From Zygnema circumcarinatum SAG 698-1b (lineage: Eukaryota; Plantae; Zygnematophyceae), in contig CM074816.1 of NCBI GenBank assembly GCA_037447605.1, positions 1,454,525 to 1,518,524 on the forward strand: a stretch of 64,000 bases of DNA. Direction: 5' to 3'. The translations under genes were made by a program, and so were the position numbers. Below the pieces are notes generated by a model. It searched no databases and had not been told where the DNA came from. It saw only the letters and a program-made list of their open reading frames with translations. Below are positions 1 through 64,000 of the stretch, piece by piece. Position 1 is the first letter of the stretch, and each line of letters starts with the position of its first letter.

Positions 1-2036
1 CAACAACAACAACATGGGACATGGAATTGTGCGCTTCATCATTGCACAAGAGCGTCTAGGAGACGGCCAAAAATGTGGGAGCGGTTGAACGGACACCTGT
101 ACGGGAAACCAATTGATGACGTCAGTATTCATGCGGAGGACCAGGACACGTGGCAGCTTTTGAACGCACCTCGACATGCAAATATAAGTCGTTGGCAGTT
201 CTACATCACTTTGCGCCTTCTCAACATATTCGTACCGTAAGGTCCTCTATGTTATTATCCCGTAGGCGGCATTACATCACGTGATGTAATGGTGAGCAAC
301 TTTGTACATCACCGTATGTAACGAGGGCTGCATGCTAAAAAAGACAGCGACTGGCCCGAGAAGGCTGGCGGAGCTCCCGAGGTGAGTCAAAAACAAATTC
401 TCTCAGCCAAAGATGACACGGCCGGAAATTTGCGCCAATGGGAGGAGCGGATTGTGGCTCGAATTTGTCTCGAAAGCAGGTTTGTCTCAAGGTCCGAAGT
501 TGCCTCAGGTCGTTCGCCTGCCCGCTCGTCGCTGATTGGTCGGAGTCCACATCAACGCTCGGCGGCCGCTAAGACAGGTGCTTTTCGGGCAGACCGTAAT
601 AACATTTTGAGCAGAAACCAAACAGACGGGCAGTCAAAGAAAAGTATTTTCGTCCAGATTGAGAAAACTGGACCGTCCGGTTGGAAAGATGTTACAGGAT
701 GAAAAGGGACCCTGTTTCTTGGGCTGTATGAAAATATTCTTGGAGAGCTGGAGGTGATGGCGGGCAGCCCGGGCAAAGCTGAAAAAAAAAGTTCGTGCCT
801 TACAGAAGGAGGGCTTGCAGGAGGCTTTTGTTGCAGGGGCGGAGCTTCAGTTGCAAGCAGTCGGCGATATTTTCAGTATATCGTGAAATATCGACTTCTG
901 AATCCTCTCATTTTTTGCGATACAGATTTTTGTTTACTGTATGCAGGCGACTGCAGCTACTTGTATGCTTCATCGGAATAATTGGAAAAACTAGGTTTTT
1001 TGGTAGAAACTGGTTTTTCAGAACCTGCAGTTGAATCAAGCTGCATGTTCGCTTCTCTTGGACGAGGAGACTGATTTGGGCTCTGAGAACAACGATTAAA
1101 TAAATGTGAGTATATCTAGTTCGCATTCGGGATTGCAAAAAGTCAATTTTTTTGATTTGGATGGCTCCAAAAAAATAGAATCTTGCACAAGCGTTCTCTT
1201 GCAAGATGAAGATTTTGGATATGCAGAAAAATGTGCGATTTGGTGTGATCTGATTCCTTCATCTTTCTGTAAATGTCCTTTTTTCTTAATGATGATGTCG
1301 CAAAGGATAGGAAAAGGATGATCTTTTCAGATGAGATTGAGTCGCAGGATATGGAATCTCGCCGTCATGATTCGTGCCTGCGCTGCAAATCGTTATGTCA
1401 GATCGCTTGGAACCTTGGAACGAGGAGGGGGGGGGAAAGTGGGAGGGGAAGGGGGAGGGGGAGGGGGAGGGGGAGGGGGAGAGAAGGTAGTGGGAGTGGA
1501 GTGGGAGGGAGAGAGAGAGGGAGTGGGGATGGGAGGGAGAGAGAGAGAGGGAGTGGGAGTGGGAATGGGAGGGAGAGAGAAATGGAGTGGGAGTGGGATG
1601 GAGAGAGAGAGGGAGTGGAAAAGGGAGGGAGAGGGAGTGGGAGGGAGAGAGAGGGAGTGGGAGTTGGAGGGAGTGAGTGAGTGGGAGCTGGAGAGGGAGC
1701 GGGAGAGGGAGCAAGAGACGGAGCAGGAGAGGGAGAGGGAGAGGGAGAGGGAGAGGGAGAGGGAGAGGGAGAGGGAGAGGGAGAGGGAGAGGGAGAGGGA
1801 GAGGGAGAGGGAGATGGATGGAGACGGAGACGGAGAAGGAGATGGAGATGGAGATGGAGATGGAGATGGAGATGGAGATATGTGTGATTAAGATTGCAAC
1901 GTGTCCAATGAGCTGTTCCTTCTTCTTTTGGGCGTTCAGTGTCTCAGTACTGCTACACTGAAAGAAGTAATGGCCAACCTTTAAAGTGAAAGATCTCTAA
2001 TTTTTCATATTTCATTCATGTTTCTCCGTGCAGCAG

Positions 2037-3460
2037 ATGGCGGACGAGGGCGGCGGCCCAATGCGGTGGGTCGGTCCGCCCCTTCGGACGGACGACGGAA
2101 AAACGTTTTACGGAGCCATAGAAAGCCTCGGCTCGAAGGAAAGATATGAAAAAGGTGGGGCGAAATCCATACCTTTCTATCTGCATCTTGTTGCTTTGTA
2201 AGGGAGAGGGGCGGAGGGGGGGGGGGGGGAGAGAGTTGGGGGGGAGAGGGAGAGGGGAGGTGGGAGAGGGAGAGGGAGTGAGGGATAGGGAGGGGGAAAG
2301 GGCGGGAGAGGGAGAGGGAAAGGGCGGGAGAGGAAAAGGGCGGGAGAGGGAGAGGGAGATGGGGAGGGAGGGGGTGGGGGAGGGGGAAAGTTAGGTAGAG
2401 GAAGGGGGTCCTCCCAATCTTATGTAAACACTGTTCCTTCATTTCGATATGCTTTCCCCACACACTGTGAGAAATTCAGCAAAAAGAAAAAGGTGATATT
2501 AAAGCTGGTTTTGCTCGTGGTTTCAGGGGAAGCTGTTTATTTGAGGCTCTCAGAATCTAGCGCTGATGTCATCATTGCAAGAATCGAAGAACTTTATGAC
2601 GACAGCAGCAACTGTAAGCGGCTCGTGGCTCAAAGGTAATATCTTTTTTTTTTTTTTTTTTTTTTTCTGTTTTCTTGACGACGCTCTTTGAAAGTCCTGT
2701 CTTGTGTTTGGATCCCAAAAATTAAAAGAAAAAAAAATAACATCTGCTTCTATGTATTCATGGAAGAACAGGAATCTCTGTACTATGCTTCAAATTAGGC
2801 CCTTTCTTAATTTTTTTGCCTTGTTCTTCTGCAGAAACTAAATTTTCACCTTTTCCTTCTGCAGGTACTAATTTTTTGTCGTTTTCTTCTACAGGTACAA
2901 CCGCCCGGAGGATTTGGACCCTAAGCCGACTAACGCAGATAAAGATGAAGTCTATCGTATCCATTCCCCATGACTAAAAATTAACCACATTAGTCCGTTT
3001 CTTGGTCAAGCCTTTCGCTTTTTTCCTTTCCGAGATTTTTTCGGATCTGGATGCCGAAAATGTTTGATCACCACTTCTTTTGTTCCATGTGAGATCTTTT
3101 CCGTTTCTGTTACACACGTAAGCGTTCTTGACATGGAACTGCAGTAACTGAAAATTTCGAAGATCGAGCAGTGGACTCCATTTCAGGAAAATGCCAAGTG
3201 CTGAAAAAAACTGATTTCTATTCACTAAAGTCTGCCGGGCGGTGAGATTTTATCGAACTTCCTTTCTCTGCACTTTTTTTTCGATCTTTTAGATTCTGAT
3301 TGCAGATCAAAATTCTGATTCTAATGTGTTAATGCGATTTTAATATTATTATTGATATTTTGATGTGACAGTGACGTGGGCCGTGACGCACACATCTACA
3401 CTTGCGAATTCTCCTATTCGTTGAAGGACAATCACTTCATACCCATCGACGAAGGCAAAG
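2037..3460 (+). other. BAH (bromo-adjacent homology) domain encoded by exons 1-5
   Basis: Spliced translation: [158 protein letters not shown] hallmarks: WxG..FY, GExVY, ARIEEL, YxRPED, EVY, IxGKCxV, CxxxY..F. Confidence 0.85.
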
Positions 3461-6400
3461 GTAGATGATACTAAAACCCCCCTCGCTCTTCATCTCTGCT
3501 CCTCCCCCAACTCTCTCTCTCCCTCCCCTCTCTCACTATAACTCTTCATCCCTCCATCTCGTTCCATCTTTCCCCTCCTACCATCTTGTTTTCTCTCTAC
3601 CTCCTCTCTCTCCCCCGCTCTCTCCCTTTCTCTCTCTCTCTCGCTCGATCTCTCTCACTCATCCCCTCCTCTCCCTCTCTCGTTGTGCCTCTCCCTCCTC
3701 CCTCTCCCCCCCCCGCCCCCCACCGCCCCTTTCCATTTTCCCCTTTTCTTTCATTACATTTTGATGGCCTCTATCATCGAAATCAATGTCAACACACCAA
3801 GCAACAACTTTGTATGGCCTTGTTGGTTCTTTGCCTTTACATTCTTCCGTTCCAAGCTGACCCTTGTAACTGATTTTTGCCTGCAGCTGCTGTGAAATTT
3901 TCGACGGATTTGGAAACTGACGCCAGTGAATCTCCGTACATAGAAAAGAGTATCTCAAGTAAAGAGCATCGCACTGTTGACGAAACAGCCACGGAGCTTC
4001 CCTCAAAATACGCACGAAAAAAGCGAAAACTGGGCAAAGATATCCAGACATTTGGAGTAGGGGTTGGTACGAGTTTGCCTATTGAAAAGGATGAGCTTGA
4101 AATTTCAAACAAACGAAAAAAGTGCCATCCAGAAGAGGATTCAGAAGAGGACAGAAGGAGATTTATCGTTCGGAATTCTGAAAGTAAGATAATGGGCTGT
4201 TATGTGGTTTTAAATGTCTTATTTGAAGGACCAAGCTCCTGTTTCCCGCTCTCCCTAACTCCAACCTCCCCCCTCTCCCAACCCCCACCCCCCTTCCCCC
4301 TCTCCCCTCCCCCCTCCTCCCTTCCCCCCNNNNNNNNNNCCTCCTCCTTCCCGCTCCCTCCTCCCCCCTCCTCCACTCCCTTTCCTCCCCCTCCCCCGCT
4401 TTCCCTCTCCCTCGCGTCTCCCTTTCCTGATTTTCAGAAATGAACTAGCACTGCTGTAACATACACATGAGAGTCCGAGTATGATTTTTTTCGAATCCCT
4501 CACTTTCCTTATGAATCCAACACAGGAAAATGTATTCACATAGATTCATCGAATCTCTTTCTTCTTCCCTTTCTTTTCTTGATTTCTTGAAGCAGAGCTT
4601 GTTGTGCACACCAAAGAGGATGCTACGTCGGCCGAGATTCTCACTCACTCCGATTCTGAAAAGAAGGCGGTGAATTTTCCGCATCCGAAGGAAGAAGCGG
4701 TGGAAAGTGAAAGTGAAACGAAGTCCACGTTTGGACCGCGAAAGAGTTTGGATTCCTTCAAAGTAGGAAGTGCCTATCAGATCGATCCGATCGAAGTTCC
4801 CAAAAATGCACCGGAGGAATTGAGACGAGCATGCGCAGTAATGGTGAGAAAAAAATTCAATTATTTTCTTTTTCGGGTCACTTGTTATGTTTTATGTGTC
4901 ATTATATGGGATACTGGAGGGAGTAATGGCTGAGTTGGGTGCTTGTTTTTTTAGTCAATTTCTTTTTATCTCGCTGATTCTCATTCTTCGCTGTTTCCTT
5001 CTCCACTCCCGCACCTTCTTATCTCGTTCTATTCTCACTCGCCTGCCCCTCCCTCTCCCTCTCTCCTTCAATTGTTTCTCTCTATCTCTTTTATCTCTGC
5101 CTCCTTTTTAACCCTTCTTGCCTCTATGTCCTCTTCCTCCTTATCTCTGTTACTTCTACACCTCTCTTTTCTCTTTCTGCATTTTATCTCGCTGTTTCTC
5201 TCCCTCTTATCTCTCTTCTCGCTCTCAATCTGTGCACTCCTTTTTCTTTTTCTATCCTCGTTCAAACTAACCCCTTCCCTCTCCGCTCTCGTATAACTCC
5301 CCCTCTCCCTCTTCATCTCTGTCTTCGTCTCTACACCCCTTATCTCTTTCTATCCTCACTCTGAATATGCTCTCTCTCTTTCTCCCTCTACCGTACATAT
5401 TCATGCAGGTTTCAAGAAAGGACAAAAGAAGCGTAGCAATCAAGTACCCAACTTCTGCCTCTATTGAGGCTTTCTTCTCCAACGGAACTGAATCCATAGA
5501 AACGAAAGAAATCGATCAATTTCACAAGCTGAGGAATCACAACGACTTAAGAAAAGCAAGCGGAGGCAAAAAAAATGGCTCTCATATTATCGCTAAAAAG
5601 GCCCTTATTGGGAACAAACCGGAGCTAGATGGATTATTTGAAATGAACATTTCCACCGCAAAGAGAATGTTAGTTCGGCAAATTTCAAGAACTGAATTCT
5701 CGCATCAAGCCCAACTGAAATGCTTTTGGGTTGCGGAACCCAAAAAGTTTTATTCAAGCAGCAGGAGTGGGAGAGAGGGAGGGAAAAGTGGGAAATGTGA
5801 ATCTGAAGATTTTGAAGGAGGAGAGAGTGATGGAGATTATAAAAAGAAGGGGCCAATTTTGAAGGGTGGTGGTTCAGCTCTGGAGAAATATAAGGATGAG
5901 TCTACAGCCATTGACGAGGAGGAGGGACAGGCTAATTCTCCTAATGGAAGTGCTGTGGAGAGAGAGAGAGAGCGGGAGAGGGAGAGAGAGGGAGACAGAG
6001 AGAGAGAAGCAGGGAAAATTGCTTTTAATGAGCAGGTTAGGCGGAAGCTTAAGAGGAAGAATTCAAAGCCGCGGAAGTCGGATGATGGTACGAACAAGGT
6101 CAGCGAGGTGGGAGAGGAAGTGAGGGTCAGTGAGAGAGAGAAAGAGAGAGAAAAGGAGAGCTTAAACGAAACTAAAACTGATGAAATGGTGTATCCTAGG
6201 GCATTGGTATTTCAAGCAGAAAAAACCCAGAAAAAAAATCAGAAAAAAGAGGTGGAGAGAGCTTTTACTGATGCTGCTGAAGTGCTTACAAAGCTTGTGG
6301 ATGAAGGAAGTCCTAAAGATTATATGCAGGAGGCGGAGGGAGGAAGCAAAAATTGTACTCTTTCTGAGATGAAATGGGCTAAGAAACGAAGGGCGAATAT

Positions 6401-9400
6401 CGGCGGTAGGGGCACACTTGTGAGAGGTGGAGGAAGTGGAATTGCAATATCGGCAGAAACTGTGCAGGAGGAGAAGATAAAAAAAAATGTTGAAAAGGAC
6501 ATTCCGAGGGTTCAAAGTAATTCCCTTTTGACTCCGATTTCTCGTTCAAGATCTGCCAAATGGACGGAAAGCAGCGAGTCAGAGAGTTTGGAGAAAGATA
6601 GTGAGCGGGATGATGGTGATGATAATGATGATGAAGATGAAGCTGAAGACGGAAATGATGATGAGAAGAAAGTGGAGAAGGAAGTGAAGGTTGAGGATGG
6701 GAGTGAGGACGGTAGTAGGAAAAGGCTGAGAAAGGCTTCTATGAAGAATGTTGTGGAAAAGACGAAAGTGAAATTGTTGCCGCTTCCGAAGGACCTTCGC
6801 AGGAGGTGGTCAAGTGACAGGTATTACTATCTCTCCCTCTTTTTACCCATGTTTTTACTCTTGATTTTTATGCTAGTTGTAGTACGGATTCTGGAATTCT
6901 GGTACGTGATACAACATGACGTGCTATGTCTGTTAAAAAACATACATCACACAAACCATCTATTCATATATTCAATAAACGATGATACTTCCTCATGTCC
7001 TATGCATGTCAAATCCGTCCCATACCCATCCATCTTCTTCCTTCCTCTTCTTCTTTCCTTCTTTCTTCTTCCTCCCTTAATTACCTTCTCCCTCCTCTCT
7101 CCTTCCCTCCCCTCACCAGTCTCCCTGCCCTTCCTTCCTCATCTCCGAGCCCCTCCTCCTTCCTCCTTTCCATCCTCCTCCTCTCTTTCCCCTTCTTCCT
7201 CCCTCTTTCCTGCTCACTCCTCTTTCCTTCCTCCCCCTTTCCTCTTTTTTTCTTCCCTTTCCTCCTCCTTTCCTTTCCTTCCTCTCATCATCTTTCGGCT
7301 CCCTCCTCCTCATTTTCTCCTCCTTCCTCTTTCCTTCCTCTCTCCTCTCAATACTCAGCTCCCCCTTCTCTTTCCCTCTCTTCCTTCCTCCGCTCTTCCT
7401 CTCCTCCTCCTTCCTCTTCCTCTCAGCCTTCCTTCTTCCCCTCCTCCCAGATATAAAGCTGCTCCAGCTGAAGCTGGTCGAGATCATGAAGGCCCGCGGC
7501 GCCCTCCCCGGGCAGCCCATCCTCCGCCCCTCTTGAGGGAGGAGGCGCGGCGGCACATCGGGGACACGGGCCTCCTCGACCACCTCCTCAAGCACATGAC
7601 CGACACGCTCGTCGCCTCGGGGGAGAGGTTCCGCCGCCGCCACAACAGCGAGGGGGCATGGAAAATGAGCCGGAGGAGGCCGGTCCATGGGACCGCGGCA
7701 GGTGAGGGAGGGAGGGAGGGTGGGGAGGGGAGGAGGGAGGGAGGGAGGTGGGGAGGGAGGGGGGGAGGGCGTGGGGGAGTAGGAGGAGGGAGGGGAGGGG
7801 GAGGGGGAGGGGGGGAGGGAGGCGGGAGGGAGGGAGGGGAGGGAGGCGGGGGGAGGGAGGGAGGGGAGGAGGAGGGGAGGGGGGGGGGGTGGGAGGGGAG
7901 GGGAGGGAGGGAGGGAGGGAGGGGAGGGAGGGAGGGGGGAGGGGGGGAGGGAGGGAGAGGGAGGGAGGGGGGGAGGGGGAGGGGGGGAGGGGAGGGGAGG
8001 AGGGGAGTGGTAGAGGGGAGGGGGGGAGGGGGGGAGGTGGGGGAGTGGAGGGAGGGGAGGGAGGGGGAGGAGAGTGGGGGAGGGAAGGGGGGAGGGAGGG
8101 GGGAGTGGAGGAGGGAGGGAGGGGGAGGGAGGGAGGGGGGGAGGGGGGGAGGAGGGAGGGAGGGGGAGGGGGAGGGGGAGGGGAGGTGCGGGAGGGAGGG
8201 AGGAGGGGGGAGGGAGGAGGGGAGGGAGTGGAGGGAGGGGGGAGGGGGAGGGGGGGGAGGGAGGGAGGGAGGGAGGGAGGGAGGTGGGAGGGGGGGAGGG
8301 GGGGAGGGAGGGAGGGAGGGCGGGAGGGGGAGGAGGGAGGGAGGGGGGAGGGAGGGGGGAGGGGGAGGGGGAGGGGGGGAGGGAGGGGGGAGGGAGGAGG
8401 GGAGGGAGAGTGGGGGAGGGAAGGGGGGAGGGAGGGGGGAGGGAGGGAGGGGAGGGAGGGGGAGTGGAGGAGGGGGGAGGGGGGAGGGGGAGGGGGAGGG
8501 AGGGGGGAGGGGGGAGGGGGAGGGGGGGAGGGAGGGAGGGAGGGAGGGAGGGGGGGAGGGAGGGAGGGGGGGGAGGGGGAGGAGGGAGGGAGGGGGGAGG
8601 GGGGGAGGGGGAGGGGGGGAGGGAGGGAGAGGAGGGGAGGAGGGGGGGAGGGAGGAGGGGGGGGGAGGGGGAGGAGGAGGAGGGAGGGCGCGGAGGGAGG
8701 GAGGGAGGGAGGGGGGAGGGAGGGGAGGGGGGGAGGGGGGGAGGGGGGAGGGAGGGGAGGGGGAGGAGGGGAGGAGAGGGGGGAGGGAAGGGGGAGGGCG
8801 GGGGAGGGAGGGGAAAGGGGGGGGAGGGAGGGGAGGGAGGGGAGGGAGTGGAGGGAAGGGAGGAGCTATCAGTTTATATTATTGGTTATTAGTCATTAAG
8901 AGGAATATCAGTCATTCGGATCGTCATTCGTAAGGGATTCTCTCCGCTCTCTCTTAATGGCTTCTCTCGTTTTTTATTCTCTCTCTCTCCCTCTCTCTCG
9001 CGCTCTCTCTCTCTCTCTCTCTCTCCTCTCTCTCGCGCTCTCTCTCTCTCTCTCTCTCCTCCCCCTCCCCCAGGCCGCCGGCATTCCGGACCCCTCGTGG
9101 GTGCCCCCCCCCGGATGGCCCCTCCCGAACGGAGCGAGCGAGGTCAGCTCATGCGAACTGAGGGACCTCCGACAGTCGCTGACGGAGCTGCAGACGTGAG
9201 CATTCTCCCTGCCTCCACTGAAAATAAAAACTAGATACTTAGAAATCAAACTAAAAAAACGAACTAAATTACGAACTTAAAACGGGGCTACATCCTCCAT
9301 TCACCTTATAGCTTTTGACGCTATGTAAATGTGTCATTATATGCATAAATGAAAATATTTTGAAGCCATGTTGTGTTTATGAAGGGAATTCTTCAGCCTA

Positions 9401-10693
9401 TGTGAGTTTGCTGCTTCCAAGAAATTAAGGGCTGACAGAGACCCAATGTTCTGTCTCGGGATGAGTGACAAGTGCTCTCTCTCTCTCACTCGCTCTCTCT
9501 TTCCCTCTCTCTCTCTTTCTCTCTCTCTCTCTTTCTTCTCTCTCTCTCTGCCCTAACCCTGCTACGCCCACACCTGCAGGGAAGTTCGGCGGCTACAGGC
9601 ACCACCCTCCAAGCGTTCCGCAGAGGCCGACTTGCTGGCCTCGTTAAGAAGCTCCCTCGCACGTGTGGAGGAGCAGCAGAAAAAGCGCTGCCAGGTAAAG
9701 AAAAAAAAATCGGAATCAACACCGAAAATAATTAACTTTTGGCTTTGCCTTGGGGACCTTTTGGGTTATTTCCTTCCTTTATATTTTTGGGGTTTTTGGG
9801 CTACTGACAGAGATTGGGTTGATTGCGGGGGTGTAGAGAGTCATGTGCAGAGAGAGAGAGACAGAGCGGGAAAGAGCGAGAGAGAGGTAGAGAGAGCGAG
9901 AGCGAGAGCGGGAGAGAGAGAGATAGAGAGAGACAGTGTTAGGAGTTAGTTCGTCAGATTCTGATCATTTATTATTCCATTCAAATAATCCGACTGGAGT
10001 TATCGTATGAAACATTGATACCTTTGTTTTTCAGTTTTTTTGTATGTAAATTTCTTAAAAAAATAGCATTTACATGTCTGAAAACTTTCCCTGTTTCCTG
10101 ATGTGGCAGACGCTCCAAAAGGAGATGACTAAAATTAGTCAAAAACTTAGTCATGTCGAAATTCAGCTGCAGCAACTGCGATCGGAATGGTCCGAATCGC
10201 AGACTCGTCAAAAGGTGCAGTTCAAGAAGCTCCCATATTGTAATTTTTTTTTATTATGCATTTGTCCCTAATTCTGTCCATTTTTCACCAACTACGCCTT
10301 TTTTAATACATACGAAGTTTTTATTGACTTTTGTTTCCTGAAATTTGGACAAATTTACGGTTCGTATTCTACTTTAACCAACTATTTTTACTTCATTGCA
10401 TTTTTTTTTCTTTCTTTTTTTCGTAAAAGTCCCATTGTACCGCTAACTTACTGCGGCGAGTGGGTGCGCATTTGCGATTATTTTTCTCATTTTTTCCCCT
10501 TTTTTGTGTCTGTTCTGATGCAGGAAAACTTGACTGCAGCTCGCCTTCAGGATCAGCAAAATTTCGCGCATTTGAAAAAGGCTGTGGAGGAGGTACGATT
10601 GAATCTCACCTTTTTATTTGAATGCTTTATTTGGCATGATTTATTGCTACCGGCTGAGCTCTCCCTCCTTTCCCCTCTCCCTCTCTCTCTCTC

Positions 10694-10738
<45 letters not shown>

Positions 10739-10743
10739 CTCTT

Positions 10744-10776
<33 letters not shown>

Positions 10777-13480
10777 GCCTCTCTCTCTCTCTCCCTCTCT
10801 CCCGTGCAGATGAAGAGCGAGACGAAGAGCCTTCAAGGAGAGGGAGAAGCACGACTTCAGGACCTCCTCGCCGCCCTCTCCAGGTCAGGAAAAAAAAAAT
10901 TCAAATTCTTCCCTGAAGAACTATTCAAAAGTAGAGGTCAAGAAAGAAAAGGAGGACAACGGTTTATTATATACGAAAGATTGAAAATGTTTTGGGATTA
11001 TTTTTCTTTTGCAGCTTTCGCTCGGACGTTATGGAAAGATTCAGCAAAATGGAATTTGAAATTGCGACCTTTGCCGAGGTTTGCATCCCGAGCTGATTTT
11101 CAAATTAGCTTCTATCGATCCATAAATGAAGAAAGGGAGAGAGATATGAAATCAAAAGAAAAAGAAGAAATCGATAAAACTGAACTGTTCTACTATATGA
11201 AATTTCAAATTGAGGCGAAATAGAGGAATTTTATTTTATGATTTATTTATTTTTTTGCGAGCAGGAGGACGCTGGGCGGCTCGAGGCGCTCGTGGCGGAG
11301 AGGCATCGAATCGACACCGAACTGAGGGAGGTGGCGGCGGTCATGCGCTTCCTGCAGGTGGGAGGGAGGGAGGGAGGGAGGGGAGGGAGGGAGGGAGGGA
11401 GGGAGGGGAAGGGGAGGGGAGGGGGAGGGAGGGAGGGGGAGGAGGAGGGAGGGGAGGGAGGGAGGGGAGGGAGGGAGGGGGAGGGAGGGGAGGGGAGGGG
11501 GAGGGGGGAGGGAGGGAGGGGGAGGGGGGAGGGAGGGGAGGGGAGGGGGGAGGGAGTGGGGGAGGGAGGGAGGGGGGGAGGGAGGGAGGGAGGGAGGGGG
11601 GAGGGGGAGGGGGAGGGGGGAGGGGGAGGGGGAGGGGGAGGGGGAGGGCTGGGATTGGAGAGGGAGAGGAGAGGACGAGTTCAGGGGGCCGAGGGGCGAA
11701 GGGGAGAGGGGGAGAAGGGAACGAGGGGGGGGAGGTGGAGAAATAGGGAGAGGAGGCGAGAGAGAGAGGAGGGAAAGCTAAAGGTTCAGTTTTTTCAAAG
11801 CTCAAAATTCGGCTGTTCTTGTCAACTTCCATTATTTCTTATTTATTTCGCTTCCTTGTTTTTTTTCAGTCCATTTTTTTGTGAACTTCTTCTGTTTTGC
11901 AGGTCGACATCGGCAAAATGAATGAATTCGCACTAAATAACAATAACAATAATTCCACCATAACGAATAGCGGTACGGTCGGAGCTTCATTGGCTCCTCC
12001 AAGTCCGCCTCAACCCGAAAGTGAAGGCATGAAGGAGGCTATCACCGAAACCACTAGGAATGCGGAGGTGGCTAAAAAAGAGTTAACCACGACTTTCACT
12101 AATACGACTACCACTGAACATCCCACCAATTCTACCTGTACGTTTGCCCGTCCTGAGAGGCAGTGGGGTAATAGTAATACCTTCGTGGAGACATCTATTG
12201 GAGGAGCTTCTCCTACTCCCTCCCTCCCACCTCCCACTAACTCTACTACCACTACCCCTACCACTGTTTCAGCTAAGGAAGAGGAAGCTTCGGCGAAGAC
12301 TACTACCACTGAGAAGACCTCTATTTTGGCTCCATCGCCACCAATCAGATCCCTTGAAACTCGAAATTCTCTTTTCTCCTCTCCCTTGCATATTGAGTCT
12401 TTCGCCGGAGGAGTTGTACCTCAAGCAAAAGCTCTCTCTCTACCGGACCTTCACTCTCTTCAGAGAAGGTTTCTTCAGAGCCAAGAAGTAGAGGCCCATA
12501 GAGATTTCCAATACCTTCTAGAAGCTTCTTCTTTCCCATACTCTCAGCCTCTTAATATTTCCCATTTACAAGATTTGGCTTTTACCCTACAGGCGGGTGT
12601 TCAACAGCAGCAATTTAGGCCCTCAAATTTCCCTATGACAATTTCTGCTCTCCATCAGCTTATGTCTCAACAAGTAAATTGGAAGGCAGCTACCCCAGAG
12701 CAAGGATCTGCCTTTGAAACTAGCCCGAAAAATAATTACAATGTTGGGCCGAAGCAGATGCTTAAATCTTCATCGAGCCCCACCTTCACTCCAAGTATTA
12801 CGAAGGCTCCCTCGGAACCCTCTATTTTGAGCAAGAGAGGGGGAAAGGGAGAGGGAGAAGGAGTGGGAGAGGGAGTGGGAGAGGGAGTGGGAGAGGGTGT
12901 GGGAGAGGGAGAGGGAGGGAGAGTGAGGCGGCTAGGAACAAGCCTCTCGTTTCCGGGAACTGGAAATCTTGGAAACTTGAGAAATTTGGGAAATTCGAGT
13001 CCTCTCCACTACGACCAGAGTCGTCCTTCTAAGAATTCGAAAAACTCGACTTTTTTTTCTGAACGAGTGGTTTCCGATCAGGGAGTGAAAGGACCTCTTT
13101 CCCAGCGGCTTACAAGGGAAGGGAATGCTGAAATTTTTCACAATGGGGCAGGAAATCGCAGTGTGCAGGAAATGGCGGTACCCTGCCAGAGAAATTTGCA
13201 GCCTGCCCGGAAAAGTTTTCAGAGTTTAGGGGAGGTTGTGGGAGGAGTGCAAATTCCGGCGAATTCTGTACGGGCAGCTGCCCGTAAAGAGGTGAAGAAT
13301 GAGTCGAAGAGAAGTGGAATTCGTGGGAAGGGAGAGGGAGAGGGAGTGGGAGAGGGAGAGGGAGAGGGGACAGCGGTAACATCATCTTGGCTTGCTCTAC
13401 ATACTCCCGGGAATGGTAGTGAGAAGGGAGAGAAGCCACAAAGGAGCCTGCAGACGAAAGGAAATCCACCTCTGAGTTGA
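2037..13480 (+). CDS. SWI1: BAH-domain + SWITCH1/DYAD/AMEIOTIC1-family protein, 17 exons, ~1,630 aa. Exons: 2037-2154, 2527-2635, 2895-2956, 3145-3241, 3372-3460, 3887-4183, 4596-4843, 5409-6820, 7451-7701, 9074-9195, 9580-9694, 10110-10214, 10524-10592, 10810-10883, 11015-11078, 11265-11357, 11903-13480
   Basis: All 16 introns are GT-AG and junction phases match, except that exon 9 has local indels (extra base near 7465, missing base near 7530, garbled 7655-7700). SWI1/AM1 motifs: [51 protein letters not shown]......[72 protein letters not shown], then coiled-coil exons and a long disordered last exon. Confidence 0.85.
7702..8865 (+). repeat. ~1.15-kb almost pure G/A low-complexity tract in intron 9 (G-quadruplex/H-DNA prone)
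   Basis: GGGAGG/GGAGGG-type repeats directly after the donor at 7702. Similar tracts occur in many introns, e.g. 11358-11760, 16260-16870, 31050-31880. Confidence 0.9.
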
Positions 13481-14649
13481 TCCTATTCCACACTTGTGAC
13501 TTGATCCCGTTCCACGTCAGTTGATGCGATGGTCCTCATCTGAAACTGCATCTGTTTTTCTCGATATATGGAACAAAGGAATCTCTTTAGAAGAGTTTTG
13601 TTGTGTTTCTTCTCTAGAGAAGTGGGTTTTAGAGACCAGCTAGTTTGTTGGTTGTGAATAGAATGATCACATCATTTGAACACATGGCAGGCATCACATC
13701 ATTTCACAGCTATGACGTGCTGCTTCTGGAAGGAGCGGGTGAAGGTCCTAGGCTTCAGTGTATCTTGTCGTTTTGCAGTGTGGGTTTTTAGGTGTTTAGG
13801 GCATCTGGGGTTCAGCAAAGCTGAAACTCTCACGTTTTGTAAAGTTTCATAGGTTCCGAAGGGGACTGCTGTACGGTACTAGTCTCAAACCTCGAACCTC
13901 TCACATCCTCGGGTGATGATTTGAAGTGTTTTTTTTTTCCGAACATGAGAAGGGGGCAGAAGGGACTACAGTTCTTTGCCGGTTTAGGTGTTGTGCATGT
14001 GCCTTAGGTAGATATGGAATGGCTTGGATTGGACGCATGCTATTGGGAATGAATTTCAAAACCTCACCCAAATCGACAGTGGATGGGCATCAACCATTTC
14101 ATGCACTGTGTAGCATGGCCTGGCATGGCATGATAGATGGTGATGTTTGGATGGATGCACGGATGGATGTGTGCATGTGCATGCATGCATGCACAAATGG
14201 TGTTTCTGCATCTCTCTCATAGAACTTGCTCACGTTCCCCATTTCTTTATTTCTCGTTGCTCCAAAGGGACTATCCGTCTGTTCCTTTCAAGACCTGGTC
14301 ATGAATTTGGCTTTAGTCCACAGCACACTTGTGAAGTTGTTTCAAAAAGAGCACGAGCTCCCTTTGTTAATTCCAACACATCCCTAATAACCCTAAAACC
14401 CTCCTAACCCTAAACCCTAAACCCTAAAGCCTACAAACCTCGTCAAAATCTTTTATTTCGAAGCAAATGCCCTTGCCTTCTGCTCTCTCGATCACTTCCT
14501 TCCTCTTGTCGCGGTCAACCTAAAACTGGTCGCCATAGAAGCCCTCACCTGCCTTAATCTTCTTCTTTTTATTACCCTCCCTCCTCCCATCACTAATTTC
14601 CCCATCCTCCAAAATTCCTTTCCTTTTTTTTTTTTTCCCCACCTCCCTT

Positions 14650-17519
14650 TCACCTCTTCTTCCCTTCCCTTTCCGTCGGCGGTTTAGAAAACCCGTGGGG
14701 CTTTGTGGCTGCCACAGATAGTGATGACGTCATGCTTGCAACAGCGACTGACGTCAGCAAAACTCGGAGAGGAAGGTACCTGCGGATTAAGGAAAAACCA
14801 AAGCGATTTTTTTTTTGTTTAGTTAAAAACCTCCCTAGATTGTTACCATCCATTTTTTTTTTTTTTTTCATTGTTTGCCTTCATTTTGGTGTTTGTTTAA
14901 ACGTGTGAGGAGTCGCATAGAAGCGCAGTTTTCAGTTAGGGTTTAAGGAAACTGGAACTGAACGATAACGGAACGACGAGAATCTATGATTGGAATTTCA
15001 TTTTTTATTATTTAAAAAAGCAAATTGTCTCACCATTTGGGTACAAACTTATTCATCGCAAAAGCCGCGTCCACTCCCAAAGCCTGAACCCAGAAATAGT
15101 CCAAAAAAAAAAAAAACCCCGTGAGAAGATAAAAATCATTTTACGTAGGGGAGTGAGGTTTAACTGAACGGATTTTTGCCGCATGGAACACGCACCAGCC
15201 CGAAAGAGGAGATGAGCAGAGCGAATTTCTGGACAGGTGGCAGCAGGAGAGCGGGCCACGCCAGCAGAGAGGGGACCACACTCCACGCATATCTGAACAG
15301 TACAGAGGATAAAAAAAAAAAAAAAAAATTTGAAGGAGAAACAAAAGTAAAGGAGAAAGAAAATGGCAGATTTTGTGATTTTAACATTTTTATCGACAGT
15401 TTGAGCTTGCGAGGTGTTCTAGGGTTTTCGGGTTTCTAAGTTTTTCCAGGTTCTAGTTTTTTATAATTTTTAGGTTCAACTATCTTGGGTTTCTGGTCTT
15501 CATAGAAACTTTCAGGGCTTAGAGCCTAAACTCAAAATATTTTTGCTGCTCGAAAATTTACGGTTTTTAGGGCTTACCTGGCAGTGGAGAGAGTGAAGTT
15601 GGAAACAGCATGGCCTGGAGACGCTGCAAACGACAAAAAAACAACCCAACACCCACTTTTGTACTCATTAACTTTTGAACAAAAAAAAAAAAACCCAAGA
15701 ATTATCACTGTAAATTCGACTTTTCAGCTTAAAAACTGAGTTTTTTTTTCAGCGACACTCACCTGCATGCGAGGCCATCGCCAGCCCCCAGTGGGGCCCA
15801 CCCAGAAACGACAAAATACAGACGGCGTATGCGGCTTGCGCCTCCAACTCTCTCCCTCTCAGCGCATCCTGAACTCGGGAAAGGGGAAAGGGGGGGGGGC
15901 AATAAGGATGAAAATAAGGAATTTATCTTCCAAAGGAAATCAAAGGATAGAAGGAAAAGGGGGGAGGGAGAGAGGCCTCTCTCTCTCTCTCCCACTCTCT
16001 CTCTCACTCTCCCACTCACAGGGAGAGGAGCGTACGCCGACACGGGCGGCGCGAGGGCGACGAATGGGATCGCGCCACCTAAGCCGAGCGCCAACGGCAC
16101 GACCGGCACACGTGCGAGCACGCCCGCCGCCGCCACAACGCGCTTCCATGTGCGCAGTACAACGCTCTCGCGTTGAGCCGCCACGAACACGAAACTGTTT
16201 CCATGCAGCGGCTGGGAGGGAGAGCGGCCCGGGAGGGGGGGGGCAGACTGAACACATGGGACAGGAGGGAGGGGAGGGGGGTAAGGGTGAGGGAGAGGGA
16301 GAGGGAGGGGGGGGAGGGAGGGGGAGAGAGGGAGGAGGGGCGGGGGAAGGGGGAGCGAGAGGAAGGAGAGGCGGGGGAAGGGGGAGAGAAAGGGAGGAGG
16401 GGCGGGGGAAGGGAGAAGTGAGTGAAGAGGGACAAGGGAAGGGGGAGAGAGAGGGAGGAGGGGCGGGGGAAGGGAAGAGAGAGGGAGGAGGGGCGGGGGA
16501 AGGGAAGAGGGAGGGAGGAGGGGCGGGGAAAGGGAGAAGAGAGGGAGGAGGGACGGGGGAAGGGGGAGAGAGGGAGGAGGGGCGGGGGAAGGGGGAGAGA
16601 GAGGACGGAGGGGCGGGGGAAGGGGGAGAGAAAGGGAGGAGGGGGCGGGGGAAGGGAGAAGAGAGGAGGACGAGCGGGGGAAGTGAGATGGAGAGGGAGA
16701 GGGAGAGGGAACAGGGGAGAGGGCGAGAAAGAGTGGAGGTAAGAGGGAAAGCGATGGGGAAGGACAGAGAGGAGGGAAAGGGAGGGCGAGGAAGGGGAGG
16801 AGTGGGAGGGAGAGAGTGGGAGTAAGCGGGAGAGAGAGGGCAAGGGAGGGAGAGACAGGGAGAGAGGGGAAGTCGAAAGGAGACAGCTTTCTGTTATGGG
16901 TTCGACGGAGCTCACTTTCTGCAAAGGGTCAAATTGTTCGCTCTCCTTCGGTGATGTGCTGACGTGTCGCCGCGCTATTGATTGAGGGATCTGCATTTTG
17001 CATTTTCAGAGGAGGAAGTACAAATGGCGGCGAAAATGAAAATGAAATAAAGAGATAAGACGAACTTCTGGAAAATAAACTCCACTTTTTGATTGGGAGC
17101 GAGAGAGGGAGAGAGAGAGAGAGAGGGAGAAAGAGAGGGAGGTAGAGGGAGAGAAAGAGAAAGAGGGAGGGGAGGGAAAGGAAGAGAAGGAGAGAGAGAG
17201 TGGGAGGAAGAGGGAGAGAGGGCGGGAGAGAGAGGGAGAATAGAGATCGAGTGAGAGAGAGAGAAAATAAACCTACCTCTTTCCTCACCCCCACCGCCTC
17301 CCCCACTGCCCCCTTCCCCAAAACCCTCTTCCCAGACTGCAACGTGGCCCCACTCAGCTGCTGCCAGCTGGCAGCCAGCAGCAGCCCCCCCTTGTGACAG
17401 CTGTCACGCTCTCCTCCCCGGGGGGGTTCAGCGGGGTTCAGGACCGGCCGCGGTCGGAGGGCGTGCGGGCCGCGGGGCGAGAGCAGGCGCTTCAGGGCGG
17501 CGCGGCTGAAGCGCCGCAT
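14650..17519 (-). CDS. DUF3429 / TMEM69-like membrane protein with probable organellar transit peptide, 8 exons: 17519-17277, 16990-16916, 16211-16020, 15868-15763, 15623-15578, 15292-15196, 15083-15034, 14779-14650
   Basis: All junctions are GT-AG and phase-consistent. Motifs: VPVVPLALGLGGAIPFVAL, AQAAYAVCILSFLGGPHWGLAM, RYAWSVVPSLLAWPALLL, VDAAFA...PKWYLPLRVLLTSVA. The N-terminus MRRFSRAALKRLLSPRG is Arg/Ser-rich; the start codon is less certain. Confidence 0.85.
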
Positions 17520-17524
17520 TCTGG

Positions 17525-17650
17525 GAACACGTGGCGGACGATCGACAGGACAGGTGGCGCGGGTTGCCACGTGGCAGGCCTGCAGCTGGGGGAGGGTGCC
17601 ACGTGGGGAGCTAGAGAGGGGGAAGGGGGGGGGGTGCTACGTGGCACGGT
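17525..17650. promoter_or_regulatory. G-box/ABRE cluster immediately upstream of the DUF3429 gene
   Basis: CACGTG at 17528, 17568 and 17600, plus TACGTGGC near 17638, all within ~130 bp of the ATG at 17519. Confidence 0.55.
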
Positions 17651-18009
17651 CGGAGAGGGAGAGGGAGAGAGGGAGAGGGAGAGGCCTTCCCGCCTAAAAA
17701 TTTCATGCCGGGAGGTGACGTCAGAAAGTTGGCAGTTTGAAAAATTTTCAGTTTCATGACATCATGACGTTTGATATGGCGTAGGGATGTAATACTAGGC
17801 GCACCTCCCGAGCAAACAATAAATGCCACGTGGCTTTTTGTGTACACGAGGCACAATACCATTGGTTTGTTTTCAACAATAAGTTCACTCCGAGGAAATG
17901 GCTGTACGGACAATTGACGCACTATGACCGTACCGTACGAAACGAAAAAACGTCTCGAAACCACGAAAATGTCAAAAGTCCGTACAAAGGGACTCTTACA
18001 GTTTTAAAT

Positions 18010-18713
18010 GGAAAATTCTATTCTCACACCTTTTTTGTCTACACACAGACCTTCTTTCGCCGGGCAGGTCTTAAAATAATAATATAAGGATTAACAACAA
18101 AAAATGCTCTTTTCACACTTTTTATGGAATCGACACACACCCGTTTTCCGTCGGGCAGAGTTCTTACTTTTTTTACAATCCGCTCGGAGCGGAAGATCCG
18201 TCCGCCACGAGATCGGTCGCGGGTGTGCGTCCTTCACACGTGCGGTTAATCTCAGCCGTCAATTCTCTTGCAGATCGCACCACGGTAGATCACCGTTCGA
18301 TCTGCAGCCGGGCTCGATCCCAGCGAATGGCACGCGCCCACGTGTCACACAAGGACCTTTGAGCCAGCTTGTGTGTGACACGTGGGCACGTGCCATTCGC
18401 TGGGATCGAGCCCGGCTGCAGATCGAACGGTGATCTACCGTGGTGCGATCTGCAAGAGAATTGACGGCTGAGATTAACCGCACGTGTGAAGGACGCACAC
18501 CCGCGACCGATCTCGTGGCGGACGGATCTTCCTCTCCGAGCGGATTGTAACAAAAGTAAGAACTCTGCCCGACGGAAAACGGGTGTGTGTCGATTCCAAA
18601 AAAAGTGTGAAAAGAGCATTTTTTGTTGTTAATCCTTTTTTTACTATTTTAAGACCTGCCCGGCGAAAGAAGGTCTGTGTGTAGACAAAAAAGGTGTGAG
18701 AATAGAATTTTCC
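18010..18713. mobile_element. Foldback (near-perfect ~345-bp inverted arms) non-autonomous DNA transposon, MULE- or hAT-like
   Basis: Starts GGAAAATTCTATTCTCAC and ends GTGAGAATAGAATTTTCC. Arms meet at a ~14-nt loop near 18355-18368. Exact 8-bp flanking direct repeat TTTTAAAT at 18002-18009 and 18714-18721. Confidence 0.85.
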
Positions 18714-18748
18714 TTTTAAATTTCTGAGTTAGAACGTTTTAATATTTA

Positions 18749-19795
18749 GGAAAATGATACAGCGGCCCCACTCTTTGGATATCGGCGCCCCCTTTTGGGA
18801 AAAATTGTACTTTTTTTTTTTGGCTAATCACCCCCCTCCTTGGATCTTTCGGGAGGAGAGATCTTGTAGACAATCGGACCCCGCGCCTCGCGCGCAGGAT
18901 CCGACCGTGCACCGACGTACGGCGCCGCGCATCGCGGCGTGGCCCGTGAGATGCGGCGAGCCTACGGAAAAGTTGTCCTCACCTGACCCGTTTGGGTCAG
19001 AGGTTGCCACGTGGCAGTCTGCCATTGGACAGCCCTGCTGCCGGTCCCCCATGCCGATACAGTGGACCCCCATAATATTTTCCACCTTGTACAGTGCGTC
19101 CCCAAGAAATTCGCCCCGATTTTGCCGAAACCACCTTTTTGTACGGTAACTCAATGTTAACGTATTAGGGGTGTTAACCTAACCTGACCTATTCTCCAAT
19201 ACAAAATCTGTTAATCGAAACGGATTTCAAACATGGGTCACGCTTTTGCGCTGTACGGTAAGTACGAATAAAATCTCTAATTCGTACGGTATACGTACGG
19301 CACCAATAGGAGCTCGTGCATTTAAATCACGGTATGATACGATACGATACGATACGTACGAACAGACATGAACTCTAACATAATACCGCTCGCCTATTTG
19401 TAACACGGACCTTATATTTGCAAATTACAATATTTTCGCCCAGTATTTGCCGAAACCATGGCGAAAATATTGTTGGGGTCCACTGTATCGGCATGGGGGA
19501 CCGGCAGCAGGGCTGTCCAATGGCAGACTGCCACGTGGCAACCTCGACCCAAACCGGTCAGGTGAGGACAACTTTTCCGTAGGCTCGCCGCATCTCGCGG
19601 GCCACGCCGCGATGCGCGGCGCCGTACGTCGGTGCACAGTCGGATCCTGCTCGTGAGGCGCGGGGTCCGATTGTCTACAAGATCTCTCCTCCCGAAAGAT
19701 CCAAGGAGGGGGGTGATTAGCCAAAAAAAAAAAGTACAATTTTTCCCAAAAGGGGGCGCCGATATCCAAAGAGTGGGGCCGCTGTATCATTTTCC
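18749..19795. mobile_element. Second foldback element (~310-bp inverted arms, GGAAAATG...CATTTTCC) carrying a nested MITE
   Basis: 18749-19059 is the reverse complement of 19486-19795 with few mismatches. Same terminal 7-mer as the neighbouring element but unrelated internal sequence. No clean target-site duplication seen. Confidence 0.75.
19060..19485. mobile_element. Tc1/mariner (pogo-like) MITE, 426 bp
   Basis: TIRs CAGTGGACCCC...GGGGTCCACTG with TA on both sides. A related copy lies at 32584-33024 in the opposite orientation with different flanks. Confidence 0.75.
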
Positions 19796-20918
19796 TTTAT
19801 AAAACGGCCTGACTTTTAGAAATTTTGTGTGGAACTCTAAATACACGACCGACACTGCGTTTTTCCTAAGCACGAGTGAGGGTTGGAAGGCACGTGGTAC
19901 GGGGTGGATGACGTCATGTCTTGTCTTGTGTAAAGCATGATCCAATCACAGCACTCCACGTCGGATTACATCTTACGTGGCACATGTCATCAAAGCCATG
20001 TTGACAAGGCGCTCTATGCTGACTCCGACTCATGCGCCCACATGCCCATGCCCATGCCCATGCCCATGCCATGCCATGGCATGTTCCTCCATAGACGATT
20101 CAAGATTTGACAACTCAAATTTTCATGCTAAATTCAAATTCAACATGAAAATTACATTTCTGGCCCCTACGAAAACATGTCAGCTTAAAAAAACAAGGTG
20201 TGCCATGCCATGGAGCATATGTGACCATGTGACGTCACCAGGTAGTTCCAAAAAACAGGATTTCTATGCAATACCAAAATGGAGATTACTCAGCAATGGA
20301 AAAATGCTCTTCAGGAAGGGGGGGAGGGGGGAGGGGGGACGAGGGAGAGGGGGAGGGGGAGAAAGGGGAGGGAGAGGGTACAAGAGATTCAAAGAGGAGG
20401 AGGGGGACTCGAGGAGAGGTGAAGATTTCAGCATGGGAAATATGGTTCAGGTTGAACGGAACTGAAGCATATGCGGATGACAGCAGGCCCCTTCAAAAAA
20501 TTGAAACCCCTCAAAATCTCCCATTTCAGCACCTTCTCACGATGAACATCAAACCTCCGTACCAGCTCCCATTCATACTGTCAGATCTGAATTCCAATTG
20601 CATTGGTTCTCTTCGAATATCCGGAGAGAAAATTTCATCCAAATTAAAAAAATAGAATGCCTCCTTCTGGCCTAATTTCCGTATTCCTTCGCCTCCATCT
20701 CATTCTCCCACTCCCTGACCCCTCTCCCCTCCTCTCCCTATCCCACCTCCCTTCCCACAATCTCCTCCCTCTCTCCCTCCTGTTTCACTCTCTCATCCAC
20801 CTCTCCCCCCTCTCCCTCCCCCTCTCCCTCCCCCTCTCCCTCCCCCTCTCCCTCCCATTCCCCCTCTCCCTCTCCCTCCCCCTCTCCCACCTCTCCCACT
20901 CGATCTCCCTCCTTACCC

Positions 20919-22835
20919 CTACGCCGTGTCATAGTGATGCAGCCTGTAGAGCAGCACCTTCCCCTTGGCATTTCCGGCTGCCAAGTAGCCTCCTCCCGGA
21001 CTGAAATCGACCGCATGCACAAACCCTAACGGAGTTCTCTGCGTTGGCCAGTTAGAGAACACCGTCTTCGAACTGCAGTGCACCAACCGCATGGAATCTT
21101 TCTTCATCTTGGAAGCAAAAAGAAGCATTTGTGAATCATGATTAAACTTTAGAGTATCCACGAGAGTAGTCAAGTTCATGAAGCTTTTTTGGGGCGTTTT
21201 ATTTCCCCCCAAATAAGCTTTTTTGTCATAGAAATTGACGACTCCTGCGGCGGAGGAGGTAGCCATAGAAAGCCCATCGCTAGAAACCACGAGTCGAGTG
21301 ACTCCCGTGCTCCCTTCATCTCTCCCTCTATGGAAACATCTCCTCATTCTCAAGTCCCAATGGTAGATCTCTCCGTCTCCCCCTCCACTCACAAGCTCGT
21401 TCCCATCGGGAGAAAACGAAACCGTTCGCACGGATCCGTTCATTTTTAAGTTCCCTATCCACTGCTTTGTGTTCTGAGAAACCAAAATTATATGTCCGTT
21501 ATTTCCAAGAAACGCAATCATATTACTATTGGGATTCAATTCGAAGCTTTCGAGGGATTTTTCGTCTCGCCCTATCACTCCATTCACTTGCTCAATGTTC
21601 CCCGAAACTAAGTCGTAGATGTAAAACCACTTCCTCCTCCCTGCAGCGATGATTCTCTCTCCGTCCGTCGAAAAAGCCGCCTTGCTGATGGGCATGTTCT
21701 GCAAATATATGCCCTGAACTTTGGGGTTTATTTTTCCGTCTATATGAAATAATCGCAGGGTTTGATCGAAACTGGCGGTGAGCAAAAGCTGTGCGTTTGA
21801 ATGAAACTGAACTGACTGTACAACTCCTTTGCAGTACTCCTCCTCGTTGGCATCAGTCATTCTTGAAGTTCTCACTACCCCCTGGGGTAGTCTCCCATTC
21901 GGGACGTGACCTAAAAGTCGATCGCTTCGCAGCAGCACCCCATTGTACTCTTCTTCTTCGTCCTCAAAACCTTCACCTTCTTCATTATCTTCATCAATAT
22001 CGTCACCATAATTTTCAGCATAGTTTCTTTCTAATTCAGTCCCCGAACTCTTCTTTTTCATTTTCCGAAGAAGCTTCGATTTCAGGAGGCTTTCCGCCCA
22101 CTCCGTCCCTTTATGCATTTTCACATGCTGGGCTCGCAGCCTCTGCACATAATCCGAACCTGATATTTCGGTCTCGCCCACACTTTTCCGAAGCTTTCGG
22201 AGACGGTTCACAATGGCGATGTTCACTACCTCCTCTGCGTCCTCCTCATCCTCCCACGCCGCTTCTCCCTGCTCTCTCTCCGCCCTGCGCTTAACCCTAA
22301 TTTGGTTCCTCCCTCCCTCTCCCTCTCCCTCTCCCTCCATCCCTCCCTCAACCTCCAGCACCCCATCGCCCTCGCCCTCACCCTCACCCTCTCCCACTCC
22401 CTCTCCCTCCCCCTCCCCCCTCTCCCCTCCTTGCCCCTCTACCGCTCCGTCGCCTTCCTCCACCTCCTGACCCTCCCCCTCTTCCTCTCCCTCTCCTTCC
22501 TCCCCCTCTCCCTGCCTCTCCACTGCCTTCCTCGCTCTCTTCCTCCCCGCTCTCTCTCTCGCTCTCTCCCCCTCTCCCTCGTTCACTCCCTCCATGGCTG
22601 CTGCAGCTCCCACCTCCCTCCTCACCATCTCTCCCAAAGAGAAGCTCCCTCCTCTCGCTCTCTCTCCTCTCCCTCCCACTGCGCCTCCTCTCCCTCCCTT
22701 GTCCCCAAAAAGCAGATTCTCCAGCGCCATGGCTTCCTTGCGCTCCTCAGCTATGGTGGCCCTCTCCTCCGCCACCTCCTCCTTCGTCATCCTCCTCTTC
22801 TTCCGCGCCTTCTTCTCTCCCCCTCCGGCCGCCAT
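20919..22835 (-). CDS. UTP18: U3 snoRNA-associated protein 18 (WD40, SSU processome), single exon, 638 aa
   Basis: LENLLFG, AAWEDEED, NRLRKLRK....ISGSDYVQRLRAQH, VVQSVQFHSNAQLLLTASFDQTLRLFHIDGKINPKVQ, GRRKWFYIYDL, KTVFSNWPT..TPLG.V.AVDFSPGGGYLAAGNAKGKVLLYRLHHY. Confidence 0.95.
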   Translation of the reverse strand: MAAGGGEKKARKKRRMTKEEVAEERATIAEERKEAMALENLLFGDKGGRGGAVGGRGERARGGSFSLGEMVRREVGAAAAMEGVNEGEGERARERAGRKRARKAVERQGEGEEGEGEEEGEGQEVEEGDGAVEGQGGERGEGEGEGVGEGEGEGEGDGVLEVEGGMEGEGEGEGGRNQIRVKRRAEREQGEAAWEDEEDAEEVVNIAIVNRLRKLRKSVGETEISGSDYVQRLRAQHVKMHKGTEWAESLLKSKLLRKMKKKSSGTELERNYAENYGDDIDEDNEEGEGFEDEEEEYNGVLLRSDRLLGHVPNGRLPQGVVRTSRMTDANEEEYCKGVVQSVQFHSNAQLLLTASFDQTLRLFHIDGKINPKVQGIYLQNMPISKAAFSTDGERIIAAGRRKWFYIYDLVSGNIEQVNGVIGRDEKSLESFELNPNSNMIAFLGNNGHIILVSQNTKQWIGNLKMNGSVRTVSFSPDGNELVSGGGDGEIYHWDLRMRRCFHRGRDEGSTGVTRLVVSSDGLSMATSSAAGVVNFYDKKAYLGGNKTPQKSFMNLTTLVDTLKFNHDSQMLLFASKMKKDSMRLVHCSSKTVFSNWPTQRTPLGFVHAVDFSPGGGYLAAGNAKGKVLLYRLHHYDTA

Positions 22836-23852
22836 GGCTGCCCCTGAACCCTCCGCCTCCGTCCCTCCTCTAACCCTGAACCCTAAATTTCAAACCTCAA
22901 CCGTGGCCCTGGCTCTAAGCCTCTACCCCCCCCTCCCCCCCTGTTCCGTACGCCGGCTCTGAACCCTTCACAGGTCGGACCATTACTGTAGACCAACATT
23001 CGACTGCTTGCCAACCATTGGCGCCGAACCGGGAGGCGGGCTGGACTGCACTTGACTCGCTTGACCAATGCCACGTAATCAAGACGTCAGGGTCACGTAG
23101 GCGCCACGTCAGATCGACCGAGTTCAACGAGGCTCAAACTTACGAATGGCTAGGATTTTACGACTAAAATTGCACCTTAGTTAGTCAAATATGACCAAAA
23201 AATGGTTAGTCACGACCCAAAAGCGGACCGAACCGTCCGTCCCGTCCGTCCTCACTCCACTTTAACAAAACGGACCTGTGGATCCAAATAGTTAACCTCT
23301 CCGGCTGATCGGACCAGCTCGTCTTAGGTGGATCCACGAGATTACTTCGAAGATCAACTAGTTTCCTCGGTTGAACTAATCAACATTTGTTCTCGATCAA
23401 GATCTTTCAGGGGCAACCTTTACGGATGATCTCTAGGACGATCTGATGTCGGTGGACCCCTCGGATCCACTGGACCGTTTCCAGTTGTTCCATGTCCTCC
23501 ACGTCGTAGGGTTAAAAAAGAACAGCGATCCCTTTGGGATTTAGGGTTTAGGGTTTTTAAGGGTTTTAGGATTTTTAAGGTTCTAAGGGTTTTCAGAATT
23601 TTTCCAGGTCTGTTAAGTCCGCATTTCCAGCACGGTTAAAATTGAAACAAAAGAAAAGTGGGTTTTTTCTTTTGGGTACTTTCTTCAACATTTCAATTCC
23701 TTCTGCTATTTCTGACGAATTTTTACCTGTTCGAGTAAAGAATAATCCAACAAGCTTAACCCTAAAACTGCTGAACCCTAATTCTCTCCAAACAGGCCCT
23801 AACTTCTGCCATCTTCCATGCATTAGCAGATTTTTGGGACTGAATTTCTTAC

Positions 23853-26473
23853 ATGGATCGCCCCAAGCGGCATAGAACTGTTACGAATTACGCGAAACTG
23901 GCGGAGGGGAACTACCGACTCGATGATGTCGGCGATGTAGAAGATGATGTCAACGATGGCGGTGATGTCGAGGATGTCGCAGATGATGCAGGGCGCGGCT
24001 CGGGGGGTTTCCATGCTACGGAGAGCGTTAAGGACTCGCTCAGAACTAAGCACACACGGAAACGGAGCAAACTGGAACATGGAACTTCGCCGGAGATGAA
24101 AGTCCGCTTGGGAAAACTGCGCGAAACTAAAACTAAAACTGAAACTGAAACTAAAGGGCATGGAAAGCCAAAGAAACGGCCGAGGAGTAAAAAAAAGGAA
24201 GTAGAAGTGGAGGATGAGGAGGATGAAAAAGACGAAACAGACGAAGAAGAGAAGAAACAAGAAGAAGAAAAGAAGGTACTTCTTCAGTGAAGCCCTGAAC
24301 CCTAACCCTACTCCCTGAACCCTACCCCCCTGAACCCTAATCCCCTGAACCTTACCCCCCTGAACCCTAATCCCCTGAACCCTACCCCCTCCCCCCCCCT
24401 GGAACCCTACCCCCTGAACCCTAACCCCTGAACCCTACCCCCTTAATCCTAACCCCTGAACCCTAACCCCTGAACCCAAAGTCCTGAGCCCTAGCCCCTG
24501 AATCCTAACCCCTGACCCCTGATCCCTAACTTCTGAACCCTAACTCCTGAATCCTAACTCCTGAACCCTAACTCCTGAACCCTAACCCCTGAACCCTATC
24601 CCCTGAACCCTACCCCCCTGAACTGAACGAACTGTTTCGAATCAATCTGAATTACACTAGATTTCGTTCTAAACTAAGTTAAACGAATTCGATAAATTTG
24701 ACCAAATAGAGATATTTCTTTTCTCTTTTCCACTTTGTGTGTTCAGTCACGGCGGAATAAAGCCAAAAAAAAAGACGACGATTTTTTGAACGGAGATGAT
24801 TTGAGCGACGACGAAGTCAATGATGATGATGATGATGATGATAATGATGATGATGACGTGTCGGAAGATGATGTCGAGGCGGCCGTTGACATCAGCGACG
24901 GCGAGGACGACATCACCGAAGATGATGTCGAGTTTGCGCCGGGGAGTCGGAAAAAGAGGTCCGCTCAAAGGGGCAGCGGAAATGCTGCGACTTCAAACCC
25001 TGTAAGCGATTCGTTCCCTCTCGCGCTCTCTCCCACTCCTCTCCCTCTCTATCCCTCTCTCTCCCCCTCTGGCCCTCTCTCCCTCTATTGTTCCCTCTCG
25101 CGCTCTCTCCCACTTCTCTCCCTTTCTATCCCTCTCTCTTCCCCTCTGGCCCTCTCTCCCTCTATTGTTCCCTCTCGCGCTCTCTCCCACTCCTCTCCCT
25201 CTCTATCCCTCTCTCTCCCCCTCTGGCCCTCTCTCCCTCTATTGTTCCCTCTCGCGCTCTCTCCCATCCCTCCTCTCCCTCTCTATCCCTCTCTCTCCCC
25301 CTCTGGCCCTCTCTCCCTCTATTGTTCCCTCTCGCGCTCTCTCCCACTCCTCTCCCTCTCTATCCCTCTCTCTCCCCCTCTGGCCCTCTCTCCCTCTATT
25401 GTTCCCTCTCGCTCTCTCTCCCACTCCTCTCCCTCTCTATCCCTCTCTCTCCCCCTCTGGCCCTCTCTCCCTCTATTGTTCCCTCTCGCGCTCTCTCCCA
25501 CTTCTCTCCCTTTCTATCCCTCTCTCTCCCCCTCTGGCCCTCTCTCCCTCTGTTGTTCTCTCGCCTCTCCCTCCCCCCCTCTCCCTCTCTATCCCTCTCT
25601 CTCCCCCTCTGGCCCTCTCTCCCTCTATTGTTCCCTCTCGCGCTCTCTCCCACTTCTCTCCCTTTCTATCCCTCTCTCTCCCCCTCTGGCCCTCTCTCCC
25701 TCTATTGTTCCCTCTCGCTCTCTCTCCCACTCCTCTCCCTCTCTATCCCTCTCTCTCCCCCTCTGGCCCTCTCTCCCTCTATTGTTCCCTCTCGCCCTCT
25801 CTCCTACTCCTCTCCCTCTCTATCCCTCTCTCTCCCCCTCTGGCCCTCTCTCCCTCTATTGTTCGCTCTCGCGCTCTCTCCCACTTCTCTCCCACTCTAT
25901 CCCTCTCTCTCCCCCTCTGGCCCTCTCTCCCTCTATTGTTCCCTCTCGCGCTCTCTCCTACTTCTCTCCCACTCTATCCCTCTCTCTCCCCTTCTGGCCC
26001 TCTCTCCCTCTATTCACTCCCTTCCTCTCGCATCTCCTCCCCTCTTCCCGTCAGTCCCCTTCTCCCCTGTCCTATCTCCCAGCTTTTCCCTCCCTTGCAT
26101 CCCCTCTCCCACGCCTCTCTCCCACTCCCACATACTTTCTCTCCTGCAGTCTCTCCTTTCTTCCTTTCCACGCCTCTCTCTCTGGCTCTCTCTCTCTCTC
26201 TCTCTATCCCTTCCTCCTCTCTCCTCTACCCTTTCCCAATCTCCCCCTTCTTTTGTTTTATTCAATTCCATTTTTTTTTTTTTCCTGAAGCAGGTCAAAT
26301 CCATACACCAATCGTCTCGTTTACAAGAAGCGAAAAAAATTCCAAAAAGGGCTGTTCCAAAGGCTCCTTCAAATGTTCGTCAACGACTTTTGAAGAAAAT
26401 AGGATTAGATCATCGAATTCCGCTGCCTGTTCCAGTGAAGGGGGCGCAGCCTGTGAAGAAAAAGGAGACCTAA
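23853..26473 (+). CDS. Basic/acidic low-complexity nuclear-type protein, ~285 aa, 3 exons (23853-24275, 24747-25001, 26294-26473), with NUCKS1/RAD51AP1-like N-terminal motif
   Basis: Phase-0 GT-AG junctions. Begins MDRPKRHRTVTNYAKLAE, has Lys-rich NLS-like clusters and a poly-Asp tract, and ends ...PSNVRQRLLKKIGLDHRIPLPVPVKGAQPVKKKET*. The gene model is well supported; the family is uncertain. Confidence 0.7.
24293..24623 (+). repeat. Degenerate telomere-like array (CCCTGAA / CCCTAA variants) at the start of an intron
   Basis: Repeated CCCTGAACCCTAA(C/T)C units. Confidence 0.8.
25010..26010 (+). repeat. 77-bp CT-rich minisatellite, ~13 copies, in an intron
   Basis: Unit TGTTCCCTCTCGCGCTCTCTCCCACTCCTCTCCCTCTCTATCCCTCTCTCTCCCCCTCTGGCCCTCTCTCCCTCTAT recurs at 25089, 25166, 25243, 25323, 25400 and onward. 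Confidence 0.9.
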
Positions 26474-27347
26474 AATCCGCTCACTTTTTGTATATACTCC
26501 TCTCGTTTAGGGTTTAGAGTTTAGGGTTTAGGGTTTAGGATTTTAGTTAGGATTAGGGTTTTGGCTAAAAAAATAGGGCTAGAGGTGCTTGGGTTTGTAA
26601 AAGGTTGATTATGCCTACTTGAAGCTCTGAAGCTTTTTAGGGCTTGCAACGTTTTTACGGTTGCATGAGAAAAGTGACCTTTTGGGTCACTTTGGAGGTG
26701 ATGTTGTCGATGGAAGCATGTGATGTAATGTTGCACCGAGTGGTGATGGTGGCGCATAGAGCGCCATTTTGTGGGGAAGGTCCTCAACTCTTGCAGAGAG
26801 AGAGAGAGATGCAGACATGTTCTTTGGGTGAGATTTCAGTAATCCTCTGTTTTCATCAAGAAGAGGGGGAGAGGTGGAGAAGACGGAGGGGAGGGAGGGG
26901 AGGGAGGTGGCGGGGGAAGGGGAAGAAATTGGGATATAAATGGAGTGGAGGAGAGAGGGAAGAGGGGGAGGCAGATTGAAAAGAGAGCAAGAGGTGGAGT
27001 GGGAGACAGAGGGAGCGGGAGAGAGAGGAGAGAGAGAGGGGGAGTGAGGGCGAGAGAGATACTGGTTCAACCATTGCGTTACACAAATACACCGATAGAC
27101 ACATCACATGATGCAATTTTTTGACCGAAATGTACAAAAAATATGTACAGACTTATACGCAACGCTCAACTGAATGTACATGCGGCCCTCCGTTTAAAAT
27201 GAGGCTACTTTTCAGCGGCTATTGACGGTCCCAAACAGAAACAAAAAAAAACAGGAAAACATGCTTTTGTCCTTGTCGACTTCCATGCGTCGTAGTTTGT
27301 TCAAAAATTTCCGTCCCACAGATTTTGTTTAACGGATTTCACAAAGA

Positions 27348-27792
27348 TCAGGGCTTGGCCGTCACTTCGGCGGAGTCCTTTTGGTCCTTTTTGGAGTTTT
27401 TCACGACGAGGAGGGGACAGGCCTGCAAATAAATTTACCAAACATCAAATTTGTTAAATGAGGGAAAGGAAGAGTGTTCATCTCTTATGGTGTTATTGAG
27501 ATTCGATGAGGTCTTTGGGAGAGATAGAGTGAGGAGGGAGAGGGGGAGAGGGAAAGGCAAAGGTGGGGGAGAGAGTGATTGAGAGAGAGAGAGGGGGAGA
27601 GAGAGAGGGAGCGAGAGGGGGAGAGACAGGTGGGCGGGTGAGGGAGGGGAGGATGGGGTAGGGGAAGTGAACAAGAGAAACAGAGGGAGGGGAGAGTGAG
27701 AGGGTGAGAGAGCAAGCGAACTGGAGAGAAGAGAGAGAGAGAGGGAGAAAGAGAAGGGGGAGTGAAAAGGTGAGAGAGCAAGCGAATTGGAG

Positions 27793-27828
<36 letters not shown>

Positions 27829-30800
27829 GAGGGGGGGAGTGAGAAGGTGAGAGAGCAAGCGAACTGGAGAGAAGAGAGAGAGAGCGAGAGAGAGAGGGAG
27901 AGAGAGAGAGAGGTCTCAAACTGACCACATGATGGCTGCAGTAGTTGCTGACGCTTCCAAGAAAGAGTCTGTCTCCCCCCAATAGAGCTTTCAGGGATTT
28001 TAGGATTCACACATTTCTTTTAATTTTTCCATTCCTTAATCTTCCCTATACAAAAAAAGTTGATGAAACAATTGCTCTCTAGTGTGGATAGAGCCCTGTT
28101 CTGAAAACCCTAAAATTCAAATTTGACTTTATCAAATTACTCTCCTGTCGTTGAATGCCATTTCCTTCAAAATGAAATGTAAAAATTTGCAGTTTTTTTG
28201 GGTTTTCTTAAAAAAGTGACTTTACCGAGAGAAGGCGCCGTGCCCGGAATTTCCCATTATGAGGATGTCTGCCACGTGGCGGTCTGCCGCCCACACGATC
28301 GTCTCTCTCGCATCTCCCCTCACCACATCCTGAAACTCAAAAAAATCCAAAATTTCAACTTTCTGAAAAAAAGCGTACCGAATTTCAAAAAAAAAAAAAA
28401 AAAAAAAAAATCAATTTTGACCTATGTTGATCTTTTACTTCTCTTGTATATTAAAGTTTTCATTAAATTTTTTAGTTTAAAATCGAACCCAAGTACTCGA
28501 ATTCTGGAGTTCAATTTCTCAAACCTTTTTGGAAACAGAATTATTTTCAATTTCTAGGAAAGAAAACAAGGAAAACAAGGAAAAGGGCTGGAAAAGTAAT
28601 TTTTTTCCCGCACCGTGGTACATTCAAAATTTGCAGAAATTGCCTCTTTGGCGAACCCTTCAAGCAGAGCGCGATTCTCCTCAAGGGCACGGGCGTCGAT
28701 TTTTTCCTCCAATCCTGCTTTAAATTTCAGAAAAAAAAAAAAAAAAAAAAAGAGAAAATAAAGACATGTGTGACAGAAAGAGAGGAGCGCGTGATGATGC
28801 CTTTTCTAACTGTAATTTTTTTTTTTTTTTTTGAATTATTTTACGGTTTTTTTTTTTTTTGGGGTTTTTTAGGGTTGGAATTACCCGAAGGAACAAATTC
28901 CGCATATGTCCCCCACGTGGGGATGGACTGCACTTTCAAAAGGACGAGCCGGTCGACCTCCGGACGGAGAAAATTTTTAATAGACCACCTAAAAATGAAA
29001 AAAAAAAGGGAAGGAAAAAAAAAAAAAGATTAAAAAGGGCTGAAAACTTAAAAACCCCTACGCAAAAAAATTTGCAATTCTCTTTTTAATTAAGGTGAAC
29101 TTTTTCGTTTTAGTGAAAAAAAAATAAAAATAAAAAAAAATGGAGAAGCCAAAACCTGAACGCTTCGGCGGACACGTCCGATCCGTCCACAGCGATCAGC
29201 GCGACCCTCTTCCCGGTTCTATGCTCCGTTTCAGTTCCAGTTTCAGTTACAGTTCCAGTTTCAGTTTTAGTATTTGACGGTTTTCCGTCGCTGTCCTCGC
29301 GCCTCCGTACGATGAGGACGGGACAATTGGCGTGGTTCAACGCGTGGTTGCTCACGCTGCCCATGAACGTCCTGCATGAACCTCGCCAGGAAATGCGACC
29401 AGGTACAGAGTCAGGATCCGCAGAGTTTTTAAGTTAATCTTCTGACTCGGGATCTACCTAGGGACGTGGGATCAACCAAATTTGGGGGATCTGCCGACGA
29501 GGTTGCTTCCGTTCGGAAACGACAGAATCTTTAAATCGGAAAGGATCCACTAGATTCTGTGGAAATCTGAACGAATCTCATAAATCGAATCAAAGATTCG
29601 TTTGAGATCGTCAAGAAGTTTGGGACCAGAAATGCAAACGAAGCCCAAAAACAAAATGAGGAAAAAAGAAATTTCACCCAAGGAACTATTTACATTTACT
29701 GGTATTTTCAGTAGTTGACCTCTCGGATCCACCACTCACTATAGGGATACGAAGAAAAACGGAATCAAAGGGAGTTAACCCGCCCGCCCACCGCTTGAGG
29801 AGGCCGAGTCCACGCGAGCCCAGCACGAGCAGGTCCACTTTCCGCCGATCCACCTCCTCGACGATGCACCGCCGCGCGTCGCCCTCCATGCTCACTCCGC
29901 GATGGCGCGCGACCTGCGCATGGAAACCGTTAAACTGAAAAATGTGAACTACACGGAACTGCGACATGTGAACGGGACTGGAACTGCGACATGTGAACGG
30001 GACTGGAACTGCGACATGGAAACTGTTAAACTGAAAAATGTGAACGACATGGAACAGCGACATGTGAACGGGACTGGAACTGCGACACGTGAACGGGACT
30101 GGAACTGCGACATGTGAACGGGACTGGAACTGCGACATGGAAACTGTTAAACTGAAAAATGTGAACGACATGGAACAGTGACATGTGAAACAAATTGAAA
30201 CCGTCGAATCAACTGAAACTGAAACTGGCACTGAAACTAGAGCATGAGAACACACATAGAACTAGCTCTATCACAACTTTTTGGCACCTCCGAACTCTCC
30301 TTTTTTCATTCACATCATATCATGTTGATGATACCCGTGACACCTGTCACGCTCGTGACAGGTGTCACGACTGTGGCAGGCTAAACCCCCGGAATTCTGA
30401 ATACCCCAATTTATTGGATTCCCTAAAACCCTCAAACCACTAAACCCCCCAAACCCACAGCCCCAAAAAAAACCCAAAAGCCCAAAAAAACCAGGAACCA
30501 AAAACTCGGCCAAAAACTGCAAACCAGAGCAAAGCAGGGTGGTCCCAGCCGGGGCTGTGTGCGGAGCAGCAGAAAATTGGAAGGAGTACAGCGCGGAGGA
30601 CTTACAGAGGCGGCCTCTGCGAGGGCGATGTACCGTTTCAGGAGGTCGCAGCTCTCCTTCTCCGCCAGCTTGCGCAGATTCTCGAACACGTCCGGCGGCA
30701 TCACGAAATCTGACTCTTTTTCGGTCGAAATTTCGGGAAGAAAATAAAAGGGAAAAGAACAAAAAATAAAAAAATAGAAGAATAAGAAGAATAAAAAGAA

Positions 30801-31085
30801 GAAAAACCATAAAATAAGACGAAGAAGAAGAAGAAGAAAAATAAAAAAAAGAAAGAAAAAATGAGAAACTTTGTCGCATTTTATTTTTTGATCATCCCTT
30901 TCGGCCCGAATTCTTCAGAATTTTATTTAAATATCAACCCTTTCAGCTTCAATTTATTTCTTGACCGCTTGTAAATGATCATTTTCCTCAATCAGACAGT
31001 AGATTCACCATTTTTTGATTTCTGAACCCTCCATTGAACACGAAAAAATGAAGGGTAAACCTCACTCTTCCCCCCTCTCCTCTTT

Positions 31086-31120
<35 letters not shown>

Positions 31121-32092
31121 CGCCTCTCTCTATCCCAATTTTCCCATCCCCTCCCTCACTCCCTACCCGCTGCCTCTCTCAATATCTCCCCCTCCTCTCT
31201 CGTCTTCTCTCTCCCTTCCCTCTCCCTCTCCCTCTCTTCCCCTCCTTTCACCGCTCACCGCCTCTCGCCGGGTGGGCCTGTCTGGCTTGCCTTGGGATTG
31301 AGGTCGTAGACGTTGGCCAGGCGCATGCCAATGAGGCCGCGGAGGTGGCCCTACCACCCCACTCTCTCACTCTCGCTCCCCCTCCTTCCCCCCCTTCTTT
31401 CTCCTCGTCCCTCACTCCTCCCCTCTCCCTCCCCCTCCACATTACTCTCCCCCTCTCTCTCTCTTTCCCCCCTCTCTCCCCCCTTCCCCTCCCCCTTCCC
31501 CTCTCTCCCTCTCTTTCCCCCCTCTCTCCCCCCTTCCCCTCCCCCCTCCCCTCTCTCCCTCTCTTTCGCCCCCCGTCTCCAACCCCTCTCTCTCCCCCCC
31601 TCGTCCCCCCCCCTCCCCTCTCTCTCACCCCGTCCCTCTCCTCCCCGCTCTCTCTCCCTCTCCCCCCCCTCTCTCTTCCCCCCTCCCACTCCCCCCTCCC
31701 CTCTCTCCCCCCCTCTTTCCCCCCCCTCCACTGTCACTCAACCCGTCTCACCCCCCCTCCCCACTCTCTCCCCCTCTCCCCCCCTCTCTCTTTCCCCCTC
31801 TCCCTCCTCCCCTCTCGCTCCNNNNNNNNNNCCCCCCCCCCCCCCCCACCCCTCTCTCTCCTCTCCCTCTCCCCCTCTCCCCACCAGGCACCCCCTCAAA
31901 CCCCAATCCCCGCACTCAGAAGCAGTACCCACCAGAGCCCGCGCCCGGGTACATGATCTGCACGGGCGGGTACGTGTTCAGGAAAACCACTTCGTCCTTG
32001 TCCGCCTCCACCACATTTTTCAATGCAAATTTCGCCGCATGGAAACTGTCCGCCGACCCGTCCACCGCCACCAGCACGCGCCGCCCCGCCAT
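27348..32092 (-). CDS. Tandem two-domain universal stress protein (UspA-like), 9 exons: 32092-31933, 30709-30606, 29913-29792, 29371-29156, 28988-28885, 28714-28614, 28329-28226, 27968-27926, 27422-27348
   Basis: All junction phases match. Domain 1: RRVLVAVDGSADS...GDARRCIVEEV...DLLVLGSRGLGLLKRTFMGSVSNHALNHANCPVLIVR. Domain 2: VALIAVDGSDVS...GDARETIV...DILIMGNSGHGAFSRLFLGSVSNYCSHHVACPLLVVK. Confidence 0.92.
29930..30200 (+). repeat. Higher-order tandem repeat (~25-bp and ~46-bp units) in USP intron 2
   Basis: Alternating GACATGTGAACGGGACTGGAACTGC and GACATGGAAACTGTTAAACTGAAAAATGTGAAC units. Confidence 0.8.
31291..31350 (-). pseudogene. Orphan fragment resembling the N-terminal (NFACT-N) exon of NEMF/Rqc2, inside USP intron 1
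   Basis: Translates GHLRGLIGMRLANVYDLNPK followed by a GC-type donor (AAG/GCAAGC). Matches the remembered NEMF N-terminus (plant LxRLIGMRCSNVYDISPK). No other NEMF exon was seen in the window. Confidence 0.6.
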
Positions 32093-32583
32093 GAAAACCT
32101 CCTATTTAAAAGTTTGCTCTTAAAATTTATATCTGCTTTCTTGTTTATTTACTCGAAATTCTGCTTCTTGAAAGTTCTGACGAGGGAGAGGCGGCGTTTT
32201 ATAAGGGGGGAGGGGGGGGAAGGGGGGCGACAGCAGGGAGCATGGAAACGGGCTTAGTTAAACGAATAGCTGGACGGGTTCCCGTTTTGATTAACGGGAT
32301 CTATGGGAGTTCCAGTTGTGGTCAACGGATTCGTACGAATCGCGCACGTGATTAGGACACGTCAGCTTGATCCACATTTATTGCAGATTCTAGACCGTAC
32401 GAAATCTGGTCACGTCCACGTCGGATTCATGGCGTTTTCCTCGCTGGCCTTGGGGAGGTTCGAGGAAACCAGCAATAGACGACAAGCATGCAACGTGGAG
32501 ATTCTGGCTCATGACGTGGACCGAATCGCCTTTCGCTGACGCCGACGGGCGGAAAGCGATTTGTCGGTTTACGAATGTCGGTG

Positions 32584-33024
32584 CAGTAGGACCCCATGAT
32601 ATTTTCGCCATGGTTTTGGCAAATATCGGGCGAAAATATTGTATTTGGCAAATTTAAGGTCCGTGTTAGGCGAGCGGCATTATGTTAGAGTTCATGTAGG
32701 TCCGTCCGTACGTACCGTACCATGTCGTACATTATCGTACTGTATCGTTTAGTATCGTATCGTATCGTATCGAATTCAAAAAGAAGGTGAGAAGAGCGAG
32801 CGCCTCTTACGCCGGCACGTGCGGGGAGATAAGGTGAGTTTTGCGTTAAGCCCGTAACGGCTAGTACAGCTAGTACGGCTAGTACGGTTCGTATGAATAG
32901 TATGAATAGTACGGATAATACGGCTAACACAATGTTACCGTACAAAAAGGTGGTTTCGGCAAAATCGGGGCGAATTTCTTGGGGACGCACTTTTGAAGGT
33001 GGAAAATATCATGGGGTCCTACTG
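32584..33024. mobile_element. Second copy of the pogo-like MITE family (reverse orientation), upstream of the USP gene
   Basis: TIRs CAGTAGGACCCCATGATATTTTC / GAAAATATCATGGGGTCCTACTG. Internal blocks (GGTGGTTTCGGCAAAATCGGGGCGAATTTCTTGGGGACGCAC; AAGGTCCGTGTTA..GGCGAGCGG.ATTATGTTAGAGTTCATG) are reverse complements of the 19060-19485 copy. Flanked by TG rather than TA. Confidence 0.7.
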
Positions 33025-33707
33025 TGGTCCCAGCGAGGGAAGCAGACACGTGCACATTGTCGGTGGAGCCAGTCGGAGGGAAGTTCAGGGTAGTCGCGTT
33101 ATAGTGTCCATGTCGGTCCCCACATACTTGTGTCACTATATCGGTAATGACCCGTTTGTCATTTCACATTTATAGTGACAATGTTATCACAAATGTTTTT
33201 GCGGTATATCCGTACACCTTCGATACCGTGCATTGTACTTTTTGGGCAGTCGTCACGTGGGTAGGTGTGTACAAACCCTAGCGAGCATGTGTACGGTCAA
33301 ATTGATGTGTACAAGCAAGTCGATATCTGACGGTATTTGTCGATAATAAGTACTGTCGTAATGTATTTGTAACGCATATTCCAATACGTGGGTGAATAAT
33401 ATCGAGAATTTGAATATATAGTAACAATTAGGGCTTTTCAATCATAATATCTGTTTTGGCGTCACTACTGGCGCAGGATCTGCAGTGGTCCAATTCCGTT
33501 CCCGGAAAAAACGTCGGTATATCCATTTTGTCTTTATAAACATTGTCACTTTAACGCGACTACCCTGTATTCGCCCCGCGGCTCCAAAGTTTACTTTGTA
33601 GAGCACACGTGTAAAGGACGCACGCCGTTGGCTGAAGGCAATCTCGCCTCGAAAACATCGATTGCTGACTTCCCCTGCTGACTCACCAGTCCAGCGCGGC
33701 ACAAACC

Positions 33708-34028
33708 AACCAATAGAGCGTGAGGCCACCGTCCTAAGGAATTGACGTGGCATTTAAAGTCGTACATTCTTCAACCAATCGAATGCGAGGCCACCGACCT
33801 ACGCAGATAACGTGGCATAAGAAGTTGTTCAGTATTCAACCAATGGGATGCGAGGCCACTGTCCTACGGAGGTGACGTGGCATTCATGTTGTACATTGTT
33901 TAACCAATCGGATGCGTGGCCACCGACCTACGGCAATGAAGTGGCATGAAAGCCGTACATTCTTCAACCAATCGGGTGCGAGGCTACCGACCTACTGAGC
34001 TGACGTGGCACTAAACCCGTACATTCTT
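33708..34028. promoter_or_regulatory. Five tandem 64-65-bp units, each with a CCAAT box and an ACGTGGCA (ABRE/G-box) site
   Basis: AACCAAT at 33708, 33773, 33838, 33902 and 33966. ACGTGGCA in four units, AAGTGGCA in one. Lies ~1.6 kb 5' of the USP ATG. Confidence 0.7.
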
Positions 34029-34956
34029 GTCGCGCTGGCCCTCGGCAGCGACCGGTACGCACTTCTCATTGGCTCGTCCCTCTCCCTTTCTCGCCCTCCT
34101 CCCCCTCACTCTCCCCTCTCTCCCTGCTGTCCCTCGCCCTCCCCTCCCCTCCCCCCTCTCTCTCCCCCCACCCTCTCCCTCCTCTCCCTCTCCCTCCTCT
34201 CCCTCCCCTACCCCCCCTCTTTTCCTCTCCCTCTCCCCCTCTTCTCCCTCCTACCCTCCCCCCTTCTCTCCCTCCCCTCCCTTCCCTTCCCCCCTCTCTC
34301 CCCCTCCTCTCCCTCCTCCCTTCCCCCCCTCGTCTCCCTCCTCCCCTCCCCCCCTCTCTCCCTCTCCCTTCCTCGCACACTTAGTCCGGAGGATGTGTGG
34401 CAGACTGGCCCTCCTGGTGTTGAAGCCCCGCCACGTGGCGGAACGTGACTGATCAAGGCAGTCGCTGGCAGCTTCGGCCCACTTAGAATGAATACTTCGC
34501 TTTACTAGAAACCCTAAAAACTTCGCTGGCATCACCGATTTTCCGTTTCATACAACTCAGTAACAGTATGCCTTTTCCTGAGATTCATCGTCTTCAAGGC
34601 TGACGTCAGCAGAGAGGTGGCGTCACCCCGACCTATTTCCCAGCCTGACGTCAGCACAGGTCCGGAAACTGTCCAAAAAACCAAAAAGTGAACTATGGAA
34701 TAAATAGAAAAAACTTGCCAAGGCAACAAAATGTTTTTTTCTCCCTCGAAAAAAACATTTTGAAGTTCTACCCTAAAAAAATGAAGTATTGTTTTCTTTC
34801 CTGCTCTTTCTCCTCTTCTAATTTCTTTTCTTTTATTCCCAACTCCTATTGGTTGGAAACTCGAAAAAGACCCAAAAACTAGAAAAAAATGATAGCGTCT
34901 TCCTTGGATTCCTTGGAAATAATAAATACTTTCTAATAATAATACCTCAAATTTTA

Positions 34957-36640
34957 TCAAATTCCGAAATAAATAAAAAGGAGGAGCCCCCCGAAGCCCA
35001 CATAAACTGAGAGGCTATACATGTGAGAAATCCGTTTAACGGCGCTTGAAGGAGGGGGGGAGGGGTTGCCAGCAAGGCCTGCATTGTCTATGGGGAGAAC
35101 CGGGGCGAAGGGGCCGGGAGGGGGAGGGAGAGAGGGAGGCGAGGGGGTGAGAGAGGGAGGAGGGGGAGAGAGAGAGGGAGAGGAAGTGGGGGTGAGAGAG
35201 GGAGGAGGGGGAGGGAGAGAGGGAGAGGAAGCGGGGGTGAGAGCGGGAGGAGGGGGGGCGAGAGTGGGAGCGGAAGTGGGGGTGAGAGAGGGAGGAGGGG
35301 GAGCGAGAGAGGGAGAGGAAGTGGGGGTGAGAGCGGGAGAAGGGGGGGCGAGAGTGGGAGAGGAAGTGGGAGTAAGAGAGGGAGGAGAGGGGCCAAGAGA
35401 GGGAGAGGAAGCGGGGGTGAAAGAGGGAGGGGGGGGGAGAAAGGGAGTGGGAGAGGGAGCAGTTGCTGGAGGGGAAGTGGAGTGGTTAGGAGAAGGGGTG
35501 GGAGTTTGGGAGCTGGGAGGGGAAGCGGTCGGGGAAAGAGTAGGGAGAGCAGCAGGAGAGGAAGTGGGAGGGGGAGGGAGAGGCGAGGGAATAGGAGAGG
35601 GAGCTGAAGGAGGTAGAGAGGGAGAGGTGGCGGGAGAGAAGGGTGGTGGGAGTGCAAGCACAACAGGAGGTTCTGAAGGTGGTACAGAGGTAGGGGTTGC
35701 TGCAGGAGGGAGAGAGGGAGACGTGGGAGGAGAGGAGGGAGAGGATGTTGGAGAAAGAAAGGGAGGGTACTCTGAGAATGGAGGGGAAGGAGCCACGGCG
35801 GGAGGAGGGAGAGAAGAGGGAGAGAGGACGGGAGGAGTCGAGAGAGGAGGAGAAGGAGAGGGAGCAGATGCTGGAGGGGGAGTGTCAGGTGGGGGAGAAG
35901 AGAAGAGAGGGGCAGGGACAGGAGGGAGTGTAGGAGGGAGGAGAGGGAGAGGAGAGGGAGCCAGTGTAGGAGGCGGGAGGGAGGGTGGGATTTCGATGGG
36001 AGGAGGTAGAGAGGGGATGGGAGAGACTGTGGGAGGGAGAGTGGGAGAGGGAGGGGTCGGAGGAGGCGGTGATGAAGCCGACGGTGCAGGTGAAGGCCTG
36101 TCCACCGGCGATGCAACAGGAGGAGGAGGGTTAGTTTTAGGGTTGGGAGAGGGAGAGGGAGAAGGAGAGAGGGGGGAAGGGGAGGGGGGAGGCCGGCGAC
36201 GCTTTTTGGGAGGAGGGGAGCGGGGAGAGAGAGGAGGAGATGAAGAGGGAGTAGAAGGCTCCGGCGGGGTGGAAGTGGTTATCGGGGAGGGAGGGAGAGA
36301 GGGGGCGAGGGTGGGAGAGGGAATGGGAGATGGAGCGGGAGGGCTCAGAATGGGACTGGGTGGGAGAGTGGTAGGAGGGGTGGCAGGGAAGAACGGTGGA
36401 GAGAAATCCGGGAGAGAAGGAGTGGGAGAGGGTTTAGGCTCTTCTGGGCGAGGAGCATCCCTGCAAGGAAGGGAAACATGGAACATCAGTACGTTTGGTA
36501 GAGGATGAGACAGAGGGCAAAGCGGGAGAGAGAGAGGAGAGAAAGAAAGGGAAGAGAGGAAAGGGACGAGAAGAGAAAGTAGATAGAGAGGAGAGAGAGT
36601 GGAAAGAGAGGTGAGAGTGAGGTGGGGGGAAAGTCAGGGG

Positions 36641-36689
<49 letters not shown>

Positions 36690-38628
36690 GGAGAGAGCGA
36701 AAAAGAGAAACACTTATCGGCTATACATCGACTTCGGACGTTTCTCATTATAAGAAAAAGAAAAACGCTCGAGGCTCCCATTTGAGGGAAAAAATGTTGT
36801 ACTGAACCTTCATAGAGTTGAGCAGAACAGCTGATGTTGACTAGACCTCGATAAAGTTAATGAGGTAGCTTCTAATTGATCTACGGATATTCATTAAGTT
36901 AAGGAGAGAACAAACTAGCCATACTTGGGTTGCTACACACCCCGTCTTCATCTTCACCCCGTCTGATTTTCCTTAGAATCAAAATTCCAAATTTTATCCT
37001 TTTGGGGATTTCTGTATACTATTCTACACATGCATTATGAAACTTACGTTATTTGTCAATACTATGGAAATTACAGTATATTATGGAAATAAATAAGCGG
37101 GTGTACTCACTCTGAAGGGGCCTTTGCTGGAGGAGAGGATGCTCCATCGGGAGTGGGAGTGGGAGGGGTGGGAGAGGGAGGAGTGGGAGAGGGAGGGGTG
37201 GGAGAGGAGAGAGAGAGAGGTGGAGGAGCAAGTTCTATGGGAATGGGAAGGGGCCCTGGTAAGGGCTGGGGAATCCTGCAATTGTGAAAACATGACTTCA
37301 TGAAACACACAGAATAATAAAAGAGGAGAGGACCAATAGCGCAAGGAATGCGGGTCATTGGTTAACTAATTTCCTGACTAATCAATTGACTAATGAGTGA
37401 TGTGGAGTACTAAGGTTTTCTTTAAGCATCAAGGAATGAGTAAGGAGTAGTTATGTTTGGACTCACCATTCAAGAGGAGGAGAGGGAGGAGAGTCCAACG
37501 GAGGAGAGGTGGGAGAGGGAGGCTCTTCAACTGGTGTGGTGGGAGGGAGTGGGAGAGTGGGAGGGAGAGGGGGGCTAGCAGCGGGAGCGGGAGAGGGAGA
37601 GGGAGATGAGACGGGNNNNNNNNNNTGCAAGCACAACAGGAGGTTCTGAAGGTGGTACAGAGGTAGGGGTTGCTGCAGGAGGGAGAGAGGGAGACGTGGG
37701 AGGAGAGGAGGGAGAGGATGTTGGAGAAAGAAAGGGAGGGTACTCTGAGAATGGAGGGGAAGGAGCCACGGCGGGAGGAGGGAGAGAAGAGGGAGAGAGG
37801 ACGGGAGGAGTCGAGAGAGGAGGAGAAGGAGAGGGAGCAGATGCTGGAGGGGGAGTGTCAGGTGGGGGAGAAGAGAAGAGAGGGGCAGGGACAGGAGGGA
37901 GTGTAGGAGGGAGGAGAGGGAGAGGAGAGGGAGCCAGTGTAGGAGGCGGGAGGGAGGGTGGGATTTCGATGGGAGGAGGTAGAGAGGGGATGGGAGAGAC
38001 TGTGGGAGGGAGAGTGGGAGAGGGAGGGGTCGGAGGAGGCGGTGATGAAGCCGACGGTGCAGGTGAAGGCCTGTCCACCGGCGATGCAACAGGAGGAGGA
38101 GGGTTAGTTTTAGGGTTGGGAGAGGGAGAGGGAGAAGGAGAGAGGGGGGAAGGGGAGGGGGGAGGCCGGCGACGCTTTTTGGGAGGAGGGGAGCGGGGAG
38201 AGAGAGGAGGAGATGAAGAGGGAGTAGAAGGCTCCGGCGGGGTGGAAGTGGTTATCGGGGAGGGAGGGAGGGAGGGAGGGAGGAGAGAGGGGGCGAGGGT
38301 GGGAGAGGGAATGGGAGATGGAGCGGGAGGGCTCAGAATGGGACTGGGTGGGAGAGTGGTAGGAGGGGTGGCAGGGAAGAACGGTGGAGAGAAATCCGGG
38401 AGAGAAGGAGTGGGAGAGGGTTTAGGCTCTTCTGGGCGAGGAGCATCCCTGCAAGGAAGGGAAACATGGAACATCAGTACGTTTGGTAGAGGATGAGACA
38501 GAGGGCAAAGCGGGAGAGAGAGAGGAGAGAAAGAAAGGGAAGAGAGGAAAGGGACGAGAAGAGAAAGTAGATAGAGAGGAGAGAGAGTGGAAAGAGAGGT
38601 GAGAGTGAGGTGGGGGGAAAGTCAGGGG

Positions 38629-38677
<49 letters not shown>

Positions 38678-40317
38678 GGAGAGAGCGAAAAAGAGAAACA
38701 CTTATCGGCTATACATCGACTTCGGACGTTTCTCATTATAAGAAAAAGAAAAACGCTCGAGGCTCCCATTTGAGGGAAAAAATGTTGTACTGAACCTTCA
38801 TAGAGTTGAGCAGAACAGCTGATGTTGACTAGACCTCGATAAAGTTAATGAGGTAGCTTCTAATTGATCTACGGATATTCATTAAGTTAAGGAGAGAACA
38901 AACTAGCCATACTTGGGTTGCTACACACCCCGTCTTCATCTTCACCCCGTCTGATTTTCCTTAGAATCAAAATTCCAAATTTTATCCTTTTGGGGATTTC
39001 TGTATACTATTCTACACATGCATTATGAAACTTACGTTATTTGTCAATACTATGGAAATTACAGTATATTATGGAAATAAATAAGCGGGTGTACTCACTC
39101 TGAAGGGGCCTTTGCTGGAGGAGAGGATGCTCCATCGGGAGTGGGAGTGGGAGGGGTGGGAGAGGGAGGAGTGGGAGAGGGAGGGGTGGGAGAGGAGAGA
39201 GAGAGAGGTGGAGGAGCAAGTTCTATGGGAATGGGAAGGGGCCCTGGTAAGGGCTGGGGAATCCTGCAATTGTGAAAACATGACTTCATGAAACACACAG
39301 AATAATAAAAGAGGAGAGGACCAATAGCGCAAGGAATGCGGGTCATTGGTTAACTAATTTCCTGACTAATCAATTGACTAATGAGTGATGTGGAGTACTA
39401 AGGTTTTCTTTAAGCATCAAGGAATGAGTAAGGAGTAGTTATGTTTGGACTCACCATTCAAGAGGAGGAGAGGGAGGAGAGTCCAACGGAGGAGAGGTGG
39501 GAGAGGGAGGCTCTTCAACTGGTGTGGTGGGAGGGAGTGGGAGAGTGGGAGGGAGAGGGGGGCTAGCAGCGGGAGCGGGAGAGGGAGAGGGAGATGAGAC
39601 GGGAGGGAGTGTGGGTGAAGACGGAACATTTTTCGAAGGGGGAGAGTGTTTTTTAGGTGAGGGGGGAGAGAGAGAGGGAGAGGGAGAAGTAGTGGGAGAG
39701 GGAGAAGAAGTGGGAGAGGGAGAGGGTGATGAGACGGGAGGGAGTGTGGGTGAAGAGGGAACATTTTTCGGAGGGGGAGAGTGTTTTTTAGGTGAGGGGG
39801 GAGAGAGAGAGGGAGAAGGAGAAGAGGTGGGAGAGGGAGAGGGTGATGAGACGGGAGGGAGTGTGGGTGAAGAGGGAACATTTTTCGGAGGGGGAGAGTG
39901 TTTTTTAGGTGAGGGGGGAGAGAGAGAGGGAGAGGGAGAAGAAGTGGGAGAGGGAGAGGGAGATGAGACGGGAGGGAGTGTGGGTGAAGACGGAACATTT
40001 TTCGGAGGGCGAGAGTGTTTTTTAGGTGAGGGGGGAGAGAGAGTGGGAGAGGGAGAAGAAGTGGGAGAGGGAGCGGGTGATGAGACGGGAGGGAGTGTGG
40101 GTGAAGACGGAACATTTTTCGGAGGGGGAGAGTGGTTTTTAGGTGAGGGGGAAGAGAGAGAGGGAGAGGGAGAAGAAGTGGGAGAGGGAGAGGGAGGGGG
40201 TTGTCTTCGTTTTTTGGGTGGGGGTGAAACCTCCCTGCCATAGCGAAAAGGTAAGGCGTCAGTACTGTAACGAGCATGATAGAGTGGGAGGGGCGTGTGA
40301 GAGAGAGGATAAGAGAG

Positions 40318-40381
<64 letters not shown>

Positions 40382-43300
40382 GAGAGAGAGGGGCAGAGAA
40401 AACAAGAGAGGGAGGGAGGGCGAGAGAGAATGAAGAGAGAGAGGGACAGGGAGAGAAGAAGAGAGGGCGAGAGAGAATGAAGAGAGAGAGGGACAGGGAG
40501 AGAAGAAGAGAGGGCGAGAGAGAGAAAGAAAGAGCGAGAAGGAGAGCGAGAGAGGGAGAGATGGGGTCCTCAGTGCATACTTTATACATACAAGGGGGTG
40601 CTTAATGAAGATTTTTTTCAAACACAGAAAGAGTCAAAAGGGACCCTCACTAAAGTCACTTATCGACTTAAATAAAAGTAAACAAATAAAAGACGAAGTT
40701 TCGCCATCACCTAGACGCTTTTCTTGATTAAATTCATCTTCGATCACAGACTGTAGACTTTAGCCTCATAAGGAAAAGGAGATTTTATTCAACTTCTCTA
40801 ATTACATTTTTTTCTCTCTCTCTTCGTTTAGTTCTTTCGTTTTTCTTTTTCCTTTTATGATGTTTTCATCGACACCATAGAGGAAAAAGTTTAAACACAA
40901 AAACTGGACTCACTCTGAAGGGGTCTTTGGTGGAGGAGAGGAGAAGGCTCCGTCGGGTGAGGGAGTGGGAGTGGGAGGGGTAGTGGGAGTGGGAGTGGGA
41001 GTGGGAGTGGGAGTAGGAGGGGGATTGGGAGTGGGAGAGGGAGAGGGCTTAGTGGTCGGAGAGGGGGTGAGAGGTGAAGGAGTGGGAGAGGAGGAGGGAG
41101 GTGAGAGAGGGTCTATAGGAATGGACGGGGGCTCAGTTATAGGCTGGGGAGTCCTGCATTTGCGAGATATGACTTTATGGAGGAGAAAACCACTCACAAA
41201 GGATGATACATAACTTAAAAAAAAAAAACATAACATAGTATTCCTTTCATTAGAAGTTTATACAGATCGTAACATAACAAAATTACCCAAAAGAAATGGC
41301 TTTGGGTATAATTGCACTCACAATTCGGGAGGAGAAGAGGGAGATTTCTCCGGAGGAGAGATCGGAGCCGGAGGTTCTCCAACTGGGGTGGTGGGCGAGG
41401 GTGGGAGAGAGGGAGGGAGAGAGGGAGGGAGAGAGGGAGGGAGAGAGGGAGCGGGCGAGGAGGTAGTGGGAGAGGGAGCGGAAAAGGGAGAGGCAGAAGG
41501 TTCCGGAGTGGGAGGGGAGGCGGTAGGAGGCGGAGGGGCTTTTGGACTTCTTTTTGGAGGAGAGGAGGGAACTAACTTGGGGGATGGTGGTGATAGTGAG
41601 GGAGGAGAGGGAGAGGGAGCGGCGGAAGGAGAGACTGCGGGAGGAAGTTCGGAGGGAGAGGACGATGGTGGGAGAGGAGAGATAGGGGAAGGAGCGGGAG
41701 GGCTAGGAATGGGTGCAATGAGGATTGGGGAGGGTATGGGAGAGGGAGAGGAGGGAGGGAGAAAGGTTGGGGAGAGTGGGGAGGGAGCAGGAGGGAGGAA
41801 GGAAGGTGCGGAGAGAGGAGGGGTGGGAGATAGAGAGGGGAGAGGAGAGGAAGTGGGAGGAAGAGGCCCTTCCGGTGAAGGGGAAGGTGGAGAAGCCGAG
41901 GGCGCCCTGAGAGAGAGGACACTAAGCCGGAACGTTGGCGAGGACCGAAGGAAAGAGGGAGAGTGTGGAGTGGGGAGAGGGAGAGAGTGGAGTGGAAAGT
42001 GGGAGAGTGTGGAGTGGAAAAAGGGAGAGAGTGGAGTGGAAAGAGGGAGAGAGTGGAGTGGGGGGAGAGAGAGAGTGGAGTGGAAAGAGGGAGAGTGCAG
42101 TGGAAAGAGGGAGAGAGTGGAGTGGGGAGAGAGAGAAGAGGAAGGTGGAAGGGACCAAAGACTCACGAGAGATAGGTTGAGGAGAGAGAGAGGAGTGAAG
42201 GGAGAGGTAGAGGGAGAGGGGGCTGAAGGGAGAGAAAGCAAGCTCGAGACAGACAGACCTAGAACCAAGTGCATTGGCTACCAAAAGGGTTACAGCTACA
42301 AGAGGGTTGGCTGTGGGAGAGCAGGGAGACAAGAGATAGTAGAGAGTGAGAGAGTACAAAATGTCGAGAAGGAAATGGAGTAGCGATGATAGGAGGGAGG
42401 AGTGATGAACACAAACACAGAGAGAGAGGGAGAGAGAGGGAGAGAGAGAAGCGCAAAAATATGAGAATTTCAACCTCAGACAGTTTTCGATTCCACANNN
42501 NNNNNNNAAGGCCATAGTACCTCAAACCGTACCCTCCGTTTGTCTTCTTCCCATTTTCTTTGTTCCTTTCTCCATAGGCTCAGTTCAGTTGGAGACAACA
42601 TGCATACTCCGATCCCTCTCTTCTTCATCGCCGCTTACTTACTCCACTCACAGAGAGAGGGAGACAGGGAGAGAGAGAGAAAGAGGGGGGGGCGAGAGGA
42701 AGAGAGAGAGAGAAGGGGAGGGAAAGAGAGAGAGAGAGGGAGGGACCCCACAAATCGAGGTGCAGTCACGCGGCTCATCTCGCCACATGACGTATTCCTC
42801 GAACGTTTGGTTTTCAGATTCGTTAGGAAGTCAAAGACTTAGGTTTCATCAGCTATAGGAANNNNNNNNNNAGGCGGTAGGAGGCGGAGGGGCTTTTGGA
42901 CTTCTTTTTGGAGGAGAGGAGGGAACTAACTTGGGGGATGGTGGTGATAGTGAGGGAGGAGAGGGAGAGGGAGCGGCGGAAGGAGAGACTGCGGGAGGAA
43001 GTTCGGAGGGAGAGGACGATGGTGGGAGAGGAGAGATAGGGGAAGGAGCGGGAGGGCTAGGAATGGGTGCAATGAGGATTGGGGAGGGTATGGGAGAGGG
43101 AGAGGAGGGAGGGAGAAAGGTTGGGGAGAGTGGGGAGGGAGCAGGAGGGAGGAAGGAAGGTGCGGAGAGAGGAGGGGTGGGAGATAGAGAGGGGAGAGGA
43201 GAGGAAGTGGGAGGAAGAGGCCCTTCCGGTGAAGGGGAAGGTGGAGAAGCCGAGGGCGCCCTGAGAGAGAGGACACTAAGCCGGAACGTTGGCGAGGACC

Positions 43301-44083
43301 GAAGGAAAGAGGGAGAGTGTGGAGTGGGGAGAGGGAGAGAGTGGAGTGGAAAGTGGGAGAGTGTGGAGTGGAAAAAGGGAGAGAGTGGAGTGGAAAGAGG
43401 GAGAGAGTGGAGTGGGGGGAGAGAGAGAGTGGAGTGGAAAGAGGGAGAGTGCAGTGGAAAGAGGGAGAGAGTGGAGTGGGGAGAGAGAGAAGAGGAAGGT
43501 GGAAGGGACCAAAGACTCACGAGAGATAGGTTGAGGAGAGAGAGAGGAGTGAAGGGAGAGGTAGAGGGAGAGGGGGCTGAAGGGAGAGAAAGCAAGCTCG
43601 AGACAGACAGACCTAGAACCAAGTGCATTGGCTACCAAAAGGGTTACAGCTACAAGAGGGTTGGCTGTGGGAGAGCAGGGAGACAAGAGATAGTAGAGAG
43701 TGAGAGAGTACAAAATGTCGAGAAGGAAATGGAGTAGCGATGATAGGAGGGAGGAGTGATGAACACAAACACAGAGAGAGAGGGAGAGAGAGGGAGAGAG
43801 AGAAGCGCAAAAATATGAGAATTTCAACCTCAGACAGTTTTCGATTCCACAAATTACAAAAAATATGTGTCGAGATTCTGAGGACTATGAGATAAAAGGC
43901 ATTTGTACCCCAATATCCCAATCTTGCAGGCCCCAAAAGGGCCTACATCGATTACATTACCCCATAAAGAAAATGCCATAAAATTGGAGCCTAAAAGGGT
44001 GCAAACAAGCCTGTAAAGGCCATAGTACCTCAAACCGTACCCTCCGTTTGTCTTCTTCCCATTTTCTTTGTTCCTTTCTCCAT
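34957..44083 (-). CDS. Large secreted Ser/Pro/Thr-rich hydroxyproline-rich glycoprotein (AGP/extensin-like) with hydrophobic C-terminal (GPI/TM-like) tail, ~1,120 aa after removing duplicated blocks. Exons: 44083-44041, 43664-43613, 41906-41322, 41153-40914, 40234-39455, 39263-39099, 36460-34957
   Basis: Phases 1,2,2,2,2,2 are consistent. N-terminus MEKGTKKMGRRQTEANPLVAVTLLVANALGSRAPS is signal-like (exon 1 least certain). SP/AP/TP dipeptides and SPPP blocks, basic PPPKKRR clusters, C-terminus SSAVKRISHMYSLSVYVGFGGLLLFIYFGI*. Confidence 0.75.
35653..39603. other. Gap-bounded direct duplication 35653-37615 / 37626-39603 (probable assembly overlap)
   Basis: Near-identical ~1.97-kb blocks whose ends coincide exactly with the 10-N gap at 37616-37625. 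Confidence 0.8.
39590..40190 (-). repeat. Coding 117-bp (39-aa) tandem repeat, ~5 copies, in HRGP exon 5
   Basis: GATGAGACGGGAGGGAGTGTGGGTGAAG at 39593, 39728, 39845, 39962 and 40079. Encodes [39 protein letters not shown]-like units. Confidence 0.85.
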
Positions 44084-44369
44084 AGGCTCAGTTCAGTTGG
44101 AGACAACATGCATACTCCGATCCCTCTCTTCTTCATCGCCGCTTACTTACTCCACTCACAGAGAGAGGGAGACAGGGAGAGAGAGAGAAAGAGGGGGGGG
44201 CGAGAGGAAGAGAGAGAGAGAAGGGGAGGGAAAGAGAGAGAGAGAGGGAGGGACCCCACAAATCGAGGTGCAGTCACGCGGCTCATCTCGCCACATGACG
44301 TATTCCTCGAACGTTTGGTTTTCAGATTCGTTAGGAAGTCAAAGACTTAGGTTTCATCAGCTATAGGAA
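41518..44369. other. Gap-bounded duplications 41518-42497 = 42872-43851 (980 bp) and 42508-42861 = 44016-44369 (354 bp), probable assembly artefacts
   Basis: Copies are essentially identical and bounded by the N gaps at 42498-42507 and 42862-42871. Confidence 0.85.
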
Positions 44370-44378
44370 TTTTAGGGT

Positions 44379-45168
44379 TCAGGGTTTAAGTAACGAGAGG
44401 AAGAGGGCGAGGGCGAGGGAGAGGGAGACGGAGAGGGAGAGGGCGAGGGCGAGGGAGAGGGAGAGGGAGAGGGAGCGGGCGTACCCCTGCGCGGCCTTGC
44501 TTTGGGCCAAAAGGGTTTGAGCGGGAGAGGTGAGGCAGGAGGCCCATTGGGAGTAGCCGGCGGAGGAGAGGTGGATGTACGGATACGAGTCCTGCCAAGG
44601 GGGGAGGGAGGGCTCAGGGAGGGAGGGAGGGAGGGAGACGGAGGGGGGAAGGTGGGAGAGAGGGAGAAGAGAGGGGGGGTGGAGAGGGGGAGGGGCAGGG
44701 AGGGAGAAGGAGGGGAGAGAGAGAGAGAGGGAGGGAGAAGAGACAGGGCGGGGGGGGGAAGGGAGGAGACAGAGGGAGGGGGCGAGAGCGGGAAGGACAA
44801 GTGGACGGAGAAGGGAAAGGGAGTGATGGGGGAAGGAGAGGAACAGGGGGAGGGTAGCGAGAGAAAAAACGAGAATAAGAGAAGGGAGGGAGGGAGAAGA
44901 AAGGAGCAGGAAGAGCTGGGGGAAAAGGAAAGAGAGAGACGGGAACTATAGGGAGGAGCGAGGAGGAGGGAGAGACAGCGGCAAGAGAGCGAAAGGAGAG
45001 GGAAGTTTCTTCGAGAAAGATTAGGGAGGCAGAGAGAAGGGGAGCCGCAGAGAGGGGAGGGCGAGAGTGGGAAAGGAGGTGGAAGGAGGGAGGGCGAGAG
45101 AGAGGGACAGAAAAGGAGAAAGGGGAGAAGAGGAGGGCGGGAGGGAGGGAAGATTTTGTAGAGAGAAA

Positions 45169-45228
<60 letters not shown>

Positions 45229-48200
45229 CACCTTCACGTAGTAGTCGAGGTCCAGCGCTCCGTCGACCTCGAATTTGTCGGAGCAGTCGACGAATTTGAC
45301 AAACCCATCTGAATGCATATTCGGATACAGACTTGGTCGGGTTTAGGGTTAGGGTTTTGGTTGAAGCACAAGAACATGCATAGATGTGAAGGGATAGGCC
45401 ATGCTATGCCTATGTGGCCATGTGGTTACTTAGCAACGTGGGCACATGACATGCATTCACGTATGCATGTCTTCTTACGTGCATGTGTGAACCATACAAT
45501 CGGCATCTGAGCCTTACCCGCATGCGCAGGCATGCAAAACATGCGCATGTCGCACTTAGTTGTCATTTCATGTGCACATAGGTACAACTATGGTTGGTTG
45601 CACATCATGCCATGTACTTGCATGCATGCATACAACAAGAACATGCCGACATCCACAACACCCAAATACATGCCATCTACAAAGCCGCAGGCCATGCATG
45701 CGAGGGTTCACATGACCCATGCATGCATGCATGCATGCGCAGATCCGCACCATCTGAGCCGTCGATCCCCGCCACCATTCCGTTCACTTCCGCGACGCCC
45801 GAGATCGGGACGTCTCCTCCCGCCGGAAAGCTCTGTAGCCCCTCGCGATAAAGTTACAAACGTCCTAAAGTTCGACTTGCTTAAGTTAAGACTTTGAGGC
45901 AGCCTAAAGTTACAGCAATCCCTTGCATGGCTTCAAAACCCTAAATCTTGGACTTCAAAACCCCCCTCCCTCTAACTCTCACCCTCGGCTCTCTCCCACT
46001 CTTTCCTGTTCTCTCTCTCTCCCTTCTGTCCCCCCTCTTATTGTCTCCCCCATCGCTCTCGCGCCCTCTCTCTGTCCCCCTCTCTCGTTCCCTTCATTCT
46101 CCCTCTCTACCCCCCCAACTCTCTCTCTCTCTCTCTCACACACACACAGTCTCTCTCACCGTGGGCAGGAGGCCGAGTACAAGAATCGCAGTCTCAGGGT
46201 GACTTTCCCGAATCATCGCTACAAGGTTTTTGATCTGCAGATACATTCAACACCATTCACAAAATTCAAACTACAACCAACTCAGAAACGACAACATTCA
46301 GAAAAACAGCTCAAACCATTTCGGGGCCCTAGAGCGGAAGAAACTCGTATGGACTTTTGTGAATTGGAAGACAAATAAAGATGAACCGAAGGTGTAACAA
46401 TTCATTACAAGAAATAAGAGAAGGAAAATGAACCTGATCTGCAGTTTCCGATGGAGTTATGGTCCCTGTAGCCCTGGCGATGTCGTTTACTCCGATGCAT
46501 ATAACCAGCATGTACAGGTGCAATGAATCTGGCAGCTCTCCATTCTGCATCATTGTTTAACGAGAGAGAAAGAGAGAGAGGAAGAGAGAGAGAGAGAGGA
46601 GACAAGTGGCGGGAGGGAGCGGGGGGAGAAAGAGAGGAAGCGGGAGAGAGGGTGGCAGAGAGAGGGGGGAGATAGAGAGAAGGGCGAAAAGAGCGAGAGA
46701 GGGAGTGCAGGTGCGGAGTATGTAAGATTACATGTAGCTACCACAGATGGTGCACAACCATGCTTTGCAAAGTTAGCTATGATTCTGGAATCTATTTCGT
46801 TGATATCTCGAAAAATTACCGGAGGACTATAAATTAGGCAGTGGTTGAAAATTTTAATATTGACATAACGTCAGGGTTCTAGGGTTCAACGCTCTTTCGC
46901 GGTTATAAGGATTAGGGCAGCAGGGTCAGGACTGGCGGACATCATCTTTATCATTTTAACAACGAATTCAGAGCCCTTTTTTGCAGTATAGGGCTTGAGA
47001 TTTGAGTGATACAAGGGAAAAATATCTCTTATTACAGCATTGCCGCTTAATATATCATTTCATTGTACGTCATCTTATCCTTTTCCCTCCTTTCTCTCCT
47101 CCTCTCTCCTCTCTCCTCTCTCCTCTCTCCTCTCTCCCCTCCTCTCTCCTCTCTCCTCTCTCCTCTCTCCTCTCTCCCCTCTCCTCTCTCCTCTCTCCTC
47201 TCTCCTCTCTCCTCTCTCCTCTCTCCTCTCCTCTCTCCTCTCTCTCGCTCTCTCCCTCTCTCTCCCACTTCCTCTTTCACGTCATTTCGTGTATGCGTCC
47301 ATTCCGCTAAAGGCGAAGCACGTGTCTAAGTTTAAGTCAATTGGTTCTAAATATTCTCCGTTCTTTCTCTCACCTCAAACCTCCAACGAAGGTTTCTGAC
47401 GCGGTCGGCCGCTATTCCAAAGTCCAAAACATCGCCGCCCAAATCGGAGTTCAATTTATCCCACACCGGTCTGCCAGAAATTACACATTTCATTTTTCAT
47501 CCGAACAGCCATAACCATGAATTATCAGATTCAAGAGGAGGCAAGAGTGAAGGGGAGAGGACAAGGAGGAAGTGGCGGCAAGGGGAGTGGAGGGGAGTGA
47601 GAGTGACATAGGTGAAGGAGTGAGTGGAAGGGAGAGAACGAAAAAGTAGCGAGAGGGAGGGAGAAAGGGAATGTAGGGAAGCGAGAGAGAGGAGGGAGAG
47701 AGACCTACCCAATACCGGTGTAATGCTTATAATTCCCTCCTTTGAATGTTCCCTTCCAGCCCTGTGGACAGAATCAGCAAAAAATGAGAAACCATGAGAG
47801 GGATGGAAGGAGGAGGGAGGGAAGGAGAGGAGAAGCAGAGGAAAGAGAGAGAGAGAGAGAGAGAAAAGGGCGGGGGGTAGCTGAAGTAGCTGAAGTGGAC
47901 AAAAGCGGAGGGCAAGATGGGTGGCCGGCAATAGAGAAGCGAGAGAGCTTGAAGGAAGAGAAGAGAAACGACGACGAGAGAGAGAGAGAGAGAGAGTGAG
48001 AGAGTGAGAGAGAGAGAGAGAGAGGCCTTACCTCTGTTATTGAATCTCCCGCAATGATGACATCCACAAACTTGCGGTCCTTGACCTCCGCCACGTAGCC
48101 CTCGTGCATGGCCCGCCACCACGCCTGCCCGCTCCCCTCCGCCACTTTGCCGCCGAGCCGCCGCCGCGCACCCGAGCCGCCGCCATTCGAGTTTTCCGCA

Positions 48201-48343
48201 AAAAACTCGCTCGCGAGTTTGTCGGTGGTTTCGAGAGGGAGAGACGACAAGTGAGTTGGGGTGCAAAAGGAAGAGAAGAGGGAGAGGAGGAGCAGGAGAG
48301 ATAGAGCTCCGAGGGCGGGTCCTGGGGCCCGTTTTGGGGCCAT
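44379..48343 (-). CDS. Secreted SGNH/GDSL hydrolase A (PAF-acetylhydrolase Ib-like), 8 exons: 48343-48032, 47761-47709, 47470-47374, 46544-46434, 46234-46160, 45832-45751, 45308-45232, 44591-44379
   Basis: Signal peptide; block I AGDSITE; FGIAADRVRNLRWRFENGEL; block III ICIGVND; LGLLPT; VDCSDKF; YPYIHLSSAGYSQWASCL. All phases are consistent. Confidence 0.88.
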
Positions 48344-48869
48344 TGGGGGGGGGGGGGGGGGGGNNNNNNNNNNGAGGGAGAGGGAGAGGGAGAGGGAGAG
48401 GGAGAGGGAGAAGGAGAGGGAGTGGTAGTGAAGGGAATGAAGTGGGAGGAAGGTTGAGAGTGGGAGGGGAGAGAAAGGGGAAGAGGGAGGGAGTTGAATA
48501 GTGGAGGATGGGAGAGCGGAAGGGGAAGGACAGAAGGGGAGAAGGAGAGGGAAGGAAGGAATCAACTGGGGAAAGAGAAGAGAGAGGGTAAGTGGAGGTG
48601 TTGAGGGAGAAGGGAGAGCTTTGGAGAATGTGAGGGAAGGACGGGGAGAAGGGTGAGAGAGGGAAGGGAGGGGAGAGAGAGGAGAGAAAGGGAGAGAGAC
48701 AAAATAACGAGTGGCAGATGAAATAGAGAAGGAGCGTGAGTGGGAGGCCAAGGAAAGCGGGAGAGCGGAAGGGGAAAGAGAGAGGAAGAGAAAGGGCGCA
48801 CTTTCAAAATAGAAAATGTAGCGCCTTTGAAGATTCCAAAGACACGTAGCCTCCCCACTGCCTCTAAAC

Positions 48870-49130
48870 TCTTAAAATTGCTCTCCTCTCCCTCTCCCTC
48901 CCTCTCCCTCCCTCTCCCTCTCCCTCTCCCTCCCTCTCCCTCTCCCTCTCCCTCCCTCTCCCTCTCCCTCTCCCTCCCTCTCCCTCCCTCCCTCCCTCTC
49001 CCTCTCCCTCTCCCTCTCCCTCTCCCTCCCTCCCTCTCCCTCTCCCTCTCCCTCTCCCTCCCTCTCCCTCCCTCTCCCTCTCCCTCTCCCTCTCCCTCTC
49101 CCTCTCCCTCTCCCTCTCCCTCCTGCTTCC
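48870..49130 (+). repeat. (CCCTCT)n microsatellite upstream of SGNH A
   Basis: Long near-perfect hexamer run. Confidence 0.9.
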
Positions 49131-50547
49131 CCTTCCCCTCTCCCACTCCTACCCCAGAGTCTCCCTCCCTCCCTCCCTCCCTCGCCCGACCGCCTACCTG
49201 TCAAGCTGACACCTGCCGAGGACCACCTCAGGGAGGCCGACGGCAAAGACCGTCAGGTGGTTCTAAAGCGAAAAATGAATAATGAATAGAGCGACGGAAA
49301 AAATAAATCTTGAAAAAACTCAAATACTGCCCGTACGTAAAATATTCACATCTTGGGACCAGAATGTCAATGTCATTTGGTCGCATTTTTGTGGAACATG
49401 GTCGAGTACTGAATCGACCAGAAATAACAACTCTATTGTCGTATTTAACAGATTATTGCAGTCCAATGTAATTCACGCTTACGTGGAATCCATCGAGGGT
49501 CTTTTATCAAAGTGATTTATCCAATCATGACTTGCCACGTGGATCCACATGTGCACGTGGCGTAAAAGGATAGGTGAAAGATGCCTTCAATCTCACAAGT
49601 GTGAACACGGCATTAAAATGTCCTCGTTTGACCGGAAGACATTTTTAAGTTGGTAAAAAAAGAAAAAAAGGCCAACAGTTTTTTTCTTTCCTTATATCCG
49701 TGTAGAGTCCATACATGTTATATAAAATAATTTACGGGCAGCCCAGAGAGAATCTAAATGTCGGTCGTGCCAAAAGTGTCCGATTCCGCCGACGACGGTC
49801 CAATGTACGGAAATGGCTCTGGACCGCCCGGTTCCTGGAAGGACCAGATCTGAATATTTTTTCTACCCGTGAAATTCAACTTAGCCACCTTTCAAACTTT
49901 GACCGGTCAACGACATCTGACAGTAGCCACTTCGCCGAGGAAGGTAATTTGAGCGGTCCGATTCGCCACTGGATCGATTTCGGCCGTCGATTCAATTTCC
50001 ATTATTGGCGCTTTTGGTCGTTTTTGAGCGCAATTTTGATTTTGATTTTGAGCGCAAGATCCACCGCTAAAAAAAAAAAATTGTCGCCTTCGAAAAAGTT
50101 AAAACGATCTGGATTCGATGAAATTTTGCATCTCCACTACCGCACTGAATGCTCATCACAGACAACAATATCGGGATATTAAAACATTATATCGAAATAT
50201 AAAAACAATATATGTATGGATATCGCAATATATCCTGATACGATATCGATATTGTCGCAATAGTATCGGGCACATCCGCGACCGCGTCGCGTGTGCGTCT
50301 ACCGATTCGTCAGTTGACCGACGTCAGTAAACTGTAAATGCGGGCAGTTTCGACGATCCGTAAAACTGGAACCAGTTACAGAATTACTGGTCGCGCTTCT
50401 GCCTTTTGTCCGTCCTATTGTGGCCGTAGCATTGCGAGAGTACCACTTACTTTAGGGTTTTTAGGGTTTTACTTATCCCTTTTTTGGGATCTTCACTCCA
50501 TTGCTTGCGTCTGTCTCGTATCTCTTTGAAGGAGAAGTGGAATTGAT

Positions 50548-50655
50548 CTCACGATGGCGATGATGCCATCAAATGTACATGGACAACAACATCATGGGGA
50601 ACCACGAGGAACTGGGCGCAAAGGAGCTAAACACAAAAGGAAAAAGCTAGAAGCG
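50548..50655 (+). repeat. Dispersed ~100-bp repeat with a related copy at ~63485-63585
   Basis: Shared GCCATCAAATGTACATGGACAA...GGAACCACGA.G.ACTGG...AAACACAA...AAAGCTAGA. Origin unknown. Confidence 0.6.
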
Positions 50656-51068
50656 GGCCTCCTCTTTCGGGGCGGAGGGACCATAGGATCGGCAACCATT
50701 GGATCAACCATTGGATCAAGCATTGGATGGCAATGGTTGGACGGCCAATGGTCATGGTAGCAACCATTGGATTCAATGGTTGATTCAATCCAACGCCAAT
50801 GGTTGGCAACCATCGGACGGTTGGAAAGACGCTTCACTCTCCAAAGGTCACCGGTTCAAGCCTCAGACCCTCCCTCATTTCCCACCTCCTCCCAGATTCC
50901 CCAAACACCTCAATAAAATCGAACCCAACTTTTCAAAGCCCTAATTTTACAACTCCTTCCAGGCACCCCGTCTCCTTCCCTTGTCCTTCAAACCTCCGTC
51001 AATGTACAAATTACAAAAAAAAAAAAAAAATCACATCTCATCATTGTCTTTCCCCCCACATGTCCAAT

Positions 51069-51628
51069 TTACAATTTTTCCCGTAGTCCGTCCAACAGCG
51101 CCACATAGATCGCCGTGCTGCCGTCGTCCTGTCCCTCCCTCTCTACCATCTCTCTCGCGACCTCTCCCGCGCCCTCCCACAGCCTCCGCCCCAACGCCAA
51201 GTCGCGGGAGAGAGGGGACGGGCTCAAGTACGTCCCGTGGGCCCCAAAGCAGTAAACTCCGGAGACGTCCTGAGATCGAGTCCCGGAACGCGCACATAAT
51301 GGGACGCACATAATTAGGTCACGGCCGCGTGTTCAGAAATTTGGGGGCTTTGGGGGCTTCGTGAATTGCAGGGATTATGAGGGTTTGGGGGGTTTTAAGG
51401 GTTTTGTTTGTTGAGTTTGTAGGGTTGGTTTTCGAAGTTTTGGGTTCCGGAAGAGAGCGGGAGAGAGAGGGGGAAACGGCGAGGAGGTCAAAAGTGAGAA
51501 AATGAGGTAGAGTGTGTAAGGTGGAGTGGGAGAGAGGGAGAGGAGGCAGATAAGGGAAAGGGCGACAAGGGCGGCAGAAGTAGAGGGGCGCAGAGAGAGC
51601 GGAAATGGGACAGAGGCAGAGGGAGAGG

Positions 51629-51686
<58 letters not shown>

Positions 51687-54600
51687 CTCACTGCAGGCGC
51701 CATGGCTGCTCGGGCAATGGCCTCCGCCACCTCCTCGGGGTCCCTCATGAGGTCGAAAAAGCGCAGGACCATTCGGCCAATCGCAACGAGCCACGTGGGC
51801 ATCTCCCTCAGGATGGCCGAGTCCACCAGCCCCGGGTCCACAGCGCTGATCCACCCACACTTGAAAAGTTCAAGTTTTGCTAAAAGGTTTTTTCAGGATT
51901 GTTTAAGCTTTAATGGAGATTTTTTCAGTGTTTAAGGCGTGAATAAAGCTTGGTTGAAGGACGATTGTGTGTTTAAGGGTATTTTCTTTTTTGCTTTGGT
52001 ACTATTGGAGATTTTTACTGTTTTCTCGAAAAAATGACTAGCCTTGATCCATCTTCACTAAGTTTGACCAGTTTGACCTAACAAACCAGAAAACAGTACC
52101 ATGAAACCATAAATGGGCTCAAAAGTCAACAGGGGAAGGTGGTATCTGTGGAACGGAACGGAGCGGAGGGCCGTAGCATGGAAACAGTCAACAGCTGGGG
52201 GAGGTGCTATCTGAACTCACATAACGCTGATTCGAGAGGAGGGAGATCTCGGGGCAGAAAAAAAAATTTGGTGCATCCAATAACTCATTATTAAGAGGGC
52301 CACTGCAAGGCTTGAAAAAGATGCGGTCAGAAAAAAAAATCAGTTCGAAACTGTAGAAAAGATGATGTTCTATGAAGTGTAGGCTGAAAATGTAACAAAT
52401 TTGAGATTGCAAGAGGATAATACGACAATAAAGTGACCAGAAGTGAATATATCATGTATTACTTGAGAACCGAGAGAGGGGAGAGGGAGGGAGAGAGAGA
52501 GGGAGAGAGTGGGAGCGAGAGAGAGACATAGGAGGAGAGAGAGAGGGAGAGAGAGAGGGAGAGAGTGGGAGCGAGAGAGAGACATAGGAGAGAGAGAGTG
52601 GGAGTGAGAGGGAGAGAGGGAGAAATAGAGGGAGCGAGAGTGAGAGAGTGAGAGAGGTAGAGAGAGTCAGAGGGAGAGAACGGGGGAAAGAAAAGGACCT
52701 CCCTCTCCCTCCCTTTTCCTTCTCCCTTCCAATATTTTTGTTTTAAACGTAAATTTCTTTTGTGAATCATCATCAAAGTAAACTTACTTTTGGAATTTTG
52801 GTAGTAATAAGCCGGCACATAAGGAGGATTCTTTTTCAGATTTTGAATTTCCGCCGCATCGTAAACTCCTCCCGCCATGAGGGAATCCCGGTCTACATGC
52901 AGTTCCTTAACTGTAATAATAAAAACCGGAAAAAAATTAGAACAACGGGGGTATATATATACATATAAATTCCCAGAATTATGCACCCAAAAAAAAGAGA
53001 AAAAAAAAAAAAAAAAGGAACAAAAGAAGGTAAGCAGATCGTGGTTAAACGAGAGTGGTTTCTTGTATCTGACCAGATTGCTGACGTCAGCCTACCAGCC
53101 CAGTGCGTGAATGAGACAAGATTGATGATGCGAGCATCCGGCGCGGCCTCTTTCAGAAGGGGCGTCAGCAGTTGAGTGAGAAGGAAAGGACCCAGAAAAT
53201 TTGTCGTTATCGATCTGCCAAAAAGATAAAATAGTTTCAGATTATAAGATTTTAAGTTTTTGGAGGGAGAGAGGGAGCGAGAGAGCGAGGGACGGAGGGA
53301 GGGAGGAAAGGAGAGGAGGGAGGAAGGGAGGAAAGGAGAGGAGGGAGGAGAGGGAGGGAGAGAGAGAGGGAGAGAGTGGGAGTGAGAGGGAGAGAGGGAG
53401 GAAGGAGGAAAGGAGGAAAGGAGAGAGGGAGGAAGGGAGAAAGGAGAGGAGGGAGGGAAGGAGGAAAGGAGAGGAGGGAGGAAAGGAGGGGAGGGATAGA
53501 GGGAGGAAAGGAGAGGAGGAAGGGAGGGAAGGACGGAGGGGAGGGAGGGAGGGAGGAAAGGAGAGGAGGGAGGGAGGGAGGAAAGGAGAGGTGGGAGGAA
53601 GGAAGGGAGGAAAGGAGAGGAGGGAGGGAGGAAAGGAGAGGAGGGAGGAAGGGAGGGAAAAGGAGAGGAGGGAGGAAAGGAGGGGAGGGAGAGGAGGGAG
53701 GAAGGGAGGAAAGGAGAGGAGGGAGGAAAGGAGGGGAGGGAGGGAGGGAGGAGGAAAGGAGAGGAGGGAGGAAGGGAGGAAAGGAGAGGAGGGAGGAAGG
53801 GAGGAAAGGAGAGGGAGGAAAGAAGGAACGGAGGGGGAGGAAAGGAGGGAGGGAGGGAGGGAGGGAGGGAGGAAAGGAGAGGAGGGAGGGAGGGAGGAAA
53901 GGAGAGGAGGGAGGAAGGGAGGAAAGGGAGGAAAGGAGAGGAGGGAGGAAGGGAGGAAAGGAGAGGAGGGAGGAAGGGAGGAAAGGAGAGGAGGGAGGAA
54001 AGGAGGGGAGGGATAGAGGGAGGAAAGGAGAGGAGGGAGGGAGGGAAGGACGGAGGGGAGGGAGGGAGGGAGGAAAGGAGAGGAGGGAGGAAGGGAGGAA
54101 AGGAGAGGAGGGAGGAAGGGAGGAAAGGAGAGGAGGGAGGAAGGGAGGAAAGGAGAGGAGGGAGGAAGGGAGGAAAGGAGAGGAGGGAGGAAGGGAGGAA
54201 AGGAGAGGAGGGAGGAAAGGAGGGGAGGGATAGAGGGAGGAAAGGAGAGGAGGAAGGGAGGGAAGGACGGAGGGGAGGGAGGGAGGGAGGAAAGGAGAGG
54301 AGGGAGGGAAGGAGGAAAGGAGAGGTGGGAGGGAGGGAGGAAAGGAGAGGAGGGAGGAAGGGAGGAAAGGAGAGGAGGGAGGAAGGGAGGAAAGGAGAGG
54401 AGGGAGGAAGGGAGGAAAGGAGGGAGAGGGAGAGGGAGGGAGGAGAGGAGGAGAGGGAGAGGGAGGAAAGGAGAGGAGGGAGGGAGGGAGGAAAGGAGAG
54501 GAGGGAGGGAGGGAGGAGAGGAGGGAGGGAGGAGGAAAGGAGGGAGGGAGGGGGAGGAAAGGAGAGGAGGGAGGAAGGGAGGAAAGGAGAGGAGGGAGGA

Positions 54601-55623
54601 AGGGAGGAAAGGGGAGGAAAGGAGAGGAGGGAGGAAAGGAGGGGAGGGAGGGAGGGAGGGAGGGAGGGGAGGGAGGGAGGGAGGAGGAGAGGGAGGGGAG
54701 GAAAGGAGAGGTGGGAGGGAGGGAGGAAAGGAGCGGAGGGAGGGAGGAAGGGAGGAAAGGAGAGGGAGGAAAGAAGGAACGGAGAGGAGGGAGGAAAGGA
54801 GGGAGGGAGGGAGGGAGGGAGGGAGGAAAGGAGAGGAGGGAGGGAGGGAGGAAAGGAGCGGAGGGAGGGAGGGAGGAAAGGAGCGGAGGGAGGGAGGAAG
54901 GGAGGAAAGGAGAGGGAGGAAAGAAGGAAAGGAGAGGAGGGAGGAAAGGAGGGAGGGAGGGAGGGAGGTAGAGGGCCTTACCTTTCGCTCCCAAAAGTTG
55001 TTACTTGTTTCGAGCCTCCCAACATTCCCGCGTTGTTCACCAAAATTCGGAGCACATAGGTTTGTGATCCCGAAAATATTCGATTGATTCTCTCAACAAA
55101 GCGAATTATGGAGGTGGGGTCGCAAAGTTCGAGGTAGAGAACGTCCAAAGAAGAGTACGGAAATCTGGCGGATATTTCTTGGGCAACCTGCCCAAAAGAA
55201 AAAAAAAAAAAAAAGAGTTAGTTTGAAGTTGGGAGGGTACAAACTGACCAAGAAAAAAAAAAATGAAAGACAAAGGAAAGGATTTTATGGAAAAGGGGGA
55301 ATTGGTTTGTACGGATGTGAGAAAGGGAAACCGCCGCAGTTTGACGGAAAAACTGAAACTAGTGACGTTTTTGAACATGGAACGGCTCCGGCTGATCATA
55401 GATTCGGTTGGATTCAAAGTTATTATTAATTGGATTTTTTTAATCTGACAAAGGGGTACAAATCAAGTTAGGGAGGGATGAAGACCTGTGTTCCCTTCTC
55501 CAGCGATCTGCAGCCTGCCATTCAGAGAGACCCCACAGAGGGAGTGGGTACGCGTGAGAGAGAGAGGGAGAGAGGAGGGTTAAGGGAGAGAGAGAAAGAG
55601 AGAGGGAGAGAGGGAGAGGGTGA

Positions 55624-55690
<67 letters not shown>

Positions 55691-56018
55691 AGAGAGAGGT
55701 AGAGAGAGGTGTTGGTGACTGGAGGAAGAGACACAGAGAATGGGAGAGAGAGTGGGAGGGAGAAAGTAAACGGGGAGGCGGAAAGAGGGAGAGAGGGGGA
55801 AAAGGAAAGACAGAGCGAGAGGGAAAGGAGAGAGAGTGAAATTGGACATAATTTTGAGATAGCCCTCCCTCCTTTAAATGATAGAGAGAGGCAGAGAGAG
55901 AGAGAGAGAGAGGGTACCGAGGATGACGTGGAAGCCGATCGCTGCCAAATAATGCGCTGCCGCACGCCCTATTCCGGAAGTGGCCTGCGCCGCAGAGCAT
56001 GGAAAGTTGAGAGAGAGG

Positions 56019-56058
<40 letters not shown>

Positions 56059-56596
56059 AACAGAGGAAGAGAGAGAGTGGGGGAAAGAAGAATGGGGAGA
56101 GAGAGAGCGAGGGACAGAGGGAGAGAGAGGGGAGGGTGCAGAAAAGTAGAGGACGAGAGGGACGTCGAAGAAAAGGGGAAAAGTGAGAAGAGGAGAGATA
56201 GGAGAGAGAGGGAGAGAGAGAGAGAGGGAGAGATACATCCGTGCGCGCTTCCACACATTCACATTCGGTACAAACATGACTCTTAACTCGATCGCAGAAG
56301 AAATTTCTGTTGCAAATTTTCCAAAATGGAAGCTCAAAGAAAGGACCCACCCCTGTAACAATGCATGCCGGCCGGCGATATATAAAATACCGATCCGATA
56401 ACTTTGTCGGCGGCGGTAACTGAAAAACAGTTCCATGTACGAACCACATAAATCGCGAATAGAACGAAACCACAATGGCGGTAGCGATCGAACTGACCAG
56501 ATGCATCCCCCACCGGTAAAAGGTCCACAAATTGGCGAAACTGAGCGCGTTCCATGTGGGGGAGGCCGTGGAACAGTCCGTTGAACGGGTCTCCAT
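51069..56596 (-). CDS. Classical short-chain dehydrogenase/reductase (retinol dehydrogenase/DHRSX-like), 9 exons: 56596-56351, 55984-55918, 55514-55486, 55187-54982, 53214-53096, 52910-52788, 52302-52221, 51845-51692, 51269-51069
   Basis: RPACIVTGATSGIGRAAAHYLA (TGxxxGxG), LVNNAG, TTNFLGPFLLTQLL, RIINLVSFTH, YQNSK (YxxxK), IAVDPGLVDS, LGRRLWE. All phases are consistent. Confidence 0.92.
53255..54975 (+). repeat. ~1.7-kb purine-rich minisatellite (GGAGGGAGGAAAGGAGA-type units) filling SDR intron 4
   Basis: Repeated GGAGGAAAGGAGAGGAGGGAGGAAG; explains the spurious ORFs at 53201-55059. Confidence 0.9.
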
Positions 56597-56932
56597 GGAG
56601 CGGGCCGTCACGTCACGCGGCCAGAAGGGGGGGGGGGGGGGGGGAANNNNNNNNNNGGGGGGGGGGGGGGGGGGGGGGGGAACTTCAACCCGGTTCTATG
56701 CTGTTCAGTTCTGAAAATTATTTACGAATGTTTGAAGAGCTTCATGCAGAGCCAGTGGAGGTACACCGTGACAACTGTCACGGGCAGCGTTACGGGCACG
56801 AGCATGCAATAGAAGTACCTGCAAACATCACAAACGTCAAAAAATAGAATAAGACAAGAAAAGTAATTCGAACATTTTACTACCAATTTACAGATCAAAC
56901 GATTAAAGAAAGAGGGAAAAGACGACATCATC

Positions 56933-57178
56933 TAGACCCTAAACCCTAGACGCTAGACCTGTAAACCCTAAACCCTAGACCGTAGACCCTAGACATACCC
57001 TAGACCCTAGACCCTAGACCCTAGACCATAGACGCTAGACCGTAGATCCTGGACCCTAGACCGTAGACCCTAGACCTGTAAACCCTAACCACTAAACCTA
57101 GACCCTAAACCCTAGACCCTAGGCCCTAGACCTGTAAACCCTAAACCCTAGGCCCTAGGCCCTAGATACATGTAAACC
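56933..57178 (+). repeat. Telomere-like array dominated by the variant CCCTAGA
   Basis: (ACCCTAG)n mixed with AAACCCT units, in the divergent SDR / SGNH B intergenic region. Confidence 0.8.
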
Positions 57179-58049
57179 CTACATAGGCTACAGTTTATAT
57201 GACTCGTTGTGGCGGGGATGCAGTATGTTCCCCCTCTCTCTTTTTTTACCTCTCGACCATCATGCAGGCATGCCCGCAAACCTTAGCGCGCACCTGGTCG
57301 AGGAAAGAAGATATGAGTTCGGGCGCGTATATGTGATTCGAGGTGTTGAGGGTTTAGGGTTTTGCGGAATTTAGGGTTTTGGAAAATCCAAGATTCCCCA
57401 GAAGGAATGGCTTAGGGTTTGAGGGTTTATACCCATTTAAACCCCTCCAAACGTGAAATTTCAAAAAGCTAAACACCCGCAAATCTTAAAACCTCCGGAC
57501 GAGTCCAAAGACTTGGAAAATGAATTTCAAAAACTGGTGAATTCCAGCAACCCTAATCCCCCAGTTCCCCCGAAACCTGCTCAACCCTAAAAAAGGGTTC
57601 AGAGCCCTAGAAAGCCAGAAACTGTAAAACCCTAATCGCCGAAAAACCACAAACTCGAAACCTCGGAGCATAAAAAACCTCCCCTGAAAAACCTTAAATC
57701 CTAAAACCCTTCCGCAAAATCCAGACCCTAAAACCCTTCCCTTCCAAAAAAAACATAAACCCTAAACTTCTTGACCGCTGTTGTCTCTCCGCTTACCAGT
57801 CCCTCCGGGCAGCTTCAAACTTATCCACCGGGCTGCCCGCCGCTGGCGACCAAAATATCGGCGCCAGCAGCGCTACCCAAAACCCTAAAAAAATTCCAAC
57901 CCCCAAAAAGATGCAGCAGAGTCCGTACGCCCGCAGCTCCCAGTTCGGCCCTGAACCCTCCGCCCCGCCGCTGCCCCACCTCGCCGGCCCTGAACCCTGC
58001 GCCCTCGCCGGCTCTGAACCCTTCCAGACTCGGCTTCTAGGAGAGGCGC

Positions 58050-58134
58050 TGACGTGGCCCCACGTGTGGCGTTGCCACGTGGCGGCTCCAGCGGTTCGGG
58101 CGGGGCTTGGCATCCCTGTGGCGTGCCACGTGGC
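58050..58134. promoter_or_regulatory. G-box/ABRE cluster upstream of SGNH B
   Basis: TGACGTGGC at 58050, CACGTG at 58061, perfect palindromic GCCACGTGGC at 58074 and 58125. Confidence 0.55.
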
Positions 58135-58755
58135 TTGGTTCCGTCCGTTTAGAGACCGACGGATTCAGTTACCGTACGGTTGAAGGATGTTTCGTACAAT
58201 TGATTGCGTACGGACGGTCATCACATGTACGGCCCCCCGGCCTCCGCGCGATATGGCATCGTATTGGTAATATCGATTACGGTTTTTTCGATACGATGCA
58301 AACTCTATGGATTCCTCTGGTCTACACGATTTTCGTATCGAAATGTACGATATGTCTCGATATTGTCAGGCGCCAAGGCTCCCTACTGTCGTTTAGGGTT
58401 TTAAGATTTAAGATTTAGGATTTATTATGTTTAGGGTTTAAGGTTTATCAGGTTTATGGGCTGGGGTTTGGGTTTAGGGTTTTGAACGTGTAAGGTTTGT
58501 AGGAGAGGGAGAGAAGAGGGTTCTGTGAGAGATAGAGAAATGGAAAAGATCGAAGGAAAGAGATTGAGAGGTTTTGAAAAGAAAAGAGATGGGAGAGAGA
58601 GAGATTGAAAGAGAGAGAGGGAAAGAGTCAGAGAGAGAGAGCGAGTGACCTATTTTTCTTATCGAGGTTATGAGTTCAAACCCTGCCAGCTCCGCTTTTC
58701 AGATCTCACAAAATACGCTTCCACCCCTCGCACTCACCACAAACTAAAAAACGAA

Positions 58756-61700
58756 ATGTTTTCTCCGAAGCAATGGGTCCATGCTCTGTACCTCCTGGTC
58801 CTATTTCAAGCCCTCCTGATCGAATTTGTCGCTGGAAAGTCTAAATCTCTTCATTCGGCGGATCACTTTCCGGCGGAGCCGAGGAGTTGGTACAAGTGGG
58901 AGAAGCTTCATAAGAAGTATGTGAAGAGGGCGGCGGCGCTCTCTCACGTGGACGTGTTGGTCATGGGAGACTCTCTCACAGAGGTAAGCTCGGAGACTGT
59001 CTCGAAGAGTACTTTAGCAAGGTACTTGATAAAGCTATGCGATTGATAATAACTTAATCAAGGGTTTCGGATGGATGGTTGTGTTCTCTTTGTTGCTGCG
59101 TAAAAATATGGTCCCTCCCTTCCTCCCTCCCTGTGTTCTGAATGGCACCTGCTCTTCGCCTCTCCCCCTCTCCCTCTCATTCTCTGCCCCTCCTCCCTCT
59201 CTCGTTTCCACTCTTTCTCTCTCCCTCTCCCCCACTTTCTCATGTGAATCTGCTCTACCAGCCCTCATGCTGGCCTGGATGCATGCAGGGTTGGGAGGGC
59301 ACTCTGGCCGGCAAGAAGATCGACCTCTATAAGGGAGTCAAGTGAGCTTCCCTCTCCCTCTCCCTCTCCATGCTTACACACCTCTCGCCTTAAATCGTAT
59401 TTCTGTAACTGCGCTTCATACCCGTCCCTACTGAACGGAATGCGACAATTTCATACATAGACAAACTAATCCATGTTAGGAATCTGTTCCCTTCTTTCGG
59501 CCTTTCGTATGTTTAAAGTAGCGATGTTGATGTTGGATACCTTATCTGTATTTGCATGTATGTATGCATGTATGCATGTATGTATGTATGTAAAGCTTTG
59601 TTTTTTTTCTTCTCTGCAGGAAGGTGTGGAAGGCCTTCCAGAACCGCTCGGGAGAAGTCGTTCGGCAGTTTGGCATCGGAGGGGATGCAGTGCGGCACCT
59701 GCGTTGGCGTATGCAGGTGATTTAGGGTTTGGGGTTTAGGGGTTAGGTTTGGGGTTTGGGGTTTGGGGTTTGGGGTTTGGGGTTTGGGGTTTGGGGTTAG
59801 GGCTTGAGGTTGTTTGGGGTTTAGGGGTTAAGGTTTAGGGTTCAGGGGTAAGGTTTAGAGTTTGGGATTAAGGGTTTGAGGTTTTAGGTTTGGGGTTTAG
59901 GGTGGAGGTATTGGGTGTAAGGCGTAGGGCTTAGGGACTCGGGACTAGGGTCTAGGTTATAGGGTTTGGGCTTTGGAGTTTGGAGTTTGAGATTCTAAGT
60001 TTGGAGTTTTGGGATTTAGGGTTTCGGGTTTAGAGGGAGATGTAGATATTTAGAGTTTTTAGGGATCTCCGTCAGGCAGAGAGGCGACTGCACCCCTGAC
60101 TTTCCGTTGAACTGGGTTTCCATGCTCCGTCCGTAGAACGGAGAACTGCCCCCTTCCATGCACGTTCGCGTGCTCGTGATCTGCATTGGAGTGAACGACA
60201 TCGTGCGCAGAGTCAAAGAGGATCAAGATTCGCCCAAAAATGTATCAAAACAGGTAAACTGAACTGAAAGAAAACGTAGGGGTTGAAGGATTTGGAAACC
60301 TTCGAGGGTTTGGGTTTTGGAACTTGAATGGGAATGATTTGGGATTTTGGGGTTCTGAACATATTTAAGCATTTGGGTTATATTTTTGCATAGCAAGGAT
60401 TTGGGGTTTTAGAAAATTTGAAGGATTAGAAGAAGTTTCTGAATATTTTTGGATGTGGGAGATTTATTTTTTCGGTTTGTTATATATTATATTTTCTTTC
60501 CCTCGTGTTACGTTTCCCGGTCCCAAATATGTTTTCTTTTGCAGATAATTGGTCTTGTCCGATGGGTGCAACAAAATCACAAGGAAACAAAAATCCTACT
60601 ACTTGGTCTGCTGCCCACGGTCAGTTCCAAACTCAGTCCTCCCTCTCTCTCTCTCCCTCTCTCTCTCTCCCTCTCTCTCTCTTCCTCTCTCTCTCCCTCT
60701 CTCCCTCTGTCCCTCTCCCCTCCCTCCCTCCTCCCCCCTCACTTCCTCGCACTCCTATTCTCCCTTTCCTCTTCTCTCGCTTCGCTCTCTCGCTTAATAC
60801 TTTCTTTTCCCCTCTCTATCCCCTCTCCTCTCGTCCTCCCTCCCATCCCCCCCCTCCTCTAACCTCCCACTTCCCCCTATCCCTCCAGCTCCCCCTCACT
60901 CTCCCCCTCCCCATTCTCCCAGCTCCCTCCTCCCCTCCCTCCCTCCCTGCCTCCCTTCCTCCCTCTCTCCCACTTCTCTCCATCTCCTTTTCTCGCTCGT
61001 CCCTCGCCCCGTCTCTCTCGCTTCCCACTCTCTCTCACACTCTCCCTCCATGGGCGTGACACATGGCGCGCTCCCATTGGCTCTCAGAGCTTCCCTAAAG
61101 GCGGGAATAAGCTCCAATCGAGTCCCTCAAAAGTGAATTCTCTGCTCCGCAATTGGCTGAAGCGGGAGAAAACAGGTGAGGCGCACAAAAGGAAATATTT
61201 TGGAGTTTCAAATTGGTTTGACTTATGCGGAAGTAACAGTCAACTGCCCCGATGGTGGTAATGATTGCCTTTGTTGACCTCCCCCATGTTTTGTCGTTTT
61301 GTGGCGGTGGGGCCCACTTGGCAGTTGGAGACTCTCTGCAATTCCTCGACTGTTCGAAGCAATTTATTTCGAACGGACTTTTGGAAACCAAATATTTTAT
61401 TCAAGTGAGTTTTTTCGCTATTTTCTTTTCTTGACCCCTTCAGAAGTGCCGGCCTTTAAACCCCCTCCCACCCCCCTCTACATGGTTCTATTTGGCACCG
61501 AAGCTCCGCATATGCTGAAGCAGACGCTCCTTGGTCTCTCTCTCTTTCTCTCTCTCTAACTCTCTCTCTCTCTCTCGCTCTCTCTCTCTCGTTGTCTCTC
61601 TCTCTCTCTTCGCTCACTCTTTCTCCCCCTCTGTCTCCCCCTCCCCCTCCCACTCTCCCACTCTCCGCCCCTCCCCATCCCCCTCCCCACCTCCCCCTCT

Positions 61701-62011
61701 CCCACTCCCCACTCCCCTCTTCCTCTCCCTCCTTCCCCCTCTCCCTTTCCCCCCTCCCTCCCCTCTCCCTCTCCCCCATCCCTCCCATCTCCCTCTCCCC
61801 CCTCCTCCCTTCTCCCTCTCCCTCTCCCCCCTCCCTCCCCTCCCCCTCTCACTCTCCCTTCCCCCCTCCCCCCCCGCCCTCCATTTTTCAGGACTGCTGC
61901 GAGTTCATCCACTTCAACCAGGAAGGGTACGAACGGTGGAAGGAGTGCATCCTGCCAGGTGTCACTTCCTTATTGGCTTCCAGTCCGAAGCAAGGAAGCG
62001 ATGCCACGTAA
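58756..62011 (+). CDS. Secreted SGNH/GDSL hydrolase B (PAF-acetylhydrolase Ib-like), paralogue of A, 8 exons: 58756-58983, 59289-59341, 59620-59716, 60137-60253, 60545-60619, 61088-61175, 61325-61404, 61892-62011
   Basis: Signal peptide; MGDSLTE; FGIGGDAVRHLRWRMQNGEL; ICIGVND; LGLLPT; LDCSKQF; CEFIHFNQEGYERWKECI. Intron phases are identical to hydrolase A. Confidence 0.9.
59721..60030 (+). repeat. Telomere-like array (TTTGGGG / TTTAGGG variants) in SGNH B intron 3
   Basis: (GGGGTTT)n run plus TTTAGGG units. Shorter arrays also occur at 14395-14428, 26507-26562 and 58392-58480. Confidence 0.8.
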
Positions 62012-64000
62012 GCGTCCCATGGTGACATCGCGTCGCAGTTCAAACCATTTCCATGTGCCATTTCAGCCCCAGTTTTTCAGTTTCAGTCGCAATGGCCAAC
62101 AGCCCCTCCAGGGCACATATGCCAGTCATTACAACCACAAAAGTTAAATTTGTGAGATTTGAATAAAAAATGTCCCCTTAAAAAAGATAAGGATGGCTAA
62201 TCTTCTTTTCCTCGTCGTTGCTGTCGACAATTTCAGCGCTTGTTTATTTATTTCAGTTTTTTTTTTAATTATTTTAACGTACTTCATTGTTCCCAAAACC
62301 TTCTTCTTTAAGTCAACCATGACCACCAGCCTCCCAAAAGGCTGAACACTCTTCCAAAGTCACCAAACGGCGGAAGCTCCTTTCAATGTCAGGACGAAAT
62401 TTAACTTTGTCGGCAAATCTAACGGACCCAAAACTTTGAAAGCTGTACCGTACAATACGGTTAAACAGTTTGATGTGTTTTGCAGTTCCGTATTGTTTTG
62501 TACTGTTCGTACGGTACGGCTTTCTCCACCGACATGATTACATCCGTACAGTCAACAAGAAGGTCGGCCTCTAAAGTTGTAATGTTTCGATAAAGTCAAC
62601 GCAATCCACAATGTTAACAAGCAAGCCATGTCTTTACGGAGGTCCAATGTGCAGGGCACTTCAAATAGGGGATTTCGGCTTAAGATAGGGGACTGTCCCC
62701 TAACTTGGTTTTGTAAAAACACGTAAATATGGACTGTACGGACGAAACCGTGCACATACGGACGTTCATCATTTCCCAACACTGCTACCGTCGAGTCTGA
62801 TTTTTCAGTAATTGGATGGGAGAAAGACGAGTTTCGAAGGAGGTTGACAGACTTTTCATTGGAAGGCATTCTTCACTGCAAACAGTTTGATATTTTGACC
62901 GTTCTTCGAGGGTCTCTTTGAGTAGTTTGCATCACTTCTATAGCTGTCTTGTTCAGCCTAAAACTCCTAAGGGAGTGAGACCATTTTTCATTTCATTTCT
63001 AATTTTAGTTCCTATTTCAGTTTTTCTTTTGTGACTACACCTAGAATTTCAAAGGTTGTGATTTGGAATAGAGTTTTTGTGAGGAAATTTCAAGACTATG
63101 ATGGATTCTAATGTGATACTTGGAGTAATTAATTATGGATGGAAAAGAAAATAGAGAGCTTAGGATTGGATCTACAAAGTTTTCGNNNNNNNNNNTAATC
63201 AACTATATGTTGTGATTGCCAAATGCACAGTTGTTCTAATTGATTGGTAAAATTTACCAATCTATAAGAGTCGAAGAGGTTGCACCAGTTTCTAAAGCCG
63301 TGTTGTTATATCAACAAGTAAAGTTCATATACATCATTGCTATCGTGGTTGCAAATGCAATTCATTTCCTTTTTGTTTTTAACCAAAAAAATACTTTTTT
63401 GGGGCTTGTGTGGTATTTAAGTTGAAATCACGTAAACTAATCTCAAAATCTTACATAAAGAGGTGTAAACTTTCATTGAACTCGCGATGGCGAGGCCATC
63501 AAATGTACATGGACAAAGGCAAAATGTGGAACCACGAAGGACTGGTCACCAAGGACCGAAACACAATAAAACAAAGCTAGAGCGGAAAACTACGCCTAGG
63601 CACAACAACGCACGTTACACGTTACCTACCTAAAAACCCTAAAAACCCTAAAAACCCACGTTATACATAAATAAGCTATTTACGATATTTAGGGGATCTC
63701 CCCTATTTGAAGAGCCCTGCCAATGTGCGTTTGAAAACGTACAAGAATGTACGGCTCAAGAAGGCCTTGTACGGTATTGTACGGCTCTCAGGGGTTCAGG
63801 GAGGCTGGTCGCGGGCGGGCGAGGGTTCATCCACGGTCGACTTTCTGAGGTCGCGTCGCCACGTGTCGTCACGGCATTGGCGCTTCGCTCGAGGAGGGCC
63901 ACATGGCGGCCATAGGAGATGCCACGTGGCGAGCAGCTGCTGCCACGTTGCGGACACGCAGCTCGTCATCCGCAGGGAGCGCGCCATCCAGCAGCTCCAC

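What the first reader, a model, noticed from the sequence alone, without database searches (positions are those of the whole stretch)
2037..13480. BAH chromatin domain fused in frame to a SWITCH1/DYAD/AMEIOTIC1 meiotic regulator
Seen: exons 1-5 encode a complete BAH fold and splice in phase (3460/3887, 4183/4596, 4843/5409) into both conserved SWI1/AM1 blocks. I found no in-frame ATG that could start SWI1 independently; the frames upstream of exons 6 and 7 are closed by nearby stops. Established: plant SWI1/AM1 proteins control entry into meiosis and protect meiotic cohesin from WAPL, and the land-plant members I know have no BAH domain. Inference: this lineage may tether the cohesin-protection/meiotic switch directly to chromatin, a domain architecture I have not seen described.
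Basis: partly seen in the sequence, partly recalled or inferred. Interest (0 to 1): 0.85.

Follow-up and report, generated by a model that had tools for sequence, protein, structure and literature searches.

The report
Ancestral BAH-carrying SWI1/AM1 meiosis gene
This green alga really does express one spliced gene joining a BAH chromatin-type domain to the plant meiotic regulator SWI1/DYAD/AM1, but public protein sets from other algae, a liverwort, ferns and conifers show the same layout, so it is the old form of the family, not an invention of this lineage.

Summary
RNA-derived contigs from three runs carry GT..AG junctions 2154/2527, 2956/3145, 3241/3372, 3460/3887, 4183/4596 and 4843/5409. 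One contig links BAH exons 4-5 to the first SWI1/AM1 block. Exons 1-8 give an open 810-residue frame from the ATG at 2037. The N gap (4330-4339) lies in a spliced-out intron.

The assembly breaks the second conserved block (exon 9, 7451-7701) with frame shifts. RNA contigs repair the first two and change the third site, so these are assembly errors, not a pseudogene.

BAH (PF01426) and the SWI1/AM1 winged-helix block (PF25874) already sit in one predicted protein in:
- Chlorella, Micractinium, Elliptochloris and Parachlorella
- Chara and Closterium
- a lycophyte, ferns, Cryptomeria and Taxus

A liverwort has BAH exons directly upstream, annotated as a separate gene. A moss and Amborella have none within 10 kb upstream.

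In this alga the three methyl-lysine cage residues and the two specificity residues are all replaced (I-R-N, N-E), so canonical histone-mark reading is unlikely here.

No paper I could search discusses BAH in this family. The scan has noted this stretch only as this same finding.

The parts
2037..2154 (+). Exon 1: start ATG, N-terminal W-V-G-P-P motif, start of BAH
   Evidence: First ATG after an in-frame stop. Joint 2154/2527 in an X7 RNA contig. The W[VIL]GxP motif is shared with Closterium, fern and chlorophyte orthologues.
2527..2635 (+). Exon 2: BAH strands. Cage position 1 is Ile. Ends with the first two bases of the Arg codon that replaces the cage Trp.
   Evidence: tblastn to Cryptomeria BAH. 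Cage table. No base differences in RNA contigs.
2895..2956 (+). Exon 3: BAH 'R-Y-N-R-P-E-D-L' core (orthologues have W-Y-Y-R-P)
   Evidence: GT..AG. Joint 2956/3145 in X7. Alignment.
3145..3241 (+). Exon 4: BAH middle
   Evidence: tblastn to Chara BAH. Joints 2956/3145 and 3241/3372.
3372..3460 (+). Exon 5: end of BAH
   Evidence: tblastn to Chara and Closterium BAH. Joint 3460/3887 in X6 and X7 RNA contigs.
3887..4183 (+). Exon 6: basic, acidic linker with no in-frame ATG
   Evidence: Joints on both sides in RNA contigs.
4184..4595 (+). Intron 6: CT-rich, contains the assembly gap 4330-4339
   Evidence: Spliced out (GT..AG, skips 412) in X6, X7 and X10.
4596..4843 (+). Exon 7: linker plus the start of the first SWI1/AM1 conserved block (G-S-A-Y-Q-I-D...P-K-N-A-P)
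   Evidence: Alignment to AM1, DYAD and algal orthologues. Joints.
5409..6820 (+). Exon 8: rest of the first conserved block, a long low-complexity acidic/basic insert, then '[12 protein letters not shown]' which opens block 2
   Evidence: RNA contigs cover it.
7451..7701 (+). Exon 9: second conserved block (PF25874-type winged helix; ...QLKLVEIMK...ILRP / [22 protein letters not shown]...RRRHNSEGA). The assembly has indel errors at 7451-7463, 7526 and 7657-7668. Its 3' end is uncertain.
   Evidence: 240 hits, all PF25874. (frame 3 -> 1 -> 3 against every orthologue). (RNA contigs carry the indels; DNA short-read depth 0 at 7536-7705).
7702..9073 (+). Intron 9: about 1.15 kb of (GGGA)n-type G-rich repeat, then a CT repeat
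   Evidence: GC 0.76-0.78, GC skew up to 0.99.
9074..9195 (+). Exon 10: '[15 protein letters not shown]' motif that follows the winged helix in all family members
   Evidence: tblastn to Closterium, Cryptomeria and Physcomitrium. GT..AG. Not covered by the reads laid.
9580..11357 (+). Exons 11-16 (9580-9694, 10110-10214, 10524-10592, 10810-10883, 11015-11078, 11265-11357): heptad-like, charged region, probably the coiled coil. Predicted only.
   Evidence: All GT..AG and in phase, giving one open frame with exons 10 and 17. No RNA check.
11903..13480 (+). Exon 17: 525-residue low-complexity C-terminal tail and stop TGA at 13478-13480
   Evidence: No Pfam match.

Best explanation
The locus is this green alga's orthologue of the plant SWI1/DYAD/AMEIOTIC1 family, in the family's ancestral architecture. 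It is a 17-exon gene for roughly 1,630 residues with these parts, in order:
- an N-terminal BAH domain
- a linker
- the N block that in Arabidopsis SWI1 lies in the PDS5-binding first 300 residues
- the winged-helix block plus the PPPGW motif
- a probable coiled coil
- a long disordered tail

Shown here: it is transcribed and spliced as one unit. The apparent frame shifts in the winged-helix exon are assembly errors. The same BAH-first layout occurs from chlorophytes to gymnosperms.

Inferred: like Arabidopsis SWI1, it binds PDS5 through the N block and displaces WAPL, protecting meiotic cohesin and supporting meiotic entry. The BAH domain adds a chromatin or protein contact. In most lineages that contact could be a methyl-lysine cage (Y/F-W-Y). 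In this alga, where the cage is I-R-N, it would have to be a cage-independent surface (nucleosome or partner binding, as known for other BAH domains), or the domain is under relaxed constraint.
For: - Spliced RNA contigs join the BAH exons to the SWI1 exons.
- Exons 1-8 give an open 810-residue frame and exons 10-17 an open 739-residue frame.
- The full-length family BAH profile match is E=5e-32.
- The N block aligns to AM1 and DYAD.
- Block 2 gives 240 DYAD/AM1 hits, all PF25874.
- BAH + PF25874 occur in one protein in at least 11 named species of chlorophytes, charophytes, lycophyte, ferns and gymnosperms, and in adjacent split models in a liverwort.
- The pre-BAH W[VIL]GxP motif is shared across chlorophytes and streptophytes.
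- RNA contigs restore the frame at 7451-7463 and 7526, with no base substitutions elsewhere.
- SWI1 residues 1-300 bind PDS5 and displace WAPL (PMC6465247).
Against: - No functional data exist for any BAH-bearing member.
- The RNA runs are coded, so whether expression is meiotic or zygotic is unknown.
- The 3' end of exon 9 and its phase into exon 10 cannot be read from this assembly.
- Junctions of exons 10-17 are predicted only.
- The Pfam BAH model itself could not be run on the spliced protein, because it has no reference. The BAH call rests on a profile of orthologues that each pass Pfam BAH.
- The cage residues are lost here, so the BAH contribution in this species is the weakest step.
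Confidence: 0.85

Rival explanations
1. This is a lineage-specific new fusion: a BAH gene was captured by SWI1 in this alga, creating a novel chromatin-tethered cohesin protector.
For: Functionally studied SWI1/AM1 proteins (Arabidopsis, maize, rice) have no BAH. No searchable paper mentions one.
Against: The same N-terminal BAH, with the same pre-BAH motif, occurs in orthologues of chlorophytes, Chara, Closterium, a liverwort locus, a lycophyte, ferns and gymnosperms.
Confidence: 0.02
2. It is a decaying pseudogene: the frame shifts and the in-frame TGA in the winged-helix exon are real, and the degenerate BAH cage is part of the same decay.
For: The assembly shows at least two frame shifts and a stop at 7534-7536. 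All five reader positions of BAH are substituted.
Against: RNA contigs from three runs carry the frame-restoring indels, have no base substitutions over more than 4 kb of exons, and are correctly spliced. All other exons are open. The short-read DNA run has no coverage at 7536-7705, so that stretch could not be checked against it. The errors sit in a 76% GC stretch beside a (GGGA)n repeat.
Confidence: 0.04
3. These are two neighbouring genes (a stand-alone BAH gene and a SWI1 gene), joined only by read-through or a chimeric contig.
For: Contigs cannot prove a single full-length molecule. A liverwort annotation does split the locus into two genes. One X7 contig retains intron 4 (3212-3400).
Against: The 3460/3887 joint is a GT..AG splice in two runs, at the same depth as the flanking exons. 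Exons 6-7 have no start codon and closed upstream frames. An independent start would delete the first conserved block. In the liverwort, the upstream 'gene' also contains the SWI1 N block, so that split is an annotation artefact.
Confidence: 0.04

Closest known systems
BAH-bearing SWI1/AM1 orthologues in public protein sets: Cryptomeria japonica 'AMEIOTIC 1 homolog isoform X1' (P0016), Chara braunii CBR_g32476 (P0022), Closterium sp. NIES-65 (P0008), Chlorella variabilis E1ZA70 (P0199)
   Same: Same order of parts: the pre-BAH W[VIL]GxP motif (seen in Closterium and Chlorella; no match in Cryptomeria, and not searched in Chara), an N-terminal BAH, the SWI1 N block and the PF25874 winged helix; the PPPGW motif follows in Cryptomeria and Closterium but is not apparent in Chara and was not checked in Chlorella.
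   Different: The window protein lacks the conserved middle motif (L..LL.vE...P......W...R..W) found in Chara, the liverwort, the lycophyte, ferns and gymnosperms. It has long low-complexity inserts (exons 8 and 17). Its BAH has I-R-N-N-E where the other streptophyte orthologues except Chara have Y/F-W-Y-Y-D; Chara also has R in place of W.
Arabidopsis SWI1/DYAD, maize and rice AM1 (WAPL antagonist and meiotic entry factor)
   Same: The N block (within the PDS5-binding 1-300 of SWI1), the winged-helix block with [13 protein letters not shown]...RRRHN, the PPPGW motif and a downstream charged or coiled region (PMC6465247).
   Different: The angiosperm proteins have no BAH, and there is none within 10 kb upstream of Amborella DYAD. 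They are 640-800 residues against about 1,630 here.
Solved BAH domains: polybromo-1 BAH1 (closest), then EBS, SHL, BAHCC1
   Same: BAH domains by sequence. The Cryptomeria orthologue's BAH matches polybromo-1 BAH1 at 1e-17, EBS at 1e-11 and SHL at 2e-10, and keeps the Y-W-Y cage of EBS/SHL.
   Different: No family member has the His that EBS, SHL and AIPP3 use for H3P30 (Tyr in most streptophyte members, Asn in the window, Glu/Asp in most chlorophytes). The window protein also lacks the cage and the Asp (PMC6013494, PMC7718874).

Membership tests
SWI1/DYAD/AMEIOTIC1 family (PF25874 WHD_plant_repro proteins) | Winged-helix block: RWS.ERY...IM...[27 protein letters not shown]...RFRRRHN..GAMEYW | tested here: met
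   240 hits at E<=1e-3, all carrying PF25874, 85-90% identity to algal, bryophyte and gymnosperm members; aligned to every orthologue, but across two frame changes that RNA contigs repair. Pfam on the 55-residue fragment alone gave nothing.
SWI1/DYAD/AMEIOTIC1 family (PF25874 WHD_plant_repro proteins) | N-terminal conserved block (Y-E-I-D..LP...P..L...V.V......V...(Y/F)PS...L..(F)...P.LD..F.M......L.R.......FW) | tested here: met
   BLASTP to maize AM1 1e-9, Amborella DYAD 2e-10, Nymphaea, Cannabis, Cryptomeria, Chara, Adiantum. The block spans the RNA-confirmed 4843/5409 junction.
SWI1/DYAD/AMEIOTIC1 family (PF25874 WHD_plant_repro proteins) | PPPGW motif and coiled coil after the winged helix | tested here: inconclusive
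   The PPPGW exon aligns. The coiled coil was inferred by eye from the charged heptad-like exons 11-16; no predictor was run.
SWI1/DYAD/AMEIOTIC1 family (PF25874 WHD_plant_repro proteins) | PDS5 binding, WAPL displacement, meiotic expression | not testable with these tools
   Known only for Arabidopsis SWI1 and maize/rice AM1 (PMC6465247). The runs here are coded, so tissue and stage are unknown.
BAH domain (PF01426) | Full-length match to a BAH profile | tested here: met
   A profile of nine orthologous BAH domains built without the window matches spliced residues 9-160 (profile positions 2-152) at E=5e-32. Six of the eight orthologues scanned pass Pfam BAH above its cut-off. The Pfam model itself was not run on the spliced protein, because it has no reference.
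BAH domain (PF01426) | BAH beta-barrel fold | not tested
   No structure was predicted: the spliced sequence cannot be given by reference.
Methyl-lysine / H3K27me3-reading BAH (EBS, SHL, AIPP3 type) | Aromatic cage Tyr-Trp-Tyr (SHL Y41/W63/Y65; AIPP3 Y149/W170/Y172) | tested here: not met
   The window has Ile, Arg, Asn at these columns. Streptophyte orthologues other than Chara have Y/F, W, Y (apart from Thr at the first position in the partial Taxus model), and Chara has R at the W position. The Arg codon spans the exon 2/3 junction, and RNA contigs show no differing letters.
Methyl-lysine / H3K27me3-reading BAH (EBS, SHL, AIPP3 type) | His and Asp that recognise H3P30 (SHL H88/D90; AIPP3 H198/D200) | tested here: not met
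   The window has Asn and Glu. The other streptophyte members have Tyr and Asp, so no member has the His (criteria from PMC7718874).

The most novel reading that the evidence does not exclude
The plant WAPL antagonist and meiotic-entry factor SWI1/DYAD/AM1 began as a BAH chromatin reader. The Y/F-W-Y cage is kept in Closterium, a lycophyte, ferns and gymnosperms and in about half of the chlorophyte members scored, and it would direct cohesin protection to a methylated histone mark. This tether was lost at least twice (mosses, angiosperms) and has degenerated in this alga and in Chara. If so, the function was either taken over by PDS5-dependent recruitment or is dispensable. None of my literature searches found this discussed.
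Probability: 0.3. Interest if true: 0.6.

Novelty: new member of a known kind. Interest (0 to 1): 0.4.

Why it matters
All functional work on SWI1/DYAD/AM1 comes from flowering plants, whose proteins lack the BAH domain. The key paper knew of homologues only as far back as moss (PMC6465247). The data here show two things:
- The family reaches back to chlorophyte algae.
- Its original form carried an N-terminal BAH domain, with an intact aromatic cage in many lineages.

This offers plant meiosis researchers a testable idea: chromatin-mark-guided cohesin protection in non-flowering plants, and its loss in mosses and angiosperms.

For this window specifically, the gene is an ordinary, somewhat divergent member. 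The practical lesson is that its GC-rich exon 9 is mis-assembled.

Tried and rejected
- a word search with exon 8 (1220-residue open frame, region 47-517) found nothing. Exon 8 is mostly lineage-specific low complexity, and the window's own protein is not in the collection at that length.
- Pfam on single-exon pieces gave no family, because the fragments are too short.
- the Physcomitrium protein is not on record for a locus look-up.
- the conserved middle motif of the Chara, fern, lycophyte and gymnosperm orthologues scanned matches no Pfam family.
- I did not run Pfam, structure prediction or fold search on the window's spliced BAH.
- I could not resolve the 3' end of exon 9. The only contig reaching it (X10 record 6) stops aligning at 7685 with 167 unaligned letters, and the read-laying tool was capped at one call. 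With the X10 indels the frame reads ...[17 protein letters not shown] and reaches the 7701 donor in phase 2. Exon 10 needs phase 0, so at least one more assembly error is likely in 7686-7701.
- Pseudogene, two-gene and lineage-specific-fusion readings were considered and rejected (see rivals).
- The organism could not be named, because run and species labels are coded. The closest winged-helix matches, at 88-90% identity, are Chara, Closterium, mosses, Nymphaea and a fern.
Full report
**What is in the sequence**

The + strand between 2037 and 13480 holds a multi-exon eukaryotic gene. Its introns are full of CT- or GA-rich low-complexity sequence. Junctions 3460/3887 (phase 1), 4183/4596 (phase 1) and 4843/5409 (phase 0) are GT..AG and in phase. 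The frames carrying exons 6 and 7 open only 13 nt before each acceptor. They contain no ATG until the last codon of exon 7. The ATG at 2037 is the first after an in-frame stop. The N gap at 4330-4339 lies in the CT-rich intron 4184-4595.

**RNA evidence**

Twenty-four public runs of the same organism were listed. Eighteen of them hold 5% or more of the sampled words. Several hold a share (0.35-0.44) that fits the exonic fraction of the query. I laid three of these (X6, X7, X10) and one DNA run (X5) on 1881-7705.

- The RNA-like contigs show GT..AG joints at 2154/2527, 2956/3145, 3241/3372, 3460/3887, 4183/4596 and 4843/5409.
- A single 1309-nt contig (X6 record 15) runs from BAH exon 4 through exon 6 (3885-4183) and exon 7 (4596-4842) into exon 8 (5408-5949). 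The same contig carries the 3241/3372 and 3460/3887 joints around exon 5. It therefore links the BAH domain to the first SWI1/AM1 block.
- The gap-bearing intron is spliced out in all three runs.
- With these junctions, exons 1-8 translate into 810 residues without a stop.

So the BAH exons and the SWI1 exons belong to one spliced transcript.

The second conserved block (exon 9, 7451-7701; 76% GC; beside a 1.15-kb (GGGA)n intron) is not in one frame in the assembly. Every orthologue aligns to it in frame 3, then 1, then 3. There is a TGA at 7534-7536, and the alignment is lost after 7658.

The RNA contigs differ from the assembly exactly at these places:

| Place | Difference in RNA contigs | Runs |
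|---|---|---|
| 7451-7463 | 12 letters where the assembly has 13 | 3 |
| after 7526 | +C | 3 |
| after 7657 | +G | X10 only |
| after 7662 | +G | X10 only |
| 7668 | -1 | X10 only |

The first two changes restore ...[14 protein letters not shown]...[27 protein letters not shown].... No base substitutions were reported anywhere else. The short-read DNA run has zero depth at 7536-7705.

These are therefore assembly indel errors in a stretch where the one short-read DNA run laid has no coverage, not a pseudogene. The last ~16 nt of exon 9 and its phase into exon 10 remain unresolved. Exons 10-17 (9074-13480) are all GT..AG, in phase, and give one 739-residue open frame. I could not check them against RNA. 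The whole protein is about 1,630 residues.

**What the parts are**

- Block 2 (7536-7700) finds 240 proteins. All carry PF25874 (PTC1-like winged helix). They are named DYAD or AMEIOTIC 1 where named, with 85-90% identity to algal, bryophyte and gymnosperm members.
- The N block across the 4843/5409 junction aligns to maize AM1 (1e-9), Amborella DYAD (2e-10), Nymphaea, Cryptomeria, Chara and Adiantum.
- Exon 10 carries the family's AAG(I/V).DP.W.PPPGW motif.
- A BAH profile built from nine orthologues, leaving the window out, matches spliced residues 9-160 over the whole profile at E=5e-32. Six of the eight orthologues scanned pass Pfam BAH.

Both domains and both SWI1/AM1 blocks are real.

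**Is the architecture new?**

It is not. In one search the precomputed Pfam column shows PF01426 (BAH) together with PF25874 in proteins of Closterium sp. NIES-65, Chara braunii, Diphasiastrum, two Adiantum species, Ceratopteris, Cryptomeria (named 'AMEIOTIC 1 homolog isoform X1'), Taxus and the chlorophyte Parachlorella. I confirmed N-terminal BAH domains in six of them.

An exhaustive profile search of 1.84 billion representatives, scanned locally for BAH, added more. These are Chlorella variabilis E1ZA70, Micractinium tetrahymenae, Elliptochloris bilobata and several metagenomic algae. A short W[VIL]GxP motif just before the BAH domain is shared by the window, Closterium, ferns and chlorophytes. 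This argues for one origin.

I also looked at loci where the protein model lacks BAH:

- Amborella DYAD: no BAH-coding sequence within 10 kb upstream.
- The moss Ceratodon: none within 10 kb upstream.
- The liverwort Calypogeia: BAH exons, the middle motif and the SWI1 N block lie directly upstream on the same strand. They are annotated as a separate 478-residue 'BAH' gene, which is an annotation split.

BAH-first is therefore the ancestral layout of the family in green plants. It was lost at least in mosses and in angiosperms.

**Literature**

Five full-text searches and reads found no paper that mentions a BAH domain in SWI1/DYAD/AM1. Yang et al. 2019 (PMC6465247) note homologues only down to moss. 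They map PDS5 binding to SWI1 residues 1-300. So the architecture is in databases but, as far as I could search, has not been discussed.

**How the BAH might work**

The closest solved BAH domains to the family are polybromo-1 BAH1 (1e-17), then EBS, SHL and BAHCC1. H3K27me3-reading BAH domains are defined by a Tyr-Trp-Tyr cage plus a His and an Asp that read H3P30 (PMC6013494, PMC7718874). I aligned 24 family BAH domains, with these results at the cage (three positions) and the His/Asp positions:

| Group | Cage | His / Asp positions |
|---|---|---|
| Closterium, lycophyte, ferns, gymnosperms | Y/F-W-Y | Tyr (not His), Asp |
| Chlorophytes | Y/F-W-Y in about half (Asn or Ser at the third position, or gaps, in others) | acidic residue, mostly Ala (variable) |
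| Chara | ?-R-Y (W replaced by R) | Tyr, Asp |
| This window | I-R-N | N, E |

In the window all five positions are changed. The Arg codon spans the exon 2/3 junction, and the RNA contigs show no differing letters.

Many members could therefore be methyl-lysine readers, though not of the EBS/SHL H3K27me3 type. This alga's BAH cannot use a canonical cage. A cage-independent contact or relaxed constraint is more likely. The window protein also lacks a conserved middle motif that the Chara, liverwort, lycophyte, fern and gymnosperm proteins have. That motif matches no Pfam family.

**Most likely mechanism**

Shown: one expressed BAH-SWI1/AM1 gene, in the ancestral architecture.

Inferred from Arabidopsis: the N block binds PDS5 and displaces WAPL to protect meiotic cohesin. 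The winged helix and coiled coil serve the still undefined meiotic-entry role.

Speculative: the BAH domain adds a chromatin or partner contact.

**Verdict**

This is a new member of a known, already annotated kind. The wider point, that angiosperm SWI1/AM1 are BAH-less derivatives of an ancient BAH protein, is of moderate interest and appears unpublished. Earlier notes of this scan call the organism a probable streptophyte alga. That fits the closest matches here but was not tested further.

Noticed in passing
window 7451-7701: The assembly has several 1-nt indel errors in a 76% GC exon next to a (GGGA)n repeat. RNA contigs disagree with it and the short-read DNA run has zero depth there. Gene models in GC-rich stretches of this genome may carry false frame shifts.
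   Followed up: yes
window 7702-8850 and 11358-11660: Two introns of the same gene consist of long, nearly pure (GGGA)n/(GGGGA)n runs on the coding strand (GC skew up to 0.99). These are strong G-quadruplex-forming sequence. Other introns are the CT-rich complement type.
   Followed up: no
window 3441-3830 and 5001-5390: CT-rich intron stretches attract very deep contigs (word depth 40-170) with non-canonical 'joints' in both RNA and DNA runs. They are members of a dispersed low-complexity repeat, not alternative splicing of this gene.
   Followed up: partly
window 14385-14430: A short interstitial run of telomere-like CCCTAAA units lies about 0.9 kb downstream of the stop codon.
   Followed up: no
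L003:3788-14275 (Calypogeia fissa, GCA_965154635.1): The liverwort BAH-SWI1 locus is annotated as two adjacent same-strand genes: a 478-residue BAH protein that also contains the SWI1 N block, and a 1030-residue PF25874 protein. This is probably one gene split by the annotation.
   Followed up: partly
P0016:160-260, P0017:210-270, P0022:125-200; L003:7189-7909: A conserved motif between BAH and the SWI1 N block (L..LL.vE...P......W...R..W......a......l..LE) is present in Chara, the liverwort, the lycophyte, ferns and gymnosperms. It is absent from the window and was not seen in the Closterium N-terminal sequence read. It matches no Pfam family.
   Followed up: partly
window 3212-3400: One X7 RNA contig runs unspliced through intron 4 (3242-3371), so there is some intron retention or pre-mRNA in that run.
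   Followed up: no
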